Positions 1-64,000 of a stretch of 64,000 nucleotides of DNA are shown in pieces. This DNA is from an uncultured bacterium. Its GTDB lineage: Bacteria > Krumholzibacteriota > Krumholzibacteriia > LZORAL124-64-63. Below the pieces are notes generated by a model, which saw only the letters and a list, made by a program, of their open reading frames with translations, did no database searches and was not told the origin of the DNA. The stretch covers positions 352,001-416,000 of the forward strand of contig CAVSZB010000005.1 of assembly GCA_963732385.1 (NCBI GenBank), given 5' to 3'. The position numbers were made by a program, and so were the translations under genes. Position 1 is the stretch's first letter. The number at the start of each line of letters is the position of its first letter.

Positions 1-89
1 CCGTGACCGAGCACGATGCGGTCGTGATGCGGCAGCGGCAGCGGGCAGGCCGCACCGACCGGATCGGGAATGCCGGGGACGTCACTCAC
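1..89 (-). CDS. hypE: Hydrogenase maturation protein HypE, N-terminus only (runs off window edge)
   Basis: GTG at 89 overlaps the hypD stop (GTGA); translates [30 protein letters not shown], typical of the HypE N-terminus; expected position after hypD. Confidence 0.85.
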
Positions 90-1186
90 GGGATCGCCTC
101 CCTGACGCGGCCGTACCGGTGATACGCGTGGCAGGCCCCCTCCTGCGACACCATCGTCGCGCCGAGCGGACGGTCGGGCGTGCAGGGATTGCCGAAGGCG
201 GGGCAGTCGGTGGGGCGTTGGCGTCCCTGCAGGATCTCGCCCGCGATGCAGATCGCCGGTTCGACGGTCTGCACGTGCCCGACTGCGAAGCGCGCCGCGG
301 CGTCGAACTCGCGCCACTCCGCACGCAGGTGCAGACCGCTGTCGGGGATGCTGCCGATGCCGCGCCAGGCGTTATCTCCGGTCTGGAACACTTCGCGCAC
401 GACCCCCTGCGCGCCCTCGTTGCCGCGTTCGGTGACGGCGCGCGGGTAGGCGTTCTCCACCTCGGCGCGGCCCGCCTCGAGCTGCCGCACCGCCGTCAGG
501 ATGCCGTGCGCGAGATCGAGCGGCTCGAAGCCGGTCACCACGATCGGCACCCGGAAATCCGCGGCGATCGGCACGTACTCCCGCCAGCCCATGACCGCGC
601 AGACATGACCGGCGGCGAGAAAGGCCTGCACGCGATTGCCCGGCGACGACAGGATCGCCCGCATCGCGCCCGGCACGCAGACCTGCGATACGAGGATGGA
701 GTAGTTGCGCAGGCCGCGGCGACGCGCCATCAGCACGCTCATGGCGTTGGCCGGAGCTGTCGTCTCGAAGCCGATCGCGAAGAACACGATCTCGCGATCG
801 GGATTCTTGCGCGCGATCTCCACGGCATCGAGCGGGGAGTAGACCACCCGCACGTCGCCGCCGGCGGCGCGCACGGCGAACAGGTCGGCGTCGGAGCCGG
901 GAACGCGCAGCATGTCGCCATAGCTGGTGAAGATGACCTCGGGGCGACGGGCGATGGCCATAGCCTGGTCGAGCGTGGCGAGCGGCGTCACGCAGACGGG
1001 ACAGCCGGGACCGTGCACGAGCTCGATGCCGGCGGGCAGCAGACGGTCGAGGCCGCTGCGCACGAGCGTGTGGGTCTGGCCGCCGCAGACCTCCATGATC
1101 ACGTGCGGGCGGGTGACGACCCGGTGCAGTTCGGACAGGGCCGCGTGGACCAGCCGCGGGTCGCGAAACTCGGTAACGTGCTTCAT
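86..1186 (-). CDS. hypD: Hydrogenase formation protein HypD
   Basis: [30 protein letters not shown] and C-terminal Cys cluster ([10 protein letters not shown]...MVSQEGAC). Confidence 0.97.
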
Positions 1187-1467
1187 GCCGGCGCCCCCGG
1201 CGGCGACAGGGATTCGCCGCGCGCGGCGTCCTCGGCCCGCCCCGCCTCCCCCAGCTCCGCCAGCAACCGCAGCGTCTCACGCGCCTCGGCCTCGTCGATC
1301 ACGCTGATGGCGAAGCCGACGTGGATGAGCACGTAGTCCCCCTCGCGGGCTTCCGGCACCCAGTCGAGACAGATCTCGCGCTGGACGCCGCCGAAATCGA
1401 CCAGGCCCATGCACGGCTCGTCGGTCCGGCGGATCTCCAGCACCTTCGCCGGGACGCCCAGGCACAT
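1183..1467 (-). CDS. hypC: Hydrogenase assembly chaperone HypC/HupF
   Basis: MCLGVPAKV start, [12 protein letters not shown] motif. Confidence 0.97.
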
Positions 1468-1480
1468 GGCTGTCTCCCCC

Positions 1481-3790
1481 TCAGTTGGCGGGGCGCGGGC
1501 GCGCCCCCAGGGCCCAGGCCGCGATCACGAGCTGGCCGAGCGCCAGCCCTCCGTCGTTGGCCGGAACGGCGCGGTGGGTCAACACCGCGAAGCCGGCCGT
1601 CTCGAGCCGCGTCACCGCCAGTTCGAGCAGCAGCAGATTCTGCCACACTCCGCCGCTCAGGGCCACGCGTTGCAGTCCGGTTTCCCGGCGCAGGCGCAGA
1701 CAGACATCGCGCACCAGGTCGGCCACGGCGGCGTGGAAGCGGGCCGCCGTGACCAGCACGGGCTGTCCGGCGGCAACGTCGGCGGCGATGGCGCGGATCA
1801 CCGGGGCCGGATCGACCAGGTCACCCACGTGGGCGAAAACATAAGGCGCGTTGCCCTCCGGCGCCGGGCCCGCGCGGCGCGCGGCCGTTTCCAGTTCGCA
1901 CGCCGCCTGCGCCTCGTACGTCGCATGGTGACAAATCCCGGCGAGCGAGGCGACGGCGTCGAACAGGCGGCCCATGCTTGACGTCGGCGGGGCGTTGAGG
2001 CCGGCGCGCAACTGCGCGTCGAGCGCGGCCAGCTCGTCGGGCGTCGCGGCGGCCACCGGCGGCCGCTCCGGATCCCAGGGCAGGCCGGCCTGCCGCAACC
2101 AGCTCAGCGCCACGCGCCAGGGGTGGCGGGTGGCGGCATCGCCGCCCGGCAGCGGCAGGTAGGCAAGGTGCGCCGCGCGACGATAGCCGGCGTAGTCGGC
2201 CACGAGGAATTCGCCGCCCCAGATGGCGCCGTCGTCGCCGAGACCCGTGCCGTCGAACGCCACGCCGATGACCGGCTCGGCGCCGTCGAGCCCGTTGTCG
2301 GCCAGGCAGGCAGCGATGTGCGCATGGTGGTGCTGCACCGCGACGGCCGGGCGACCGGCAGCGGCGGCGCGCCCCGTCGCGTAGCGCGTCGCCTGGTAGT
2401 CGGGATGCAGGTCGTGCGCGATCGCCTCCGGCGCGACGCGGAACAGCCGCTCGTAGTGCGCGATCGCCGCTTCGTACGCGCGCAGCGTCTCCCAGTCCGC
2501 CAGGTCGCCGATGTGGTGGCTGGGATAGGCGCGCGTTTCGCGGCCGAGGCAGAAGGTATTCTTCAGTTCGCCGCCGGCGGCCAGCAGTGACGGCACGGCG
2601 AACGGAAGCGGCACCGGCAGCGGCGCATAGCCGCGCGCGCGGCGGAAGAGATACGGTCCGTCGCGCCACACGGCGACGACACTGTCGTCACAGCGGACAT
2701 GGATCGGGCGGTCGTGTCCGAGGAGGGCGTCGGCGAGCGGCGCGAGCCGGCAGCGGGCGTCAGCGTCCTCGTGGGCGATCGGCTCCTCGCTCAGGTTGCC
2801 GCTGGTCATGACCAGGACGTCGCCCGGATCGAGCAGCAGGTGGTGCAGCGGCGCGTAGGCGAGCATGAAGCCGAGCCGGTCGCGACGCGGGGCGACGTCC
2901 GGCGCGATCGCCGCGTCGCACCGCCGCGGCAGCAGCACGACCGGATGGGCCGGCGATTCGAGAAGCGCGCGCGCGGCCGGCGACACCTCCGCGTGCCGCG
3001 CGATCGTCTCCGGATCTGTCGCCATCAGCGCCAGCGGCTTCTCCACGCGCCGCTTGCGGTCGCGCAGGCGGGCCACCGCCACGGCCGACGCGGCGTCGCA
3101 CGCCAGGTGCCAGCCGCCGATCCCCTTCACGGCGACGATCGCCCCCCCCCGCAGCAACGCGCGGGCGCGGCGCAGGGCGTCGGCGCCGGCGGCCGCGACC
3201 ACGCCCTCCTCCTCCAGCCACAGCCGCGGACCGCAGGCGGGGCACGCCACCGGCTGCGCGTGGAAACGGCGGTCGGCGGGGTCGGCGTACTCGCGCGCGC
3301 AGTCGGCGCAGAGCGGGAAGTCGGCCATCGTCGTCAGGGGGCGATCGTACGGAATGTCGCGCACGATCGTGAAGCGGGGTCCGCAGTGCGTGCAGTTGAT
3401 GAACGGATAGCCGTGGCGCCGGTCGGCAGGATCGCGCAGTTCGCGTCGGCAGTCGGCGCAGAGCGCGAGATCGGGCGCGACCGGCAGGGAGGCGCCCGGC
3501 TCGGGCAGCGAGGAAAGGATGGCGAAATCCGTGAAGCCGCGCACGGCGACCTCGTCCACCTCGAGACAGTCGATCCGGGCGAGGGGTGGACCGCCGGCGC
3601 GCAGGGCGGCGAGGAAGGAGTCCGTCGCGGTTGCCGCACCCTCGAGCACGATCTCCACGCCGGAGGAACTGTTGCGCACCCGCCCGGCCAGCCCGAGACG
3701 CGTCGCCACGCTCCACACCCAGGGGCGGAACCCGACCGCCTGCACCACCCCCGAAACGTGGATCCGGAGCGCCTTGATTCCGGGCGTCAT
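1481..3790 (-). CDS. hypF: Carbamoyltransferase HypF
   Basis: Acylphosphatase domain (GVVQAVGFRPW), two Zn fingers (CADC..CTHCGPRF; CADC..CPACGP), YrdC domain, QHHHAH, DGGLALGQ; ATG at 3790 overlaps the hypB stop. Confidence 0.97.
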   Translation of the reverse strand: MTPGIKALRIHVSGVVQAVGFRPWVWSVATRLGLAGRVRNSSSGVEIVLEGAATATDSFLAALRAGGPPLARIDCLEVDEVAVRGFTDFAILSSLPEPGASLPVAPDLALCADCRRELRDPADRRHGYPFINCTHCGPRFTIVRDIPYDRPLTTMADFPLCADCAREYADPADRRFHAQPVACPACGPRLWLEEEGVVAAAGADALRRARALLRGGAIVAVKGIGGWHLACDAASAVAVARLRDRKRRVEKPLALMATDPETIARHAEVSPAARALLESPAHPVVLLPRRCDAAIAPDVAPRRDRLGFMLAYAPLHHLLLDPGDVLVMTSGNLSEEPIAHEDADARCRLAPLADALLGHDRPIHVRCDDSVVAVWRDGPYLFRRARGYAPLPVPLPFAVPSLLAAGGELKNTFCLGRETRAYPSHHIGDLADWETLRAYEAAIAHYERLFRVAPEAIAHDLHPDYQATRYATGRAAAAGRPAVAVQHHHAHIAACLADNGLDGAEPVIGVAFDGTGLGDDGAIWGGEFLVADYAGYRRAAHLAYLPLPGGDAATRHPWRVALSWLRQAGLPWDPERPPVAAATPDELAALDAQLRAGLNAPPTSSMGRLFDAVASLAGICHHATYEAQAACELETAARRAGPAPEGNAPYVFAHVGDLVDPAPVIRAIAADVAAGQPVLVTAARFHAAVADLVRDVCLRLRRETGLQRVALSGGVWQNLLLLELAVTRLETAGFAVLTHRAVPANDGGLALGQLVIAAWALGARPRPAN

Positions 3791-4455
3791 CGCGGGGGAC
3801 GCTTCGCCCGCGCCATGGCGCGGATCCACGTCACCCAGGCCTCGACCCCCTGGCCGGTGCGGCAGGAGACCGGGAAGGTGATCACGCCCGGGTTGAGCGT
3901 CTCTACCCCCCGGCGGAAGCGCTCCATGTCGAAATCCAGGTGCGGCAGCAGGTCGACCTTGTTGATGACGAGCGCGCCCACCCGGCTGTACATGGAGGGA
4001 TATTTGTACGGCTTGTCGTCCCCCTCGGGCGTCGAGGCGACGAGCACGTTGAGGTGCGTGCCGAGCGCGAAACTCGCGGGACAGATGAGGTTGCCCACGT
4101 TCTCCACGATCAGCACGTCCAGCTCCGCGAGCGGCAGTTCCTCAAGTGCGCTGCCCACCATCACCGCATCGAGATGGCAAGCGCCGCCGGTGTTGATCTG
4201 CACCGCGTTCGCGCCGGCCGACGCTGCACGCTCGGCGTCGATGCTGGTGGCGAGATCCCCTTCGATCACGCCGACCCGCAGCCCCCCCTTCAACAGCGCG
4301 AGGGTCTGCTCGATGAGCGACGTCTTCCCGGCTCCGGGCGAGGCGAGCAGGTTCAGGCCGAAGATACCGTGACGATCGAGCAGATCCTGGTTGATCCCGG
4401 CAATCTGATCGTTCGCCTTCGTGATTTTCTCCACGACCGGCACGCGCTTCGTCAT
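3787..4455 (-). CDS. hypB: Hydrogenase nickel incorporation GTPase HypB
   Basis: SPGAGKT, GACHLDA, ENVGNLICPA, DKPYKYP, NKVD; ATG at 4455 overlaps the hypA stop. Confidence 0.96.
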   Translation of the reverse strand: MTKRVPVVEKITKANDQIAGINQDLLDRHGIFGLNLLASPGAGKTSLIEQTLALLKGGLRVGVIEGDLATSIDAERAASAGANAVQINTGGACHLDAVMVGSALEELPLAELDVLIVENVGNLICPASFALGTHLNVLVASTPEGDDKPYKYPSMYSRVGALVINKVDLLPHLDFDMERFRRGVETLNPGVITFPVSCRTGQGVEAWVTWIRAMARAKRPPR

Positions 4456-4820
4456 GATGGCCCCTCCCCCGCGACCGGGTCCTCGACGTCGATCGACTCC
4501 ACCCGGAACTCCCGACCTTCGACCACGCGTGTTGCGCGGACGCCGCAGGCGGGACAGTCGAAGCTTACGCCATCGGGAGCGAAAAGCGTCTGGCATTCCT
4601 GGCAGGCCAGTCGCAACGGCACGCGCCGGAAGTCCAATACGGCCCCCTGCGCCGGCGTCCCCCCGCTGATGAGATCCCAGCAGAATCGGACAGAGTCGTC
4701 CACGACTCCGGATAGCCCGCCGATCACCAGGTGGACGGCCGTTACCCGCGCGGCGCCCGCCCTGGCGGCGTGATCCAGGACCAGATCGAGGATCCCCTGC
4801 GTGATCGGAAGCTCATGCAC
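4452..4820 (-). CDS. hypA: Hydrogenase maturation nickel metallochaperone HypA
   Basis: MHE start, CQEC...CPAC zinc site, GRE motif. Confidence 0.96.
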   Translation of the reverse strand: MHELPITQGILDLVLDHAARAGAARVTAVHLVIGGLSGVVDDSVRFCWDLISGGTPAQGAVLDFRRVPLRLACQECQTLFAPDGVSFDCPACGVRATRVVEGREFRVESIDVEDPVAGEGPS

Positions 4821-4877
4821 GACGTCATCTTAGACCATGTGCAGCGCCGGGGCAACCGGCTCCGGGCGCTCAGCGTT

Positions 4878-6989
4878 TCACTCCCCCCACGCGTCGAACC
4901 AGGCGTTCACGCCGACCGCCAGCATCCGGCCCGGCTCGGGCACGCCGAGCTGCGACTCGACAAGGTTGTCGCTCAGGTTGTTCACGCGGACGAAGAGCTC
5001 GGCCCGGGTCAGCGGGTCGGGCGCGTCGAGCCAGGTCCAGGCCGCGCGCACGTTCCAGCTCGCCTGGGCCGGCAGGCGGCGCAGACCGTCGACTTCGTCG
5101 GTAAGGTCGGCCGAATCGCGCGCGCCCGTCAGCGACCCCTCGGCCGCCAGACGCACGCCCCACGGTCCGCTCCACGAGCCCGAAAGCCAGGCGAGATACG
5201 CGGGTCGATCCTCCACGGAGCCGCTGAAGACATCGTCAACCTGGCGGCGCGCCGACAACGCCGTGGCGTGCGCCGCCAGTTCCCAGGCGGACGCCGGCCG
5301 CCAGGCGAGCACCGCCTCCGCGCCGAGCGTGCGGATATCATCCACGTTGCGGCGCTGGAACTGACGCTCCGGCAGGGTGACCTTCTCGATCGGCCCGTCG
5401 AGCCGCGCGGCAAAGCCGGTCAGACCGGCTTCCCAGGCGCCGCCGCGCGCCACGGCTCCCAGCTCGACCTGGTCCTGTCGCTCCGGCGCGAGGTCGGGAT
5501 TGGGCACGAAGCGGCCGAGTGCGCCGGAGTACAGCTCGCGCAGGGCCGGGAACCGGCTGCGCCGCGACACGGAGGCATGGAGCGTGAAGCCGCCGCGCAG
5601 CTCCCGCTCGAGGCCCAGGTGCACGACGGCGGCGGTGGTGGCGTCGCGCGCCGGCTTGTCGCCGGTTTCGGGCGTGGCGGCGAATTCGCCGCCGGCGCCG
5701 CCGCGCAGGCGCCAGCCATCTCCGAAGCCGGTCCGTCCCTCGGCCACGAACGAGCCGAGCCACTGCGCGTAAGCGAGTATCGGTCCGTCCAAAGCCAGCG
5801 ATTCGCGATGACGCGCGTAGCGGGCCACCCCCTGCACCGCGACCGACGACGCCTCTCCGAGCTGCCGCGTCACGCGCACCCGCGCGTGACCGGCACGGTC
5901 ATCGTCGCTCTCATAGTCGATGCCGGACTCGAGGGCCGGCGTGGCGTACGTGGAGTCGTCGTACGCGCGGATCTCCGTGCGTCCCAGGTCCGCCGCCACG
6001 GCTGTCTGCAGCGCCCAGCGGCGGGCCGCGTCGAGCGGTAGCGCGAGAGTGACGCCGAGCAGGCCGCGCCGCGCCACCGGAAAACGCCAGAAACGCGCAT
6101 CGTCCACGCCGAGATGGGTCTCGGGAGGGACACCCTTGCGGCCGTCCGTGCCGGCGAACAGGAAACGCAGCGAGCCTTCATCGCCGAGCCGGCGTTCGGC
6201 GCGCGCGAAGAGCGAAGTCTGCGCGAGATCGCTGTTGAGGCGCTGCCTTCCACCGGTCTGGTTGTGGGGCGGCGCATAGCCGTCCGGCACCAGGAATCCC
6301 GACTGCTCGCGCCGCGACAGGCCGCCCATCCAGGTCCAGGCGCCCCGGCTCTGCAGGTGGAGCAGGCGCCCTTCGTGGTAGCGCGACTCCCCGGTCTGCA
6401 GGCTGAGCCGCGTGCGTCGTCCGTCGCCCGGAACCCGGGCCGGCGTCAGGTCGACCGTCCCGGCGAGGGCGTTCGGCCCGTCGAGCACGCCGGTCACGCC
6501 GCGCGTGGCGGTCACGCTGGCGATCGCGTCGATCGGGACGAGGCTCAGGTCCACCCTTTCGTCCCACGGCACGTTGAGCGGGATGCCGTCGAGCGAGACC
6601 CGCACGTGCCGCTCCGACGCTCCGCGCACCATGAAGGTGCTCTCACCGCGCGAGTTGATGTTGACCCTGGTCGCGGGCAACGACGGTCCGAGGTCGGCCG
6701 CCGCGCGGGCGTCGCGCGCGCCGATCGTGACCGCGTCGAGCTTGACGCGCCCGGGATCGGCCGTGCGGCTGGTCGTCGATCCGATGACGAGCACCGGCTC
6801 GGTCAGACCCCAGAGACTGTCGGCGCCGGAGAAGAACGTCGAATCGGGAACCGCGAAATCGAGCGTGTCCCCGGGAGCATCCGCGCCGTGGGCGACCATG
6901 GCGCCCGCCATGAGCGCGAGCACGAGCGTGGCGACGGCCGGGCCGGCCAGCTGTCGCGGTACAAGGAAAAGCACGGGTCGATCGGCCAT
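4878..6989 (-). CDS. TonB-dependent outer-membrane receptor
   Basis: Signal peptide, plug motifs (VRG...VSLDGIPLN...RG..GVLDGPNALAGTVDL), PNPDLAPE, VNNL..N...PGR C-terminal barrel strand; GGAGG upstream of ATG 6989. Confidence 0.9.
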   Translation of the reverse strand: MADRPVLFLVPRQLAGPAVATLVLALMAGAMVAHGADAPGDTLDFAVPDSTFFSGADSLWGLTEPVLVIGSTTSRTADPGRVKLDAVTIGARDARAAADLGPSLPATRVNINSRGESTFMVRGASERHVRVSLDGIPLNVPWDERVDLSLVPIDAIASVTATRGVTGVLDGPNALAGTVDLTPARVPGDGRRTRLSLQTGESRYHEGRLLHLQSRGAWTWMGGLSRREQSGFLVPDGYAPPHNQTGGRQRLNSDLAQTSLFARAERRLGDEGSLRFLFAGTDGRKGVPPETHLGVDDARFWRFPVARRGLLGVTLALPLDAARRWALQTAVAADLGRTEIRAYDDSTYATPALESGIDYESDDDRAGHARVRVTRQLGEASSVAVQGVARYARHRESLALDGPILAYAQWLGSFVAEGRTGFGDGWRLRGGAGGEFAATPETGDKPARDATTAAVVHLGLERELRGGFTLHASVSRRSRFPALRELYSGALGRFVPNPDLAPERQDQVELGAVARGGAWEAGLTGFAARLDGPIEKVTLPERQFQRRNVDDIRTLGAEAVLAWRPASAWELAAHATALSARRQVDDVFSGSVEDRPAYLAWLSGSWSGPWGVRLAAEGSLTGARDSADLTDEVDGLRRLPAQASWNVRAAWTWLDAPDPLTRAELFVRVNNLSDNLVESQLGVPEPGRMLAVGVNAWFDAWGE

Positions 6990-7209
6990 GATGGGCTGCC
7001 TCCGGTAAGTGCCAGGAAACGGAACCATACCGCAAACCGGTCGTCGCTGACAAACCCTGGCAGGGCGCATTAGGGATGGCCGACGCTCCCGTCACGATTT
7101 TGCTTCTCTATCATTGATCGCGTCCGGCCAATTGATTGACGCCTCGGCGCGCTCCCGGCAGAATGCTCCCCCTACCTCACCCTCACGTCTCACCGAAAGG
7201 AACCGCAGC

Positions 7210-8247
7210 ATGAAGGCCCGATCAGCCGCTCTCCTGGGCGCGTTCGCGGCGGCGCTGCTGCTGCCCGCGGGGCTCTGCGCCCAGGGGCAGTTTCTCGCCA
7301 ACGGTTCCCTGCCCCCGCTGCCGGTCCCGGTGGATAACCCGCAGACCGACGCGAAGATCCGGCTCGGCGCGCAACTCTACTTCGACCCGCGCCTGTCGGC
7401 GGACAACACGATCAGCTGCGCCACCTGTCACGCCCCGCAGACCGGCTGGGCGAACCACGGCGCCACCGACACCGGCATCCGCGGCCAGGTCGGCGGTCGC
7501 AACTCCGGCACGATCCTCGACTCCGCCTGGATGCGCGTGCAGTTCTGGGACGGCCGCGCCGCCTCGCTCGAGGAGCAGGCGGTCGGGCCGATCCACAATC
7601 CGATCGAGATGGGCGAGACGCTCGAGCACGACGTACAGAAGCTGAACGCCATCCCGGGCTATCGCCAGCAGTTCCAGACCGTCTTCGGCACCGACGCCAC
7701 CGCGGACGGCATCGCCAAGGCGATCGCCGCTTTCGAGCGCACGGTGGTGACCGGACCGTCGCCGTACGACCGCTGGCTCGCCGGCGACCGGGCGGCCATG
7801 TCGCCCGCAGCCGTGCGCGGCCACCACCTCTTCAACGGCAAGGGGCATTGCACGCCGTGCCACAGCGGCCCCGCCTTTTCCGACCAGGGCTATCACAACC
7901 TCGGCGCCGGCATGGACAAGCCGAACCCCGATCCCGGACGCGAAGCGGTCTCGAAGGATCCGCGTGACCGCGGACGCTTCAAGACCCCGGGCCTGCGCAA
8001 CTGCGCGCTGACCCACCCTTACCTGCACACCGGCGCGGAAAAGACGCTGCGCGACGTGATCGACTTCTACGACCGCGGCGGCGTGCCCAATCCGGATCTC
8101 GATCCGCTGATGCTGCCGCTCCGGCTGACCGAGCGCGAGAAAAGCGATCTCGTCGCCTTCCTCGAGGCGCTGACCGGAACCGTGCCGAACATCACGCCGC
8201 CCGCGCTGCCCGCGGACGCTCCCGCGCAGGAAGGTGGTGTGCGATGA
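7210..8247 (+). CDS. Di-haem cytochrome c peroxidase/MauG family protein
   Basis: Signal peptide; two CxxCH (CATCH, CTPCH); LYFDPRLS, QFWDGRA, FKTPGLRN, LVAFLEALTG motifs. Confidence 0.92.
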   Translation: MKARSAALLGAFAAALLLPAGLCAQGQFLANGSLPPLPVPVDNPQTDAKIRLGAQLYFDPRLSADNTISCATCHAPQTGWANHGATDTGIRGQVGGRNSGTILDSAWMRVQFWDGRAASLEEQAVGPIHNPIEMGETLEHDVQKLNAIPGYRQQFQTVFGTDATADGIAKAIAAFERTVVTGPSPYDRWLAGDRAAMSPAAVRGHHLFNGKGHCTPCHSGPAFSDQGYHNLGAGMDKPNPDPGREAVSKDPRDRGRFKTPGLRNCALTHPYLHTGAEKTLRDVIDFYDRGGVPNPDLDPLMLPLRLTEREKSDLVAFLEALTGTVPNITPPALPADAPAQEGGVR

Positions 8248-9437
8248 AGATCCGCCGCGTTTTCCCGTTCGCCACGCTCGCGGCCCTGGTCCTGACCGCT
8301 CTCTGGCCGGCCCCCTCCGGCGCCGTGCCGGTGTTCGCCCGCAAATACGGGCTCAACTGCACCAACTGTCACTCCGCCTTCCCGCGCCTGAACGACTGGG
8401 GCCAGCGCTTCCGCGCGAACGGCTACCAGTTGCCAGGTCGCGAAAACGAAGAGAAGACCGTGCTCGAAGGACCGGCGCCGGTTGCCCTGCGCACGACGTT
8501 CGGCTTCACCAGCGAGTCCTTCGACCACACGTCCGAGGGAGCGGTGGACCGGTCCGGCTTCAAGCTGGTCGGGCTGGACATCCTCTCCGCCGGCGTGATC
8601 GCGCCGCACATCGGCTACCTGTTCGTCTTCCCGCCCCAGATCGCCGCGGCGCGCGGCGTGGCCGAGCAGGAGGGCACCCTCGAGATGGCGAGCATCACCT
8701 TCAACAACCTCGGCTCGCCGTGGCTGAACGTGCGGGCCGGGCGCTTCGAGCCGGCCTACGCCGCCTTCAGCGTGAAGCGCCACCTCAGCATCACGCCCTA
8801 CGAGATCTACGACTACGCCTTTCCCGGCGGCTCGCCGTTCTCCGAGACGCAGGAGGGATTCGAGGTGACCGGCCACGGAGGCGGCTTCGCCTACGCGACC
8901 GGCTGGCTGAACGGCTCGGCCACGAACCGTCCCAACGACAGCCCTGCCGACGTCTACGGGCGCGCCACTTATACGTTCGGCGCCGGCGAGGGCCAGACCG
9001 CCGGGCAGCGCTTCGGCGCGACCGCCTACCTCGGCAGCGCCCGCCCCTATGCCGGCGTCGGCGACCGGCAAACATTCTCGCGCCTCGGCCTCGACGCCAG
9101 CCTCAACTGGCGCCAGTGGAACCTCGCGGCGCAGTGGCTGACCGCGACCGACGACCGCTCGCTGTGGGGCGACGCCGACGATGTCGACTGGTCCGGCTGG
9201 TTCTCCGAGCTCACCTGGCAGCCGGTCGTGGAGTGCCTGGCGTTCGCCCGGTTCGACGCGGTGGACACGCCCGACGCGATCAATCAGGACATCGCGCGCT
9301 GGACCGGCGGCGCCCGGTACTATTTCGCCGACAACCTGGCGCTGCACCTCGAATACTCGCGACGCGTGACCGACCTGCCGGGCGATGATGATCCGACCGA
9401 GGATCTGGCGACGGCGCGGCTCGATATCGCGTTCTGA
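8244..9437 (+). CDS. Cyc2-like monohaem cytochrome c-porin fusion (outer membrane)
   Basis: Signal peptide, then AVPVFARKYGLNCTNCHSAFPRLNDWGQRFRANGY, followed by alternating beta-strands ending in Phe (LDIAF); start overlaps the peroxidase stop. Confidence 0.8.
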   Translation: MKIRRVFPFATLAALVLTALWPAPSGAVPVFARKYGLNCTNCHSAFPRLNDWGQRFRANGYQLPGRENEEKTVLEGPAPVALRTTFGFTSESFDHTSEGAVDRSGFKLVGLDILSAGVIAPHIGYLFVFPPQIAAARGVAEQEGTLEMASITFNNLGSPWLNVRAGRFEPAYAAFSVKRHLSITPYEIYDYAFPGGSPFSETQEGFEVTGHGGGFAYATGWLNGSATNRPNDSPADVYGRATYTFGAGEGQTAGQRFGATAYLGSARPYAGVGDRQTFSRLGLDASLNWRQWNLAAQWLTATDDRSLWGDADDVDWSGWFSELTWQPVVECLAFARFDAVDTPDAINQDIARWTGGARYYFADNLALHLEYSRRVTDLPGDDDPTEDLATARLDIAF

Positions 9438-9463
9438 CCCGGTCCGCAGGCAGGCCTTCCCGA

Positions 9464-9496
9464 CAGGGCTCCGGCGCGGTGGCGTCGGAGCCCTGC
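9464..9496 (+). terminator. GC-rich stem-loop after the cytochrome-porin gene
   Basis: CAGGGCTCCGGCGC-GGTG-GCGTCGGAGCCCTG inverted repeat; no clear U-tract. Confidence 0.5.
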
Positions 9497-9572
9497 CCTT
9501 GCCGGCCTGAGCGACCGCACCCCGTCCGACTTCCCCATTGGCCGCGTCGTTGCGGCAGCGTAGGATGCCGCC

Positions 9573-11132
9573 ATGTCCAACCACAACCCGCTCTTTTCCC
9601 GCGCCTCGGGGATCCTGCTGCACCCGACCTCCCTGCCGGGACGTTGCGGAGTCGGCAATCTCGGCGCGCCGGCGCGCCGTTTCGTCGACTGGCTGGCCGA
9701 CGCCGGCCAGAGCTGGTGGCAGGTGCTGCCACTCGGCCCGACCACCTGGGGCGACTCCCCCTACCAGACCCTCTCGGCGTTCGCCGGCAACCCGTTGCTC
9801 ATCGACCCTGACCCGTTCGTCGCCGATGGCTGGCTGACGCCCGACGAACTCGGCGCGTCGCCCCCCTTCCCGGCCGACCACGTCGACTTCGGCCGCGTGC
9901 TGCCGTTCATGAACGGGCTGCTCGATCGCGCCTGCGACCGCTTCCAGGCCCTCGCCACCGCCGCCGGGCGCGCCGAGCACGACGCCTGGATCCGCGCGCA
10001 GGCCGCCTGGCTCGACGATTGGGCTCTCTACGCCGCGCTCAAGGAGGCGCACGACGGCCTTCCCTGGCATGCGTGGCCGGCGCCCCTCGCCCGTCGCGAT
10101 CCCGCGGCGCTGACCGCGGCCCGCGCCGCGCACGCCGCGCTCGTGGCCCGCCACCGTTTCCGTCAGTGGGTCTTCCATCGGCAGTGGGCCACCCTGCGCG
10201 CCTACGCGCAGACGCGCGGCGTCCGGCTGCTGGGCGACGTGCCGATCTTCGTCGCCCACGACAGCGCCGACGTCTGGGCCCACCGCGACCTCTTCCAACT
10301 CGACGACGCCGGCCAGCCGACCGTCGTGGCGGGGGTCCCGCCCGACTACTTCAGCAAGACCGGACAGCGCTGGGGCAACCCGCTCTACCGGTGGGACGCC
10401 CTGCGCGCGCGCGGCTACGACTGGTGGATCGCGCGTTTCCGGCAGGCGCTGGCGCTCGTCGACGCCGTGCGCATCGACCACTTCCGCGGCTTCGCGGCGA
10501 ACTGGGAAATCTCCGCCGCCGAGTCGACCGCCGTGAAGGGCCGCTGGGTTCCCGGCCCCGGCGCCGAACTCTTCCACGCCGTGCGCGACGCGCTCGGCGC
10601 GCTGCCGATCGTGGCCGAGGACCTCGGCGTGATCACGCCCGACGTGGAGAAGCTGCGCGACGATCTCGACCTGCCCGGCATGAAGGTGCTGCAGTTCGCC
10701 TGGAGCGACCCGCGCAACCCGTTCCTGCCGCACGCACATGTGCCCAACGCGGTCGTCTACAGCGGCACGCACGACAACAACACCACCGTCGGCTGGTGGA
10801 ACGACGAGACCGACGCCCGCACGCGCGCCTTCCTCGCCGGCTACCTCGGCCGCACCCTCGCCGAGATCGACCGCGAGCCGCACTGGACGCTGATACGCCT
10901 CGGCATGATGTCCCCCGCGCACACGTTCATCGCCACGCTGCAGGACGTCCTCGGTCTCGGCCCCGAGGCCCGGCTCAACACCCCCGCTTCGGCCGACGGC
11001 AACTGGAGCTGGCGCGCCCTCCCCGAACAACTCGACGACCCGGCCGCGCGCCGCCTGGCCGACTGGACCAGGCTCTATCGCCGCCGCGCCGACCAGCAGA
11101 CCCCCGACGACGACGACGAGGTGCCCGCATGA
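9573..11132 (+). CDS. malQ: 4-alpha-glucanotransferase (amylomaltase, GH77)
   Basis: RASGILLHPTSLP, WQVLPLGP, SPYQ, GVPPDYFS.TGQRWGNP, RIDHFRG, AEDLG, GTHDN. Confidence 0.96.
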   Translation: MSNHNPLFSRASGILLHPTSLPGRCGVGNLGAPARRFVDWLADAGQSWWQVLPLGPTTWGDSPYQTLSAFAGNPLLIDPDPFVADGWLTPDELGASPPFPADHVDFGRVLPFMNGLLDRACDRFQALATAAGRAEHDAWIRAQAAWLDDWALYAALKEAHDGLPWHAWPAPLARRDPAALTAARAAHAALVARHRFRQWVFHRQWATLRAYAQTRGVRLLGDVPIFVAHDSADVWAHRDLFQLDDAGQPTVVAGVPPDYFSKTGQRWGNPLYRWDALRARGYDWWIARFRQALALVDAVRIDHFRGFAANWEISAAESTAVKGRWVPGPGAELFHAVRDALGALPIVAEDLGVITPDVEKLRDDLDLPGMKVLQFAWSDPRNPFLPHAHVPNAVVYSGTHDNNTTVGWWNDETDARTRAFLAGYLGRTLAEIDREPHWTLIRLGMMSPAHTFIATLQDVLGLGPEARLNTPASADGNWSWRALPEQLDDPAARRLADWTRLYRRRADQQTPDDDDEVPA

Positions 11133-11872
11133 TCGAGATCTTCTTCCGACCCGAGGCCTGGATCAGCCTGGCCACCCTCGCCGCGATGGAAATCGTGCTC
11201 GGTATCGACAACATCGTCTTCCTGACGATCCTCGTGGGTGGCCTGCCGGAGCACCAGCGCGGCCGCGCGCGCACTCTCGGCCTGGCTCTGGCGCTCGTCA
11301 GCCGGTTGCTTCTTTTGCTCGCCATCTCCTGGGTGATGACCCTGACGACGCCCCTTTTCGCGCTGCTCGGCCAGGCTTTCTCCGGCCGCGACCTGATCCT
11401 GCTCGTGGGCGGCCTCTTCCTGGTCGCCAAGGCCACGCACGAGATCCACGCCAATCTCGAAGTCGAGACCTCCCGCCCCGACCGCCCCCGCCGCACCGCC
11501 CGCTTCGGCCTCGTGCTCGCCCAGATCGCCATCCTCGACATCGTCTTCTCCCTCGACTCCGTCGTGACCGCGATCGGCATGGCCCGGCACCTGTCGGTCA
11601 TGGTGGCCGCGATGGTGATCGCAGTGGGCGTGATGATGGTCTGCGCCGCCTCGATCGGCCGCTTCGTGGAGCGCCACCCCAGCCTGAAGATCCTCGCCCT
11701 GAGCTTTCTGATCCTCATCGGCGTCACCCTCATGGCCGACGCCCTCGGCCAGCACATCAGCAAGGGCTACATCTACTTCGCGATGGCGTTTTCGCTGGGC
11801 GTCGAGATGGTGAACATGAGGCTCGGCACCAGGAAGCAGAGTCCGGTGCATCTGCATGGGCCGGCGGCGTAG
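11129..11872 (+). CDS. TerC family integral membrane protein
   Basis: EIVLGIDNIVF, DIVFSLDSVVTA, KGYIYFAMAFS; ATG at 11129 overlaps the malQ stop. Confidence 0.93.
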   Translation: MIEIFFRPEAWISLATLAAMEIVLGIDNIVFLTILVGGLPEHQRGRARTLGLALALVSRLLLLLAISWVMTLTTPLFALLGQAFSGRDLILLVGGLFLVAKATHEIHANLEVETSRPDRPRRTARFGLVLAQIAILDIVFSLDSVVTAIGMARHLSVMVAAMVIAVGVMMVCAASIGRFVERHPSLKILALSFLILIGVTLMADALGQHISKGYIYFAMAFSLGVEMVNMRLGTRKQSPVHLHGPAA

Positions 11873-11886
11873 ACCGGTCTCCCTTT

Positions 11887-13173
11887 TCAAGCAACGCGGG
11901 ATCGAGACTTTCGCCAGGGCGCTCCCAGCAGCAGGCAGGAGACGGCGAACCAGGAGACGGCCACGCCCAGCATCAGGGCGGCGGGGCGGACGTACGAGAG
12001 GCCCGGGGCGTGTTCGGGCACCATGCGGGCGAGGTATGCGTTGAAATCCCCCATGGGCGACAGATGCCAGCCCAGAAAGAGGTGCGCGGCGAGAGTGAGG
12101 AACAGCCAGGCCGAGAAGCGGGCTGACGGGGCCTCCCGGCGCAGGGAGCCGATGACGGCGGCGGCGGCCGCGACCAGGGCGGGCAGAGCGTAGAGGAAGA
12201 TCCGCGACTTGTCGCAGCCGCCGCCGAGCAGGATGAGACCGATGACCGCGAGCGCGGTCCAGCCGGGGGCGGCGGCGAGAAAGTCCCTGGCCGCGCCGGG
12301 GCGCAGGAGCATGATGAAGGGGATCAGGCCCAAACCGGAGATGGTGGCGGCGAGCAGACGGGGCCAGGGCTCCGGTCGCAGGAAATCCCCGCAATAGCTG
12401 ACCACCGAGAGCAGCTGATCGGCGTGGTTCGTAGGCACGATTAGCAGGCGCAGGGCGACCAGCACTACCGTAACCGGGAGCAGGAAGAACAGGATCAGGC
12501 TGCGCAGGCCGCCGGGTGACAGGAGGCCCTGGCCCCGGCGCCACGCGGCATAGACCGCGAGCGAGAGCGGCAGGAAGGCCTCCTTGTGGAGCGCCGCCAG
12601 GGCCAGCAACGGGGGAATCCAGAACAGTCTCCCGGAGAGGGCGAGCGCCAGCAGGCCCAGCAGCAGGCACTGGGTGAGATAGTCGGGATAGGCGGGGGAA
12701 TAGGCCGGGAACTTGACGGTCCAGAAGACGCCGGCGTAGAGGAAGAGGCCCAGTAGCGAGGTCGCCGAAGCGAAGCCGGACAGGCGGAGACAGAGGTACA
12801 GCAGGGGCAGGGCGGCGGCCGCGCCGACGAAAGCGAGGCTGCGAAACGCATCCAGGGCCGGCAGAGGCAGCAGGGAGGCGAGAAACGGGGCCAGCACCCG
12901 GTAGCACCAGGGGGCCTGATGGGCGCGTGCGGCGAGCGCCGGATCCCCGGCCATGGCGCCGTACATGCGGCCATCGCTGTCCCAGCCGCCCTGAAAATCG
13001 GTCCGCGGGGTGAGAGCGAAGACGGCGGCGGCGATGACGAGCGCCAGCAGCGCGATGGGGATCAGTTCGCGGCCGGCGCAGGCGATGACCGGCGTTTCGG
13101 CTTTTCGAGGCGCGGCTTCAGTAGCGGGAGGAACAGGAGTCGGCCTCTTCCGCCCAGGTTTTTTTCCAGGCAT
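11887..13173 (-). CDS. Polytopic membrane protein, possibly a GT-C-like glycosyltransferase/transferase
   Basis: About 10 hydrophobic segments, N-terminal loop WDSDGRMY..PWCYRVL, HKE motif; start uncertain (13173-13242). Confidence 0.5.
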   Translation of the reverse strand: MPGKKPGRKRPTPVPPATEAAPRKAETPVIACAGRELIPIALLALVIAAAVFALTPRTDFQGGWDSDGRMYGAMAGDPALAARAHQAPWCYRVLAPFLASLLPLPALDAFRSLAFVGAAAALPLLYLCLRLSGFASATSLLGLFLYAGVFWTVKFPAYSPAYPDYLTQCLLLGLLALALSGRLFWIPPLLALAALHKEAFLPLSLAVYAAWRRGQGLLSPGGLRSLILFFLLPVTVVLVALRLLIVPTNHADQLLSVVSYCGDFLRPEPWPRLLAATISGLGLIPFIMLLRPGAARDFLAAAPGWTALAVIGLILLGGGCDKSRIFLYALPALVAAAAAVIGSLRREAPSARFSAWLFLTLAAHLFLGWHLSPMGDFNAYLARMVPEHAPGLSYVRPAALMLGVAVSWFAVSCLLLGAPWRKSRSRVA

Positions 13174-13317
13174 TCCCGTCTTCTCTTCTGGATCCCTGCC
13201 GGTCATCTGTCTTGCCCGTCGCCGGCGACGGGAAGGGGGCATTCTAGGTCTGTGTGGTCATCCTGGCAAGTCGAGCCGCCGCGCGGGTAGCGCAGCATCG
13301 ACAGGGGTTCTCCGATG

Positions 13318-13431
13318 TCCTTCCTGACAGCCGTTGCTACGGTAGTAACGAGTGCGCGGACCATGGCCGGCGGCGCGACCGGCACGAGCCCGCGAACTCG
13401 TTACTACCGTAGCAACGGCTGTTCGGAAGGA
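13318..13431. repeat. Long intergenic inverted repeat (27-bp perfect arms, ~40 bp with mismatches)
   Basis: ACAGCCGTTGCTACGGTAGTAACGAGT (13327-13353) is the exact reverse complement of 13396-13422. Confidence 0.9.
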
Positions 13432-13491
13432 CTCCGGATCGCTCGCCACGAACCCGCAAACGCGTTGCTGCCGAAGCAAAGGGGAGGGCGA

Positions 13492-15345
13492 TCATCCTGG
13501 CATGAAGAGAGCGGACAGGGCGGTTGATTGTCCAATCCCATCAATGCGGATGTCTCTCAAAAGGAAACTCAATTCTCTTTCGTCCGCGTTGATGCCGACG
13601 TCGCGCGGTATCACGGACTTGTCGGTGCTGATGATGATGGAAGCGGAATCGGATGGGGGAAGCAGAAAACTGAAAGTGAATTCCCCGCCGGGACAGTCCG
13701 TGGCGTCGACCATCCTGGATGCGACCACCGCGCCATTGGGGCGCTCCACGGTTACTTTCAGGCTGCCGCCGAAAGGCCCGTTGAGAAAGACCGCCGGGAC
13801 ATGGCCATGGAGGGACAGCTCCCTCGCCGCGCGATACCTGGCCAGGACTGTCGCCCGCTTCCCGAGCCAGTGGCTGCCATCGGGCTGCCTTTCATAGCAG
13901 CCAGCCAGGAACGCCGGGGCGGCGTCATTGGCCACGAAATCCAGTACCAGGTCATCGCCCAGTTCGGCCGCATCGCGTCCGCGTATCCTCGGGACCAGGG
14001 ACTGCGCGTCGGCACAGACCTTTTCGATGTCGGCGCATACGAAATTCCCACCCACTCCCGGCCTGTCGAGCAAAAGTATCGAGCATTTCGTCATCCATTC
14101 CTCGATGAGCTCGAGGAATTCGGCCCTGGGGATCGCCTGGCACAGGTAGCATCCCTGCGCGAAACTCTTCCAGTCCATGTCCGGGCTGACCAGCCCATGG
14201 CTCTGCGCGAAATCCCATATCTTCGTCCCCGGGAAGGGGCGCAGCTCGCCCCAGCCGGGTTTCTGGATCTTGCCATCCCGGAGGTTCCGATAGACCGCCC
14301 GCAGCGTAAGCAGAAGGTCTTCCCTGGTCTCGATCGGGGCTCCCAGAATGATACCTGGCCCCACGGAAATTCCGTATTTGTGCAGAAGATCCAGCGCCCG
14401 CTGGTTGATCTCCGCCGTACAGCCCGACTTGTTGTAGTATTCCAGGATCTTGTCGCTGAAGGATTCCAGCCCCATACCGACCTGGGTGACATTCAGCCGG
14501 ACCAGCAATCGGCAGACTTCGTCGGTGACGAGGTTGGCGCGGACCTGACAATCGAAGGCGCATCGACCGAGAATTCCCCGGGCCTCGAGCCTGGACGTCA
14601 GGTCGGAGAGCTTCTTCCTGTCGGCGATCAGGAGGTCATCGTAGATCACGATATTCCTGACCCCCTTCCGGGTCACCCAGTAGTCGATCTGCGCGGCAAA
14701 CAGGTCCATGGAGAGCGAACGGTAATTGCGAGCGAACCTGGCCGACGAACAGAAGCTGCATTTGTATGGGCACCCTCGCGCGGAAACAAGGCACATCGCA
14801 TCGGCCGGGTTGTAATACGGCAGCTCCTCGATCACGGGCTGGGGCAGGGCGTCGAGGTTCGCGATCGGCGCCCGCTCCCGGGTCCTGATCAGCTTCCCGT
14901 CGAGCCAGAACGCCAGACCTGCGATGGCCTGGAGCTTCACGGGGTCCAGGGCCCTGTGCGGCAGGTACGACCGCAGGAGTTCGACGAACGTGATTTCGCC
15001 TTCGCCAATCACTGCCGCATCGAAGCACTCGCGCAGGGACTCCGGCAGCAGCGAGATGTGGATGCCTCCGATCACCACCGGGATCCCCAACTCCCGCTTG
15101 ATTCTCTGCGCATGTTCGATCGCTATACTGTAATGATCGCTGGCGGCACTGATCCCGATGATGTCCGGTCGCTCCCTGATGAGATCATCGAGGCATTCCC
15201 GGTATATGACATCCGCATTCGGGATCTCATTATTGACGCTGGCGCCGACATAACCCAGACCCAGCGGAGCGAAGGTATTGAAACATCCCTGGGGCCGGGT
15301 GGCCAGGATCAGGCCGACCTTCAGGCGCGCGGAAACGTCAGTCAT
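13492..15345 (-). CDS. Cobalamin-binding radical SAM protein with C-terminal beta-sandwich-like module
   Basis: PLGLGYV, GGIHISLLP, GEGE, SARGCPYKCSFC, GLESFS, PFPGT. Confidence 0.9.
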   Translation of the reverse strand: MTDVSARLKVGLILATRPQGCFNTFAPLGLGYVGASVNNEIPNADVIYRECLDDLIRERPDIIGISAASDHYSIAIEHAQRIKRELGIPVVIGGIHISLLPESLRECFDAAVIGEGEITFVELLRSYLPHRALDPVKLQAIAGLAFWLDGKLIRTRERAPIANLDALPQPVIEELPYYNPADAMCLVSARGCPYKCSFCSSARFARNYRSLSMDLFAAQIDYWVTRKGVRNIVIYDDLLIADRKKLSDLTSRLEARGILGRCAFDCQVRANLVTDEVCRLLVRLNVTQVGMGLESFSDKILEYYNKSGCTAEINQRALDLLHKYGISVGPGIILGAPIETREDLLLTLRAVYRNLRDGKIQKPGWGELRPFPGTKIWDFAQSHGLVSPDMDWKSFAQGCYLCQAIPRAEFLELIEEWMTKCSILLLDRPGVGGNFVCADIEKVCADAQSLVPRIRGRDAAELGDDLVLDFVANDAAPAFLAGCYERQPDGSHWLGKRATVLARYRAARELSLHGHVPAVFLNGPFGGSLKVTVERPNGAVVASRMVDATDCPGGEFTFSFLLPPSDSASIIISTDKSVIPRDVGINADERELSFLLRDIRIDGIGQSTALSALFMPG

Positions 15346-17392
15346 GCCGCCCCCCCGCCTGGAGAACCGGAATATTGATTGTCCCGTTATCAGACACCCT
15401 GTTCTCTTCCTCCATATCCTGCGAGAACCGCACGTCGCGCAGCATGATCGACAGGTCCCGATCGTCCGGGCTCCGCCCATCTTCCGAAGGGCGGAAAGTC
15501 GCGCTGCAGCTGAGCGTGACGACATGGGCCTCTTCATGGGCCGGCAACGGCACGATGACCCTGAATTCCCCGGCATTCTCGGTGAACGTGCAGCTCGCGA
15601 TCGGCCTGGCGTTGTGCCATATCTCGCAACGGAACGACTGGGTGCGATAGATTTTGAACTGGGGGTGGCACGCCAGGGTGAAGGCCATCTTCCCGGCCGG
15701 CATGCCGGGCAGATGGCGCACCGTGAAGGCTGCGTTGCGGGCCATCCAGCGCGCGCCGGAAATGTTTTCAACCGCGTAGAACCCGTCGCCGAAGCAGACG
15801 ATGGGGTCGTCCGCCAGCATGGAGAGCACCGTCCTGAGACCCGCCTGCTCTCCTGCCCGGTGGTAGTGGAACGCGAGCAGGTGCAATCCCGTCTTCAGGG
15901 TGTCACGGTACCTGAGCAGATCGAGCGTCGCGCGCATGAACCCGGGGAGATCGCCCTGCTCCAGGCATCGCAGCGCCAGATCCTTGCGATCCCCGGCTTC
16001 CTGGCCCGTGAAGGGGGCCGCGGGCGTTTGGGTCAGTGAGGCCAGCGTCGTCGCAACCGCCGTGGCGGCGTCCCACGCGAGCCCCCACACCGAGAACAAT
16101 CCCGCATTGTCGGGGCGCAGCAGGGCCGCGACCTGCTCATGCTCGTTCTTGAGCTCCTGGAAGCGCGTCTCGGAGAGAGGAGAGAAGTAGAAGTCCCTGG
16201 ACGCGGCGAAATCATCCCAGCCCATGTCTTCGGAAACGACGCCCTTCTGCACGCCGAGGTCCCAGATGGGAGTTCCCGGGTAGGGCCTCAGATTGCCGCG
16301 CGCCCAGCGCTTGATCTTGCCCTGCGCATAGTTGCTTTCCAGGGCGGAGAACGTGGCCTTGTAGTCCTCCTCCTCCTCGCCCGGCGATCCGTAGATGATG
16401 CTGAGATCGACTTCCAGACCGTGCTTGTGCAGGGTGTCGATGGCCCTTTGATTCTGCTCGGGGGTGGTGTTGCCGGCCTTCAGATATTTCAGGACCCGGG
16501 GAGAGAACGACTCGGCCCCGAACCCGACCTGCCTGCAGTTGAGCTTGTTGAGGAGCTCGCAGAGATCGTCGTCGACCAGGTTGGCGCGAACCGATCCGGA
16601 GAAGACGATCGCGCCCAGCAGCCCCTGCATCTCCAGGCGCGAGACGATCCCGCGCAGCCGTTCACGCGGCACGATGAAAAGGTCGTCGAAGAAGTGGATC
16701 TCCCGGATGCCGAACTCCCGATGGATATGTGCGATCTCCCGGACCACGTAGTCCGCGGAGAATTGCCGCAGTCCGGGCCAGAAACGGGAGCTGGCGCAGA
16801 AGGTGCAGTGATAGGGGCATCCGCGGGAGGTGAAGAGGTGCGCGCGGTCAGGCTTGTTGCCGGTCCACAGGGCGCCCCGATCGGGCAGCGGGAGCGAGTC
16901 GAGCGGCTGGATCAGCGGGCGCGGGGCGGTCATTTCCGGGACGCCGCCGCGGCGGTACATGATGCCGCGGATCAGGGCCAGGTCCTCGGCGACGAACCGT
17001 TTGTCCCTGTTCGCGAAGGCCGTCACCAGCTCGCACAGGGTCTCCTCTCCCTCCCCCAGAACCGCCAGATCCATGTCCCGGTTGAAACTCCCGGGCATCA
17101 GGGAGATATGGATCCCCCCGATGATGACAGGCAGGCCGGACCGGGCCTTGATGTCCCGCGCGCAGCGCTGGGCCAGGTGGAACCGCTCCGTGGTGGCGCC
17201 GATTCCGATGATATCGACCCCATCGTCGAGCAGCTCGTCGGTGCTCGCCCCGATAATGGTTTCGCAGAATGGCGCGTGACGTCGCAGGTAGGAAAGGAAG
17301 TAGCCGGCGGCCAGCGGAACGAGTTCGGCCTGCCGGGCCACCGGATCGGCTCCGTCGGGGAACAAAAGGCCCAGCCGGACAGGACCGATCAT
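15338..17392 (-). CDS. Cobalamin-binding radical SAM protein with C-terminal beta-sandwich-like module
   Basis: GGIHISLMP, GEGEET, TSRGCPYHCTFC, DDLF, GAESFS, PYPGTP; paralogue of the neighbouring gene. Confidence 0.9.
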   Translation of the reverse strand: MIGPVRLGLLFPDGADPVARQAELVPLAAGYFLSYLRRHAPFCETIIGASTDELLDDGVDIIGIGATTERFHLAQRCARDIKARSGLPVIIGGIHISLMPGSFNRDMDLAVLGEGEETLCELVTAFANRDKRFVAEDLALIRGIMYRRGGVPEMTAPRPLIQPLDSLPLPDRGALWTGNKPDRAHLFTSRGCPYHCTFCASSRFWPGLRQFSADYVVREIAHIHREFGIREIHFFDDLFIVPRERLRGIVSRLEMQGLLGAIVFSGSVRANLVDDDLCELLNKLNCRQVGFGAESFSPRVLKYLKAGNTTPEQNQRAIDTLHKHGLEVDLSIIYGSPGEEEEDYKATFSALESNYAQGKIKRWARGNLRPYPGTPIWDLGVQKGVVSEDMGWDDFAASRDFYFSPLSETRFQELKNEHEQVAALLRPDNAGLFSVWGLAWDAATAVATTLASLTQTPAAPFTGQEAGDRKDLALRCLEQGDLPGFMRATLDLLRYRDTLKTGLHLLAFHYHRAGEQAGLRTVLSMLADDPIVCFGDGFYAVENISGARWMARNAAFTVRHLPGMPAGKMAFTLACHPQFKIYRTQSFRCEIWHNARPIASCTFTENAGEFRVIVPLPAHEEAHVVTLSCSATFRPSEDGRSPDDRDLSIMLRDVRFSQDMEEENRVSDNGTINIPVLQAGGRHD

Positions 17393-17399
17393 GTCCGCC

Positions 17400-18713
17400 T
17401 CATCTCGGAACCGCCTCGAGGCGGCGCGAATCCTTGAGCAGGCCCGCCGCGACCGCGAGTTCAACGGCCATGATCCGGTCCGCCAGCGGAAAGGTCGGTG
17501 TCTCGAAGTAGATGACGGTGTTGCCACCGTCGATCCTCCGGTCGAAATGGTGCGGCTGGTCAAGCATCAGATTGTTCCTGAGCACATGTTCACGCAGGGC
17601 CGTGCCGGGAAACGGTATGGCGCAGCTCATGTTGACATCCTCGAATTTGTGGCGCAGCGCGAAATCGATCGTCTTCTTCACCGTTTCCAGCGTGTCTCCG
17701 ATGTTCCCGATGATGAACTGGCCCACGATCCCGATGCCGTTGTCGCGCAGGTGCCGGATGCCTCTTTCGATGTCCTCGATGGTTTCGCCCTTGCACATGA
17801 GCCTGAGCGATTCGTTGTCCGCGGACTCGATTCCGATGCTCGTCCCGACCACTCCGGCGTCGCGCATGGCCCTGGCGGTCTCGGCGTCGAGGCGATCGGC
17901 GCGCATGCCCCGCGGGAAGTACCGGAACGGGTAGCTCTTGAAGATCTTCATCAACGCCAGGGTCCGCTCCCTGCGCATGTTGAACATGTCGTCGTTGATC
18001 GACACGATCAGGCTGCGGTCCTCGTGCTCATATATCCAGCGGAGTTCCTGGTCGATTCTCTCGAGTGGCTTGAACCGGATCGTCCTTCCGAAAATCTCAT
18101 GGCCTATGCAGAAATGGCAGTTGTTCGGGCAGCCCCGCGAGGTGGACAGGGAGTGCGCGTTCCACGTCGCGTCGATATATATGTCGCGCAGGGGGATGGG
18201 CAGTTCGGACGCGGACAGGAGCTTGCGGGACGGGTTCCGGACTATTGCGGTGCCTTGCCGGAAAGTGATGCCCTCGATGCCCGCCCAGGGGGCGCCGGCA
18301 AGGATCTCGGCGCAGGATTCCTCGCCCTCGCCGTGGACGCAGATGTCCATGTCCGGGATCTCCGCCAGCAGTTCCTCCGTACCGAGCGTCGCGTGGGGTC
18401 CCCCGGCCATGAAGACGATGTCGGCGCGCCGGGCCTTGATCCTGGATATGAGCCCCCGGGCGTACTGGGTCGCCGATTCGTCGCTGGTCACGAAGAAGCC
18501 CACATAGCGATAGCCGTACTCCTCGATCGCGCGCACGATGGATTCGTCATCGCACTGCGATGTCAGCACCGCGTGGCTTGCCAGACCGCGCTCCCTGAGC
18601 CGCGCCGCCACCGCGGATATCCCCTGGTGGACGATGCGCTCGTTCGACATCCCCCGGTCGGGGTTGATGAACAGGATCGCGGGATCTTTCGGCAGGTCAT
18701 ATCCCTGTCTCAT
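17400..18713 (-). CDS. Cobalamin-binding radical SAM protein
   Basis: GGPHAT, GEGEE, TSRGCPNNCHFC, GIESAD, PFPGT. Confidence 0.9.
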   Translation of the reverse strand: MRQGYDLPKDPAILFINPDRGMSNERIVHQGISAVAARLRERGLASHAVLTSQCDDESIVRAIEEYGYRYVGFFVTSDESATQYARGLISRIKARRADIVFMAGGPHATLGTEELLAEIPDMDICVHGEGEESCAEILAGAPWAGIEGITFRQGTAIVRNPSRKLLSASELPIPLRDIYIDATWNAHSLSTSRGCPNNCHFCIGHEIFGRTIRFKPLERIDQELRWIYEHEDRSLIVSINDDMFNMRRERTLALMKIFKSYPFRYFPRGMRADRLDAETARAMRDAGVVGTSIGIESADNESLRLMCKGETIEDIERGIRHLRDNGIGIVGQFIIGNIGDTLETVKKTIDFALRHKFEDVNMSCAIPFPGTALREHVLRNNLMLDQPHHFDRRIDGGNTVIYFETPTFPLADRIMAVELAVAAGLLKDSRRLEAVPR

Positions 18714-18714
18714 T

Positions 18715-21700
18715 TCATACTCCCACCGCAGCGGACTGCTCGTCCCGGCAGAACGGGAAGATCTCCGAGAACAGGTATTGCTCCCGGTTCGGACATGATT
18801 CCAAACATTTCCGGCAGATCGGCAGACTCGCATTGCCGGCGAGGAGTTCCTGCCGATAACCGCGTATCTGCGGGTGTTCGAGCCAAAGCTCCCTGAGGCT
18901 GGTCGACCAGACCTCCTCGGGGCGCGTGTAGGTTGTCTCTCCGGTAATATCGACACAGCAGAAGCAGACGGCTCCGTCGGAAAGGACGGATAACACCTTC
19001 CAGGGGGAGTCGCAGAAGCCCTTCCCGACCGGCAGGGCCGCGCCGGGCTGGGCGAAGCTGCTGAGGTTGGGATAGAGCCCGCCCTCCGCAAGCGGCTGAA
19101 GGACGAGTTCGAAGGTGCTGCCGTTCTCTTTGCGGTATTCGAACCTCTTGTGCATTTCGTCGCCGTCCCAGGCCTCCAGGCTTCCCATCTCCAGGCGACT
19201 GACAAGACCCGCGGCGAACTGCCTTTTCCTCCCGATCTCGGCCGGCCGGGCTCGTTCGAGGCCGCTGGTGTAGATCTTCATCGTCAGGCTCTGCCCGCTC
19301 TCGCCCGCCGCCCAATCCCGGACATAGCCCTCCAGCCGCGACACGTACTTCTCGAAACTCATGGGTGAGCGCAGCCCCAGCTCCTGCGGGCTGCAGGAGA
19401 TGTTGACGACGATGTTCATGTCGATGGGCAGGAATTCCGGCTTGAGATTGGAGCCGTTGGTCGCCAGGAAGATCTTGTGCCCGGCCCGGTTCGCCTCCAG
19501 CGCCAGTTCCGTGAACTGGGGGTGCAGGGTCGGCTCCCCGTCGACGTGGAGCCGCAGGGGCTGGCTCGTGATGTCTTTGAGCTGCGGCAGCAGGTGCCGG
19601 AACAGCTCGGGCGACATGAAGCTCTTCTGGCGTTTGGAGTCTGCGCTCCGGCAGTAGTGGCAGTGGAAGTTGCACCGTGAATTGAGTTCCAGCATGACCG
19701 TCGGGTTGGCCGCGAACCCCGCGAGCGCCGCTCTGTAAGCGGGTTCTTTCGCGTCGCCCTTGAAGCGGTATTCCCTGGCTTCGACAAAGGGGCGGGTCGC
19801 CGGCTTCCTGACGCGCGGAGCGATGGCTTTAAGTTCGGCGCGATCATCCGCGGTCTCGACCCGCAGGTTGGCGAACCGCAGGGCCAGCCTGCGCTCATCT
19901 CCGCCCTGGCCCCGCGACGACGGGGAAAACGACTGGGTGCTCTCAATGAGAATCTCGGTCTCGGGCGCCTCGAGTTCCAGCCTGACCTGTATCGTCTGGG
20001 CGCTGGCGGCAAAGGTGAAAGACTGGACGCTGGAGTCCCCGCCATAGACAAACACGTCGAAGGGGAATTGCGCGTACTGGCCGGCGATTCCGCAGCTCAG
20101 GTCGAAACAGACGGTCTCTCCCTTCGCCCGGTCAAGGACCTTGAAGCGTCCCTCGGGCCCCAGCCAGCGCCAGCTCCCTTCCAGGGGATGGAAGCCCTCG
20201 CCGAACACGACCCGGAGGGAGGATCCGTTCCCGGTCACCTCCGCCTGGTTCGATTCGGAATGACCCTGGATGATCTGTGCGATTTCACGCTGGTCATCGG
20301 GCTGCAGAACACGCAACCGATCGAGGCATGCCGCGGCCTCTGACTGCATCCCGTGCCTGAGCGCGAACCGGGCCGCGGTCTTGGCGATCCAGGCCGTCGC
20401 GGGCTCGAGCTTGTGGGCCAGCGCATAGCTTTCCCAGGCCAGCCGGGGCTGGCCGGCGTTTTCGAGCACCAGACCATAGTAGGCGCAGAGCAGCGCCCTC
20501 ATTCCGGCCGCCTTTCGCAGCACCTCGAGCCGGGACAGGGCTTCGGCGTGTCGCCCGGAGAAGGATTCCATCAACGCCAGGTTCAGCAGGAGAGACGCAT
20601 CCTGCGGCGCCGCCTGGAGGGCTTCCCGCAGGACCGCTTGCGCCAGATCGGCGGCGCCGGCCCCGTTTAGAGCAAGGGCCTGGGAGACCGCTTCGGCCGC
20701 CGCGACCTCCGGCGTGATCGGGTCGGAGAGGGCCGCCGCCTGCAGGCCGAGGGCCCCGGAGAAGGCAGGGTAGATGGCCCGGGCGCTGTGGCGGGTCTCG
20801 ATCAGCGCTTTGCCGGCGCAGGACACAGCTTCCCAGAGAGCCTGGTTCCGATACAGACGGAAGACGGCGTCAGCGGTCGTCGCCGGATCGTCGGCGATGA
20901 TGATGTCGCCGCCATCTGTCAAACCCATGCCCTCGGCGCCGAGGCGGGAGGTGACGGTGGGCAACCCCTGGGCCATGGCGCTGCAGATCTTGCCCTTCAG
21001 GCCCGCCCCGTAGCGGATGGGGGCCACGGAAACCCGCGCGCGGCGCAGGAAGGGGTCGACCTGCTCCACATGGCCGGTCACGATGATCCGGTCACCGGCC
21101 AACGCCCTGATCTGGGGCGGAGGGCTGTCACCGACGATATGCCAGCGCAGGTCCGGCAACTCATCCTTGAGCAGCGGCCAGACCGAGGCGTGGAAATACA
21201 TGACCGAATCCACATTGGACGGGTGGTTGTAGCCGCCCACGAAAACGATACCGTCCCGTTCGCTGAACCCCGGCGTCGCTGATTCCGGTCGGTAATAATT
21301 GGGCACGGCATGGACCCTGGCGGGGTCCAGGTAATGTTCCAGTTCGACCTTTTCCTGGCCGGTCGCGGTCAGGACCGCGTCGGCGTTACGGTAGGCCGCG
21401 AGCTCACGGGCCTTGTCGGAGCCGTAGGCCAGCCGCATGTCCGGGGCGCCTTCCAGCGCGAACTGGCGGGCCCGACGCAGGTAGTGCACATCGACCGAAT
21501 CGATGACGATCCGGGTCTTCGGGCTGCTCTCGCGGATGAAGGGTATGAAGGCCTCCGCCGTGTAATAAAACGGCAACAACGCGGCGGCGTAGGACCGCTG
21601 CGCCAGGATGACACGGAGATGCTCCAGCCCGGAGGCCTTGCCGTCCAGGGGGCAGACCTCTATCCCCATCCGGCGCATCCCGGCCAGGTAAGGGGCCAGA

Positions 21701-22707
21701 TCGGTGCCCTCGAACAAGTTCCCGTTCCGGCAGACGAAGGTGACATGGCTGCCGTTCTCCAGCAGCAGGCGCATCAGTTCGAGTATGCGCATCGCTCCCG
21801 AGGACCGGTCGTGGAGCGGGGGGATGTCGCAGGCCACCAGCACGGCACGAGAGCAATACCGGTCGATCTCGGCGGACAGGGAGCGGCGGTCGCAGGCCGG
21901 CAATCCGTGGGCGACAAGTTCACCCGCCCATTTGGCGGTGAATTTGGGCCGGTTGATCTCCTGAAAGCGTTTGTACCCCGACAACTCGTCGGTTCCCGCC
22001 GTGCCCCCTTCATGATGCTCAACCACGGCTTCCGGCTGATAGACCACCTTGAGCCCGGCCTTGCGGACCGCGAAGCAGAGGTCGGTATCCTCGAAATAGG
22101 CCGGGGCGTAGCGCTCGTCGAACCCGCCGAGCCTGCGGAACAGCTCGGCGCGCACCAGCAGGCAGGCCCCGGAAACATAATCGACTTCCCGCACATAGTT
22201 GAACTCCGGCAGGGAGGGGTCCTGCCATTTGCCGAAATTGCAGCCGCTCCCGTCCCGGAAGACGATGCCCCCGGCTTCCTGCAGCCGCCCGTCCGGATAA
22301 ACGAGCTTCGCTCCGACCACGCCGACGCCGGGATCCTGTTCCGGCAGGCGGACGAGAGCCTCCAGCCAGCCGGCCCGGGGCCGGGTGTCGTTGTTGAGCA
22401 GGACCAGGTACTTTCCCCGGGCGACGACGGCGGCCTGATTGTTACCGCCGACGAACCCGAGATTCCTGTCGTTTGTGAGCAGATCGATGCGGGGCGAGGA
22501 ACGTTCCTGGCGCAGCTCCATGAGGTACGTATGCGTTTCGTCGCTGGAGGCATTGTCGATGATGATGAGCTCATAGAGGTCGGCGGGGGTCGTTTCAAGA
22601 AGCCGCCGAATGCAGGCGCGGGTGAGCTCCACCTTGTTGCAGCACAGGACTACGATGCTCACGAGGGGGGCGGAGCCGGAAGGAACGCCCGTGGTATTGC
22701 CTGTCAT
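18715..22707 (-). CDS. Multidomain GT2 + GT4 + TPR + radical SAM/SPASM-twitch fusion
   Basis: GT2 (DNASSD, NLGF..GNN, LNND, YFEDTDLC), GT4-like (FVGGYNH.SNVD, GAGLKGK, GLPTVT), TPR-like helices, CNFHCHYC, C-terminal CDSPW..CFCC..CRKC. Confidence 0.85.
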   Translation of the reverse strand: MTGNTTGVPSGSAPLVSIVVLCCNKVELTRACIRRLLETTPADLYELIIIDNASSDETHTYLMELRQERSSPRIDLLTNDRNLGFVGGNNQAAVVARGKYLVLLNNDTRPRAGWLEALVRLPEQDPGVGVVGAKLVYPDGRLQEAGGIVFRDGSGCNFGKWQDPSLPEFNYVREVDYVSGACLLVRAELFRRLGGFDERYAPAYFEDTDLCFAVRKAGLKVVYQPEAVVEHHEGGTAGTDELSGYKRFQEINRPKFTAKWAGELVAHGLPACDRRSLSAEIDRYCSRAVLVACDIPPLHDRSSGAMRILELMRLLLENGSHVTFVCRNGNLFEGTDLAPYLAGMRRMGIEVCPLDGKASGLEHLRVILAQRSYAAALLPFYYTAEAFIPFIRESSPKTRIVIDSVDVHYLRRARQFALEGAPDMRLAYGSDKARELAAYRNADAVLTATGQEKVELEHYLDPARVHAVPNYYRPESATPGFSERDGIVFVGGYNHPSNVDSVMYFHASVWPLLKDELPDLRWHIVGDSPPPQIRALAGDRIIVTGHVEQVDPFLRRARVSVAPIRYGAGLKGKICSAMAQGLPTVTSRLGAEGMGLTDGGDIIIADDPATTADAVFRLYRNQALWEAVSCAGKALIETRHSARAIYPAFSGALGLQAAALSDPITPEVAAAEAVSQALALNGAGAADLAQAVLREALQAAPQDASLLLNLALMESFSGRHAEALSRLEVLRKAAGMRALLCAYYGLVLENAGQPRLAWESYALAHKLEPATAWIAKTAARFALRHGMQSEAAACLDRLRVLQPDDQREIAQIIQGHSESNQAEVTGNGSSLRVVFGEGFHPLEGSWRWLGPEGRFKVLDRAKGETVCFDLSCGIAGQYAQFPFDVFVYGGDSSVQSFTFAASAQTIQVRLELEAPETEILIESTQSFSPSSRGQGGDERRLALRFANLRVETADDRAELKAIAPRVRKPATRPFVEAREYRFKGDAKEPAYRAALAGFAANPTVMLELNSRCNFHCHYCRSADSKRQKSFMSPELFRHLLPQLKDITSQPLRLHVDGEPTLHPQFTELALEANRAGHKIFLATNGSNLKPEFLPIDMNIVVNISCSPQELGLRSPMSFEKYVSRLEGYVRDWAAGESGQSLTMKIYTSGLERARPAEIGRKRQFAAGLVSRLEMGSLEAWDGDEMHKRFEYRKENGSTFELVLQPLAEGGLYPNLSSFAQPGAALPVGKGFCDSPWKVLSVLSDGAVCFCCVDITGETTYTRPEEVWSTSLRELWLEHPQIRGYRQELLAGNASLPICRKCLESCPNREQYLFSEIFPFCRDEQSAAVGV

Positions 22708-22732
22708 TATGGACCTCTCTGAAGATACGCAA

Positions 22733-24268
22733 TCAGTTCAGGATTTCGACTCCGCTGAAGAGCAGGGACAGCCGCCGCGAATCGGTCGAGCTCCCGGCGT
22801 CGGAGGGTTTGAACCATGAGCCGGCGGTGAAACGGATCCGTGCGTCCTGGCGGCCGGGATGCAGGGGCATGCGGAGGATCACCTCGGGACGGCTCCCCCC
22901 GAGCGTGAAGGACTGCACCGGCACATCGTTGTAGTGGACGGAGACGGTCTGCACCGGGGCCGGCGTCTGCCCGGGGCGGGGGCCGGCGACCCGCAGGGAG
23001 AGGGTCCTCCCCGACAGGAGCTGGCCGGAAGCGATCTGGAGCTCTCCTTCCGGTCCCATCCAGCGGGTTCCGTTTTCCTGGGCATGGAACCCGCGGGTGA
23101 ACCGGATGCTCTCGGCCTCCCCTTCGACGGACGAAACGACCGTCAACCCGCTGCAGAGCACGGACAGCAGGCGCGCGTCTTCAGCGGAGGCCGGCGCGCA
23201 ATCGCTCGAGACGAGCCTGATGCAGGCTTCGTGGAGACCGGGGTATAGCGGCAGCATGACGGTCGCGGTCTCGGTCTCACCGGAAAAATCGACGGTCTCC
23301 ACCAGCATATCGTTGTAGTAGATGCGGGTGGTGAGCGCGCCGGAGGGAAGTCCGGCCAGGTTGGGGCAGGCAAGCTGAAAAGAGACGGCCTGTCCCGGCA
23401 AAAGGAGCCGGGCGTGGACATGGAGGACACCCTCCGGGCCCACCCAGCGATGGCCATTGTCGTCTGCGAAAAATCCGGGCCCGAACGCAACGCCGTCGGG
23501 CCCCTGCGCGCACGGCGGCGTGAACAGCAGCCGGACCTCCGGGGAGGCTCCCGCGCGGCCCGGCCGGGACTGTCGGTAGACCCCGGTATACACGAGTTGG
23601 GTGGCGCACAGTTCCGGGACCTCCTCCGGTTCCAGGTCGTGCACCGAAATGTTGTCGTTGACGAGCATGGACCCGGTGAAACGGGTATCGGGGCCGACTT
23701 CGCCCAGATACGTGATCCTCCGGCAGACGACATCCTGCGTCTCCAGGAAGCCGAGGAACTGGCGCTGCGTGAAAAAGCGCAGGTGGGTGCGGTCGAGGAT
23801 GCCCTCAGCCTGATATTCCCAGCGACCGTCATGCAGCAGACCGCGCATCAACTCGATGTTGCGGATGTTCGGGAGGCTCACGATCAGCGTGCCGCCCGGC
23901 CTGAGGAAGTCCAGCAGCCGGTGCGTCGTGGCCCAGGGGTCTTTCAGGTGTTCCAGGATGTCCGCGAGAATGATGCAGTCGAACCGGGCCGCCGCGAAGG
24001 GCGCTTCGAACGCCTCCACATCGACCTGGTGCACGGCATCGAGGACTCTGGCCGCTTCATGCGCCGCGGCGGCGTCGAGTTCGATGCCGGTCACGGTCCT
24101 GCCCGGGACCTCCCGCTTGAGCCGCTCGCCCAGGCGCCCGGTCCCGCAGCCCACATCGAGGATGCAGAGCGCGGACAACGGGACCTCGGCGGCGATCTCC
24201 GGTCGGGAGTGCGAGAAGTAATCTTCGCCGTCCACACCGGATGCGGCGGTCACCGGAGCCTGGATCAT
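22733..24268 (-). CDS. Class I SAM-dependent methyltransferase with two C-terminal beta-sandwich-like modules
   Basis: LDVGCGTG, DILEHLKDP, SLPNI, GILDRTHLRFFT (typical of methyltransferases in glycan loci). Confidence 0.88.
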   Translation of the reverse strand: MIQAPVTAASGVDGEDYFSHSRPEIAAEVPLSALCILDVGCGTGRLGERLKREVPGRTVTGIELDAAAAHEAARVLDAVHQVDVEAFEAPFAAARFDCIILADILEHLKDPWATTHRLLDFLRPGGTLIVSLPNIRNIELMRGLLHDGRWEYQAEGILDRTHLRFFTQRQFLGFLETQDVVCRRITYLGEVGPDTRFTGSMLVNDNISVHDLEPEEVPELCATQLVYTGVYRQSRPGRAGASPEVRLLFTPPCAQGPDGVAFGPGFFADDNGHRWVGPEGVLHVHARLLLPGQAVSFQLACPNLAGLPSGALTTRIYYNDMLVETVDFSGETETATVMLPLYPGLHEACIRLVSSDCAPASAEDARLLSVLCSGLTVVSSVEGEAESIRFTRGFHAQENGTRWMGPEGELQIASGQLLSGRTLSLRVAGPRPGQTPAPVQTVSVHYNDVPVQSFTLGGSRPEVILRMPLHPGRQDARIRFTAGSWFKPSDAGSSTDSRRLSLLFSGVEILN

Positions 24269-24538
24269 CGCGTCCGCTTTCCCTTCCGGCCGGCCCCTTC
24301 CGGGACAATGCCGCCCTTCCGGCCGCAAGGCGCGTGCCCGTACGTCGGGCGCACCCGGGTCGATACGGCACCGCCGGCCCCCTTTCCGGCGCCGCCTCAA
24401 AACGACGCAATTCGGGCGCGGATCGGCCCCTCGGCGGCAACCGGGAGGTAATTGAAAGGTGGATGCCGATGCGGCTGGTGCGCCGCGCCGACCGGGACCG
24501 GGCCCGCGCTGGCAGGAAGCGGAACAGGAAGTGGACGA

Positions 24539-24640
24539 TTACCGGGCGACCCGCACCAGCGTCTTTTTGATCTCGATTTTCAGCTTGTGGGCGGTGATCA
24601 GGGTGGGAATGATGAACCGCGGCAGGAGACTTCGGGTCAC
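24539..24640 (-). CDS. Possible 33-aa small protein
   Basis: GTG..TAA ORF MTRSLLPRFIIPTLITAHKLKIEIKKTLVRVAR with strongly GC3-biased codons; RBS weak. Confidence 0.3.
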   Translation of the reverse strand: MTRSLLPRFIIPTLITAHKLKIEIKKTLVRVAR

Positions 24641-24916
24641 CTGGCGACCTGGTCGGCCTGCGGTTCCATCAGTGTGGCCAGCTGACGGCCAGGGGCTACG
24701 GGCACAGCCTGCGCCGCGATCCCCGGACCGGCGCAGCGTCATTCCGGCCCCCGGTCGGGCCAAAAATATCGTGCAATGACGGCATTTCCTGTGCTATAGT
24801 CACCGCCTTGTTCATTATCAACCTCGCTAGCTTCGCCCCGCGATACTGCCGCTGCTCTCTCCTCGCCACGCAGCCCCAGGCGCGTTGTTTGTTTGTTTGC
24901 ACCACAGGGGAACAGC

Positions 24917-25576
24917 ATGCTCAGATTTGCGAAGGCGCTCCTGCCAATTCTGGCGATCGGGGCCCTGTTGGCTCCGGTGTCCGTCCCGGCACAGTTGAGT
25001 TCGGAATATTTCGACGGCGACGTGGTCCTGAACACCGTTCTGTCCGACTCGCTTTTCGTTGCGGAGGGGCGGGTCGGCGATCTGGATTCCCCGTCGTTGT
25101 ATGAGCTGAGTCTGGGAATCAGCACGTCCGCCCCGGCGATGACGGCGCAGTTCACCTGGGTCAGTGGCGTGGCGTATCCGTTCTCGCTGAGCTTCGACCT
25201 CCTGTCGCGGATCGCCACCTTCACGGTCGGCGACCAGACAATGACTTTCACGTCGGAATACACCGCCTTCGACGCGATCTTCATCCGGACCCGGGCCGCG
25301 TTGCCCGGATCGTCCATCGGTCTCTACGACCTGATGATCGACGGCATTCCTGTGCCGGGCACCTCGGTCGAGAGCGGCCCGGACGGACTGATGCTCATGC
25401 AGATCTACGGCCCGCCGCTGTATGACGGGTTCACGCTGAGCGGTACGACAAAGCTGACCTGGGAAAGCGTGTTGCCGAAGAAATCGCAACTCTGCTTCCA
25501 GATCTTCACCGCCAACATGCTGGTTGTCGGGAACGAGGACCAGAGCTGGAGCCAGGTGAAGAACCTGTTCCGCTGA
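24917..25576 (+). CDS. Secreted protein with C-terminal 'SWSQVKNLFR' putative sorting motif
   Basis: Signal peptide, beta-rich body, ends VVGNEDQSWSQVKNLFR; AGGGG RBS. Confidence 0.75.
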   Translation: MLRFAKALLPILAIGALLAPVSVPAQLSSEYFDGDVVLNTVLSDSLFVAEGRVGDLDSPSLYELSLGISTSAPAMTAQFTWVSGVAYPFSLSFDLLSRIATFTVGDQTMTFTSEYTAFDAIFIRTRAALPGSSIGLYDLMIDGIPVPGTSVESGPDGLMLMQIYGPPLYDGFTLSGTTKLTWESVLPKKSQLCFQIFTANMLVVGNEDQSWSQVKNLFR

Positions 25577-25598
25577 TATGGAGTGACCCTGTGTCAAG

Positions 25599-25630
25599 GG
25601 CCGCTTTCCTGCGGGGAGGCGGCCGTTTTG
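25599..25630 (+). terminator. Rho-independent terminator
   Basis: GGCCGCTTTCC-TGC-GGGGAGGCGGCC followed by GTTTTG. Confidence 0.6.
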
Positions 25631-25909
25631 TCTCCAGCGCGTGCGCGCCGCTGCTATACGAGACCTCGACGGAATGGCCCACTCCGACTGAACTGCTCGC
25701 GTCGGACCTGCGGTACGTGACAGGTAACGAACTGCGACTGGCGGGCTTGGGATCGTTCCAGGTGACCGTGGGAGCGCATCGCCTGATTAATCCCGTGCCT
25801 CGCCGGTTACTTGCCGGTACACTCGCGGCCGCCTCCCCGTTGCGGGGATCGGCAACCGTACGGGTGCCGCCGCCTAACGGCCGCGTCAGCCCTTCCGCAA
25901 GGAGATTCC

Positions 25910-26935
25910 ATGAGCGATGACAACGACTTCCAGGGACCTCCGCGCCCGCAGATGCCCCGGATCGAAATACCCAACTTCATCCTGCCCAACATCAAGCCCC
26001 GCCTCGTGCAGAACCTGCTGGGCGCGTTCGTCGTGGCGGCCATGCTGGTGTCGGGCTTCTACACCATCGATCCGGAAGAAGCGGGCCTGGTCCAGCGCTT
26101 CGGCAAGTACGTGCGCATCAGCGAGCCCGGGCTGCACTTCAAGGCTCCGCTGGGCATCGAAACCGTGCGCAAGGTGCCGATCCAGCGCCAGCTCAAGGAG
26201 GAGTTCGGCTTCCGCACGGTGCGGGCGGACATCCAGACCGAGTATTCGACCAAGTCGTTCCTCGAGGAATCGAGCATGCTGACCGGCGACCTGAACGCGG
26301 CGCTGGTCGAGTGGGTCGTCCAGTACCGTATCGTCGATCCCTACAAGTACCTGTTCCAGGTGCGCAGCGTGCAGGAGACGTTCCGCGACATGAGCGAGGC
26401 CGTCTCCCGACGCGTGGTCGGCGACCGCACCGTCAACGAAGTGCTGACCGTCGGCCGCGCCGAGGTGGCCGCGCAGATCCAGGTCGAGCTGCAGGAACTG
26501 TGCAACCAGTACGAGACCGGCATCAGCGTCGATCAGGTCGTGCTGCAGGACATCAACCCGCCCGACCCGGTCAAGCCCTCCTTCAACGCCGTCAACGAAG
26601 CCCAGCAGGAGAAGGAAAAACTGATCAACCAGGCGCAATCCGAATACAACCGCGAAATTCCCAAGGCCAGCGGCGAGGCGCAGCAGACGGTGCAGGAAGC
26701 CGAAGGCTACGCCTTGAATCGCGTCAATCGCGCCCAGGGCGACGCCTCCCTGTTCAACGCCATGTTCGAGGAGTACCGCAAGGCGCCGGAGGTGACGCGT
26801 CAGCGCATCTACCTGGAAACCATGGCGCAGGTGCTGCCGCAGGTGCGCCGCAAGGTGATCGTCGACGACCAGCTGCGCAGCGTGTTGCCGCTGCTGAATT
26901 TGGACAACACGGCAACCGGCCGGGGAGGCAAGTAA
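25910..26935 (+). CDS. hflK: FtsH protease modulator HflK
   Basis: SPFH domain, MLTGDLN, VQYRI, A+G+A..F..EYRKAPEVTRQRIYLET. Confidence 0.95.
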   Translation: MSDDNDFQGPPRPQMPRIEIPNFILPNIKPRLVQNLLGAFVVAAMLVSGFYTIDPEEAGLVQRFGKYVRISEPGLHFKAPLGIETVRKVPIQRQLKEEFGFRTVRADIQTEYSTKSFLEESSMLTGDLNAALVEWVVQYRIVDPYKYLFQVRSVQETFRDMSEAVSRRVVGDRTVNEVLTVGRAEVAAQIQVELQELCNQYETGISVDQVVLQDINPPDPVKPSFNAVNEAQQEKEKLINQAQSEYNREIPKASGEAQQTVQEAEGYALNRVNRAQGDASLFNAMFEEYRKAPEVTRQRIYLETMAQVLPQVRRKVIVDDQLRSVLPLLNLDNTATGRGGK

Positions 26936-26936
26936 C

Positions 26937-27872
26937 ATGAAGAAGCTCCCATTCGTCCTGGTCGGTCTGGCGTTCATCGTGGTTTTGATGTCGGCGTATG
27001 TCGTGCAGGAGCCCGAGCAGGTCATCCTGACCCAGTTCGGCAAGCCAGCGGGCCCGCCCATCTCTTCGCCGGGCCTGAAATTCAAGACGCCCCTGATTCA
27101 GAAAGTGCACCGCTTCGAAAAGCGGTACCTGGAGTGGGACGGTAATCCGAACCAGTTGCCCACGCGCGACAAACGGTTCATCTGGGTCAATACCTATGCG
27201 CGGTGGCGCATCACCGATCCTCTGCTGTTCTTCCAGCGCCTGCACAACGAACGCGGCGCGCAGACGCGGCTGGACGATATCCTGGACGGCGAGACACGCA
27301 ACGCCATTGCCAAATACGATCTGGTGCAGCTGGTGCGCACGACCAACCGTGACGCCGTGCGCACCGAGGGCGAGCTCAGCGACGAATCGACGCTGACCGT
27401 GATCGCCGAAGGACGCAACGACATCCGCCAGGAGATCCTGACCAATGCGCGGGCCCGCACGACTGACCTGGGCCTGGAGATCCTGGACATCGAATTCAAA
27501 CGCATCAATTACGTGGAAGACGTGCAGAGGAAGGTCTATGAGCGGATGATCGCCGAGCGCCAGCGTGTGGCCGACCGCTTCCGCAGCGAAGGCCAGGGCG
27601 AAGCCTTCCGCATCCGCGGCGAAAAGGACCGCGAACTGCTGCGCATCAGTTCGGAGGCCTACCGGCAGGCGCAGGAGATCAAGGGCGCGGCCGACGCGCG
27701 CGCCACGGCGATCTACGCCAGCGCCTACAACAGAACAGCAGACTCGCGAACTTTCTACGAGTTCCTCAAGACCATGCAGGCGTACACCACGACCCTCGAC
27801 AGCACCAGCACGCTGGTCCTGTCGACGGATGCGGACTTTTACCGCTACCTGAAATCGGGAAGCGGCAAATGA
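26937..27872 (+). CDS. hflC: FtsH protease modulator HflC
   Basis: TQFGKP, PGLKFK, RWRITDPL, RMIAERQ..A.RFRSEG; follows hflK. Confidence 0.95.
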   Translation: MKKLPFVLVGLAFIVVLMSAYVVQEPEQVILTQFGKPAGPPISSPGLKFKTPLIQKVHRFEKRYLEWDGNPNQLPTRDKRFIWVNTYARWRITDPLLFFQRLHNERGAQTRLDDILDGETRNAIAKYDLVQLVRTTNRDAVRTEGELSDESTLTVIAEGRNDIRQEILTNARARTTDLGLEILDIEFKRINYVEDVQRKVYERMIAERQRVADRFRSEGQGEAFRIRGEKDRELLRISSEAYRQAQEIKGAADARATAIYASAYNRTADSRTFYEFLKTMQAYTTTLDSTSTLVLSTDADFYRYLKSGSGK

Positions 27873-27932
27873 CGGGCGCCCGTTGCCCCTCCCAATAACT
27901 CCGTCCGCCCCGCCTCCGGCCGGGCTTGGAAC

Positions 27933-29399
27933 CTATCTGCTCCCGGGCACCTCGCTCATCTTGATGCCCAGGGCTTTGGCCACACCCTCGCCGTAGGCTC
28001 GATCGGCCTTCAGGCAATTGCCGATGTGGCGAACCTTAATCTCTTTCGGCGCGTCGCCCATCGCGCGGGCAGTGTTCTCGAACAGCACTTTCTGCTGGTC
28101 AGGGCCCATGATCCGGAAAAGGTCTCCGGGCTGGGAGTAGTAGTCATCGTCGTCCTCGCGATGGCTCCAGTGGCCGGCGGTGCCGCCGAGCGCAAGCGCA
28201 GGCTCGCGGAAGTCGGGCTGCTCCTGCCACTCACCATAACCGTTGGGCTCGTAGCCGAGAGTGCCACCGTAGTTGTCGTCCACGCGCATGGCGCCATCGC
28301 GATGGAAACCGTGAACCGGGCAGCGAGCGCGGTTGACCGGAATGAGATGGTGGTTGACGCCGAGGCGGTATCGCTGGGCGTCGCCATAGGAGAAAAGCCG
28401 ACCCTGCAGCATCTTGTCAGGGGAGAAACCGATGCCAGGCACGATGTTGGCAGGGTTGAAAGCCGCCTGCTCGACCTCGGCAAAGTAGTTCTCGGGGTTC
28501 TTGTTGAGTTCCATGACGCCCACGTCGATGAGCGGATACTGCTTGTGCGGCCAGACTTTCGTCAGATCGAAGGGATTGAAGGGGAACTTGTCGGCGTGCT
28601 TCTCCGGCACCACCTGGATCTTCACATCCCACTTGGGGAAATCGCCCTTCTCCAGCGCGTCGAACAGGTCGCGCTGGTGACTCTCCCTGCACTTGCCGAT
28701 AACCGCCTCGGCCTCCTGGTCGGTGAGGGTCCTGATCCCCTGCCGGGTCTTCAGATGGAACTTGACCCAGAACCGCTCGTTTTGGGCGTTGATCAGGCTG
28801 TAGGTGTGGCTGCCATAGCCGTTCATGTGGCGATAGGAGTACGGGATCCCCCGGTCGCTCATGGTGATCGTAACCTGGTGCAGCGCCTCCGGAAGGTTGG
28901 TCCAGAAGTCCCAGTTGTTGCGGGCGCTGCGCAGATTGGTCCTGGGGTCGCGTTTCACCGCGTGGTTGAGATCCGGGAACTTGAGCGGGTCGCGCAGAAA
29001 GAAGACGGGCGTGTTGTTGCCCACGAGGTCCCAGTTCCCCTCTTCGGTGTAGAACTTCATGGCGAAACCGCGGATGTCGCGCTCAGCGTCAGCCGCACCG
29101 CGTTCGCCCGCCACGGTTGAGAAGCGCACGAAGAGGTCGGTTTTCTTGCCGACAACCGAGAAGAGCCTGGCCTTGGTGTACTCGGTGATGTTGTGCTTGA
29201 CGGTGAAGGTGCCAAAGGCGCCCGAGCCCTTGGCGTGCATGCGGCGCTCGGGAATCACCTCACGATCGAAGTGGGCGAGTTTCTCCAGGAACCAGACGTC
29301 CTGCAGCAGCGCCGGCCCGCGCGGACCAGCGGTCATGATGTTCTGGTTGTCTACAACGGGGGCTCCGGCATTGGTGGTCAGCTTCTTCTTCGCTGTCAT
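27933..29399 (-). CDS. katA: Monofunctional haem catalase (small subunit)
   Basis: [46 protein letters not shown]. Confidence 0.96.
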
Positions 29400-29712
29400 G
29401 CCTTTCTCCTGTTCTTGCCTTGCGGAATGTTGGGGTGATTGGTGAGATGTGCCTCCCGGATTTTCCGTCCGACTTTGGAGCATCGCGGACATCGCGGGGC
29501 TCCTGGATTCAAACTGACCCACTACCGCGAATTCGCCCTGCCTAACGGCGCCCTCCGCCACCAGCTCGAGGTCTGTCCCGCGACAACTAATTGTGCCGGT
29601 CACAGCTCTGGCAGGGAGGCCGGTCCACTTTCCGGAAACGGCTGGAAGTTTCTGGCAGGAACAGGCAGTGAAGCTAATCTGAGGCCTCCCTCTGCAAGCC
29701 CACGCGCCCCGT

Positions 29713-31497
29713 TCATCTCACGAGACTTAACCGCACCCCCTCCACCTTCCCCCCCGCTACCAGCCGGGCCAGGTAGCTGCCCGAGGGCGCGGAGCGGCCC
29801 GTGGCGTCTGTTCCATCCCAAACCGCCTCGTAGCTTCCCGCGGCCCGTTCCCCTTCTGCGAGGACCTTCACCAGCCGCCCGGCGACGTCGTAGACCGCCA
29901 GCCGCACGCCCCCCGCTGCCGCCAGGTCGAAGCGGATCGTGGTGCGGGGATTGAAGGGGTTGGGAGCGTTCTGGTGCAGGCGCGCCCCAGCGAACGTGGC
30001 GCCCCGCCCGGGCACCGGCGTGGCTTCGAGGCGGATCGAGAAGTCAGCCACGCGCGGGGCGTGGTCGCTCGCAACGGGGATATCGGTGGCGACCAATCCG
30101 TTGGCCGTCACCGTGGCCGGAAGCATGGTGCGCGTCTCCAGCACATAGTGGTTGTGCAGGATCAGGGCGCTGTCGGTGTAGAAGATCCAGTCGAGCAGGC
30201 CCGGATAGAACGTGCTGGTGTCGCTGCGCCAGGTGTAGCTGCCACGGCCGTCCGGGTGCCGTGACGGGGGCACGGCGAACGGGCCGCCATCCCAGTCCGG
30301 CGCCGCGTCGGCGCCCCAGGCGACCTGGTCGATGATGTTGCCGGTCAGGATCGTATCGAGCTGCTGGCGCCAGCCCACCAGGTTCATGTCGCCGGCGACG
30401 ACGAACGGCGTGCCTGGCGGCAGCGTGATGGCCCCGCCGGGCGTCTTCGCGTCGCGCAGGAAACTGATGATCGCATCGGCCTCGATCTGGCGGGCGGCAT
30501 CAGCGGTGCAACAGCGCAGGTGACAGCCGATGAACAACAGGTCGGTACTGGACGAAGGGCCCGGATCCAGCAGTACGGCAGTCTCGCGGTAGCCGGGGTT
30601 GAACTCCCAGGTCTGCAGGATCGGAAACCGGCTGCAGATCACATTGCCGCCGTCCACGCCCACGGCATACCACTGCTCGCCCGGACCGCTGGGCAGATGC
30701 TGCTCGAGCTTCGCCGCGACCTGGGCCGCCGAGTGGCTCCACACCTCGCACACCAGGAGGACGTCCGGGTCGATCGCGTCGAGGATGCGGTTCTGCGCGA
30801 GTTCGGCCGTTCCGCCGCTGAAAAGGCCGTCGTCGATGACGTTCCAGCTCGCCACCCGGATGTGGGCGGGATTGCTGCGCCCGAGCGGCAGGGTGGGCGC
30901 CACGTCGCTGCCGGCGGTGAACGTGTAGCCGATGCTCCCGGAATCGGGCGCCTTGTCGCCTGAGGTGGCGTCGCGCAGGATGAAACGCACCGCACCACCC
31001 GCCATCAGAGTGGCCCCGCCCGCGGGCACCGCGCTACGGCGCAACGCGATCTCGAACTCGTGGTTACTGACGGTCGGGCCCATCTGCAGCCCGATGTTGT
31101 CGTGGTACACCGTATAATTCGTGCCGGACGGACGGAACACGCCGTTGCGCAGGCCGAACTTCCAGTACAGCTCGGCGCCGATCCCGCCGTACGCGGCGCC
31201 GGTCGCCGCGTCAAGGTCCGTGTCCAGGTACAGCTCCATCGACTGCTGCTCGTCCGGCTGCACGTCGCCGGTCACCTCGAAGCGGATGTACAGGTAGTCC
31301 TGGTCGTTGGCCACGGAGACCGCGCCGAAGTCAACGGTTCCGCCATCGCCGAGCGCGTCCGTGTAAGACGGAACCACTTCGGCCCAGTCGCCGAAATAGC
31401 CGTCCAGCTGGATTGGCGCCAGGCCGGCGGACGCCGGCAGGACACCGACCAGCGCAAGGGCGGCCACAACCAGGAAGGTGCGTGAAGGACGCGGCAT
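29713..31497 (-). CDS. Secreted endonuclease/exonuclease/phosphatase-family protein with C-terminal FlgD-Ig domain
   Basis: Signal peptide; SWNV, CEV, GDMN, LDWI, SDH motifs; [10 protein letters not shown]...WDG.D..G..SGSY tail. Confidence 0.85.
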
Positions 31498-31713
31498 GCA
31501 GGACACGGCTTCCCCTTCTCGGCCAGCTTCGGGATCATGAATCCGCAATTCTATCACAGCCTCCCCCATGAACGGGGAGATTCACGAACCGGGACGCTCC
31601 TGCGTTAGCGCCTCGCGTCACCTTCTGTATCTTGGCAGACATGGTTCCGGCGTGTCGGTACCGACCGTGCGCCCACAATCCCTCGGGCTATCCGTCCGAC
31701 GAAAGGTCCAATC

Positions 31714-32196
31714 ATGAAGAAGGTAGCGGACATCGTGAAGGTCGCCATCGAGAACGAGGTCAAGGCGAAGGCGTTCTATGCCCGGGCGGCGCAGATCGCA
31801 AGCCAGGGCGAGTCGCAGATGGTCTTCCTGGAATTCACCGAGATGGAAGATGGGCACGCCAGGCTGCTTGTGGACCGTTTCGGCCCCCTGCTGCTCGCGG
31901 ACGGCACTGAGCCTCGGCCGTTCCTTCAGCGGCTCGAGGACACGGTCGTCAACCTGCCTGCCGGCGAGGAATTCGCCCTCATCGAGCGCGGCGAGATGCG
32001 CCTGGTCATCGAGTTTGCGATCGGCATGGAAGCGCGCGCCCGTGATGCCTACCGCACCCTCGGCGCGCAGCTCACCGACCCCGACCTGCAGGCCCTCTGC
32101 GAAGATCTGGCGCTGGAAGAGCAGAAGCACCATGATACGCTGCGCACCTTGCGCGTCTCGGTCGATACGGAGATCGAGGACCGTCCGGCGCTCTAG
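31714..32196 (+). CDS. Ferritin-like/rubrerythrin family protein
   Basis: Duplicated AI..E....FY / E..H and AI.ME...Y / E.KH di-iron helices. Confidence 0.85.
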   Translation: MKKVADIVKVAIENEVKAKAFYARAAQIASQGESQMVFLEFTEMEDGHARLLVDRFGPLLLADGTEPRPFLQRLEDTVVNLPAGEEFALIERGEMRLVIEFAIGMEARARDAYRTLGAQLTDPDLQALCEDLALEEQKHHDTLRTLRVSVDTEIEDRPAL

Positions 32197-32491
32197 CCCA
32201 TGTCCCTGCCCGTAGCTCTGTCGGGGGGGCCGGGCGGGCACGGACCCTTCAGGGGATGGACGGCTCCCCACTCCCCGTGGCCTGGAGAATGTCAGGGGCA
32301 CCAGGGCGCCATCATTCAGCGGCCCGATCGGGTCGTGTCCGCCATTGAATCGGCCCAAATACTGTTCTACTCTCGCGTCGATCGGTCCCTGTGCCTTTAG
32401 CTGAGCCGTCCAAAACCCGCTCCCATTGCGACGGATGTGTTTTGGGGACAGGCACAACTACTGGGTCGGCACAGAGGTGGAAAGCGGTAAC

Positions 32492-33187
32492 ATGGCGGGA
32501 TTGATTCTTCTGCTGGCCGTGGTCCTGGCGTCCTATGTGGGCGTGAGGGCTGGCGCCGTCGCCCTGGAACTCACCGGCATGAGTCCCGAGAAGGCGCGCT
32601 TCCAGGCTCTTTCCGCCTTCACGAACACCGGATTCACAACCACGGATGCGGAAGACGTCGTGAGTGTGCCGATCCGCCGCAAGATCATCTCGTTCCTGAT
32701 CATTCTGGGGCACGCCGGGACAGTTTCAGTCATGGCCACTCTGGCGACATCCCTCCTTCAGCGCGATTTCTACCACTTTAGCCTCAACGTCCTGATCCTC
32801 GCCGCCGCCCTTTTCGGATTCTACCGGCTCGCTCAGTCGCAGGGAATCACCAGCCGCATGAGCCGCCTGCTGCGCCGCTGGATTCGCCGCCGCTACCATA
32901 TCGAGGTTCCCGCGGTGGACGAGCTGCTGAACATTGCCGAAGGGTTCGGTGTCGTGCGGGTGACGCTGGATGCCCAATCCCCATTTTTAGGCAAGCCGCT
33001 GCGGGAATTGGATCTGAAGGCCCGCAAGATCCAGATCCTCTCCATATCCCGCTCAGGCGAAGTCACTGCTGTTCCGAAAGGAGACTCCATTCTGGAGCCT
33101 GGCGACCAGGTGATTTGCTATGGCAGCGTGTCAGCGATCGAAGAGTCCTTGCGAAGTGTGTCGACGGAAACCCGGCCCGGCAGTTGA
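32492..33187 (+). CDS. Membrane protein with C-terminal TrkA-C (RCK-C) domain
   Basis: ALELTG..ARFQALSAFT.TGFTT and LGKPLRELDL..ILSI.R..PKGD..L.PGD. Confidence 0.85.
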   Translation: MAGLILLLAVVLASYVGVRAGAVALELTGMSPEKARFQALSAFTNTGFTTTDAEDVVSVPIRRKIISFLIILGHAGTVSVMATLATSLLQRDFYHFSLNVLILAAALFGFYRLAQSQGITSRMSRLLRRWIRRRYHIEVPAVDELLNIAEGFGVVRVTLDAQSPFLGKPLRELDLKARKIQILSISRSGEVTAVPKGDSILEPGDQVICYGSVSAIEESLRSVSTETRPGS

Positions 33188-33613
33188 GCGGCGGCGGGGC
33201 TCGTCGGGTTCGGGTGTAATTTAAGATCTTCCTTCCGCTTCTCGCCAGCAGCGATGATGCAGGCCGCCGAGCACGATCACATGGTCGAGACACCCCCGCC
33301 GGATCGAGCCGGTCACCAGCTCATATTACCCATTCTACCCCGGCTACGCAGTGACGTTGAGGCAGGCGTGCAGGACATGTTTCAACCTGGGGCGCCACGC
33401 TATGGTCGCCTGGACGTAAGTGCAGCCGAGGCAAAACGGACGAAGTAATCAGCAGGCACAACGCCGCCAAGCAGTCCGGACGCGACCGCCTGGTCGCCGC
33501 TCAGGCCAGGGCCTGAGCGGCCTGACCGCGCGGGCGCTCGCGTGACCCGGGATTATCCTGCCCGGGCGATTATTGAGATTGCGCTAGCGCTTGCGGTGGA
33601 CCAAGTTCCTGGC

Positions 33614-34015
33614 ATGGTAATCCAGCACCTCGGCCAGGAAGTCCGTCGCCGGCGCCTTGAGGCGGGCATCACGCTGCGCGGACTCGCGCTGAAACTGGGT
33701 ATATCGGCCGCGCATCTCTCCGATATCGAGCACAATCGCCGCCGTCCCTCCGAAACACTCCTCCAGAAGATAGCCGGTGAACTGCGGGTAGTCGGGGCGA
33801 CGTTCGCCTCGCTCGAGATGCTCGTGACCGGGCTGGATCAGGAAACGCGCGAGTGGGCCGCCACGACCCCGGGCGCCCGCGCGGTGCTGCGCCGGGTGCT
33901 GGAATCGGGTCGCAGCCCCGACGAAATCGTGCGCCTGCTGGACAAGGCCTTCGGGCGCATGAGCGCCGCGAAGGGCCGGAAACCGGGCAACGCCGCGCGG
34001 AAGCGCAAGGGCTGA
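33614..34015 (+). CDS. XRE-family HTH regulator
   Basis: TLRGLA..LGISAAHLSDIEHNRRRPS. Confidence 0.85.
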   Translation: MVIQHLGQEVRRRRLEAGITLRGLALKLGISAAHLSDIEHNRRRPSETLLQKIAGELRVVGATFASLEMLVTGLDQETREWAATTPGARAVLRRVLESGRSPDEIVRLLDKAFGRMSAAKGRKPGNAARKRKG

Positions 34016-34096
34016 CGCGCGAACATCGGACCCGCCCCTTCCCGCCCATTCTCTCGAGTCAGCAAACCCGCAGCGGGCGGCTTGTTATTGTTAGCA

Positions 34097-34110
34097 ATGT
34101 TAGCTAACAT
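34097..34110. promoter_or_regulatory. Perfect palindrome, candidate operator
   Basis: ATGTTAGCTAACAT with an extra TGTTAGC half-site just upstream, 7 bp before the second XRE start. Confidence 0.55.
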
Positions 34111-34117
34111 GATATGC

Positions 34118-34495
34118 ATGAGCACCACGAGCCTGAGCCTGGAGATTCGGCGACTGCGGGAACAGTCGGGTTTCACCCTGCGCGGGCTTGGGGCGCTGCT
34201 GGGGGTCTCGGCCTCGCATCTGTCGGACATCGAGCACGACCGGCGCCGTCCTTCGGAAAGGCTCCTCAGGGGAATCGCGCACGAGCTGCGGGCGACCGGC
34301 ACGACCTTCGAGGCGCTCGAGGTGCATCTCACCGGGATCGACGCCGAAACGCTCGAATGGGCCTCGGCCACGCCCGGCGTCCGCATGCTGTTCCGCCGGT
34401 TGCGCGAATCGGGCCTACGCCCTCTGGAGTTGCTGCGCACCCTCGAGAAAGCTCTTGCCCGCCTGGGCCGCGGCAGGACGCGGAATGGACGCTGA
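34118..34495 (+). CDS. XRE-family HTH regulator (paralogue of the upstream gene)
   Basis: TLRGLG.LLGVSASHLSDIEHDRRRPS; shares TG.D.ET.EWA..TPG.R. Confidence 0.85.
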   Translation: MSTTSLSLEIRRLREQSGFTLRGLGALLGVSASHLSDIEHDRRRPSERLLRGIAHELRATGTTFEALEVHLTGIDAETLEWASATPGVRMLFRRLRESGLRPLELLRTLEKALARLGRGRTRNGR

Positions 34496-34908
34496 GCGGG
34501 CCGGCGTCGTCGCATGACCCGCACGGCCGGGGAATGGCTTCGTCGTCACCTTCAGGTTCCACCCGCAGCGAGGCGCTCCCGCCGTGCGCCTAACCCGCCC
34601 GGCGGGCAGGCCGCTCGCGGAGACCGGCCGGCTCACGACTGAATTGGCCCCACGTCAAACGCACTTGATCTTCGGTGCGATCCCGACGCAATGACCCTCT
34701 CCGACCGCGACTGCGCGCTTTCCTCCGCCCCCCGTTCCCCCGATGGACCGCCAGCCGGCGAACGCAGCCGCCGGGTGCCGGAATATCGCTGGAGCACTGC
34801 GATTGTACGCGGTGTATGCTTACATCACATACACAACGGCAGCAGGCCGAGGCTCGCGGTCCATCGACATCCGCAGCGGGACCGCGAGGAGAACCAGGGG
34901 GCGAAGTC

Positions 34909-35268
34909 ATGAAAGCGACCCTGACGAGCCTGAAGCGCCGCGAGGAACCGGGTCTGCGGGTCTATCTGCGGACTATCGCGCGGTACCCCTCGCTGACGCC
35001 GGCGGAGGAATCCCAGCTGCTGATCGAGATCCGGGGGGGCGCCCGCGAGCCGCTCGACGCGCTGATCAACGCGAACCTGCGCCATGTGGCGGGTATCGCC
35101 GGGGAGTTTCTCGACCGGGGCCTGACCTGCCTGGACCTGATCGCCGAAGGGACCGTGGCGCTGATCCGGGCGGCCAGGCTATTCGACCCGTGCAGCCTTT
35201 CCTCCTTCGCTCAATTCGCGGATGGCCGGATCCGGCTGACGATCCTGGATGCGATCGTCGCCCTGTGA
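34909..35268 (+). CDS. Truncated sigma-70-like protein (regions 1.2 and 2 only), possibly a pseudogene
   Basis: LRVYL..I.RYP.LT..EE, LINANLR.V..IA...RGL..LDLI.EG...LIRAA..FDP; stops before regions 3/4. Confidence 0.65.
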   Translation: MKATLTSLKRREEPGLRVYLRTIARYPSLTPAEESQLLIEIRGGAREPLDALINANLRHVAGIAGEFLDRGLTCLDLIAEGTVALIRAARLFDPCSLSSFAQFADGRIRLTILDAIVAL

Positions 35269-35269
35269 A

Positions 35270-35400
35270 CGCGTTGGGCACGTCGTGGCGTTGCGCGTCG
35301 CCTTCTCGGCCGTGACGATCTTCCCCTGCGGGTACTTTGCCTCGACGGCCGCCTTCACGGGCGCGGGCAGACTGGCTGGCTCGACCCCCTGTGCCTGCAA
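35270..35400 (-). pseudogene. PepSY-like domain fragment
   Basis: SLPAPVKAAVEAKYPQGKI..AEK; no signal peptide or credible start; abuts an IS-end relic at 35390. Confidence 0.4.
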
Positions 35401-35570
35401 ATAACTCCGTCCGCCCTGCCCTGGTTGCAGTTACGGCCAGCAGAGAATGCCCGGACCACCTCGCCTCCCGCGCCAGCGGCGAGCCTCGGGGGCGCAGGTC
35501 ATTTAGCGGGAGAATCCCGGGACGCTTCCCCTTCACCCCCGCGCTGGTCGATTCGGGACAGGGGGGCTAC

Positions 35571-36345
35571 CTATGAGTTCGTCAAGCGTGTTGTGACCTC
35601 CCTCTGCATCTTCTTGTCTTTCGCGAGATTGCCCGACGCGTTGGCGATCCGGGTTCGCGTACGGCGGTTGTTGGCCGCGGCGCGGCGCTCGCCGGGCGAG
35701 GCATCGCGCAGGGCTGGCAGTCCGGCCTCGGCGTAGACCTCCTCGATGGTCTGTGGGATCACGCGGGCGCGGGGGCGATCGGTCGACACCTTCGACAACT
35801 TGATCCGTGTCCGGGGCAGGGGCGCGTATCGGTACGGCTCGCGCTTGGTGAGGAGCTGCCAGACGACGTGGATGAGCTTACGCGCCAATGCGGTGACGGC
35901 GACGTTGTGACCGCGCTTGTGAAGAACGCGGTAGTAGGTGGCCGCCAGGGGCGAAGAGCTCCGCGCCAGGACCTGGGCGGCCTCGATGGCGAGGGAGCGA
36001 CCGGTGCTGTTGCCGGCCTTGGTGATGCTGCCGTGGAAGCAGCGGTCGGCCGACTGCCGGACGCGCGGGACGAGGCCGAAGTAGGAAGCCAGCTTCTGTG
36101 GCGACGGAAAGCGTTGGATGTCGTCGATGGCGGCGAGCAGGCCGATGGCCACGATGACATCGATACCGGGGATAGTCATCAGGAGCTTGGCTGACTCGGA
36201 GATCGTGGCGTGGCGGAGAAGTTGTTCGTCGACCCCGGCAACGCGGATCTCGATCTGCTCGAGGAGATCGAGTGCGTTGTCGAGCATGAACCGCTCGGCG
36301 GGCAGGAGCGCCAGTTCCCGCATCCAGCGGCGGGTCTTCAGGGCA
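35571..36345 (-). pseudogene. IS110-family transposase, 5'-truncated
   Basis: LMTIPGI..IVA, RFPSPQKLASYFGLVP..RQS, ITKAGN, ALARKL; N-terminal DEDD domain absent. Confidence 0.8.
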
Positions 36346-36376
36346 AAGGGCGTCCAGCCTGCCGGAAGAGGGATGA

Positions 36377-37426
36377 GCCGAGCGCTGGGAAGCGCTATTC
36401 GGGCCCTATGCCTCCACCGGTCTGACGCCAGCCCGAGTTGCGCGAAGTGATCGCGGCGGCGCGCTTGTCCTCACGGCGACCGGTATTTCACGAGCCAAGC
36501 CCTCCGTCCGCCTCCTCAAGGCGGCGACTGGCCCCGGCGACCTGCCGGCGGTCGGAGATTGGGTGGCCATCCAGATGGCGCCCGATCTGGACGTTGCTCA
36601 GATGGACGCCGTGCTTCCGCGCACGAGCGTGCTCGCGCGCGGCGACGCGGGAAGGACTTCGAACCTCCAGGTGCTGGCGGCCAACATTGATGTTGTGTTC
36701 ATCATCCATCCCATCGATGACCAGCCGAACTTGCGCCGCATCGAACGCGAATTGTCCCTCGCCTGGGAGTCAGGCGCTGTCCCCGTGGTGGTGCTCACCA
36801 AGGCGGATCTTTCCAGCGATGTCGAATCGGCCCGAACTGCGGTCGAGTCCGCGGCGGTCGGCGTGGATGTTCTCGTTGCCAACGCACTCGCTGCGCAAGG
36901 TCTCGAACCGCTCCTCGCCCGTATCTCTCAACATCGCACCGCCGTGCTCATCGGCCCATCGGGAGCCGGGAAGTCCACCCTCATCAACGGGCTGCTCGGG
37001 GAACAGCGGCAGGCCACTCGCGAGGTGCGCTTGAGTGACGGACGCGGGCGACACACGACCGTGGCGCGCGAGCTGATCCAGGTGCCTCGCGGCGGCCTGC
37101 TCATCGACACGCCCGGCCTGCGTTCTCTCTCCCTGACAGGATCAGAGACAGGCATCGCTTCGACCTTCCCCGATATCGACGGTATCGCGCGTTCCTGCCG
37201 GTTCAGAGATTGCGCCCATATGGACGAGCCCGAATGTGCGGTGCGAGACGCAATCGCCTCTGGCACGCTGTCCGCCGACAGATTGAGCAGCTACCACAAA
37301 CTCATCCGCGAAGCACAAATCGCGACGGCGAAGTCGGATTCCCGCCTCCGGGCCGAGGAAAAGCGCAAGCAAAGGATCTTCGGCAAGACAGTCAAGAACT
37401 TCCACAAGAAGACGGGGCGCAGTTAG
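36377..37426 (+). CDS. rsgA: Ribosome small subunit-dependent GTPase RsgA, apparently lacking its start
   Basis: PAVGDWV, LAANID, TKAD, GPSGAGKST, GRHTT, DTPG, CRFRDC.H..EP.C; frame is open back to a TGA at 36374 with no ATG/RBS. Confidence 0.85.
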   Translation, partial: AERWEALFGPYASTGLTPARVARSDRGGALVLTATGISRAKPSVRLLKAATGPGDLPAVGDWVAIQMAPDLDVAQMDAVLPRTSVLARGDAGRTSNLQVLAANIDVVFIIHPIDDQPNLRRIERELSLAWESGAVPVVVLTKADLSSDVESARTAVESAAVGVDVLVANALAAQGLEPLLARISQHRTAVLIGPSGAGKSTLINGLLGEQRQATREVRLSDGRGRHTTVARELIQVPRGGLLIDTPGLRSLSLTGSETGIASTFPDIDGIARSCRFRDCAHMDEPECAVRDAIASGTLSADRLSSYHKLIREAQIATAKSDSRLRAEEKRKQRIFGKTVKNFHKKTGRS

Positions 37427-37561
37427 CGCCATGGTCTGTGCTTCCGGTCCTGCGCCAATGGGGCGAAGCCGCGCATCGACCCGGCTCGATTCGCCCGCCA
37501 GCTGTTCGCGAAGCACCGGCTGTGCCTCGCCCCGTGCGATCATTCAAGCTCCCCGTCCCGC

Positions 37562-38668
37562 TCAGCGCACAAGACTTAACCGCACCCCCTCCACCTTCCC
37601 CCCCGCGACCAGTCGGGCCAGGTAGCTGCCCGAGGGCACTGCCCGGCCTGCCGCATCTCTGCCGTCCCAAGCCGCCTCGTGGCTGCCCGCCGCGATTTCT
37701 CCCTCTACGAGGACCCGGACCAGCCGCCCGGCGACGTCGTAGATGGCGAGGCGGACATGACCCACTGCTGGCAATTCGAAGCGGATCGTGGTGCGGGGGT
37801 TGAAGGGGTTGGGATGATTCTGCAACAGACGCGGCGCGGTCAGCAGAGGCGTTCCGTCGGAGATGCCAGTGGGGAGGCCGGGAAAGGCCCCCGATTCCGA
37901 GGTCCAGGTAACGCCCGGAGTGACCTGGAGGTGGGTGATCTTCAGGCCGTCAGTGAAATCGAAGTCCCCGGCCCCGGTCACGTAGCCGTCGTCCGTAAGG
38001 TAAGCCACGGACCAAGTAATGCCGGAGTTGATCGACGCGTACAGCGTATAGCTGTATTCCCGTTGGCTGGCCAGCGTAGTTCCCGGCAGGACCATTTGCA
38101 CGGTGAGCAGAAAGGGTTCGTCGATCTGAATCGTGCCCGCCTCAGTGATGCCCACCTCCTGCAGCCCCGTATCGAAAACCTGGGAATACAGGGAAACCCG
38201 GCAACTGACCCGGGATCCTGCCCCGACATCGGAGACGACCGTGCCGGTCGCCCGGCCCCCGATGGAGACCTGCACACCGTCGGGGTAGTATCCGGCGGGA
38301 ACGGTGAAGATCAACTTGTCCCGGAACGCGATAGACACATCACTTCTACTGAGATGAATGTCACTGCTGGTGCCGCTGGGACCCGTCTGCGTACCGAGGG
38401 CATGGGCCCGGGAGCTGACCGTGGCGGTGAGCAGGTTGGCGTAAAACACCGCCGAACCGTAGTTCCCGAATCCGCCGAGCTTGGTGTAATCACCATCAAC
38501 GTAGGTCTGGCCGGCGAGAATTGCGTCGTCCATGAGGGGAATTCCGTCACTGTCCGCGGCGGAGACGTAGTAGTCGTAGATGACATCGTAAGCAACGGCC
38601 GGAGAGGCCAATACCCAGAGCAGGAACAGGACCCCCCCGATGCATGATTTAATACTTTCGTGTCTCAT
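37562..38668 (-). CDS. Secreted protein with C-terminal FlgD-Ig domain
   Basis: Signal peptide, [18 protein letters not shown] tail. Confidence 0.8.
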   Translation of the reverse strand: MRHESIKSCIGGVLFLLWVLASPAVAYDVIYDYYVSAADSDGIPLMDDAILAGQTYVDGDYTKLGGFGNYGSAVFYANLLTATVSSRAHALGTQTGPSGTSSDIHLSRSDVSIAFRDKLIFTVPAGYYPDGVQVSIGGRATGTVVSDVGAGSRVSCRVSLYSQVFDTGLQEVGITEAGTIQIDEPFLLTVQMVLPGTTLASQREYSYTLYASINSGITWSVAYLTDDGYVTGAGDFDFTDGLKITHLQVTPGVTWTSESGAFPGLPTGISDGTPLLTAPRLLQNHPNPFNPRTTIRFELPAVGHVRLAIYDVAGRLVRVLVEGEIAAGSHEAAWDGRDAAGRAVPSGSYLARLVAGGKVEGVRLSLVR

Positions 38669-38729
38669 GACATTCCTCCTGTGCGTAACAACAAGAATAA
38701 CCGCCGGCTCTCACCCCGCCCTCGATCCC

Positions 38730-39299
38730 TCACGGCTCGCACATCGCGTCGTCGGTGTCGGTCAGGGCGACCAGCCAGGCATGGAGCGCGGCGGCGGCGG
38801 GGGCGTCGTTGAGACGGGCCACGTCGCCGCGCTGGTGGAGCAGAACGCGGACGTAGGCGCGCCGTTGCGGCAGGTACGTGTAGGCCTGGTAGCCGATGGT
38901 GCCGAAGTCGGCGCAGCCCGTGGAGATCGGCGGGGAGACTTGTCCGGCGGCGGCGACCGGGACCAGGGCGGTCATGGCGGCCAGTTCGACGGGGGTCACC
39001 TGGCCGACGAGCTGACGGCCGTGCGCATACTTCTCGCGCAGGTCGGCCTCGGGGATCGTGTCGGCGTCGCCACTCCAGCGCTCGTCGCCGTGGTCGAAGC
39101 GGAACAGACGCCCCTGATCGTCCACGCTCCAGCCGCTCAACTGGTAGCCCCACGCCTCGTTGTGCCAGGTGACATCGAAAAACCCCGCTCCGGAATCCTC
39201 CGCTTCGGTGGCGTCGGTTGAATTTTCGTAGCATCCGGTCAACAGCCAGCCGCCCAAGCCCGCCGCCAGGACCAGCAGCGGCCACAGTCCGCGTTGCAT
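38730..39299 (-). CDS. Putative lipoprotein
   Basis: Hydrophobic N-terminus with lipobox LTGC; GGAGG RBS. Confidence 0.7.
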   Translation of the reverse strand: MQRGLWPLLVLAAGLGGWLLTGCYENSTDATEAEDSGAGFFDVTWHNEAWGYQLSGWSVDDQGRLFRFDHGDERWSGDADTIPEADLREKYAHGRQLVGQVTPVELAAMTALVPVAAAGQVSPPISTGCADFGTIGYQAYTYLPQRRAYVRVLLHQRGDVARLNDAPAAAALHAWLVALTDTDDAMCEP

Positions 39300-39499
39300 G
39301 GCTGTCCTCCCGTGGCTTTTCCAGGGCGTACGTCTTAAGCCTGCGTGGCGCACTCAGCGCCGAAAAACGCCCTACCTTCTCAAGGCATATGTTCGGTGGA
39401 CACCAGACCCCCTCCGGTGACCAGGCCGGGCGAGACAGCGAGTATACTCCCGCTGTGGTTCGAACGAGGCAAGATTTCGAATGGGATCAGGATGAGTCG

Positions 39500-39957
39500 C
39501 TGTCCACTCTGCGCGACCTGCTTCGCCCACGGCACGACCTGATCATCGAGAATCTCGCCCTGCGACAGCAGATCCTCGTGCTCGAGCGCTCAGGAGCCCG
39601 CCCCTGGCTCCACCCGGCCGACAAGGCGTTCTGGGTCGCGCTCTCCCGCTGCTGGCGGCACTGGCGCCGACCGCTGCGCCTCGTCAAACCGTCCACCGTG
39701 ATCGCCTGGCGCCGCCGCGGCTGGCGCTGGAAGTCCCGCCCCGGCAAGGGCGGACGCCTCAGCATCAACGTGAGCGAAGCGACCGTGGCGAAGTACATGA
39801 TCAAGCGGGGCAACCAGCCGTCACAGAACTGGCAGACTTTCATCCGCAACCACTTGCCCGACATCGTCGCGATCGAGAATCAGGATCCGGCCGCGCCATC
39901 CTGCCGATCGAGACGGATGAGGGTTTCTTGTAGGGATTGGGATTATTGGCAGGCACA
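39500..39957 (+). pseudogene. Internally deleted copy of the IS481-like element at 48619-49928
   Basis: Near-identical to 5' transposase segments and the right end of the intact copy; catalytic core deleted. Confidence 0.85.
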
Positions 39958-40026
39958 CGGCCCATAAATGACAGATGGACGAATAAAAACTTGCAATTGG
40001 ACGTCGACTTGCCGACAATCAGACGC

Positions 40027-41271
40027 ATGAGCGACGCAGATCTCTATCCCCGTCTGGTCCGGGCTCGTCTCCACGAGGCCCTCGCCGATTCGCCCGTCGT
40101 GCTGCTGCATGGTCCGCGCCAGTGCGGCAAGACGACCCTCGCCAGGAGCGTAGGCGAGGACGACGGACGCCAGTACGTCACCCTCGACGACGCCGCGACG
40201 CTCACCGCGGTCCAGGCGGACCCCTGTGGGTTCGTGCTCGATCTCGAGGGGCCCATCACCATCGACGAGGTCCAGCGCGTTCCCGAGCTCTTCCTCGCCG
40301 TCAAACAGGCGGTCGACCGTGATCGCCGTCCCGGCCGCTTCCTGCTCACCGGTTCGGCGAACGCGTTGTTTGTTCCTCGGGCTGCCGATTCACTGGCCGG
40401 GCGCATGGAGATCGTTCGCCTCCATCCCCTGAGCGAGGTGGAGATCGGTCGTCATCGGCCGGGCTTTCTGGACCGGATCTTCGCGGGCGAATTCAAGGTC
40501 GCCCAGGGCGAGCGGCTTGGCCCGAAGCTGGCCGACCTCGTCGTCCGGGGGGGATTCCCCGAAGCCGTACGTCGGGACACCTCGCGCGGACGGCGGGCCT
40601 GGGCGCGCGATTACCTGACCGCAATCATCCAGCGCGATGTCCGCGAACTGGCCCGCATCCAGCGGCTCGACATCCTGCGGCGCCTGCTCGAGCTCGCCGC
40701 CGGGCAAACGGCACGCCTCGTCAACGTAAGCGAGATCGCCGGGCCTTTCGGCGTCAGCCGCACTACCGTGCGGGACTACCTGACCCTGCTCGGCCAGGTC
40801 TTCCTCGTGGAAGAGCTTCCTGCGTGGCATGCCAACCGGCTGAAGCGCCTGGTCAAGACCCCGAAACTCCACGTGACCGACACGGGTCTGGCGTGTGCAC
40901 TGCTCGGTGTCGAGGCCGACGACCTGCGCGGCGACCGGACGTTGCTCGGGCAGTTGCTCGAGACCTTCGTCGTCCAGGAGCTCCGTCGCCAGGCCAGCGG
41001 CTGGGAGCTCGACGTCCGTTTCTCCCACTACCGTGACAAGGACCAACTGGAAGTCGACATCGTCCTGGAGCGGGGCCCGAACCGGATCGTCGGCATCGAG
41101 GTCAAGGCTTCAGCGACCCTGCGCGAGGCAGACCGCCGCGGACTCGAACGCCTCCGGGACGCCGCCGGCAGCCGCTTCCGTTGCGGCGCGCTGCTGTACG
41201 ACGGCGAGACGCTGGTCCCCATGGGCGACCGGATCTACGCGATCCCGTTGCACATGCTGTGGAGCGATTGA
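40027..41271 (+). CDS. AAA_14 ATPase with DUF4143 C-terminal domain
   Basis: GPRQCGKTT, IDEVQR, LTGS, GGFP, KTPK, EVD..IEVK. Confidence 0.9.
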   Translation: MSDADLYPRLVRARLHEALADSPVVLLHGPRQCGKTTLARSVGEDDGRQYVTLDDAATLTAVQADPCGFVLDLEGPITIDEVQRVPELFLAVKQAVDRDRRPGRFLLTGSANALFVPRAADSLAGRMEIVRLHPLSEVEIGRHRPGFLDRIFAGEFKVAQGERLGPKLADLVVRGGFPEAVRRDTSRGRRAWARDYLTAIIQRDVRELARIQRLDILRRLLELAAGQTARLVNVSEIAGPFGVSRTTVRDYLTLLGQVFLVEELPAWHANRLKRLVKTPKLHVTDTGLACALLGVEADDLRGDRTLLGQLLETFVVQELRRQASGWELDVRFSHYRDKDQLEVDIVLERGPNRIVGIEVKASATLREADRRGLERLRDAAGSRFRCGALLYDGETLVPMGDRIYAIPLHMLWSD

Positions 41272-41302
41272 TCCACAGGTCAGACACGCCCTTGCCGGGC
41301 AC

Positions 41303-43006
41303 TCACCGCACGAGACTCAACCGCACCCCCTCCACCTTCCCCCCCGCGACCAGCCGGGCCAGGTAGCTGCCCGAGGGCGCGGAACGGCCTGAGGCATCTC
41401 TTCCGTCCCAAACCGCCTCATGGCTCCCCGCGGGCCGTTCCCCCTCTACGAGGACCCGGACGAGCCGCCCGGCGACGTCGTAGACGGCGAGGTGGACCTG
41501 ACCGGCGGCCGGGAGGTCGAAGCGGATCTTGGTGCTGGGGTTGAAGGGATTGGGATGGCTGGGGTAGAGGCGAAGCTGCGAGATGGAAATGGCTGGCACG
41601 ATCGCCGGCCCGAACCAGAGCGGATCCTCTGCGGCAGTCGCTTCCTGGCGCAACCAATACTGAAGGGCTTCGGGACCGGCATCGGCATCGACGAACGTGA
41701 ACTGTTGAGCGCCCGTGAACCTGCGGTCGCTGACCGGACGCCGTCCATCTACGGCTTGCCGCCAGAGCGTGAAATCGCAGCTCTCTCCGCCGGCGCCCAG
41801 CGACCAGCAGACCCGTACGCCGTCCGTACATCTGACCGCCTCGAAAACCGACAGCTGAACGGACACCAGGCCCTGCGGCCAGGACACGATGTGACCGTAG
41901 TTGCCGCCGAGAGCCGAAGTGAACTCGCCTCCGGCCACGAGCTGATCGCTGAAGCTGATCGTGGCAAGCACCGGGGCATTGGCGAGCAGGACATCCCGCC
42001 AAACAACGCCGTCCCATTGCCACCCATCGGCATAGAGATTCCCACCGAACAGGCAGAGCGCGTGGACGTCCGCCGGGATTCCGTCACCCATGGCGTGCCA
42101 CGTTGTGCCATCCCAGCGGCCGACGTGATGTAACTGGGTGGCGCCGCCGTTATGGAAGGCGCCGGCGACGATCAGGTCGTTTTCGAAAACGGCCAGGGCG
42201 AACACGCGGCCATCAAGAGCTGCGTCTGCAGGCAGGAAGGAAGCCCACCCGCTGGCGGCGGTCCATCGGGCCAGGTGGGGGCCGATCGGTGTCAGAGAGG
42301 CCGTCTGCGTGAAACACCCGCCCGCGACAAGGTCTCCTCGCCAGTCGACCAGGGCATCGACGGCGGGCAGGGGAAGGTCCTGGCAAGTTATGTTATTGAG
42401 GCCCTGCCCCATCCCCTGCCACATCGAGCCATCCCAGCATGCCACGCACGCTGACTGGCCATACATGAACAGGCCCCCGACGATCAACTGGCCCTCGTGC
42501 ACGGCCAGGCAATGCACCTGAGGAGGAAAGGAAACGCAACCGCCAGCCAAGCCACAGCAGAAACCGTACGGGGTCAGCGCAGTGCCGCTGCCTACTGCAA
42601 TCCACTCACTGCCGTTCCAGCGGGCCAGGGCACGAAGCGTAGTGCTGTAGTCCGTCGAATAGAACGCTCCCCCTGCATAGATCTGGCCTTCGTAAGCGAG
42701 GATTGCCCTGATGTGAGGCGGCTGCCAGGGGGGGGGCGCCGGTTCACTCGTCCAGCCGTAGTCGATACCCGTCAGTCCCGTCCCCAAGGAGTGCCAGCCG
42801 GTGTTGTCCAAGTAGGCGATGTGCAACACCGTGTCGGCGCCTGCCACTGTGAAATCCCCGCCGGCGACCAGAAGGGAGTTGTAATCGCAGAGGGATCGGA
42901 CAACGCCGCTTAGGCCCGGATCACTGAAACTTGCGCGCGCCAGGCCAGGCAACACCGTGACGGCGAAGAGCATGATCGCACACGCGAGAACGTCACGACT
43001 GCGCAA
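41303..43006 (-). CDS. Secreted repeat (beta-propeller-like) protein with C-terminal FlgD-Ig domain
   Basis: Repeated L.AGG.F...W(D/N)G..W units, SHPNPFNPST tail; TTG start after GGAGG. Confidence 0.8.
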   Translation of the reverse strand: MRSRDVLACAIMLFAVTVLPGLARASFSDPGLSGVVRSLCDYNSLLVAGGDFTVAGADTVLHIAYLDNTGWHSLGTGLTGIDYGWTSEPAPPPWQPPHIRAILAYEGQIYAGGAFYSTDYSTTLRALARWNGSEWIAVGSGTALTPYGFCCGLAGGCVSFPPQVHCLAVHEGQLIVGGLFMYGQSACVACWDGSMWQGMGQGLNNITCQDLPLPAVDALVDWRGDLVAGGCFTQTASLTPIGPHLARWTAASGWASFLPADAALDGRVFALAVFENDLIVAGAFHNGGATQLHHVGRWDGTTWHAMGDGIPADVHALCLFGGNLYADGWQWDGVVWRDVLLANAPVLATISFSDQLVAGGEFTSALGGNYGHIVSWPQGLVSVQLSVFEAVRCTDGVRVCWSLGAGGESCDFTLWRQAVDGRRPVSDRRFTGAQQFTFVDADAGPEALQYWLRQEATAAEDPLWFGPAIVPAISISQLRLYPSHPNPFNPSTKIRFDLPAAGQVHLAVYDVAGRLVRVLVEGERPAGSHEAVWDGRDASGRSAPSGSYLARLVAGGKVEGVRLSLVR

Positions 43007-43519
43007 TTTGAACCTCCGGGAAGCCGTCCGTGGGGCTCGGGGTCCGGCAATCGATCACGCGCTAATGGGCGAGGCTTCCATTCTACCACTTCCTCACTTC
43101 GAGCGACGGGAATATTGCGAACCGCGGCGGCATCGATCCAAAATCGGCTTCGTGGTCGTCAGTCGGGCGGTCGGGTTCTCGTAGGCGGCGAAGGCTGCAG
43201 AATTGCATCCAGGGGCTCAGCCGGCCTTTCCGGCAACGCTGGCGAATTCCTTTGTAAACGCCGATCGAAAACCGCGGCACCCCACCGCCATTTTCCACTT
43301 GCTCGCCGGACCAGCCCGCTACCTCACGAGACTCAACCGCACCTGTCCATCGGCGGTACATTCTGCGTTTGACCTGCCCCCACTCTTCGACGGTTCCAAA
43401 GGCGTTCGAGCCTTGGTCGCTGACCCTGGAGAGCTAGTCGTGGAGAGTGTCGAAGAGCTGGGGCAGGTCAGCTCGGTTGTCCGTACAGGGACGGATGGGA
43501 TTATTGGTAGGCACAGGCC

Positions 43520-43630
43520 TGGGGTCGGTCAACTGCGGCGGAGGCACCGGCGACCCGAGTCCAGCAGGAAGAAACCCCCGGGACAGATCCCCCCCGCGCT
43601 GGTCGATTCGGGGCGGAGGGAGTACAGTCG
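43520..43630 (+). repeat. Dispersed ~110-bp repeat (second long copy 51247-51357; 22-bp core also at 35536 and 46858)
   Basis: Core CCCCCGCGCTGGTCGATTCGGG is identical in four places. Confidence 0.9.
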
Positions 43631-43678
43631 CGGGCGGGGAACTGCTGGACTGCTGCGATAAACCCGGGAGGTAACTCG

Positions 43679-44329
43679 ATGAAACGTTTCATGGTCGTCC
43701 TCGCGGTCATGGCGGTGGCGCTCGCGGTGGAGGCAGCCCCGGCGCAGGAGACGGGCCTGGTGGGCAAGGGGTTCAAGGTCGGCCTGTCAGCGTACTCGTT
43801 CGGCGGGGAGGACAGCGACGCGATGTTCTCCGACTGGACGACGGGCTCGAGGATAGGGCTGGCGGCAGGGGGTTTCCTGACCTTCGCGCTGGGGCCGAAC
43901 CTCGCGCTGCAGCCCGAGCTGCTGTACGTCATGAAGGGTGTCAGGTACGAGAGGGAGACGGACCGCTGGAAGTTTAATCTCAACTACATTGACCTTCCCG
44001 TCCTTCTCAAGTACAGGTTCGCGACGACCGGCTCGCTGCGCCCGAACCTGTTCGCCGGCCCTGTCGTCTCGGCGCTCCTGTCCGCGAAGATGATTTCGTA
44101 CGTGCTCCAGTACGGCGAGTTCCAGGAGGCGGACATCTCCTCTGGGGTGAGGGACCTCGACTTCGGTCTGGCAGTCGGTGGCGGTCTCGATTTCGCACTG
44201 TCCGGCGGCACGCTGGCCGTCGACGTGCGCTATGTCCTGCCCCTGACGCGATGGTCCGACTACGTCGAGAACGAGGACCCTGTCCTCAATAATCAGGGCC
44301 TGCTGGTCATGGTCGGCGTGGAATTCTGA
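43679..44329 (+). CDS. Outer-membrane beta-barrel (porin family/PorT-like)
   Basis: Signal peptide, LQPELLY..KG, Y+D+PVL.KY, ends in Phe. Confidence 0.85.
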   Translation: MKRFMVVLAVMAVALAVEAAPAQETGLVGKGFKVGLSAYSFGGEDSDAMFSDWTTGSRIGLAAGGFLTFALGPNLALQPELLYVMKGVRYERETDRWKFNLNYIDLPVLLKYRFATTGSLRPNLFAGPVVSALLSAKMISYVLQYGEFQEADISSGVRDLDFGLAVGGGLDFALSGGTLAVDVRYVLPLTRWSDYVENEDPVLNNQGLLVMVGVEF

Positions 44330-44417
44330 TCGTCTCCTCGCGAAGTGGCGTGCGGCCTGCGGCATCAAGATCTGTCCCGTTTAGGGCCGGACGGGGTCAT
44401 CGGAAGGAAGAGGTGTC

Positions 44418-45242
44418 ATGCTGAAAGAGAATGCGACGGCTGTCCTTCTCCTTATGGTGCTCGTTCCGCTGTCTGCGACGATCACTCCCCCGTGCTCATC
44501 CGCCATCGAGCCCGAAAGGGACTTCCAACTCGTACAGACCGGGGCGGGGCTGACCCTGCACAAAGATCTGTTTATGCTGCCGTACACGTACTCCGACGAG
44601 TACCGCGGCCGGCGGACCGAAGCAGTGTTTCAGATAAGTGCCAAGTACCGCCTGTTCGATACCGGGCTCTACCTCGCCTACACCCAGATCTCCTTCTGGC
44701 AGTCCTACGATTACCGGAACTCCTCGCCCTTCCGCGACACGAACTACAATCCGGAGGTCTTCTACCGCTTCGAGCCACGCGCCTACCGGTCCGGCCGCCT
44801 GGCCGCGGACGCCGGGATCGAACACGAGTCGAATGGACAACTGGTCCCGCTGTCCCGCAGCTGGAACAATGTCTATCTCGCGCCCTGGTACCAACGCGGC
44901 GACCTGCTTCTCTACGCAAAGCTGCGCTACCGCATCCCCGAGCCCGCCAAGACCGCCCCGGACGACGCCGAGGGGGACGACAATCCCGACCTAACCGACT
45001 ACCTGGGCTACAGCGACATCCACGCATACTACCGGTTCGCCGGGGGACACCAGATCCACCTCACGATGCGTGGCGTGATCGGTTCAGGCAGGGGGAACGT
45101 CAGTGCAGGCTACAGCTGTCCGCTGCCGCGCGCGGAGGGCAGCCACCTCATGCTCCGGCTCTCCCACGGCTATGGAGAGAGCCTCATGGACTACCGGAAA
45201 TCGATCAGCCGCGTCGGCATCGGCTTCATGTTCACGATATAG
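44418..45242 (+). CDS. pldA: Outer-membrane phospholipase A (OMPLA)
   Basis: FQISAK, YTQ.SFWQ, SSPFRDTNYNPE, HESNG....SRSWN active-site motif, GYGESL.DY. Confidence 0.9.
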   Translation: MLKENATAVLLLMVLVPLSATITPPCSSAIEPERDFQLVQTGAGLTLHKDLFMLPYTYSDEYRGRRTEAVFQISAKYRLFDTGLYLAYTQISFWQSYDYRNSSPFRDTNYNPEVFYRFEPRAYRSGRLAADAGIEHESNGQLVPLSRSWNNVYLAPWYQRGDLLLYAKLRYRIPEPAKTAPDDAEGDDNPDLTDYLGYSDIHAYYRFAGGHQIHLTMRGVIGSGRGNVSAGYSCPLPRAEGSHLMLRLSHGYGESLMDYRKSISRVGIGFMFTI

Positions 45243-45245
45243 AAT

Positions 45246-45815
45246 TCAAATCGCCAGCCTCAGATCGATGAGAAGCGTGTCGTCCCCCACCGGCTCTTCG
45301 GCAATCGCCGAGGTGGCGCCCAGCATGATGAACCGATAGCCGATGCCAATGGACTTGCGTTCGTCGAGAACGTGCCGCACGCCAACCAAGAACTGGAATC
45401 CGGCGTCGCCTCCGGTGTCATCGTTGCCCGAGGCGATCACGACTCCCCCGCCCGCACCAACGTACGGCTTCAGAGAAGTCCGGGTCGGGAACGTGTGGAC
45501 GAGATTCAGCAGCAGGGGCACCTGGCTCAGCGTGGATTCCGGGTGCAGGTCCTCGGCGGGCGACGAGTTGCGCAGGTAGCCGGTCTCAAACTCCAGCGCC
45601 CAGCGCCGGTTTAAGCGGCGCCCACAAGCGGTGCTCAGGCGGAATCCGGTGCTGGCCGGCTGAGAATGGCCGGACTCCTGGTCGAGCCAGTTGACCCCCA
45701 GGCCAAGGTTCAGATACCAGCCCTTGTCCACGGTCTGTTGAGCGACCGCGGGCAGGGCCGCCAGCAGAAGGAGAATCGCCGCCAGAATCGTCACGATTCG
45801 CGTCGAGGCCTTCAT
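45246..45815 (-). CDS. OmpA-like small outer-membrane beta-barrel
   Basis: Signal peptide, WY..LG.G, KPYVGAGGG, FQ..G, GYR. Confidence 0.75.
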   Translation of the reverse strand: MKASTRIVTILAAILLLLAALPAVAQQTVDKGWYLNLGLGVNWLDQESGHSQPASTGFRLSTACGRRLNRRWALEFETGYLRNSSPAEDLHPESTLSQVPLLLNLVHTFPTRTSLKPYVGAGGGVVIASGNDDTGGDAGFQFLVGVRHVLDERKSIGIGYRFIMLGATSAIAEEPVGDDTLLIDLRLAI

Positions 45816-45934
45816 GGCAACATCCTTTTGGCAATCGGTCCTTTGATCATCACGTCATCATTGGACGCACTTCAGGTCGTGAAGAGGGTTGACGAGCGGG
45901 GGTAGGTCAGTCACGGCCGCCCCCGCGAATCCGC

Positions 45935-46573
45935 TCAGAAGCCTATGCCCGCGGCCACCAACCAGCCGCGGTTCTTCAGCGTCACTTCATTGTCCGGATC
46001 CTCGCCGTCCCACCACTCGGTCAAGCCAAGCGTGTAGCGGATATCGAAAGTGATCGTGCTGGACGCCATGGCGAAGTCGATGCCACCGCCGAGCGCCAGA
46101 CCCAGGTCAAGGCCCTTGACGTGCTCGAAGTCGCCCTCCCGGTCTCCCGAGGGCGCCTCCTCCTTCAACTTGGCGCTCAGCTTGAACGAGGGAATCGGCC
46201 CGGCGAAAAGATTCGGGCGCATCCTGCCCTCCGTCGGGAACCGGTACTTGAACAGGATTGGCACATCCAGGTAGTTGAACTTGAAGGTGTACTTGTAGCC
46301 GCCCTCCTCGTACACAGAGCCCTTCATCGCGTACACCACCTCGGGCTGCAGAGCGAAGTTCGGCCCCAGGGCGAACGTGAGGAAGCCGCCCGCGGCCAGC
46401 CCGGTCTTCAGGTCCGGGTCGACTGCATCGAGTTCGGGGTGATCCCCGCTGAACTTGTACATCGCCAGGCCGACCTTGACGCCCTTGCCAACCAGCCCCG
46501 TGTCCTGCCCCGCGGCTGTGCCCGCCATGAGCGCGAGCGCCACCACGGCCAGCACGCCCAGCATCTTCTTCAT
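45935..46573 (-). CDS. Outer-membrane beta-barrel, paralogue of 43679-44329
   Basis: Shares (Q)xTGLVGKG.KVGL, GLAAGGFLTFALGPN.ALQPE; ends GIGF. Confidence 0.85.
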   Translation of the reverse strand: MKKMLGVLAVVALALMAGTAAGQDTGLVGKGVKVGLAMYKFSGDHPELDAVDPDLKTGLAAGGFLTFALGPNFALQPEVVYAMKGSVYEEGGYKYTFKFNYLDVPILFKYRFPTEGRMRPNLFAGPIPSFKLSAKLKEEAPSGDREGDFEHVKGLDLGLALGGGIDFAMASSTITFDIRYTLGLTEWWDGEDPDNEVTLKNRGWLVAAGIGF

Positions 46574-46989
46574 CAATCCACCTCCCGTGTCTCCTCCCCC
46601 TCGTCCCAACCGCCCCCGTGACGCACGCTGCGGCGGGCGGCGACCCTTCGTCCCGTAGAGGCGAAAGTGCGGCTCGCCGACTCCTGCCGCCGCCTTATTG
46701 TCAGCGCGAACAGTCGCCAGCACAAGATGCATAAGATCTGCGGCCTCCCCTGACAGGCATGCCTCTGAACCCCTGAAGTTGATCCATCCCGGCTCACCTT
46801 CTGACTGGTGGTCGGTCATCCGGGCGGGCGGAGGTCCCGTAAGGGGAAGTCGGGCCACCCCCGCGCTGGTCGATTCGGGGCGGGGGGAGTGGAGCGGGCC
46901 GAGGCCGCCTTCGCTAAGTGACTCGGTTCCGCACCAGCAGCGCCGCAGGGCCTCAAACGTCAGGTGTGTAAACTAGAATGAAGAAAGCG

Positions 46990-47199
46990 CGGTTTGGAGA
47001 CTTCGAGACGGTTTCGGCCCCTGTCGAGTACGACCTCGACCTCTCTCCGGGCGGCACTTCCATGCCGGAGAGTCGCGCCCCGAAAACCGCCCCCGTAACC
47101 CCTTGCCCCCACGCCACAACCAGAAGCCCCGATCCATCACAGACCGGGGCTTGAGTCAACTTCTCTGCGGATCGGTTCCACGCTGAAAGTTGTTGGCTC
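46990..47199. repeat. Diverged duplicate of the ~210 bp immediately downstream of tRNA-Asn (52340-52546)
   Basis: Shared TTTGGAGACTTCGAGACG, GACCTCTCTCCG, CCCCGATCCATCACAGACCGGGGC, GTCAACTTCTCTGC, AAGTTGTTGGCTC. Confidence 0.85.
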
Positions 47200-47231
47200 T
47201 CCCCGGACGGTCCCATCCTCGAACCCTGCGG

Positions 47232-48482
47232 TCACGTCTTCTCGGTCCAGAGCCGACTCAACGGCACGGCGAAGAGGCCCTCCCCGAACGGAATGGAGGC
47301 CTCTCCATCGTACAGCACGACACCGGCAGCGAAGCGGCTGCCGACGGCTTCCCGCAATTTCTTCAAGCCCCGGAAATCCTTCGCGACGACGGTTCCGGAC
47401 AGCTTGACTTCGATCCCCACGATCTGTCGTCCGGCGCGTTCGAGGACGGCATCGACTTCGGCGCCCTCTTTGGTCCGAAAATGATGCAACTGGATCCGCT
47501 CCGCGCTCCAGCTTGCCTGTCGCCGGAGTTCCTGGACCACGTAGGTCTCGAGCAGGTGGCCGAGCAGGACCCGATCCTCGCGGAGCGCCTCGACGGAATG
47601 GTTCAGGGCGGCGCAGGCAACTCCTGTATCCCCGATGTGGAGCTTCGGCGCCTTGATCAGGCGGCTGAGCCGGTTGCTGTGCCACGAGGGCAACCGCTGG
47701 ATCAGGAAGACCTGCTCGAGCAGCGTCACGTAGTCACCTATCGTCGGCCTGCTCAAGCGGAACGGACCGGCGAGTTCGGCCAGATTGAACAACTGAGCGG
47801 TCTGGGCCGCGGCCAGCGCCACGATCTGAGGCAGGACCTCGATCTCCCGGATGCGGGCGAGGTCCTTGATGTCCCGCTGGGTGATGGTGTCGATATATTC
47901 GCTGTACCAATCGGTCCGCCTGCGCTCGTTCGTACGGGACAGCGCGTCCGGGTAGCCTCCGGCAGCGACGATCTCCGCAATCCCGTCACCGAGGCGTTCG
48001 GCCTGGTGCATCAAGCCCGCACCGGAGAACAGATCCGCGATGAAACCTGATCGCCGGCCCAGGATCTCGCAGCGGGACAACGGATGCAGCCTGATGATTT
48101 CCATCCGTCCGGCAAGGGAGTCGGACACCTTGGGGATCATCAGGATGTTTGCCGAGCCGGTCAGGATGAAGCGCCCGGGCCTGCGGTCGCGATCGACCGC
48201 GAGCTTGATGGTCGAGAAGAGCTCCGGAACCCGCTGGACTTCGTCCAGGATGATCCGCTCGGGGAGCCCGGCGACGAATCCGGCCGGGTCATCCTGCGCA
48301 GCCGAACGGACGCCAACATCGTCGAAACTGTAGTAGGCGAATCCCTTCTCCTGTCCCACGTGGCGGGCCAGCGTCGTCTTGCCGCTCTGGCGCGGGCCGT
48401 GGATGAGGACGACCGGAGTATCGGTCAGGGCTTCCTCGACCCGCTCCTGGATGAATCTCGGGATGTAGGCCGATTGGATCAT
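47232..48482 (-). CDS. AAA_14 ATPase with DUF4143 (paralogue of 40027-41271)
   Basis: GPRQSGKTT, LDEVQR, GGYP, KAPK, EVD..IEVK. Confidence 0.9.
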   Translation of the reverse strand: MIQSAYIPRFIQERVEEALTDTPVVLIHGPRQSGKTTLARHVGQEKGFAYYSFDDVGVRSAAQDDPAGFVAGLPERIILDEVQRVPELFSTIKLAVDRDRRPGRFILTGSANILMIPKVSDSLAGRMEIIRLHPLSRCEILGRRSGFIADLFSGAGLMHQAERLGDGIAEIVAAGGYPDALSRTNERRRTDWYSEYIDTITQRDIKDLARIREIEVLPQIVALAAAQTAQLFNLAELAGPFRLSRPTIGDYVTLLEQVFLIQRLPSWHSNRLSRLIKAPKLHIGDTGVACAALNHSVEALREDRVLLGHLLETYVVQELRRQASWSAERIQLHHFRTKEGAEVDAVLERAGRQIVGIEVKLSGTVVAKDFRGLKKLREAVGSRFAAGVVLYDGEASIPFGEGLFAVPLSRLWTEKT

Positions 48483-48618
48483 GGTCCTTGCTCCGGATTG
48501 GAATGTGTCCAAATGAAAGGTTGTTGGCTGGCCAATTGTAGGTTTTTGTAGCGCCAATTGCAACTATACGTATTGGCTGATCGCAATTTGCTCTGGCGGT
48601 CGCCCTGTCGATCGGGAC

Positions 48619-49928
48619 TGTCCCTACTAGAAACTCCGTCCGCCTTGTCCCCGCGGCGGTTACCGCCCCTTGCCGGTGCTTCATCGTTCGCCCATCCTGC
48701 CGATAGCCCCCGGATGATTCCCCTCATCCTGGCCACCCTGCGCGACCTGATCCGCCCGCGGCACGATCTGATCCTCGAGAACCTCGCCCTGCGCCAGCAG
48801 CTCCTCGTGCTCGAGCGCTCCGGCGCCCGCCCCCGGCTCCGCGCCGCCGACAAGGCGTTCTGGGTCGCGCTCTCCCGTTGCTGGCGCCACTGGCGCCGAC
48901 CCCTGCGCCTCGTCAAGCCGTCCACCGTGATCGCCTGGCACCGGAAGGGCTGGCGCCTCTACTGGCGCTGGAAATCCCGAGCAGGCAAGGGCGGGCGCCC
49001 CGGCATCCCGATCACGACCATCGACCTGATCCGCAGGATGTCCCACGACAATCCGCTCTGGGGCGCCCCCCGCATCCACGGCGAACTGCTGATGCTCGGC
49101 ATCAACGTGAGCGAAGCGACCGTGGCGAAGTACATGATCAAACGCGGGAAGCCGCCGTCACAGAATTGGCAGACCTTCATCCGCAACCATCTGCCCGACA
49201 TCGTCGCCATCGACTTCCTCACCGTCCCGACCGTGACCTTCGGCACCTTCTACGTGCTGATCTTCCTCTCCCTCGACCGCCGGAGGATCATCCACTTCAA
49301 CGTGACCGACGCCCCCTCCGCACTCTGGACAAGCCTGCAACTGATCCAGGCCTTCCCCTTCGACACCGCCCCCCGCTTCATCGTCCGTGACCGCGACAGC
49401 ATCTACGGCGCCGTCGTGAAGGCAACGATCAAGCAGATCGGCAGCACGCAGAAGGTGATCTCCCGTCGCTCCCCCTGGCAGAACGGCTACTGCGAGCGCA
49501 TGGTCGGCACCATCAAACGCGAATGCCTCGATCACATGATCGTCCTCGACGAGTTCCACCTGCGCCGCGTGCTGAAGGATTACTTCAAGTACTACCACGA
49601 GGTCCGGACGCACCTTGGCCTGGACAAGGACGCGCCGATCCCCCGCGAGATCGAGCCCCCGGAACGCGGCCCCGTCCGATCAGAGCCGATGGTGCGCGGC
49701 CTGCACCATCGCTACTTCCGCAAAGCGGCCTGACGGAGAAGCAATGGGCGCCAGCCACCGCGGGGGATGGGTCTGCCCGGCAGCCGGGAGGGCGGCGCAC
49801 GAAGGGCGCGCGCCGCCTGACAAGTCGGCGTATCGAAGCTCTTGACCGGGCCTGTCATGCGATCGAGAATCACGATCCGGCGGTGCCGGCTCGCAGATCG
49901 AGGTGCGTGGAGGTTTTTGGTAGGGACA
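48619..49928 (+). mobile_element. IS481-like insertion sequence with TGT...ACA termini
   Basis: Left end TGTCCCTACTAGAAAC; right end reverse complement TGTCCCTACCAAAAAC; single rve transposase; no clear target duplication. Confidence 0.75.
48714..49733 (+). CDS. Integrase-core (rve/DDE) transposase
   Basis: WGAPRIHGEL, AIDF, RDRD..YG, SPWQNGYCER..GTIKRECLD, RTHLGL. Confidence 0.93.
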   Translation: MIPLILATLRDLIRPRHDLILENLALRQQLLVLERSGARPRLRAADKAFWVALSRCWRHWRRPLRLVKPSTVIAWHRKGWRLYWRWKSRAGKGGRPGIPITTIDLIRRMSHDNPLWGAPRIHGELLMLGINVSEATVAKYMIKRGKPPSQNWQTFIRNHLPDIVAIDFLTVPTVTFGTFYVLIFLSLDRRRIIHFNVTDAPSALWTSLQLIQAFPFDTAPRFIVRDRDSIYGAVVKATIKQIGSTQKVISRRSPWQNGYCERMVGTIKRECLDHMIVLDEFHLRRVLKDYFKYYHEVRTHLGLDKDAPIPREIEPPERGPVRSEPMVRGLHHRYFRKAA

Positions 49929-50041
49929 GGGCAATGACTGCAATCACGAGGCTCGCGATACCCATGAAAACATCCACCCCCTATCTCTCGTCCACCTACC
50001 GCGAAGCGGGCAGCACCTGATGGTCGAACCCACCGCCCCGC

Positions 50042-50230
50042 TCACCGCACGAGACTCAACCTCACCCCCTCCACCTTCCCCCCCGCGACCAGTCGGGCCA
50101 GGTAGCTGCCCGAGGGCGCGGCCCGACCTGACGCATCTCTGCCGTCCCAAACCGCCTCGTGGCTCCCCGCGGGGATTTCCCCCTCTACGAGGACCCGGAC
50201 GAGTCGGCCGGCGAGGTCGTAGACGGCGCG
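50042..50230 (-). pseudogene. Orphan FlgD-Ig tail (no N-terminal domain, no PNPFNP)
   Basis: Encodes AVYDLAGRLVRVL...[12 protein letters not shown], near-identical DNA to the 3' ends of the three FlgD genes. Confidence 0.8.
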
Positions 50231-50256
50231 GCGGACCGCTCCCGATCTCGGCGCGC

Positions 50257-50970
50257 TTAGAAAAGGACGCCCGTCATTACTGCCAGACCCCGGTCGTGCA
50301 ACACGAACCAGGCAGTACGGTTGATGTCCTGCAGCCCCCATTGGTAGCGCGCCTCGACGAGCAGGGCGGTCGCGCCGATGTTCACCTCCGCCCCCACACC
50401 CAATAGAAATGATCCGCTCGTTGGGGCTGGGGCGTTCAGGATCTGGTTTGGGTAGTACCAGAGTGAGCGGTCATATGGATACCAATAATCACTCTGGTTG
50501 TAGGTCACGGAGTATTCCTCAGACCGTGACAGCAGAACCCCGAAGGTCGGTCCCGCCAGCCAATAGACATCTGACCCGATCGGACGAAATTTCGCCAGAA
50601 CAGCGAGCTCAAGGTAGCTCCGCCGGGCATCCTGGTAGACGGGTATAGATGAAGGGATCCCTTGGTAGTAGGCCGACCCAACGTTGATGCGGCGCGCCCC
50701 CAGTTCGTGGTAGAGCATCTCGCCCCGCACCGCGAACACAGGGTTCGTCGGCACATCCAACTGCAATCCGGCGACGAGACCCGGCCGCGTCTCGGTGCCG
50801 TGAGCATCTCCGGTGACGCGCGAGAAGCTTACCCCACCCTTCACGGCGAACAGAGCATCCGGTAGAGTTGCGGAGACCAGCGCCGAGGTGGACATCGCCA
50901 AAACCGGGGTCAGGAGAATCAGGCACGCCAAGAGCGCACTCGACAGCAACTGGCTGCGAACAACGGGCAT
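50257..50970 (-). CDS. Outer-membrane beta-barrel (porin family)
   Basis: KGG, E.LY...G, YLEL..L.K, EARY..G; ends in Phe. Confidence 0.75.
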   Translation of the reverse strand: MPVVRSQLLSSALLACLILLTPVLAMSTSALVSATLPDALFAVKGGVSFSRVTGDAHGTETRPGLVAGLQLDVPTNPVFAVRGEMLYHELGARRINVGSAYYQGIPSSIPVYQDARRSYLELAVLAKFRPIGSDVYWLAGPTFGVLLSRSEEYSVTYNQSDYWYPYDRSLWYYPNQILNAPAPTSGSFLLGVGAEVNIGATALLVEARYQWGLQDINRTAWFVLHDRGLAVMTGVLF

Positions 50971-51397
50971 GCCAAGCTCCCCGCCGGCGGATTCATCGCG
51001 CGGTCATCAAGTGGGGCGAGGCCCCCATGCTACCAGACTTCTTCCCCCAGCGAGCGGGAGATTTTGGAGCGCGGACGGAAGCGGTCACGTAGCTGCTTGG
51101 GGACGGCCATTTGGGCGGGCGGGTCAGATAGAGCAAAGCCGGGCGCGTAGCCGTTGCTTTCGCCGCCAGACTGCTTCCATAAGTGACCTCGCCTCCGGCG
51201 GCAACCGCGGGCCGGAGTCATTTAGGGTTCGAATCCCCGGGCGACTTGGGGTCGGTCAACTGCGACGGAAGCACCGGCGGCCCGAGTCCAGTAGGAAGAA
51301 ACCCCCGGGACAGATCCCCCCCGCGCTGGTCGATTCGGGGCGGGGAGAGTACAATCGCCGGGCTGCCTGGCTTGCCGCTTACTGTGGAGGTGCCGCG

Positions 51398-52108
51398 ATG
51401 ATATTGAGGTGGTTCTGCGCTGCGGGCGTTGTGACCGCACTTTGCGTGAATCCAGTGCAGGCTACTGAACCCATCTCCATGGAAGCCGTCGTGGGGCCGT
51501 TCGGCGCACGGCTGGTCGCGTTCACGGTCGATGTCGCGGATGCGCCGGCCGTGCTGGCTGGCTTTGATGTGCAGCGGCGCACCCTGATGGAGTGCGGTTC
51601 GGAGGTGAGGCTGAACGCCGAAATGCTCGCTCGGCCCGAGTCGGGGCAGGCGCGCTTCACTCTGGTGGACGCGACCGCAGTGCCGGACTTGTTCTACGAG
51701 TACCGAGTCTTCTTCGTGGACGCCCAGCGCCAGCCTCTCGATCCCTGCACGTTGTATGATTGCACCAGCTACCAATACTATTACATTTCCTGCACGGACA
51801 GGGTTCTCGCCAGCTCGGGCACCAGCGTCTATGCCCACACGGCGGTGTTCCATGGGGGCGGCCTGATGTTGCCCGGGATCCCCTGTCCTGGCTCCTGCGG
51901 AATTCACGTGGTAATCGAATCGTGGCCCCCCGAGCTGGACGCCTACGCTGACACGGGACAGCCTGTGCGCTTGATTGGGTACCTCTCCTATGTGTACGGC
52001 GGGGTCGAAGGGTGCTGGATGGCGTATGTGACGTCCTTCGAAGTGCAGGATTGCGCCGTGTCGTCTGCGGAGACTTCGTGGGGCGCGGTGAAAAGCACCT
52101 ACCGATGA
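51398..52108 (+). CDS. Secreted Cys-containing protein with C-terminal 'SWGAVKSTYR' motif
   Basis: GGAGG RBS, signal peptide, ends AVSSAETSWGAVKSTYR. Confidence 0.75.
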   Translation: MILRWFCAAGVVTALCVNPVQATEPISMEAVVGPFGARLVAFTVDVADAPAVLAGFDVQRRTLMECGSEVRLNAEMLARPESGQARFTLVDATAVPDLFYEYRVFFVDAQRQPLDPCTLYDCTSYQYYYISCTDRVLASSGTSVYAHTAVFHGGGLMLPGIPCPGSCGIHVVIESWPPELDAYADTGQPVRLIGYLSYVYGGVEGCWMAYVTSFEVQDCAVSSAETSWGAVKSTYR

Positions 52109-52540
52109 GCCTAGACGTCATGCAGCCCCAGTAACCAGGCGAGGTCGTCGCTTCTTCCCCCAAGCCGCTTCGCCTATCGGATGTCGGCTCTGACGGCGAC
52201 CGCACCTTGGGGCAAGTAATAGTTGGCCGCGCCGCTCGAGACCCGCGGCACCCCCTGGGAAGCCAGTCGCGCCGACTTTGATGTTTCAGGGGTTAACAGC
52301 CGAACGGGGTCCGCTGTTAACCAGAATGGCCAAAACGCCGTTTTGGAGACTTCGAGACGCTTTCCGCCCCCACCGAGTGATACCCAAGACCTCTCTCCGC
52401 GTCTCTCTTCTCCGCCGCCCGCCGCCCCGAATCCCACCCTCGTAAGTGACTGCCACCACGCCACAAACAGCAGCCCCGATCCATCACAGACCGGGGCGAC
52501 CGTCAACTTCTCTGCAAGTCGTTGCTACGCTGGAAGTTGT

Positions 52541-52615
52541 TGGCTCCCCGGGCTGGACTCGAACCAGCAACCCTTCGGTTAACAGCCGAATGCTCTACCA
52601 TTGAGCTACCGAGGA
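52541..52615 (-). tRNA. tRNA-Asn (GTT)
   Basis: TCCTCGGTAGCTCAATGGTAGAGCATTCGGCTGTTAACCGAAGGGTTGCTGGTTCGAGTCCAGCCCGGGGAGCCA; cloverleaf with encoded CCA. Confidence 0.98.
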
Positions 52616-52696
52616 GCCTGTATTCGAGGCCCGGGCGATGTCCGGGCCGTTTTTTTGGCCGCGACGGTCGAGTGCCGGGCGGCTAAGCAGGGTGGG

Positions 52697-52725
52697 AATA
52701 TACCGGAAGGGGTGGGGGGTGTCAA
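52697..52725 (-). promoter_or_regulatory. Sigma-70 promoter of tRNA-Asn
   Basis: TTGACA-N17-TATATT on the minus strand. Confidence 0.85.
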
Positions 52726-52839
52726 GATGGGGGGCGGGAGGGGAAGTTGGGGAGAGCGGGCGGTTTGGGGGTTGCCCGCGCTTCATGATTTGGGGGGGGC
52801 GGGGCGGCCTGGGGCCGCCCGGTTCCTGGTGCTTGAGGG

Positions 52840-55443
<2,604 letters not shown>

Positions 55444-55468
55444 GATCAACCTCCCTTCGGCGACGTCG

Positions 55469-55891
55469 TTAGCGGTGCAGGAACCAGGTTTCGATGACGA
55501 ACCACAGGGACGCCAGCCCGCTGAACCGGGCACGTTGAGGCGCGTACGCACAGACTGTCGATTCGGGATCGTCGGCGGGCGAAGCAAGCGATGGTGCGGT
55601 CGACTCGGTCAACATTACGGCCGGCTGGGGATCGGCGATGACGAGGACCGACATCAGGGTCGGTGAATCCCGGTGGTCGCCATCATCCGGGTCGCCGGAG
55701 CTTGCGCCAGGGGCGATGCAAATATTGAGTCTTGCCTCTGCGGGCGAAGCGGCGAAAAACGGCAGCAGGGCGGCCAGGAACAGAGAGGCACGTATCAACG
55801 CGGCCGGCGTCGCGGGCAGGAAGGCAAGCAGAGAATCGCCGGCGCGGCGCTCCCCGCGAAAGGGGCGGTGACAGGCATGGGTGTCCGGCAT
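55469..55891 (-). CDS. Small exported/membrane-anchored 'GDPD' protein
   Basis: Signal-peptide-like region ending AEA, GDPDDGD acidic patch, Ser/Pro linker, aromatic C-terminal helix [12 protein letters not shown]. Confidence 0.55.
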
Positions 55892-56043
55892 GATGACCTC
55901 GCTCTTGCGGGAGGACGTGACGTCGCACACATCCCTGAGTCCGCCGGAAATGGGCGTACCATTACCCGGCGAGGAATGGGATGTGAAGAGTCCTCACGGG
56001 AGGAGGGGGCCTGGCCGGAGCCCGACGTGAGAGGTAATAATTG

Positions 56044-56068
56044 TGACACAAAATGCATGACCGTGTCA
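56044..56068. promoter_or_regulatory. Inverted repeat, candidate regulator-binding site
   Basis: TGACAC-N13-GTGTCA in the AT-rich intergenic region upstream of the GDPD/sigma-54 operon. Confidence 0.35.
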
Positions 56069-56095
56069 ACCGGGCCTGTCCTCGCGACGGCGCGG

Positions 56096-57571
56096 CTACA
56101 GTTCCAGTTCGAGCTGCACCTGCCAGGGACGATCGGCCTGGCCGTTCATTACCGGCCTGGCGAAGTAGAGACGCAGGTTGCCCTGGCCCCCCGCACCGAG
56201 AAGGCGACCGAAGCCGAACCCGGCGTCGGCGCGCCAGCCCGTCACTCCCTCCGGCGGAGCAGGCAGGCCGGCGGCTTCGGCGCGACCGAAGTCGGCGAAA
56301 ATGATCGGCTGCAGGCGCAGGTCGCCCAGCAGCGGCACGCGCAGCGCGTGGAGCGGATCGCAGCCGGCGCGCGCGTCGATGGCGGCCAGCAGACCGCGAT
56401 CTCCGGCCAGCTCGCGGGCCGGATAGCCGCGCAGACTGTTCGAGCCGCCCAGGAAGGTCTTCCACTGCAGCGGGGCGACGCGGTCCACGCCACTCCAGGC
56501 CACGCGCGCCACGAACTCGTTGCCGTGGCGGTCGAGCCAGCTGCCGCGCGCGCGGGCGGCCAGCCGCAGGAAATCGCGTCGGTCCGGTTCGTCGCCGGCC
56601 GGGAAATCGAGGGCGGCGCCGGCGGCACTGTGCCACTCGGCGCGAGTATCGACCCCGAGGCGTGAACCGTTCCAGGCGAGGCCGGCGGTCAGGGCGCGCG
56701 AGTCGAGCGGCGCGGCGGCCCAGTTGAGCGGCACGCGGCCGGTCTCGCCGGACAGATTCCAGGTCGTGGCCACATCCAGCGCACGGTGCCGCTCCCGCAG
56801 CGCCCCCACCCGCGCCTCGAGCTGTCGCACCGGACACCACGTCACCGCCGCCTCCCCCCAGCGCCGGGCGTGGTACATGGCTGGATCCGCGCCCGACAGG
56901 ATGGCGTCGAGCGTGCGAACCAGACTGGCGTTCCCGGCGAACGACGTGACGCCGTCGCCGCCCGCCACCGAGAGCGCCCAGCTGGTCCAGGGGCGGCGGG
57001 GCGGCCGGTCGGGACGCTCCACCGGACGCGCTGCCGCCAGCGGCCACGCCACGGCCGCGTTCCACACCACCCGCCGGCGCGCGATCCCGTAGCCGGCGCC
57101 CAGCGTGATGACGGCCCCCTGCCGTCCGAGCCGCCGCAACACCGCCCCCGACGCCGGCCGCCACCCCTCGCAGCGGTTGAAACCGGTGCCGGCGAGCGGG
57201 CGCAGCGCCAGTTTCCAGCGGCGTCCGCCGAGCAGCGCGGCCAGCTCCCGGTCGCCTACCGAGGAGAGCGAGTCGAGGGTGGCCTCGTCGAGGCCGGACT
57301 CGAGCAGGTCGGGGGTGAGCGGCTCGTACCAGGCGTCGTCGAGCCGGCGCCACCAGGCGTTCAGCGAATCGATGGCCGCCTCGTCGAGCGCGCGACGCAA
57401 AGAGTCGGCCGCGGCGGAATCCGCCATCGCCGACGCGCTCAGGAGGGGAACCCGCTCCGGCAATGGCGCGTTGGGCGCCTCCTGGTCGCCATTTTGGGCG
57501 CGGGCGAACCCGCCGACCGGCAGGCCGGCGAGCGCCAGGACCAGTGCGCAGACGATACCGGGCCGCCTCAT
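56096..57571 (-). CDS. Outer-membrane beta-barrel protein (Omp85/DUF5686-like)
   Basis: Signal peptide, FNR.EG, LGG.NSLRGY...EL.GD, DAGFGFG, C-terminal amphipathic strand. Confidence 0.65.
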   Translation of the reverse strand: MRRPGIVCALVLALAGLPVGGFARAQNGDQEAPNAPLPERVPLLSASAMADSAAADSLRRALDEAAIDSLNAWWRRLDDAWYEPLTPDLLESGLDEATLDSLSSVGDRELAALLGGRRWKLALRPLAGTGFNRCEGWRPASGAVLRRLGRQGAVITLGAGYGIARRRVVWNAAVAWPLAAARPVERPDRPPRRPWTSWALSVAGGDGVTSFAGNASLVRTLDAILSGADPAMYHARRWGEAAVTWCPVRQLEARVGALRERHRALDVATTWNLSGETGRVPLNWAAAPLDSRALTAGLAWNGSRLGVDTRAEWHSAAGAALDFPAGDEPDRRDFLRLAARARGSWLDRHGNEFVARVAWSGVDRVAPLQWKTFLGGSNSLRGYPARELAGDRGLLAAIDARAGCDPLHALRVPLLGDLRLQPIIFADFGRAEAAGLPAPPEGVTGWRADAGFGFGRLLGAGGQGNLRLYFARPVMNGQADRPWQVQLELEL

Positions 57572-58536
57572 CGCGCTCCTCCCCCGTCCGCGGTCGCGTC
57601 GTCGCCGTACGCCACCCCGCCGATGACGTGGTCGCGAGTGCGCACGAACAGCTCGACCTCGTCCGGCAGCCCCGGCCAGCCGCCGCGCAATACGATCTTC
57701 GCCATCACGTCCGCCACGACCCAGAAGTCCCCCTTCGCCACCCGGCGAATCTTGAACCACGGGATCGCCTTCACGAACAGCGGCAGCGGCGCCCCCTCGG
57801 TCATGCCGGCCTCGAGACGCCGGATGACGAAATCGCTGTAGTCGATCCAGACCGTGCCCGACGGCAGCCCCTTGAAGCGGCTCCTGGGCGTGAAGCGGAT
57901 CGTGTAGACGAGATGAGCGCCGAAAAGATCGCGCGACAGAACCGTGTAGTTGTACTGGTCGGCCCCCTCGAGCGTGAAGGGGATGGCCGATGTGGCGTCG
58001 GAGATCTGCTCCCAGTCGCTCTCCACGTCGTCGTCGGTCTTCTCCTTCTCGAGACGGCCGCCGCGATATTTGCGCTCGACCTGCCGCACCCGCACCCGCT
58101 GGAAGGCGCCGTCGCGCCGCACCGCGAGGCGCTCGACCTGCTCGTATTCGGTGCGGTCTTCGTCGCGACCGCCGTGCTCGCGCGCGACCACCCGCGTGAC
58201 CTGGGTCCAGGCGTGATCGCCCATGCGCGCCTCGTCGGCGGCCATCCGCTCGCCGATGCGGCGCACCACCTCGGCCACGCCGATCCGCGGCGCGTCGACC
58301 AGGACCGTGTCGAGCGTGCCGGCGGCGAAGGCGAACGTGTCCTCCTCGGCCAGGAATATGCCGTAACCCTCTTTCAGCGCCTCGTCAGGATCGATGAACC
58401 AGGGGTCGACCTCGGTGCCGCTGCCGCCCGCAGCGGCCGTGGTGTCGGCCGGGACGGGGTCGGCAGCCGCGGCGCCCGCGGCGAGCAGGAGCGCGAGAAC
58501 CGGTGCGGCGAGACACCGGGACCGGAGCGAAAGCAT
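57568..58536 (-). CDS. Exported protein (sigma-E-regulon/LolA-like or DUF5686 N-terminal-like fold)
   Basis: Signal peptide, Y.I.F.P....G.VWID..DF.I.R motif; stop overlaps the next start. Confidence 0.55.
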   Translation of the reverse strand: MLSLRSRCLAAPVLALLLAAGAAAADPVPADTTAAAGGSGTEVDPWFIDPDEALKEGYGIFLAEEDTFAFAAGTLDTVLVDAPRIGVAEVVRRIGERMAADEARMGDHAWTQVTRVVAREHGGRDEDRTEYEQVERLAVRRDGAFQRVRVRQVERKYRGGRLEKEKTDDDVESDWEQISDATSAIPFTLEGADQYNYTVLSRDLFGAHLVYTIRFTPRSRFKGLPSGTVWIDYSDFVIRRLEAGMTEGAPLPLFVKAIPWFKIRRVAKGDFWVVADVMAKIVLRGGWPGLPDEVELFVRTRDHVIGGVAYGDDATADGGGAR

Positions 58537-58537
58537 C

Positions 58538-59227
58538 CTACCTCCTGTCGCTGGAACGGAACACGGCGCACAGCAGCCGGGCGCTCTTACCCAAAACCGC
58601 GCGGACCGGTTCCCGCGCGGCGCGCGCCACGGCAAGGTCGGAGCCGGGAAGCGGCAGGGCGGCGGCCAGGAGCCAGAGCGGCGGCACGAGCGCCGGAGCC
58701 CACGCAGCGTAGTCCGCGCCAGGCGGCGTCGGCAACAGATTGCACACCGCCAGCGGCAGGGAAACGCCCAGCAGGCCGGCGATCCCGGCCGCGAGAGGCC
58801 CGGCCAGTGCCGCCGTCGCCGCCGCCCGGGGCGCCAGCGGCGGCCGGATCCGCGCCGCGGCCAGCAGCGGAAACCGGGTCACCAGCGCCAGGCGGGCGTG
58901 CGGGGCGAGGCGGGCCGCGACCGCCAGGTGAGCCGTCTCCTCCACCGACACGAGCAGCGCGCAGACCGGCACCGTGGCGGCCGCCCCCCACGGCACGACG
59001 CCGGCCAGCGCCGCGCAAGTCACCCCGCTCAGCGCCGGACCCCAGCTGCGCAACACGAGCCGCGCCACGTCGGGCCAGCCGCGGCGCGGCGTGAACAGCA
59101 CCCCGACCGGCCATACCCACTCCGTCTCGCGGCGCGCCGCTGTCCACCACGCCTGCACCCGCGCCCGCGTCACGCGCGCCGCCCGCGCCGCCCGCGCCGG
59201 CCGCGGGATCAGTACCAGTCGCGCCAC
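58538..59227 (-). CDS. M50/site-2-protease-like membrane protein with degenerate zinc motif
   Basis: EETAH in place of HExxH, AALAGP, NLLP and LPLPGSD motifs; overlaps the radical SAM 3' end; start uncertain. Confidence 0.5.
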   Translation of the reverse strand: MARLVLIPRPARAARAARVTRARVQAWWTAARRETEWVWPVGVLFTPRRGWPDVARLVLRSWGPALSGVTCAALAGVVPWGAAATVPVCALLVSVEETAHLAVAARLAPHARLALVTRFPLLAAARIRPPLAPRAAATAALAGPLAAGIAGLLGVSLPLAVCNLLPTPPGADYAAWAPALVPPLWLLAAALPLPGSDLAVARAAREPVRAVLGKSARLLCAVFRSSDRR

Positions 59228-60600
59228 AGACCGGCCGCGAGGCTGTGGTCCGCACCTCCGCCCGCGCCGCGGAACGGCAGCATGGCGCTCATCGCCTCGC
59301 CGGTCTCATCCGCCAGCCGCCGCACAGCGCCGAACTGCAGCGCGCGCAGACGCTCCGGGCCGAGGCGGGCGGTGGCGCAGACCGGGGTATGCATATTGTA
59401 GTGATCGAAGTCGTCGGTGAGACGCCGCAGCCCCAGTTCTTCGCCGCGGCGCCACAGGCGCGTGCCGGGAAACGGCACCAGCAGCGCGAAGCCGCAGCGC
59501 GCCAGATGGCGGGCCTGCAGGCCGGCCGCGAACTCCACGGTGTCGCCGATCGTCGCCTCGGTGTCCCACGGATGCCCGATGATGAAGCTGCAGACGGGCG
59601 ACAGGCCGGCCGCGGAGGCCCAGCCCACCGCCCGCTCCACCTGCCCGAGCGTGGTGTCCTTGCCCATGGCGTCGAGCAGCGTCTGGCTGCCGCTCTCCAC
59701 CCCGAACTGCACCGACACGCAGCCGAGGTCGGCCATGCGGCGCAGCAGCGGCAGCGAGACGGTGTCGGTGCGGGATTCGCAGACCCAGACGAGGCCCAGG
59801 CGCGCCTCTTCCATCAGGTCGAGCAGCCGCTCCAGCCGCGCGGGATCGGCGGTGAGCGTGTCATCGACGAAGAAGACCCCCTCCACGCCGGCGCCGCGCA
59901 GTTCCGCCAGCTCGGCCACCACGTTCTCGGCGGAGCGGACCCGCCGCCGTCCGCCCGACATCGCCGCCGCCGCGCAGAAGGCGCAACGGCCGGGGCAGCC
60001 GCGTCCCGTCAGCACGGAGGCCTGGTTGCCCGACACGACCGGCACGAACAGGTCGCGCGCGGGGAACGGCAGCGTGTCGAGATCGGCCACGAGCGGACGT
60101 GGCGCGGTGCGTCGGACCGTGCCGTCACCGCCCGCCGGCCCCGGCAGCGCCAGTCCCGCCACGCGCGAAAGGTCGCCGCCGCCGCACACCACCTGAGCCA
60201 GATCGACGATAGTGTCCTCCCCCTCGCGCACGGCCACCGCGTCGAACAGACCGTCGGCCAGCGCCACCTCGGGCAGGAAGGTCCAGTGCGGCCCCCCCGT
60301 GACCAGCAGCGATTCCGGCAGCGCGGCGCGCAACCGGCGCGCCAGCCGTGCGGCATTGCCGGCGCTCTCGGTGGCGCAGGAGAGGCCGATCAGCGGCGGT
60401 CGCTGCGCCGCGGTGAAACGGACCACCCAGTCCGACGGGCAGGGGGCCGCGTTCATGTCGATCAGCGCCGTGCGGAAACCGGCGCGGGCCAGCGCCGCGC
60501 CGAGGTAGGCGACGCCGAGCGGGGTGGCACGGTAGGAAACGCCGGCCAGGACGTTGGCGGGGTGGGGCGCGTTGACGGCGATCAGCACGACGTCGAGCAC
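59209..60600 (-). CDS. Cobalamin-binding radical SAM enzyme (class B methyltransferase-like)
   Basis: PLGVAYL, GGPHWT, REGE, GRGCPGRCAFC, DDTL, GVESGS, PFPGT; AGAAGGGGG RBS before GTG. Confidence 0.92.
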   Translation of the reverse strand: MLDVVLIAVNAPHPANVLAGVSYRATPLGVAYLGAALARAGFRTALIDMNAAPCPSDWVVRFTAAQRPPLIGLSCATESAGNAARLARRLRAALPESLLVTGGPHWTFLPEVALADGLFDAVAVREGEDTIVDLAQVVCGGGDLSRVAGLALPGPAGGDGTVRRTAPRPLVADLDTLPFPARDLFVPVVSGNQASVLTGRGCPGRCAFCAAAAMSGGRRRVRSAENVVAELAELRGAGVEGVFFVDDTLTADPARLERLLDLMEEARLGLVWVCESRTDTVSLPLLRRMADLGCVSVQFGVESGSQTLLDAMGKDTTLGQVERAVGWASAAGLSPVCSFIIGHPWDTEATIGDTVEFAAGLQARHLARCGFALLVPFPGTRLWRRGEELGLRRLTDDFDHYNMHTPVCATARLGPERLRALQFGAVRRLADETGEAMSAMLPFRGAGGGADHSLAAGLWRDWY

Positions 60601-60949
60601 GGAGACCCCCTTCTGACCTCAGAGTGACAACTCCGGTTTCGGGCGCCGGTCGACGCGTGCGCGCCGGTCTGCGCTCCACCCCGCCACGGGACCCCGCGAT
60701 CGGTCGGTCGCGGAGAGAGGCGGACCGGCGGTCGCCGGCCCCGATCGCGGTCTGCAAGCGCGGGGCCGCGCGCCGACGGAACGTGCGCGTGGGCCCGCCG
60801 GCGGCGCAGGGGATTATCGGCGAAGCCTGCGGGCGGATCAGCGTCGCGCGGCAGCGCCGGCGCGCCGTCATGCAGGTGGAGCAGGTGACGCGGTCGGGCG
60901 ACAACCGGCGGTGTCCGGGGCCGCGATCGGGGGCAGGGAGGGCGGCAGC

Positions 60950-62983
60950 CTAGCAGCCCACCGCCAGGGTTGGCGCGAGCAGGCGGTCGATGGTCCGCCA
61001 GAGGGTGGCGGGGTCGATCGGCTTGGCCACATACGCATCCATTCCGGCGGCGCGACAGCGCTCCTCGTCCCCCTTGAGAGCCTGAGCGGTGAGCGCCACG
61101 ATCGGCAGGTGTCCGCCGGTGGTCTTCTCCTGCTCGCGAATGGCGCGCGTGGCGTCGAAGCCGTCGAGCACCGGCATCTGGACGTCCATCAGCACAAGGT
61201 CCCACCGCTCGCGCGCGATCGCGGCCAGGGCCTCGCGGCCGTCGCCGGCAATTCCGACCGTGTAGCCCCGGCGCTGCAACAGCCGCTCGATGAACTTCCG
61301 GTTCACGTGATTGTCCTCGGCCATGAGGACGCGAGCGGACGCGCCACCAACGGCCGGGGCTGGACCGGCGATGGCCGCCGCGGTCGCGTCCGCCTCCGGC
61401 GCAATGGCGACGGACGGCACCGCGCAGGCGGACGTGAAGGTGAAAATGCTGCCGCGCCCCTCGACGCTCTCCACCTGCAGATCGCCCCCCATGAACCGGG
61501 CCAGCTGGCGCGCGATGCTCAGGCCGAGCCCCGTGCCGCCGGGGTGCCCGCCGGCGGCGCCCGTCACCTGCACGAACGGCTCGAAGATGCGCTCGAGCTG
61601 GGCGGCCGGAATGCCCGGTCCGGTGTCGGAAACGCGCAGACGCAGGTCGACGGTGTCGCCGCGGCGCCCGGCCAGGTCGACGCGGACCTCAACCCAGCCC
61701 GCCGCGGTGAACTTCATCGCGTTGCCCACCAGGTTCACCACCACCTGCCGCAGGCGCTTGGCGTCGGTCACCAGAAATCCGGGCACCTCGGCGTCCACGC
61801 CCCACCGCAGGCGCAGGCCCTTGTGTTCGGCCTGGGCCGCGAACGACCGCATCATTTGGTCGAGCTGCCGGCGCGGCTCCAGCGACGCGAGGTTCAACTC
61901 TTCCCGCCCCGCCTCGATCCGGGCGAGGTCGAGCAGATCGTTGATCAGTTCGAGCAGGTCGAGCGCCGACTGGCGCGCGGTTTCGAGACAGTCGCGCTGG
62001 TCGGCGGTCAGCTCGGTGTCGAGCACCAGGCCGGTCAGCCCGAGCAGGCCGTTGAGCGGTGTCCGCATCTCGTGACTCATGCCGGCCAGGAAGGTGCTCT
62101 TGGCGCGATTGGCCGCCTCCGCCGTATCGCGGGCCGCGCGCAGGGCCTGCTCGCTCTCGCGCAGGGCGCTCTCGGCACGCACCTGTTCGGTGATGTCGCG
62201 GAAACTGCAGAGACGCCCCGCGGTCGCCTGGTCGCGGACCATGGGCCGGGAGAACCGCTCGAAGACGCGTCCATCCAAGCAGTGCAGCAGGGTGGTTTCG
62301 GTTGCGATCGATCCGTTGAGATCCTGTACGCAGCGCACGAACGCGGCAGGGTCGACCAGCTGCCCGGCCACATGGGCAAACAGCTGCTCGTCGTCGCGCT
62401 GGTCCAACAGCGGCTTCGGGATGCGCCACAGCGTGGCGAAGCGGGCATTCGTGAAGACGACGCGACCCGCGTTGTCGACCACGAGGATGCCGTCGGCGGT
62501 GGAATCGAGGATGGCGGTCAGGGTCTGGCGGCTCTCGGCCAGCTCACGTTCCACCGCGAACCGCTGACTGACGTCCTGCATCACGCTGACCCAGGCCGGA
62601 CGACCCCCGTACACGATCGGCGTCGAGCAGACTTCAACGGCGAATTCCCGCCCGCCCCGCGTGCGGTGCCGGTAGAGGTTCGGGTGTCCGTAGCGGCCGA
62701 TCCGCCCGGCAGCGACCCGTTCACGCGCGAGCTTCTCCTCGTCGGAGGCGAACAACAGCCAGAGCGGCTGCCCGATCAGTTCCTCGCGGGTCCACCCGTA
62801 GATGTCCGCCACCAGATAGTTGCAGTCGAGCAGCAGCCAGGTCTCGCGGTCGATCACGATGACCGGCAACCCGAGGTCGTTGAATACGCCGGGAGACGGG
62901 CAGACGTTCACCGGTTCTCCCGACCTGCGGAGTTCCGCAACGTCGCAGGGATCGGATTGGGAAGGACTCCGGCCTGTCGTCAT
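60950..62983 (-). CDS. Hybrid sensor histidine kinase (PAS-PAS-HisKA-HATPase-REC), cytoplasmic
   Basis: SHEMRTPLN, NLVGNAMKFT, DTGPGI, GTGLGL, MDVQMP, KP. Confidence 0.95.
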   Translation of the reverse strand: MTTGRSPSQSDPCDVAELRRSGEPVNVCPSPGVFNDLGLPVIVIDRETWLLLDCNYLVADIYGWTREELIGQPLWLLFASDEEKLARERVAAGRIGRYGHPNLYRHRTRGGREFAVEVCSTPIVYGGRPAWVSVMQDVSQRFAVERELAESRQTLTAILDSTADGILVVDNAGRVVFTNARFATLWRIPKPLLDQRDDEQLFAHVAGQLVDPAAFVRCVQDLNGSIATETTLLHCLDGRVFERFSRPMVRDQATAGRLCSFRDITEQVRAESALRESEQALRAARDTAEAANRAKSTFLAGMSHEMRTPLNGLLGLTGLVLDTELTADQRDCLETARQSALDLLELINDLLDLARIEAGREELNLASLEPRRQLDQMMRSFAAQAEHKGLRLRWGVDAEVPGFLVTDAKRLRQVVVNLVGNAMKFTAAGWVEVRVDLAGRRGDTVDLRLRVSDTGPGIPAAQLERIFEPFVQVTGAAGGHPGGTGLGLSIARQLARFMGGDLQVESVEGRGSIFTFTSACAVPSVAIAPEADATAAAIAGPAPAVGGASARVLMAEDNHVNRKFIERLLQRRGYTVGIAGDGREALAAIARERWDLVLMDVQMPVLDGFDATRAIREQEKTTGGHLPIVALTAQALKGDEERCRAAGMDAYVAKPIDPATLWRTIDRLLAPTLAVGC

Positions 62984-63067
62984 ACGCGAGCGTCAGCGAT
63001 GTCCCGTACCCGGCAGGACAGACGCCTTTCCTCCTCCCGAGAAATTTCGACTCCCCGGCCCCGGACT

Positions 63068-63442
63068 TTAGCCTCCCGGGTCGGCGGCCGGTCCGGTCGC
63101 GCGGACGACGGGACAGGGATCGAGCGGCGACCAGCAGCGTACAACCGCGCCCAGCTCTTCCAGTTGCGCCAGCAGTTGAGCTACCGCCCCGGCCAGCTCC
63201 CCTGGGGCGACGCCGGGGTAGAGACCGGCCAGCGAGGCGGCCACGGCGGACACGTCGCGCCGGCCGTCGAGCCGCTCCCAGATGGCGGTGGCGGTGGCGT
63301 TGAGGCGCAGCACGCCGGGCGGCACCAACAGCTCGCAGCCGCGTCCGCCGCCGGACTCCTCCACCCAGGTCCAGTAGACCGCCAACCGGTGCGGCCGCAT
63401 CCGGCCGTCCGCTCTGCCGAGGCGTGATCTTCGCGCCATCAT
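63068..63442 (-). CDS. Stand-alone PqqD-family protein / RiPP recognition element
   Basis: LNATATAIWERLDGRR..SAVA..L...Y......AV..LL..L...G winged-helix signature; GGAGG at 63446-63450. Confidence 0.85.
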   Translation of the reverse strand: MMARRSRLGRADGRMRPHRLAVYWTWVEESGGGRGCELLVPPGVLRLNATATAIWERLDGRRDVSAVAASLAGLYPGVAPGELAGAVAQLLAQLEELGAVVRCWSPLDPCPVVRATGPAADPGG

Positions 63443-63450
63443 GAACCTCC

Positions 63451-63509
63451 CGGCGCCCTGCGGGGCGCCGCGGCCTGTCTGCGTGGCCCGACGCGGCACG
63501 CCGCGTCGG
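63451..63509 (-). other. Two GC stem-loops between the putative precursor and PqqD
   Basis: CGGCGCCC-N4-GGGCGCCG (63451-63470) and CCGACGCGG-N4-CCGCGTCGG (63488-63509). Confidence 0.65.
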
Positions 63510-63539
63510 CCGGGCACGTCGGCGGGGGCGGTCCGACCA

Positions 63540-63677
63540 CTACCTCTGCAGCGTCGTTCCGACGGCGACCAGGACCGTCGCCACGATCGCAGCCAGCTTC
63601 ACCGGCAGATCAAGCGCGGCTTCACGGGCTTGCAGCCCGACGAGCACCGCCTGCGGCTTCTCAAAAGTCATGGTCAT
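63540..63677 (-). CDS. Putative RiPP precursor peptide, 45 aa
   Basis: MTMTFEKPQAVLVGLQAREAALDLPVKLAAIVATVLVAVGTTLQR*; GAAAGGGGGTG RBS; TGATG overlap with the upstream gene; FxxP leader motif; directly upstream of PqqD. Confidence 0.75.
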   Translation of the reverse strand: MTMTFEKPQAVLVGLQAREAALDLPVKLAAIVATVLVAVGTTLQR

Positions 63678-64000
63678 CACCCCCTTTCCGGGAGGCGGAG
63701 TTCTCCCCGCCCTCCGTGCCCGGCCGACGCGGCGAGACGCGTGTAGACGCGCGCCAGGGCGTCGCCCGTGGTGGACGCAGCCGCGTCCGCGGCGCAGTCA
63801 CGCCAGGCGGCACGGCAGGCGCGGCGCTGCTGCCGGCGCTCGCCGGCAAGCCCGGCCAGCCGTTTCGCCAATTCCCGTGGTTCGGATCCGCCGGACCGGA
63901 TCACCGGCGTGCCGCGCCGCCAGAGCCAGGTCAGCAGCGGCGGCGGCCACGCCTCGTGGCCCAGCACGACCACCGCGTTCGCCTGTCCGAATGCGCGTCC
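63677..64000 (-). CDS. Glycosyltransferase (GT4-like) C-terminal part, runs off the window
   Basis: Frame open to the edge: ..ANAVVVLGHE..RGTPVIRS..ELA..L..L....LARVY, resembling a degenerate GT4 C-terminus. Confidence 0.4.
   Translation of the reverse strand, partial: GRAFGQANAVVVLGHEAWPPPLLTWLWRRGTPVIRSGGSEPRELAKRLAGLAGERRQQRRACRAAWRDCAADAAASTTGDALARVYTRLAASAGHGGRGELRLPERG

Follow-up and report, generated by a model that had tools for sequence, protein, structure and literature searches.

A conserved short gene beside a PqqD-type RRE gene as the candidate precursor of a radical SAM-modified peptide

A short open reading frame beside a pqqD gene in an uncultured bacterium raises the question of whether it encodes the precursor of an RRE-dependent RiPP and, if so, which neighbouring genes would act on its product. 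A sequence-only reading of this DNA had proposed a 45-aa precursor with an FEKP leader and a Val/Ala-rich core, which would be bound by the PqqD protein and undergo radical C-methylation and possibly Thr glycosylation. We analysed the gene in the window, i.e. the whole 64-kb stretch of genome G000 under study, and in related genomes and metagenome loci. It lies in a minus-strand island in which a GT-B/GT4-like gene, the peptide gene, a PqqD/RRE gene, a hybrid kinase gene, a B12-binding radical SAM (rSAM) gene and the gene of a 229-aa membrane protein follow one another. The island continues on the same strand with DUF5686-like and Omp85-like genes, the gene of a small exported-looking protein, a gene for a TPR sigma-54 activator and tRNA-Asn. 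Its features are:

About 64950, minus strand: sigma-54-type site, 44 nt before the start of the GT-like gene
63677..64000, running to 64906 beyond the window, minus strand: gene of a GT4-like protein of 409 aa with a predicted GT-B fold; the 3' part lies in the window
63677..63687, minus strand: ribosome-binding site AAAGGGGGTGA, overlapping the stop codon of the upstream gene
63540..63671, minus strand: putative precursor peptide; the second ATG gives the likely length of 43 aa, a start at 63677 would give 45 aa
63068..63442, minus strand: stand-alone PqqD/RRE protein, 124 aa (PF05402, E 7.6e-13), with a W-x-P-L-D-P tail
60950..62983, minus strand: PAS-PAS hybrid histidine kinase, a variable insert
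60753..60767, minus strand: sigma-54-type -24/-12 site, GGC-N7-TTGCA, upstream of the rSAM gene
59209..60600, minus strand: B12-binding radical SAM enzyme, 463 aa (PF02310 and PF04055), CxxxCxxC with C202/C206/C209
58538..59227, minus strand: membrane protein of 229 aa with a predicted site-2-protease (M50) fold, start uncertain
56096..58536, minus strand: two exported-looking proteins 3' of the protease-like gene, DUF5686/LolA-like (57568-58536) and Omp85-like (56096 to about 57570), each with a weak Pfam match below cut-off
55469..55930, minus strand: small protein whose N-terminus resembles a signal peptide by eye; it carries the motif GDPDDG(D/E)H, and its gene immediately precedes that of the activator
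52840..55587, minus strand: TPR-repeat sigma-54 enhancer-binding activator (PF00158, E 2.4e-65, and TPR_12)
52541..52615, minus strand: tRNA-Asn, bounding the island

The peptide gene and its conservation

Read from its first ATG, the precursor frame comprises 45 codons (63677-63540, minus strand), and the plus strand at 63540-63677 holds only an unrelated frame. Frame and sequence are as the sequence-only reading had quoted them, but translation probably starts at the second ATG (63671), yielding 43 aa that begin MTFEKP, because a GGGGG run lies 2 nt from the first ATG and 8 nt from the second, and because the first ATG is replaced by ATC in G008. F5 and P8 of the earlier numbering therefore become F3 and P6. 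The strong ribosome-binding site described earlier holds up, in that GGGGGTGAT is retained in 6/6 upstream regions compared, although its spacing points to the second start codon. Translational coupling fared less well: the TGA of the upstream gene shares bases with the first ATG in the window, but in G016 and G008 the upstream gene stops approximately 40-55 nt earlier, without a TGATG overlap. The pqqD gene, noted before as next door, lies about 100 bp downstream. The peptide gene had been called unannotated, but gene callers already predict the protein, which is found in four clusters of the protein collection.

Database and signal searches added little. The peptide matched no Pfam or NCBIfam family, and the ESM Atlas queried with it gave a best value of 0.77 and no lead. 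The hairpin between the peptide and pqqD genes gave no better folding than shuffled sequences at 6/6 loci (z -1.2 to +0.5), and searches for a sigma-70 promoter and an intrinsic terminator found none. In a single study, three metatranscriptome runs have 6-7% of words in common; X1 contigs over the peptide gene reached a summed depth of 477 in that bin and at most 110 in the other bins of X1, and the X2 and X3 contigs gave no coverage of the gene. As such contigs can neither rank genes nor show transcription, they were not counted as evidence.

Full-length peptide homologues were detected by profile search (E<=2.7e-19) in 5/208 genomes of the phylum, G000, G001, G002, G008 and G016; partial matches in eight further genomes (E 0.017-0.043) were treated as chance. 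A metagenome scan with the PqqD alignment yielded six loci, and the peptide lies just upstream in the four that have a strong PqqD match; the metagenome loci L046 and L047 are fragments with no peptide match. The peptide is thus conserved beside homologous PqqD genes both within the phylum and in metagenomes, as the precursor idea had anticipated. Compared with eight homologues, pN/pS ranged from 0.08 to 0.54, with the G008 peptide (0.49) still constrained, and codon position 3 holds 14 of the 22 variable sites among seven close sequences. The peptide ORF is a real gene under purifying selection.

All ten aligned peptides begin MxFExP and end TLQ(K/R/Q). Down to 44% identity, M1, F3, E4, P6, A19, L22, P23, T32, V33, L34, V37, G38, T40, L41 and Q42 are invariant, which gives a layout of an M1-x-F3-E4-x-P6 leader motif, a variable acidic/polar linker, L22-P23 and a hydrophobic C-terminal helix (best 19-residue Kyte-Doolittle mean 2.08-2.12 in the four sequences computed). 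The leader motif stands out against the genome background: 36 of 1449 short SD-led ORFs in G000 carry [YFW]xxP within their first nine residues, and only this peptide carries [YF]E[KR]P. In the putative core, whose boundary with the leader is a guess, we counted five Val, one Ile and three Thr and no Cys, Ser or aromatic residue, in agreement with the earlier count; the lack of Ser and aromatics holds for the core of the window peptide but not for homologous cores, which carry Ser, Phe and Trp.

The C-terminal helix is hydrophobic enough for a plain transmembrane segment, and this speaks against the RiPP reading. Together with gene loss in G008 and the degenerate motifs of the GT-like and protease-like neighbours, it would suit a small membrane protein of the ordinary kind, or what is left of a cluster in decay, with the adjacency to pqqD being incidental. 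We give this explanation a very slim chance, given that FExP is invariant at a soluble N-terminus across 44% identity, that co-occurrence with the RRE is strict, and that the frames are intact and under purifying selection.

The RRE and its link to a B12 radical SAM enzyme

One set of 5/208 genomes of the phylum carries all three of GT-like gene, peptide and RRE, with the peptide always located between the GT-B/GT4-like gene and the PqqD/RRE gene; outside these five, one genome has a weak generic PqqD match only. The RRE family is discrete (18 clusters, separated by an E-value gap from 2.5e-31 to 1.5e-7), and its W-x-P-L-D-P tail is family-specific. One PqqD with 70% identity bears the name Candidatus Krumholzibacteriia. 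The other two PqqD genes of G000 lie 76 kb and about 410 kb away, with no similar peptide beside them in a filtered ORF listing.

The motif [Y/W]xxPx[L/V/I/F/A] is reported as a tested binding site for discrete RREs (PMC13381572), and residue-level tolerance is described for the aromatic position of the leader motif (PMC12710340). FEKPQA fits this motif with F in place of Y. A RiPP precursor with an (F/Y)xxP leader for RRE binding, as first proposed from the sequence, is well supported by context, and the binding itself is predicted: F3, E4 and P6 are invariant in 10/10 rows, the RRE co-occurs in 5/208 genomes, and similar precursors are found elsewhere. Co-folding, run for the pair of peptide and RRE alone, gave 0.20 against a mark of 0.32 and was counted neither way. 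We regard it as probable that this peptide serves as precursor to an RRE-dependent RiPP, with a predicted leader-RRE interaction and predicted modification by the B12 enzyme.

The relation between RRE and rSAM enzyme emerged from proteins in which both are fused. Among the best 150 rSAM relatives, 13 have an N-terminal extension of 80-200 aa; all 13 match the PqqD-family profile of the window (best E 2.5e-23, weakest 0.011), 12/13 match Pfam PqqD (28 of the best 150 scanned), and several fused RRE-rSAM proteins keep the tail motif of the PqqD family. Since these fused relatives match the RRE profile, the RRE and rSAM of the window represent, as two separate genes, what is elsewhere a single fused RRE-rSAM protein. 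A quick tree was built from 55 rows, assessed by SH-aLRT only and leaving out L031, L036 and three weak rSAM matches; in it the window rSAM falls inside a 33-row clade (SH-aLRT 99). This clade takes in 13/13 fused rows, 9/11 rows with a neighbouring RRE and nine context-free rows, and none of the 17 rows in which no RRE was seen within 3-18 kb of context. The window enzyme itself scores below the cut-off of all 25 NCBIfam models among the matches listed.

At 4/8 other loci that combine an RRE with a related enzyme, an SD-led short ORF with (Y/F)xxP near its start lies beside the enzymes; these precursors were selected for adjoining the enzymes, out of a listing in which many rows are due to chance. 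They carry YMNP on a Clostridium estertheticum plasmid, FVDP in G084, FTAP in G389 and, as two copies, YERP in G508, and three of the four have Val/Ala/Gly-rich C-termini. The two G508 enzymes (locus L103) adjoin the leaders closest to that of the window peptide, yet are not members of the 33-row clade.

These loci are clusters in their own right. On the Clostridium estertheticum plasmid (NZ_CP086250.1, L069:9368-16931), a Cys-poor, Val/Ala/Gly-rich YMNP precursor is accompanied by an RRE-like protein, two B12 radical SAM enzymes, an RRE-radical SAM protein, an S8 peptidase and an ABC transporter; the accessible text of a bacteriocin-mining paper on the species group of this organism does not clearly cover the cluster. 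Further RRE and B12 rSAM clusters with (Y/F)xxP precursors are located at L037:2762-8085 (minus strand; G084:C52), at L098:2349-15404 (minus strand; G389), where two RRE/enzyme pairs, an aminotransferase, a CAAX protease and an ABC transporter are present, and at L103:8389-13577 (plus strand; G508), with two similar YERP precursors. Five rSAM relatives (P0009, P0012, P0035, P0048 and P0054) are 2000-2300 aa long with several radical SAM matches, P0009 and P0012 having five radical SAM and four B12-binding stretches plus SPASM, and P0035 four and four; judged by their domains, they are possible poly-enzyme peptide maturases.

The window also holds three tandem B12 radical SAM genes (about 14100-18500, minus strand), which were rejected as partners of the peptide and lie outside the RRE clade. 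They adjoin glycosyltransferase-like and methyltransferase-like genes and probably serve glycan modification. Three tandem B12 rSAM matches are likewise present in G002.

For the reaction of the window enzyme, radical C-methylation is plausible from its sequence. A B12-rSAM pair is reported to methylate Val, Ile, Thr and Pro of a hydrophobic RiPP (PMC10849626). Radical methylases have been tied to a hydrophobic residue at cobalamin's lower-axial position (PMC12931638), and by sequence alignment alone the lower-axial Trp76 of TokK corresponds to Glu78 of the window enzyme, with Glu or Asp in this column in 18/22 clade members. The best PDB sequence match of the enzyme is AprD4, with OxsB ranked above TokK, and PbsB, another RiPP B12-rSAM, is described as cross-linking instead of methylating (PMC12257519). 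The polar Thr-Glu loop at the Trp76 column, the AprD4 and OxsB matches and the PbsB precedent would thus suit an RRE-bound precursor on which the B12 rSAM performs other radical chemistry, i.e. cross-linking, rearrangement or oxidation. The Glu78 argument against methylation is weakened, however, because MpcB (from pSCL4, beside the clavusporin core), a shown methylase, has the likewise polar Gln at the same column; moreover, the invariant core consists of Val, Thr and Leu and offers no aromatic or Cys partner for a cross-link. We therefore hold such other chemistry to be distinctly unlikely.

Neighbouring enzymes, island limits and regulation

The GT-like protein has no Pfam or NCBIfam match. 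In the ESM Atlas it hit GT4 clusters at 0.95-0.96, its best 10/10 matches belonging to one clan, and Foldseek retrieved MshA (E 2.2e-9) with a low-confidence model (pLDDT 59); on these model-based comparisons the protein can be assigned a GT-B fold. The motif E-x7-E is the nucleotide-sugar motif of GT4 enzymes. Its first Glu is invariant among the GT-like rows, and the second is found in 1/5, that of G008. With such a neighbour, Thr residues of the peptide may be glycosylated.

The rSAM and protease-like genes are present in four of the five peptide genomes, beyond a variable kinase insert of 2-4 kb that stands between RRE and rSAM. The exception is G008 (98% complete), which keeps the GT-like gene, the peptide and the RRE and lacks an rSAM orthologue (best E 3e-19); a search of this genome for a protease orthologue also found none. 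The GT4-like protein could instead be the class-defining enzyme and carry out RRE-guided peptide glycosylation, with tailoring by rSAM and protease being optional. The genes for the GT-like protein, the peptide and the RRE make up one promoter unit and occur together in 5/5 genomes, as compared with 4/5 for rSAM and protease; the G008 peptide is constrained (pN/pS 0.49), no row but that of the G008 GT-like protein has both Glu of the motif, and T32 and T40 are invariant. Nevertheless, the RRE corresponds to an N-terminal domain split off from fused RRE-rSAM proteins, a non-exhaustive scan of the four other RRE/rSAM loci brought no GT gene to notice, and G008 has lost the activator too, so that its locus may be decaying. 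Glycosylation as the defining step appears unlikely to us.

The idea of a leader and RRE in the sequence-only reading is well supported, but neither the site-2-protease-fold gene nor the sigma-54 sites nor the wider rSAM clade had been noticed there. Pfam returned nothing for the protease-like protein. Its AF2 model (pLDDT 84.5) contains a re-entrant beta hairpin (E93-99/E103-109), and the top three of 48,161 chains by structure were SpoIVFB (Z 9.7; rmsd 3.6 over 142 aligned residues), mjS2P (Z 7.9) and RseP (Z 7.0); Foldseek also placed SpoIVFB first, with an E of just 0.32. Support for an S2P fold from this model is moderate, because the Z values lie below the 13 advised for helical proteins and because of the Foldseek E of 0.32. 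The protein has EExxH in place of HExxH, AGP and an invariant C-terminal Asp (LPGSD-type); EE(T/Y)AH occurs in 12/12 rows, none of which shows HExxH. By motif position, without superposition, the catalytic Glu, the second His and the distal Asp appear to be retained relative to SpoIVFB H43/E44/H47/D137, and the EExxH protein may bind metal via Glu/His/Asp or be inactive. M50 proteases are reported to process epipeptides and pearlins (PMC10885120) and daptides (bioRxiv 10.1101/2023.03.08.531785).

The DUF5686/LolA-like and Omp85-like genes have Pfam E values of 7e-4 and 0.022, below cut-off, and their order is repeated in L044. Any part they play in the pathway is putative. In G008 and G016 the locus ends at the same tRNA as the tRNA-Asn of the window. 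We saw no dedicated exporter among the genes of the island.

Past the tRNA by a few kb, inspection by eye showed an integrase/transposase-like ORF (48558-49733, plus strand) and an ATPase-like ORF (47232-48563, minus strand). In G002 (L010, G002:C27, about 9800 and contig end) there are a frameshift in the kinase, a break of the rSAM near residue 390 and an abrupt change to AT-rich sequence within the protease gene, and beyond about 426000 the contig G000:C5 carries genes of different character; the G002 breaks and the far end of G000:C5 may be assembly artefacts.

The pattern GGC-N7-TTGCW, which we take to be the sigma-54 -24/-12 consensus, is present upstream of the rSAM gene in 5/5 orthologous regions and upstream of the GT-like gene at 4/5 loci, with a relaxed GGT version in G008 (by eye), against a genome background of 0.03 per kb. 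These sites are a strong lead rather than a test, because the pattern was picked after two loci had been seen and the loci are related. The TPR activator is the probable regulator of both sigma-54-type promoters, as far as can be inferred; orthologues of its TPR region are 84% identical in G001 and 58% in G016, and none exceeds 31% in G008 and G002. The small exported-looking protein has no Pfam match, and only its GDPDDG(D/E)H motif, found also in G016 and L044 and twice in G008, is clearly conserved (L009 near 3126, minus strand; L044 near 8908, plus strand; L059 near 14393 and 14480, plus strand). Since in both G000 and G016 its gene immediately precedes that of the activator, it could be a peptide signal for the latter.

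At the kinase position, G008 and G016 have other hybrid kinases on the opposite strand (by eye from sequence). Three unrelated hybrid kinases thus directly follow pqqD (window 60950-62983; L009:8950-12699; L059:9503-12196). A membrane-anchored signalling peptide, for which RRE binding and intramembrane cleavage feed the hybrid kinase or the TPR activator, would account for the transmembrane-like helix, the site-2-protease fold, a hybrid kinase after the RRE gene in all three lineages, different each time, and the island's TPR activator and small exported-looking protein. However, these kinases are not orthologues and vary in strand, which fits repeated insertion; the window kinase has cytoplasmic PAS domains only, and a signalling role would be compatible with peptide modification as well. 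A signalling role of this kind is, in our estimate, highly unlikely.

A proposed pathway and its relation to known systems

What the analysis shows is selection on the peptide gene, a strict link between it and the genes of RRE and GT-like protein, the folds and domains found in its neighbours, and the split RRE/rSAM pair. For the favoured reading, an RRE-dependent RiPP, we propose that the TPR sigma-54 activator would turn on two units, GT-peptide-RRE and rSAM-protease. The stand-alone RRE would bind the F3-E-K-P6 leader and present the peptide to the B12 rSAM, which, with SAM and methylcobalamin, would C-methylate unactivated carbons as MpcBC does on clavusporin. The likeliest site would be the C-beta of Val, Ile or Thr in the conserved TVL(V/I)(A/T)VG(T/Q)TLQ block, and by analogy we give C-methylation a slightly better than even chance. 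The GT4-like protein would add a sugar to one of the invariant Thr residues, T32 or T40, a step that we put forward tentatively and rate below even. The hydrophobic helix would then insert in the membrane, where the site-2-protease-fold protein would cut off the leader near L22-P23; we give this an even chance. The product would be an amphiphilic peptide of approximately 20 residues with membrane or surface activity.

Several observations count against parts of this scheme. G008 keeps GT-like gene, peptide and RRE without rSAM, protease and activator, which argues against the rSAM being essential. The protease-like protein lacks the first His of HExxH, and the GT-like protein has a degenerate motif and is silent in Pfam. 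The kinase insert between RRE and rSAM, the lack of a visible exporter, the Glu78 column and the position of the L103 enzymes in the tree weigh on the same side.

The locus might also be the founding example of a new RiPP class, namely a sigma-54-regulated, membrane-released helical peptide that undergoes C-alkylation or some new radical reaction of the B12 type, receives a sugar on Thr from a GT4-fold enzyme and is cleaved by a site-2-protease variant with EExxH, and that belongs with a wider clade, in several phyla, of RRE-linked B12 rSAMs serving (Y/F)xxP aliphatic precursors. Taken jointly, these elements make a rather unlikely combination. In any case, an uncharacterised RRE-linked B12 rSAM clade, for which no NCBIfam model reaches its cut-off, is here paired with a short defined substrate, and its chemistry should therefore be directly readable by co-expression in E. 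coli. The locus would also test GT4-fold glycosylation of a RiPP and the activity of an EExxH site-2 protease, and a lineage represented here by metagenome assemblies only thereby gains a candidate natural-product pathway.

The features tested set the peptide apart from lasso peptides, daptides, clavusporins and epipeptides. The gene combination is apparently undescribed: no description of the cluster was found in the titles and abstracts listed from literature outside subscription journals.

Lasso and linear polyphosphorylated peptides share an (Y/W/F)xxP leader beside a discrete RRE (PMC13381572). By Pfam and NCBIfam, however, the 17 ORFs at approximately 52.8-72.5 kb include no macrolactam synthase, B2 peptidase, SpI peptidase or HprK kinase, and the lasso_PqqD_Strm model scores 15.4 against a cut-off of 70.

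Proteusins have a long nitrile-hydratase-like leader. The window peptide has no such leader and the island no epimerase, and by this description the two are set apart, although valine C-beta methylation by PoyC in polytheonamide is the chemistry proposed here (PMC8326336).

Clavusporins (mpc, Streptomyces clavuligerus) resemble the window system in a precursor of about 40 residues with a hydrophobic core that has many Val, Ile, Thr and Pro residues, and in leader-dependent modification by a B12 radical SAM enzyme (PMC10849626). They are reported to use DUF5825 (MpcC), an S9 peptidase and an acidic follower, whereas the window has a PqqD-type RRE, an S2P fold and a GT-like gene, and its peptide has no acidic follower. 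The window rSAM is 25% identical to MpcB over 334 aa and scores 63.7 on TIGR03975 (cut-off 281.85), which places it outside the MpcB family; a search for DUF5825 gave no match in G000 and none in the control genomes either.

Daptides combine an RRE with an intramembrane site-2 protease and a branched-aliphatic precursor, and a helical membrane-active product would be expected in both cases; daptide RREs are described as fused to the site-2 protease and as serving aliphatic-rich cores (10.1101/2023.03.08.531785). In the window, RRE and protease are separate genes, the peptide has neither the ELExMEAP leader nor the C-terminal Thr reported for daptides (10/10 rows), and the island is without the dehydrogenase, aminotransferase and methyltransferase set.

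In epipeptide clusters (epeXEPAB), too, a short precursor goes with a single radical SAM enzyme and with an M50 protease in the membrane, described as the putative agent of cleavage and export (PMC10885120, PMC8326336). Their enzyme is described as an epimerase with two Fe-S clusters, whereas that of the window is B12-binding (PF02310 and PF04055) with no SPASM match and is accompanied by a discrete RRE and a GT-like gene, with no ABC transporter seen. By analogy, the proposed pathway may be likened to clavusporin chemistry combined with a release of the daptide or epipeptide type.
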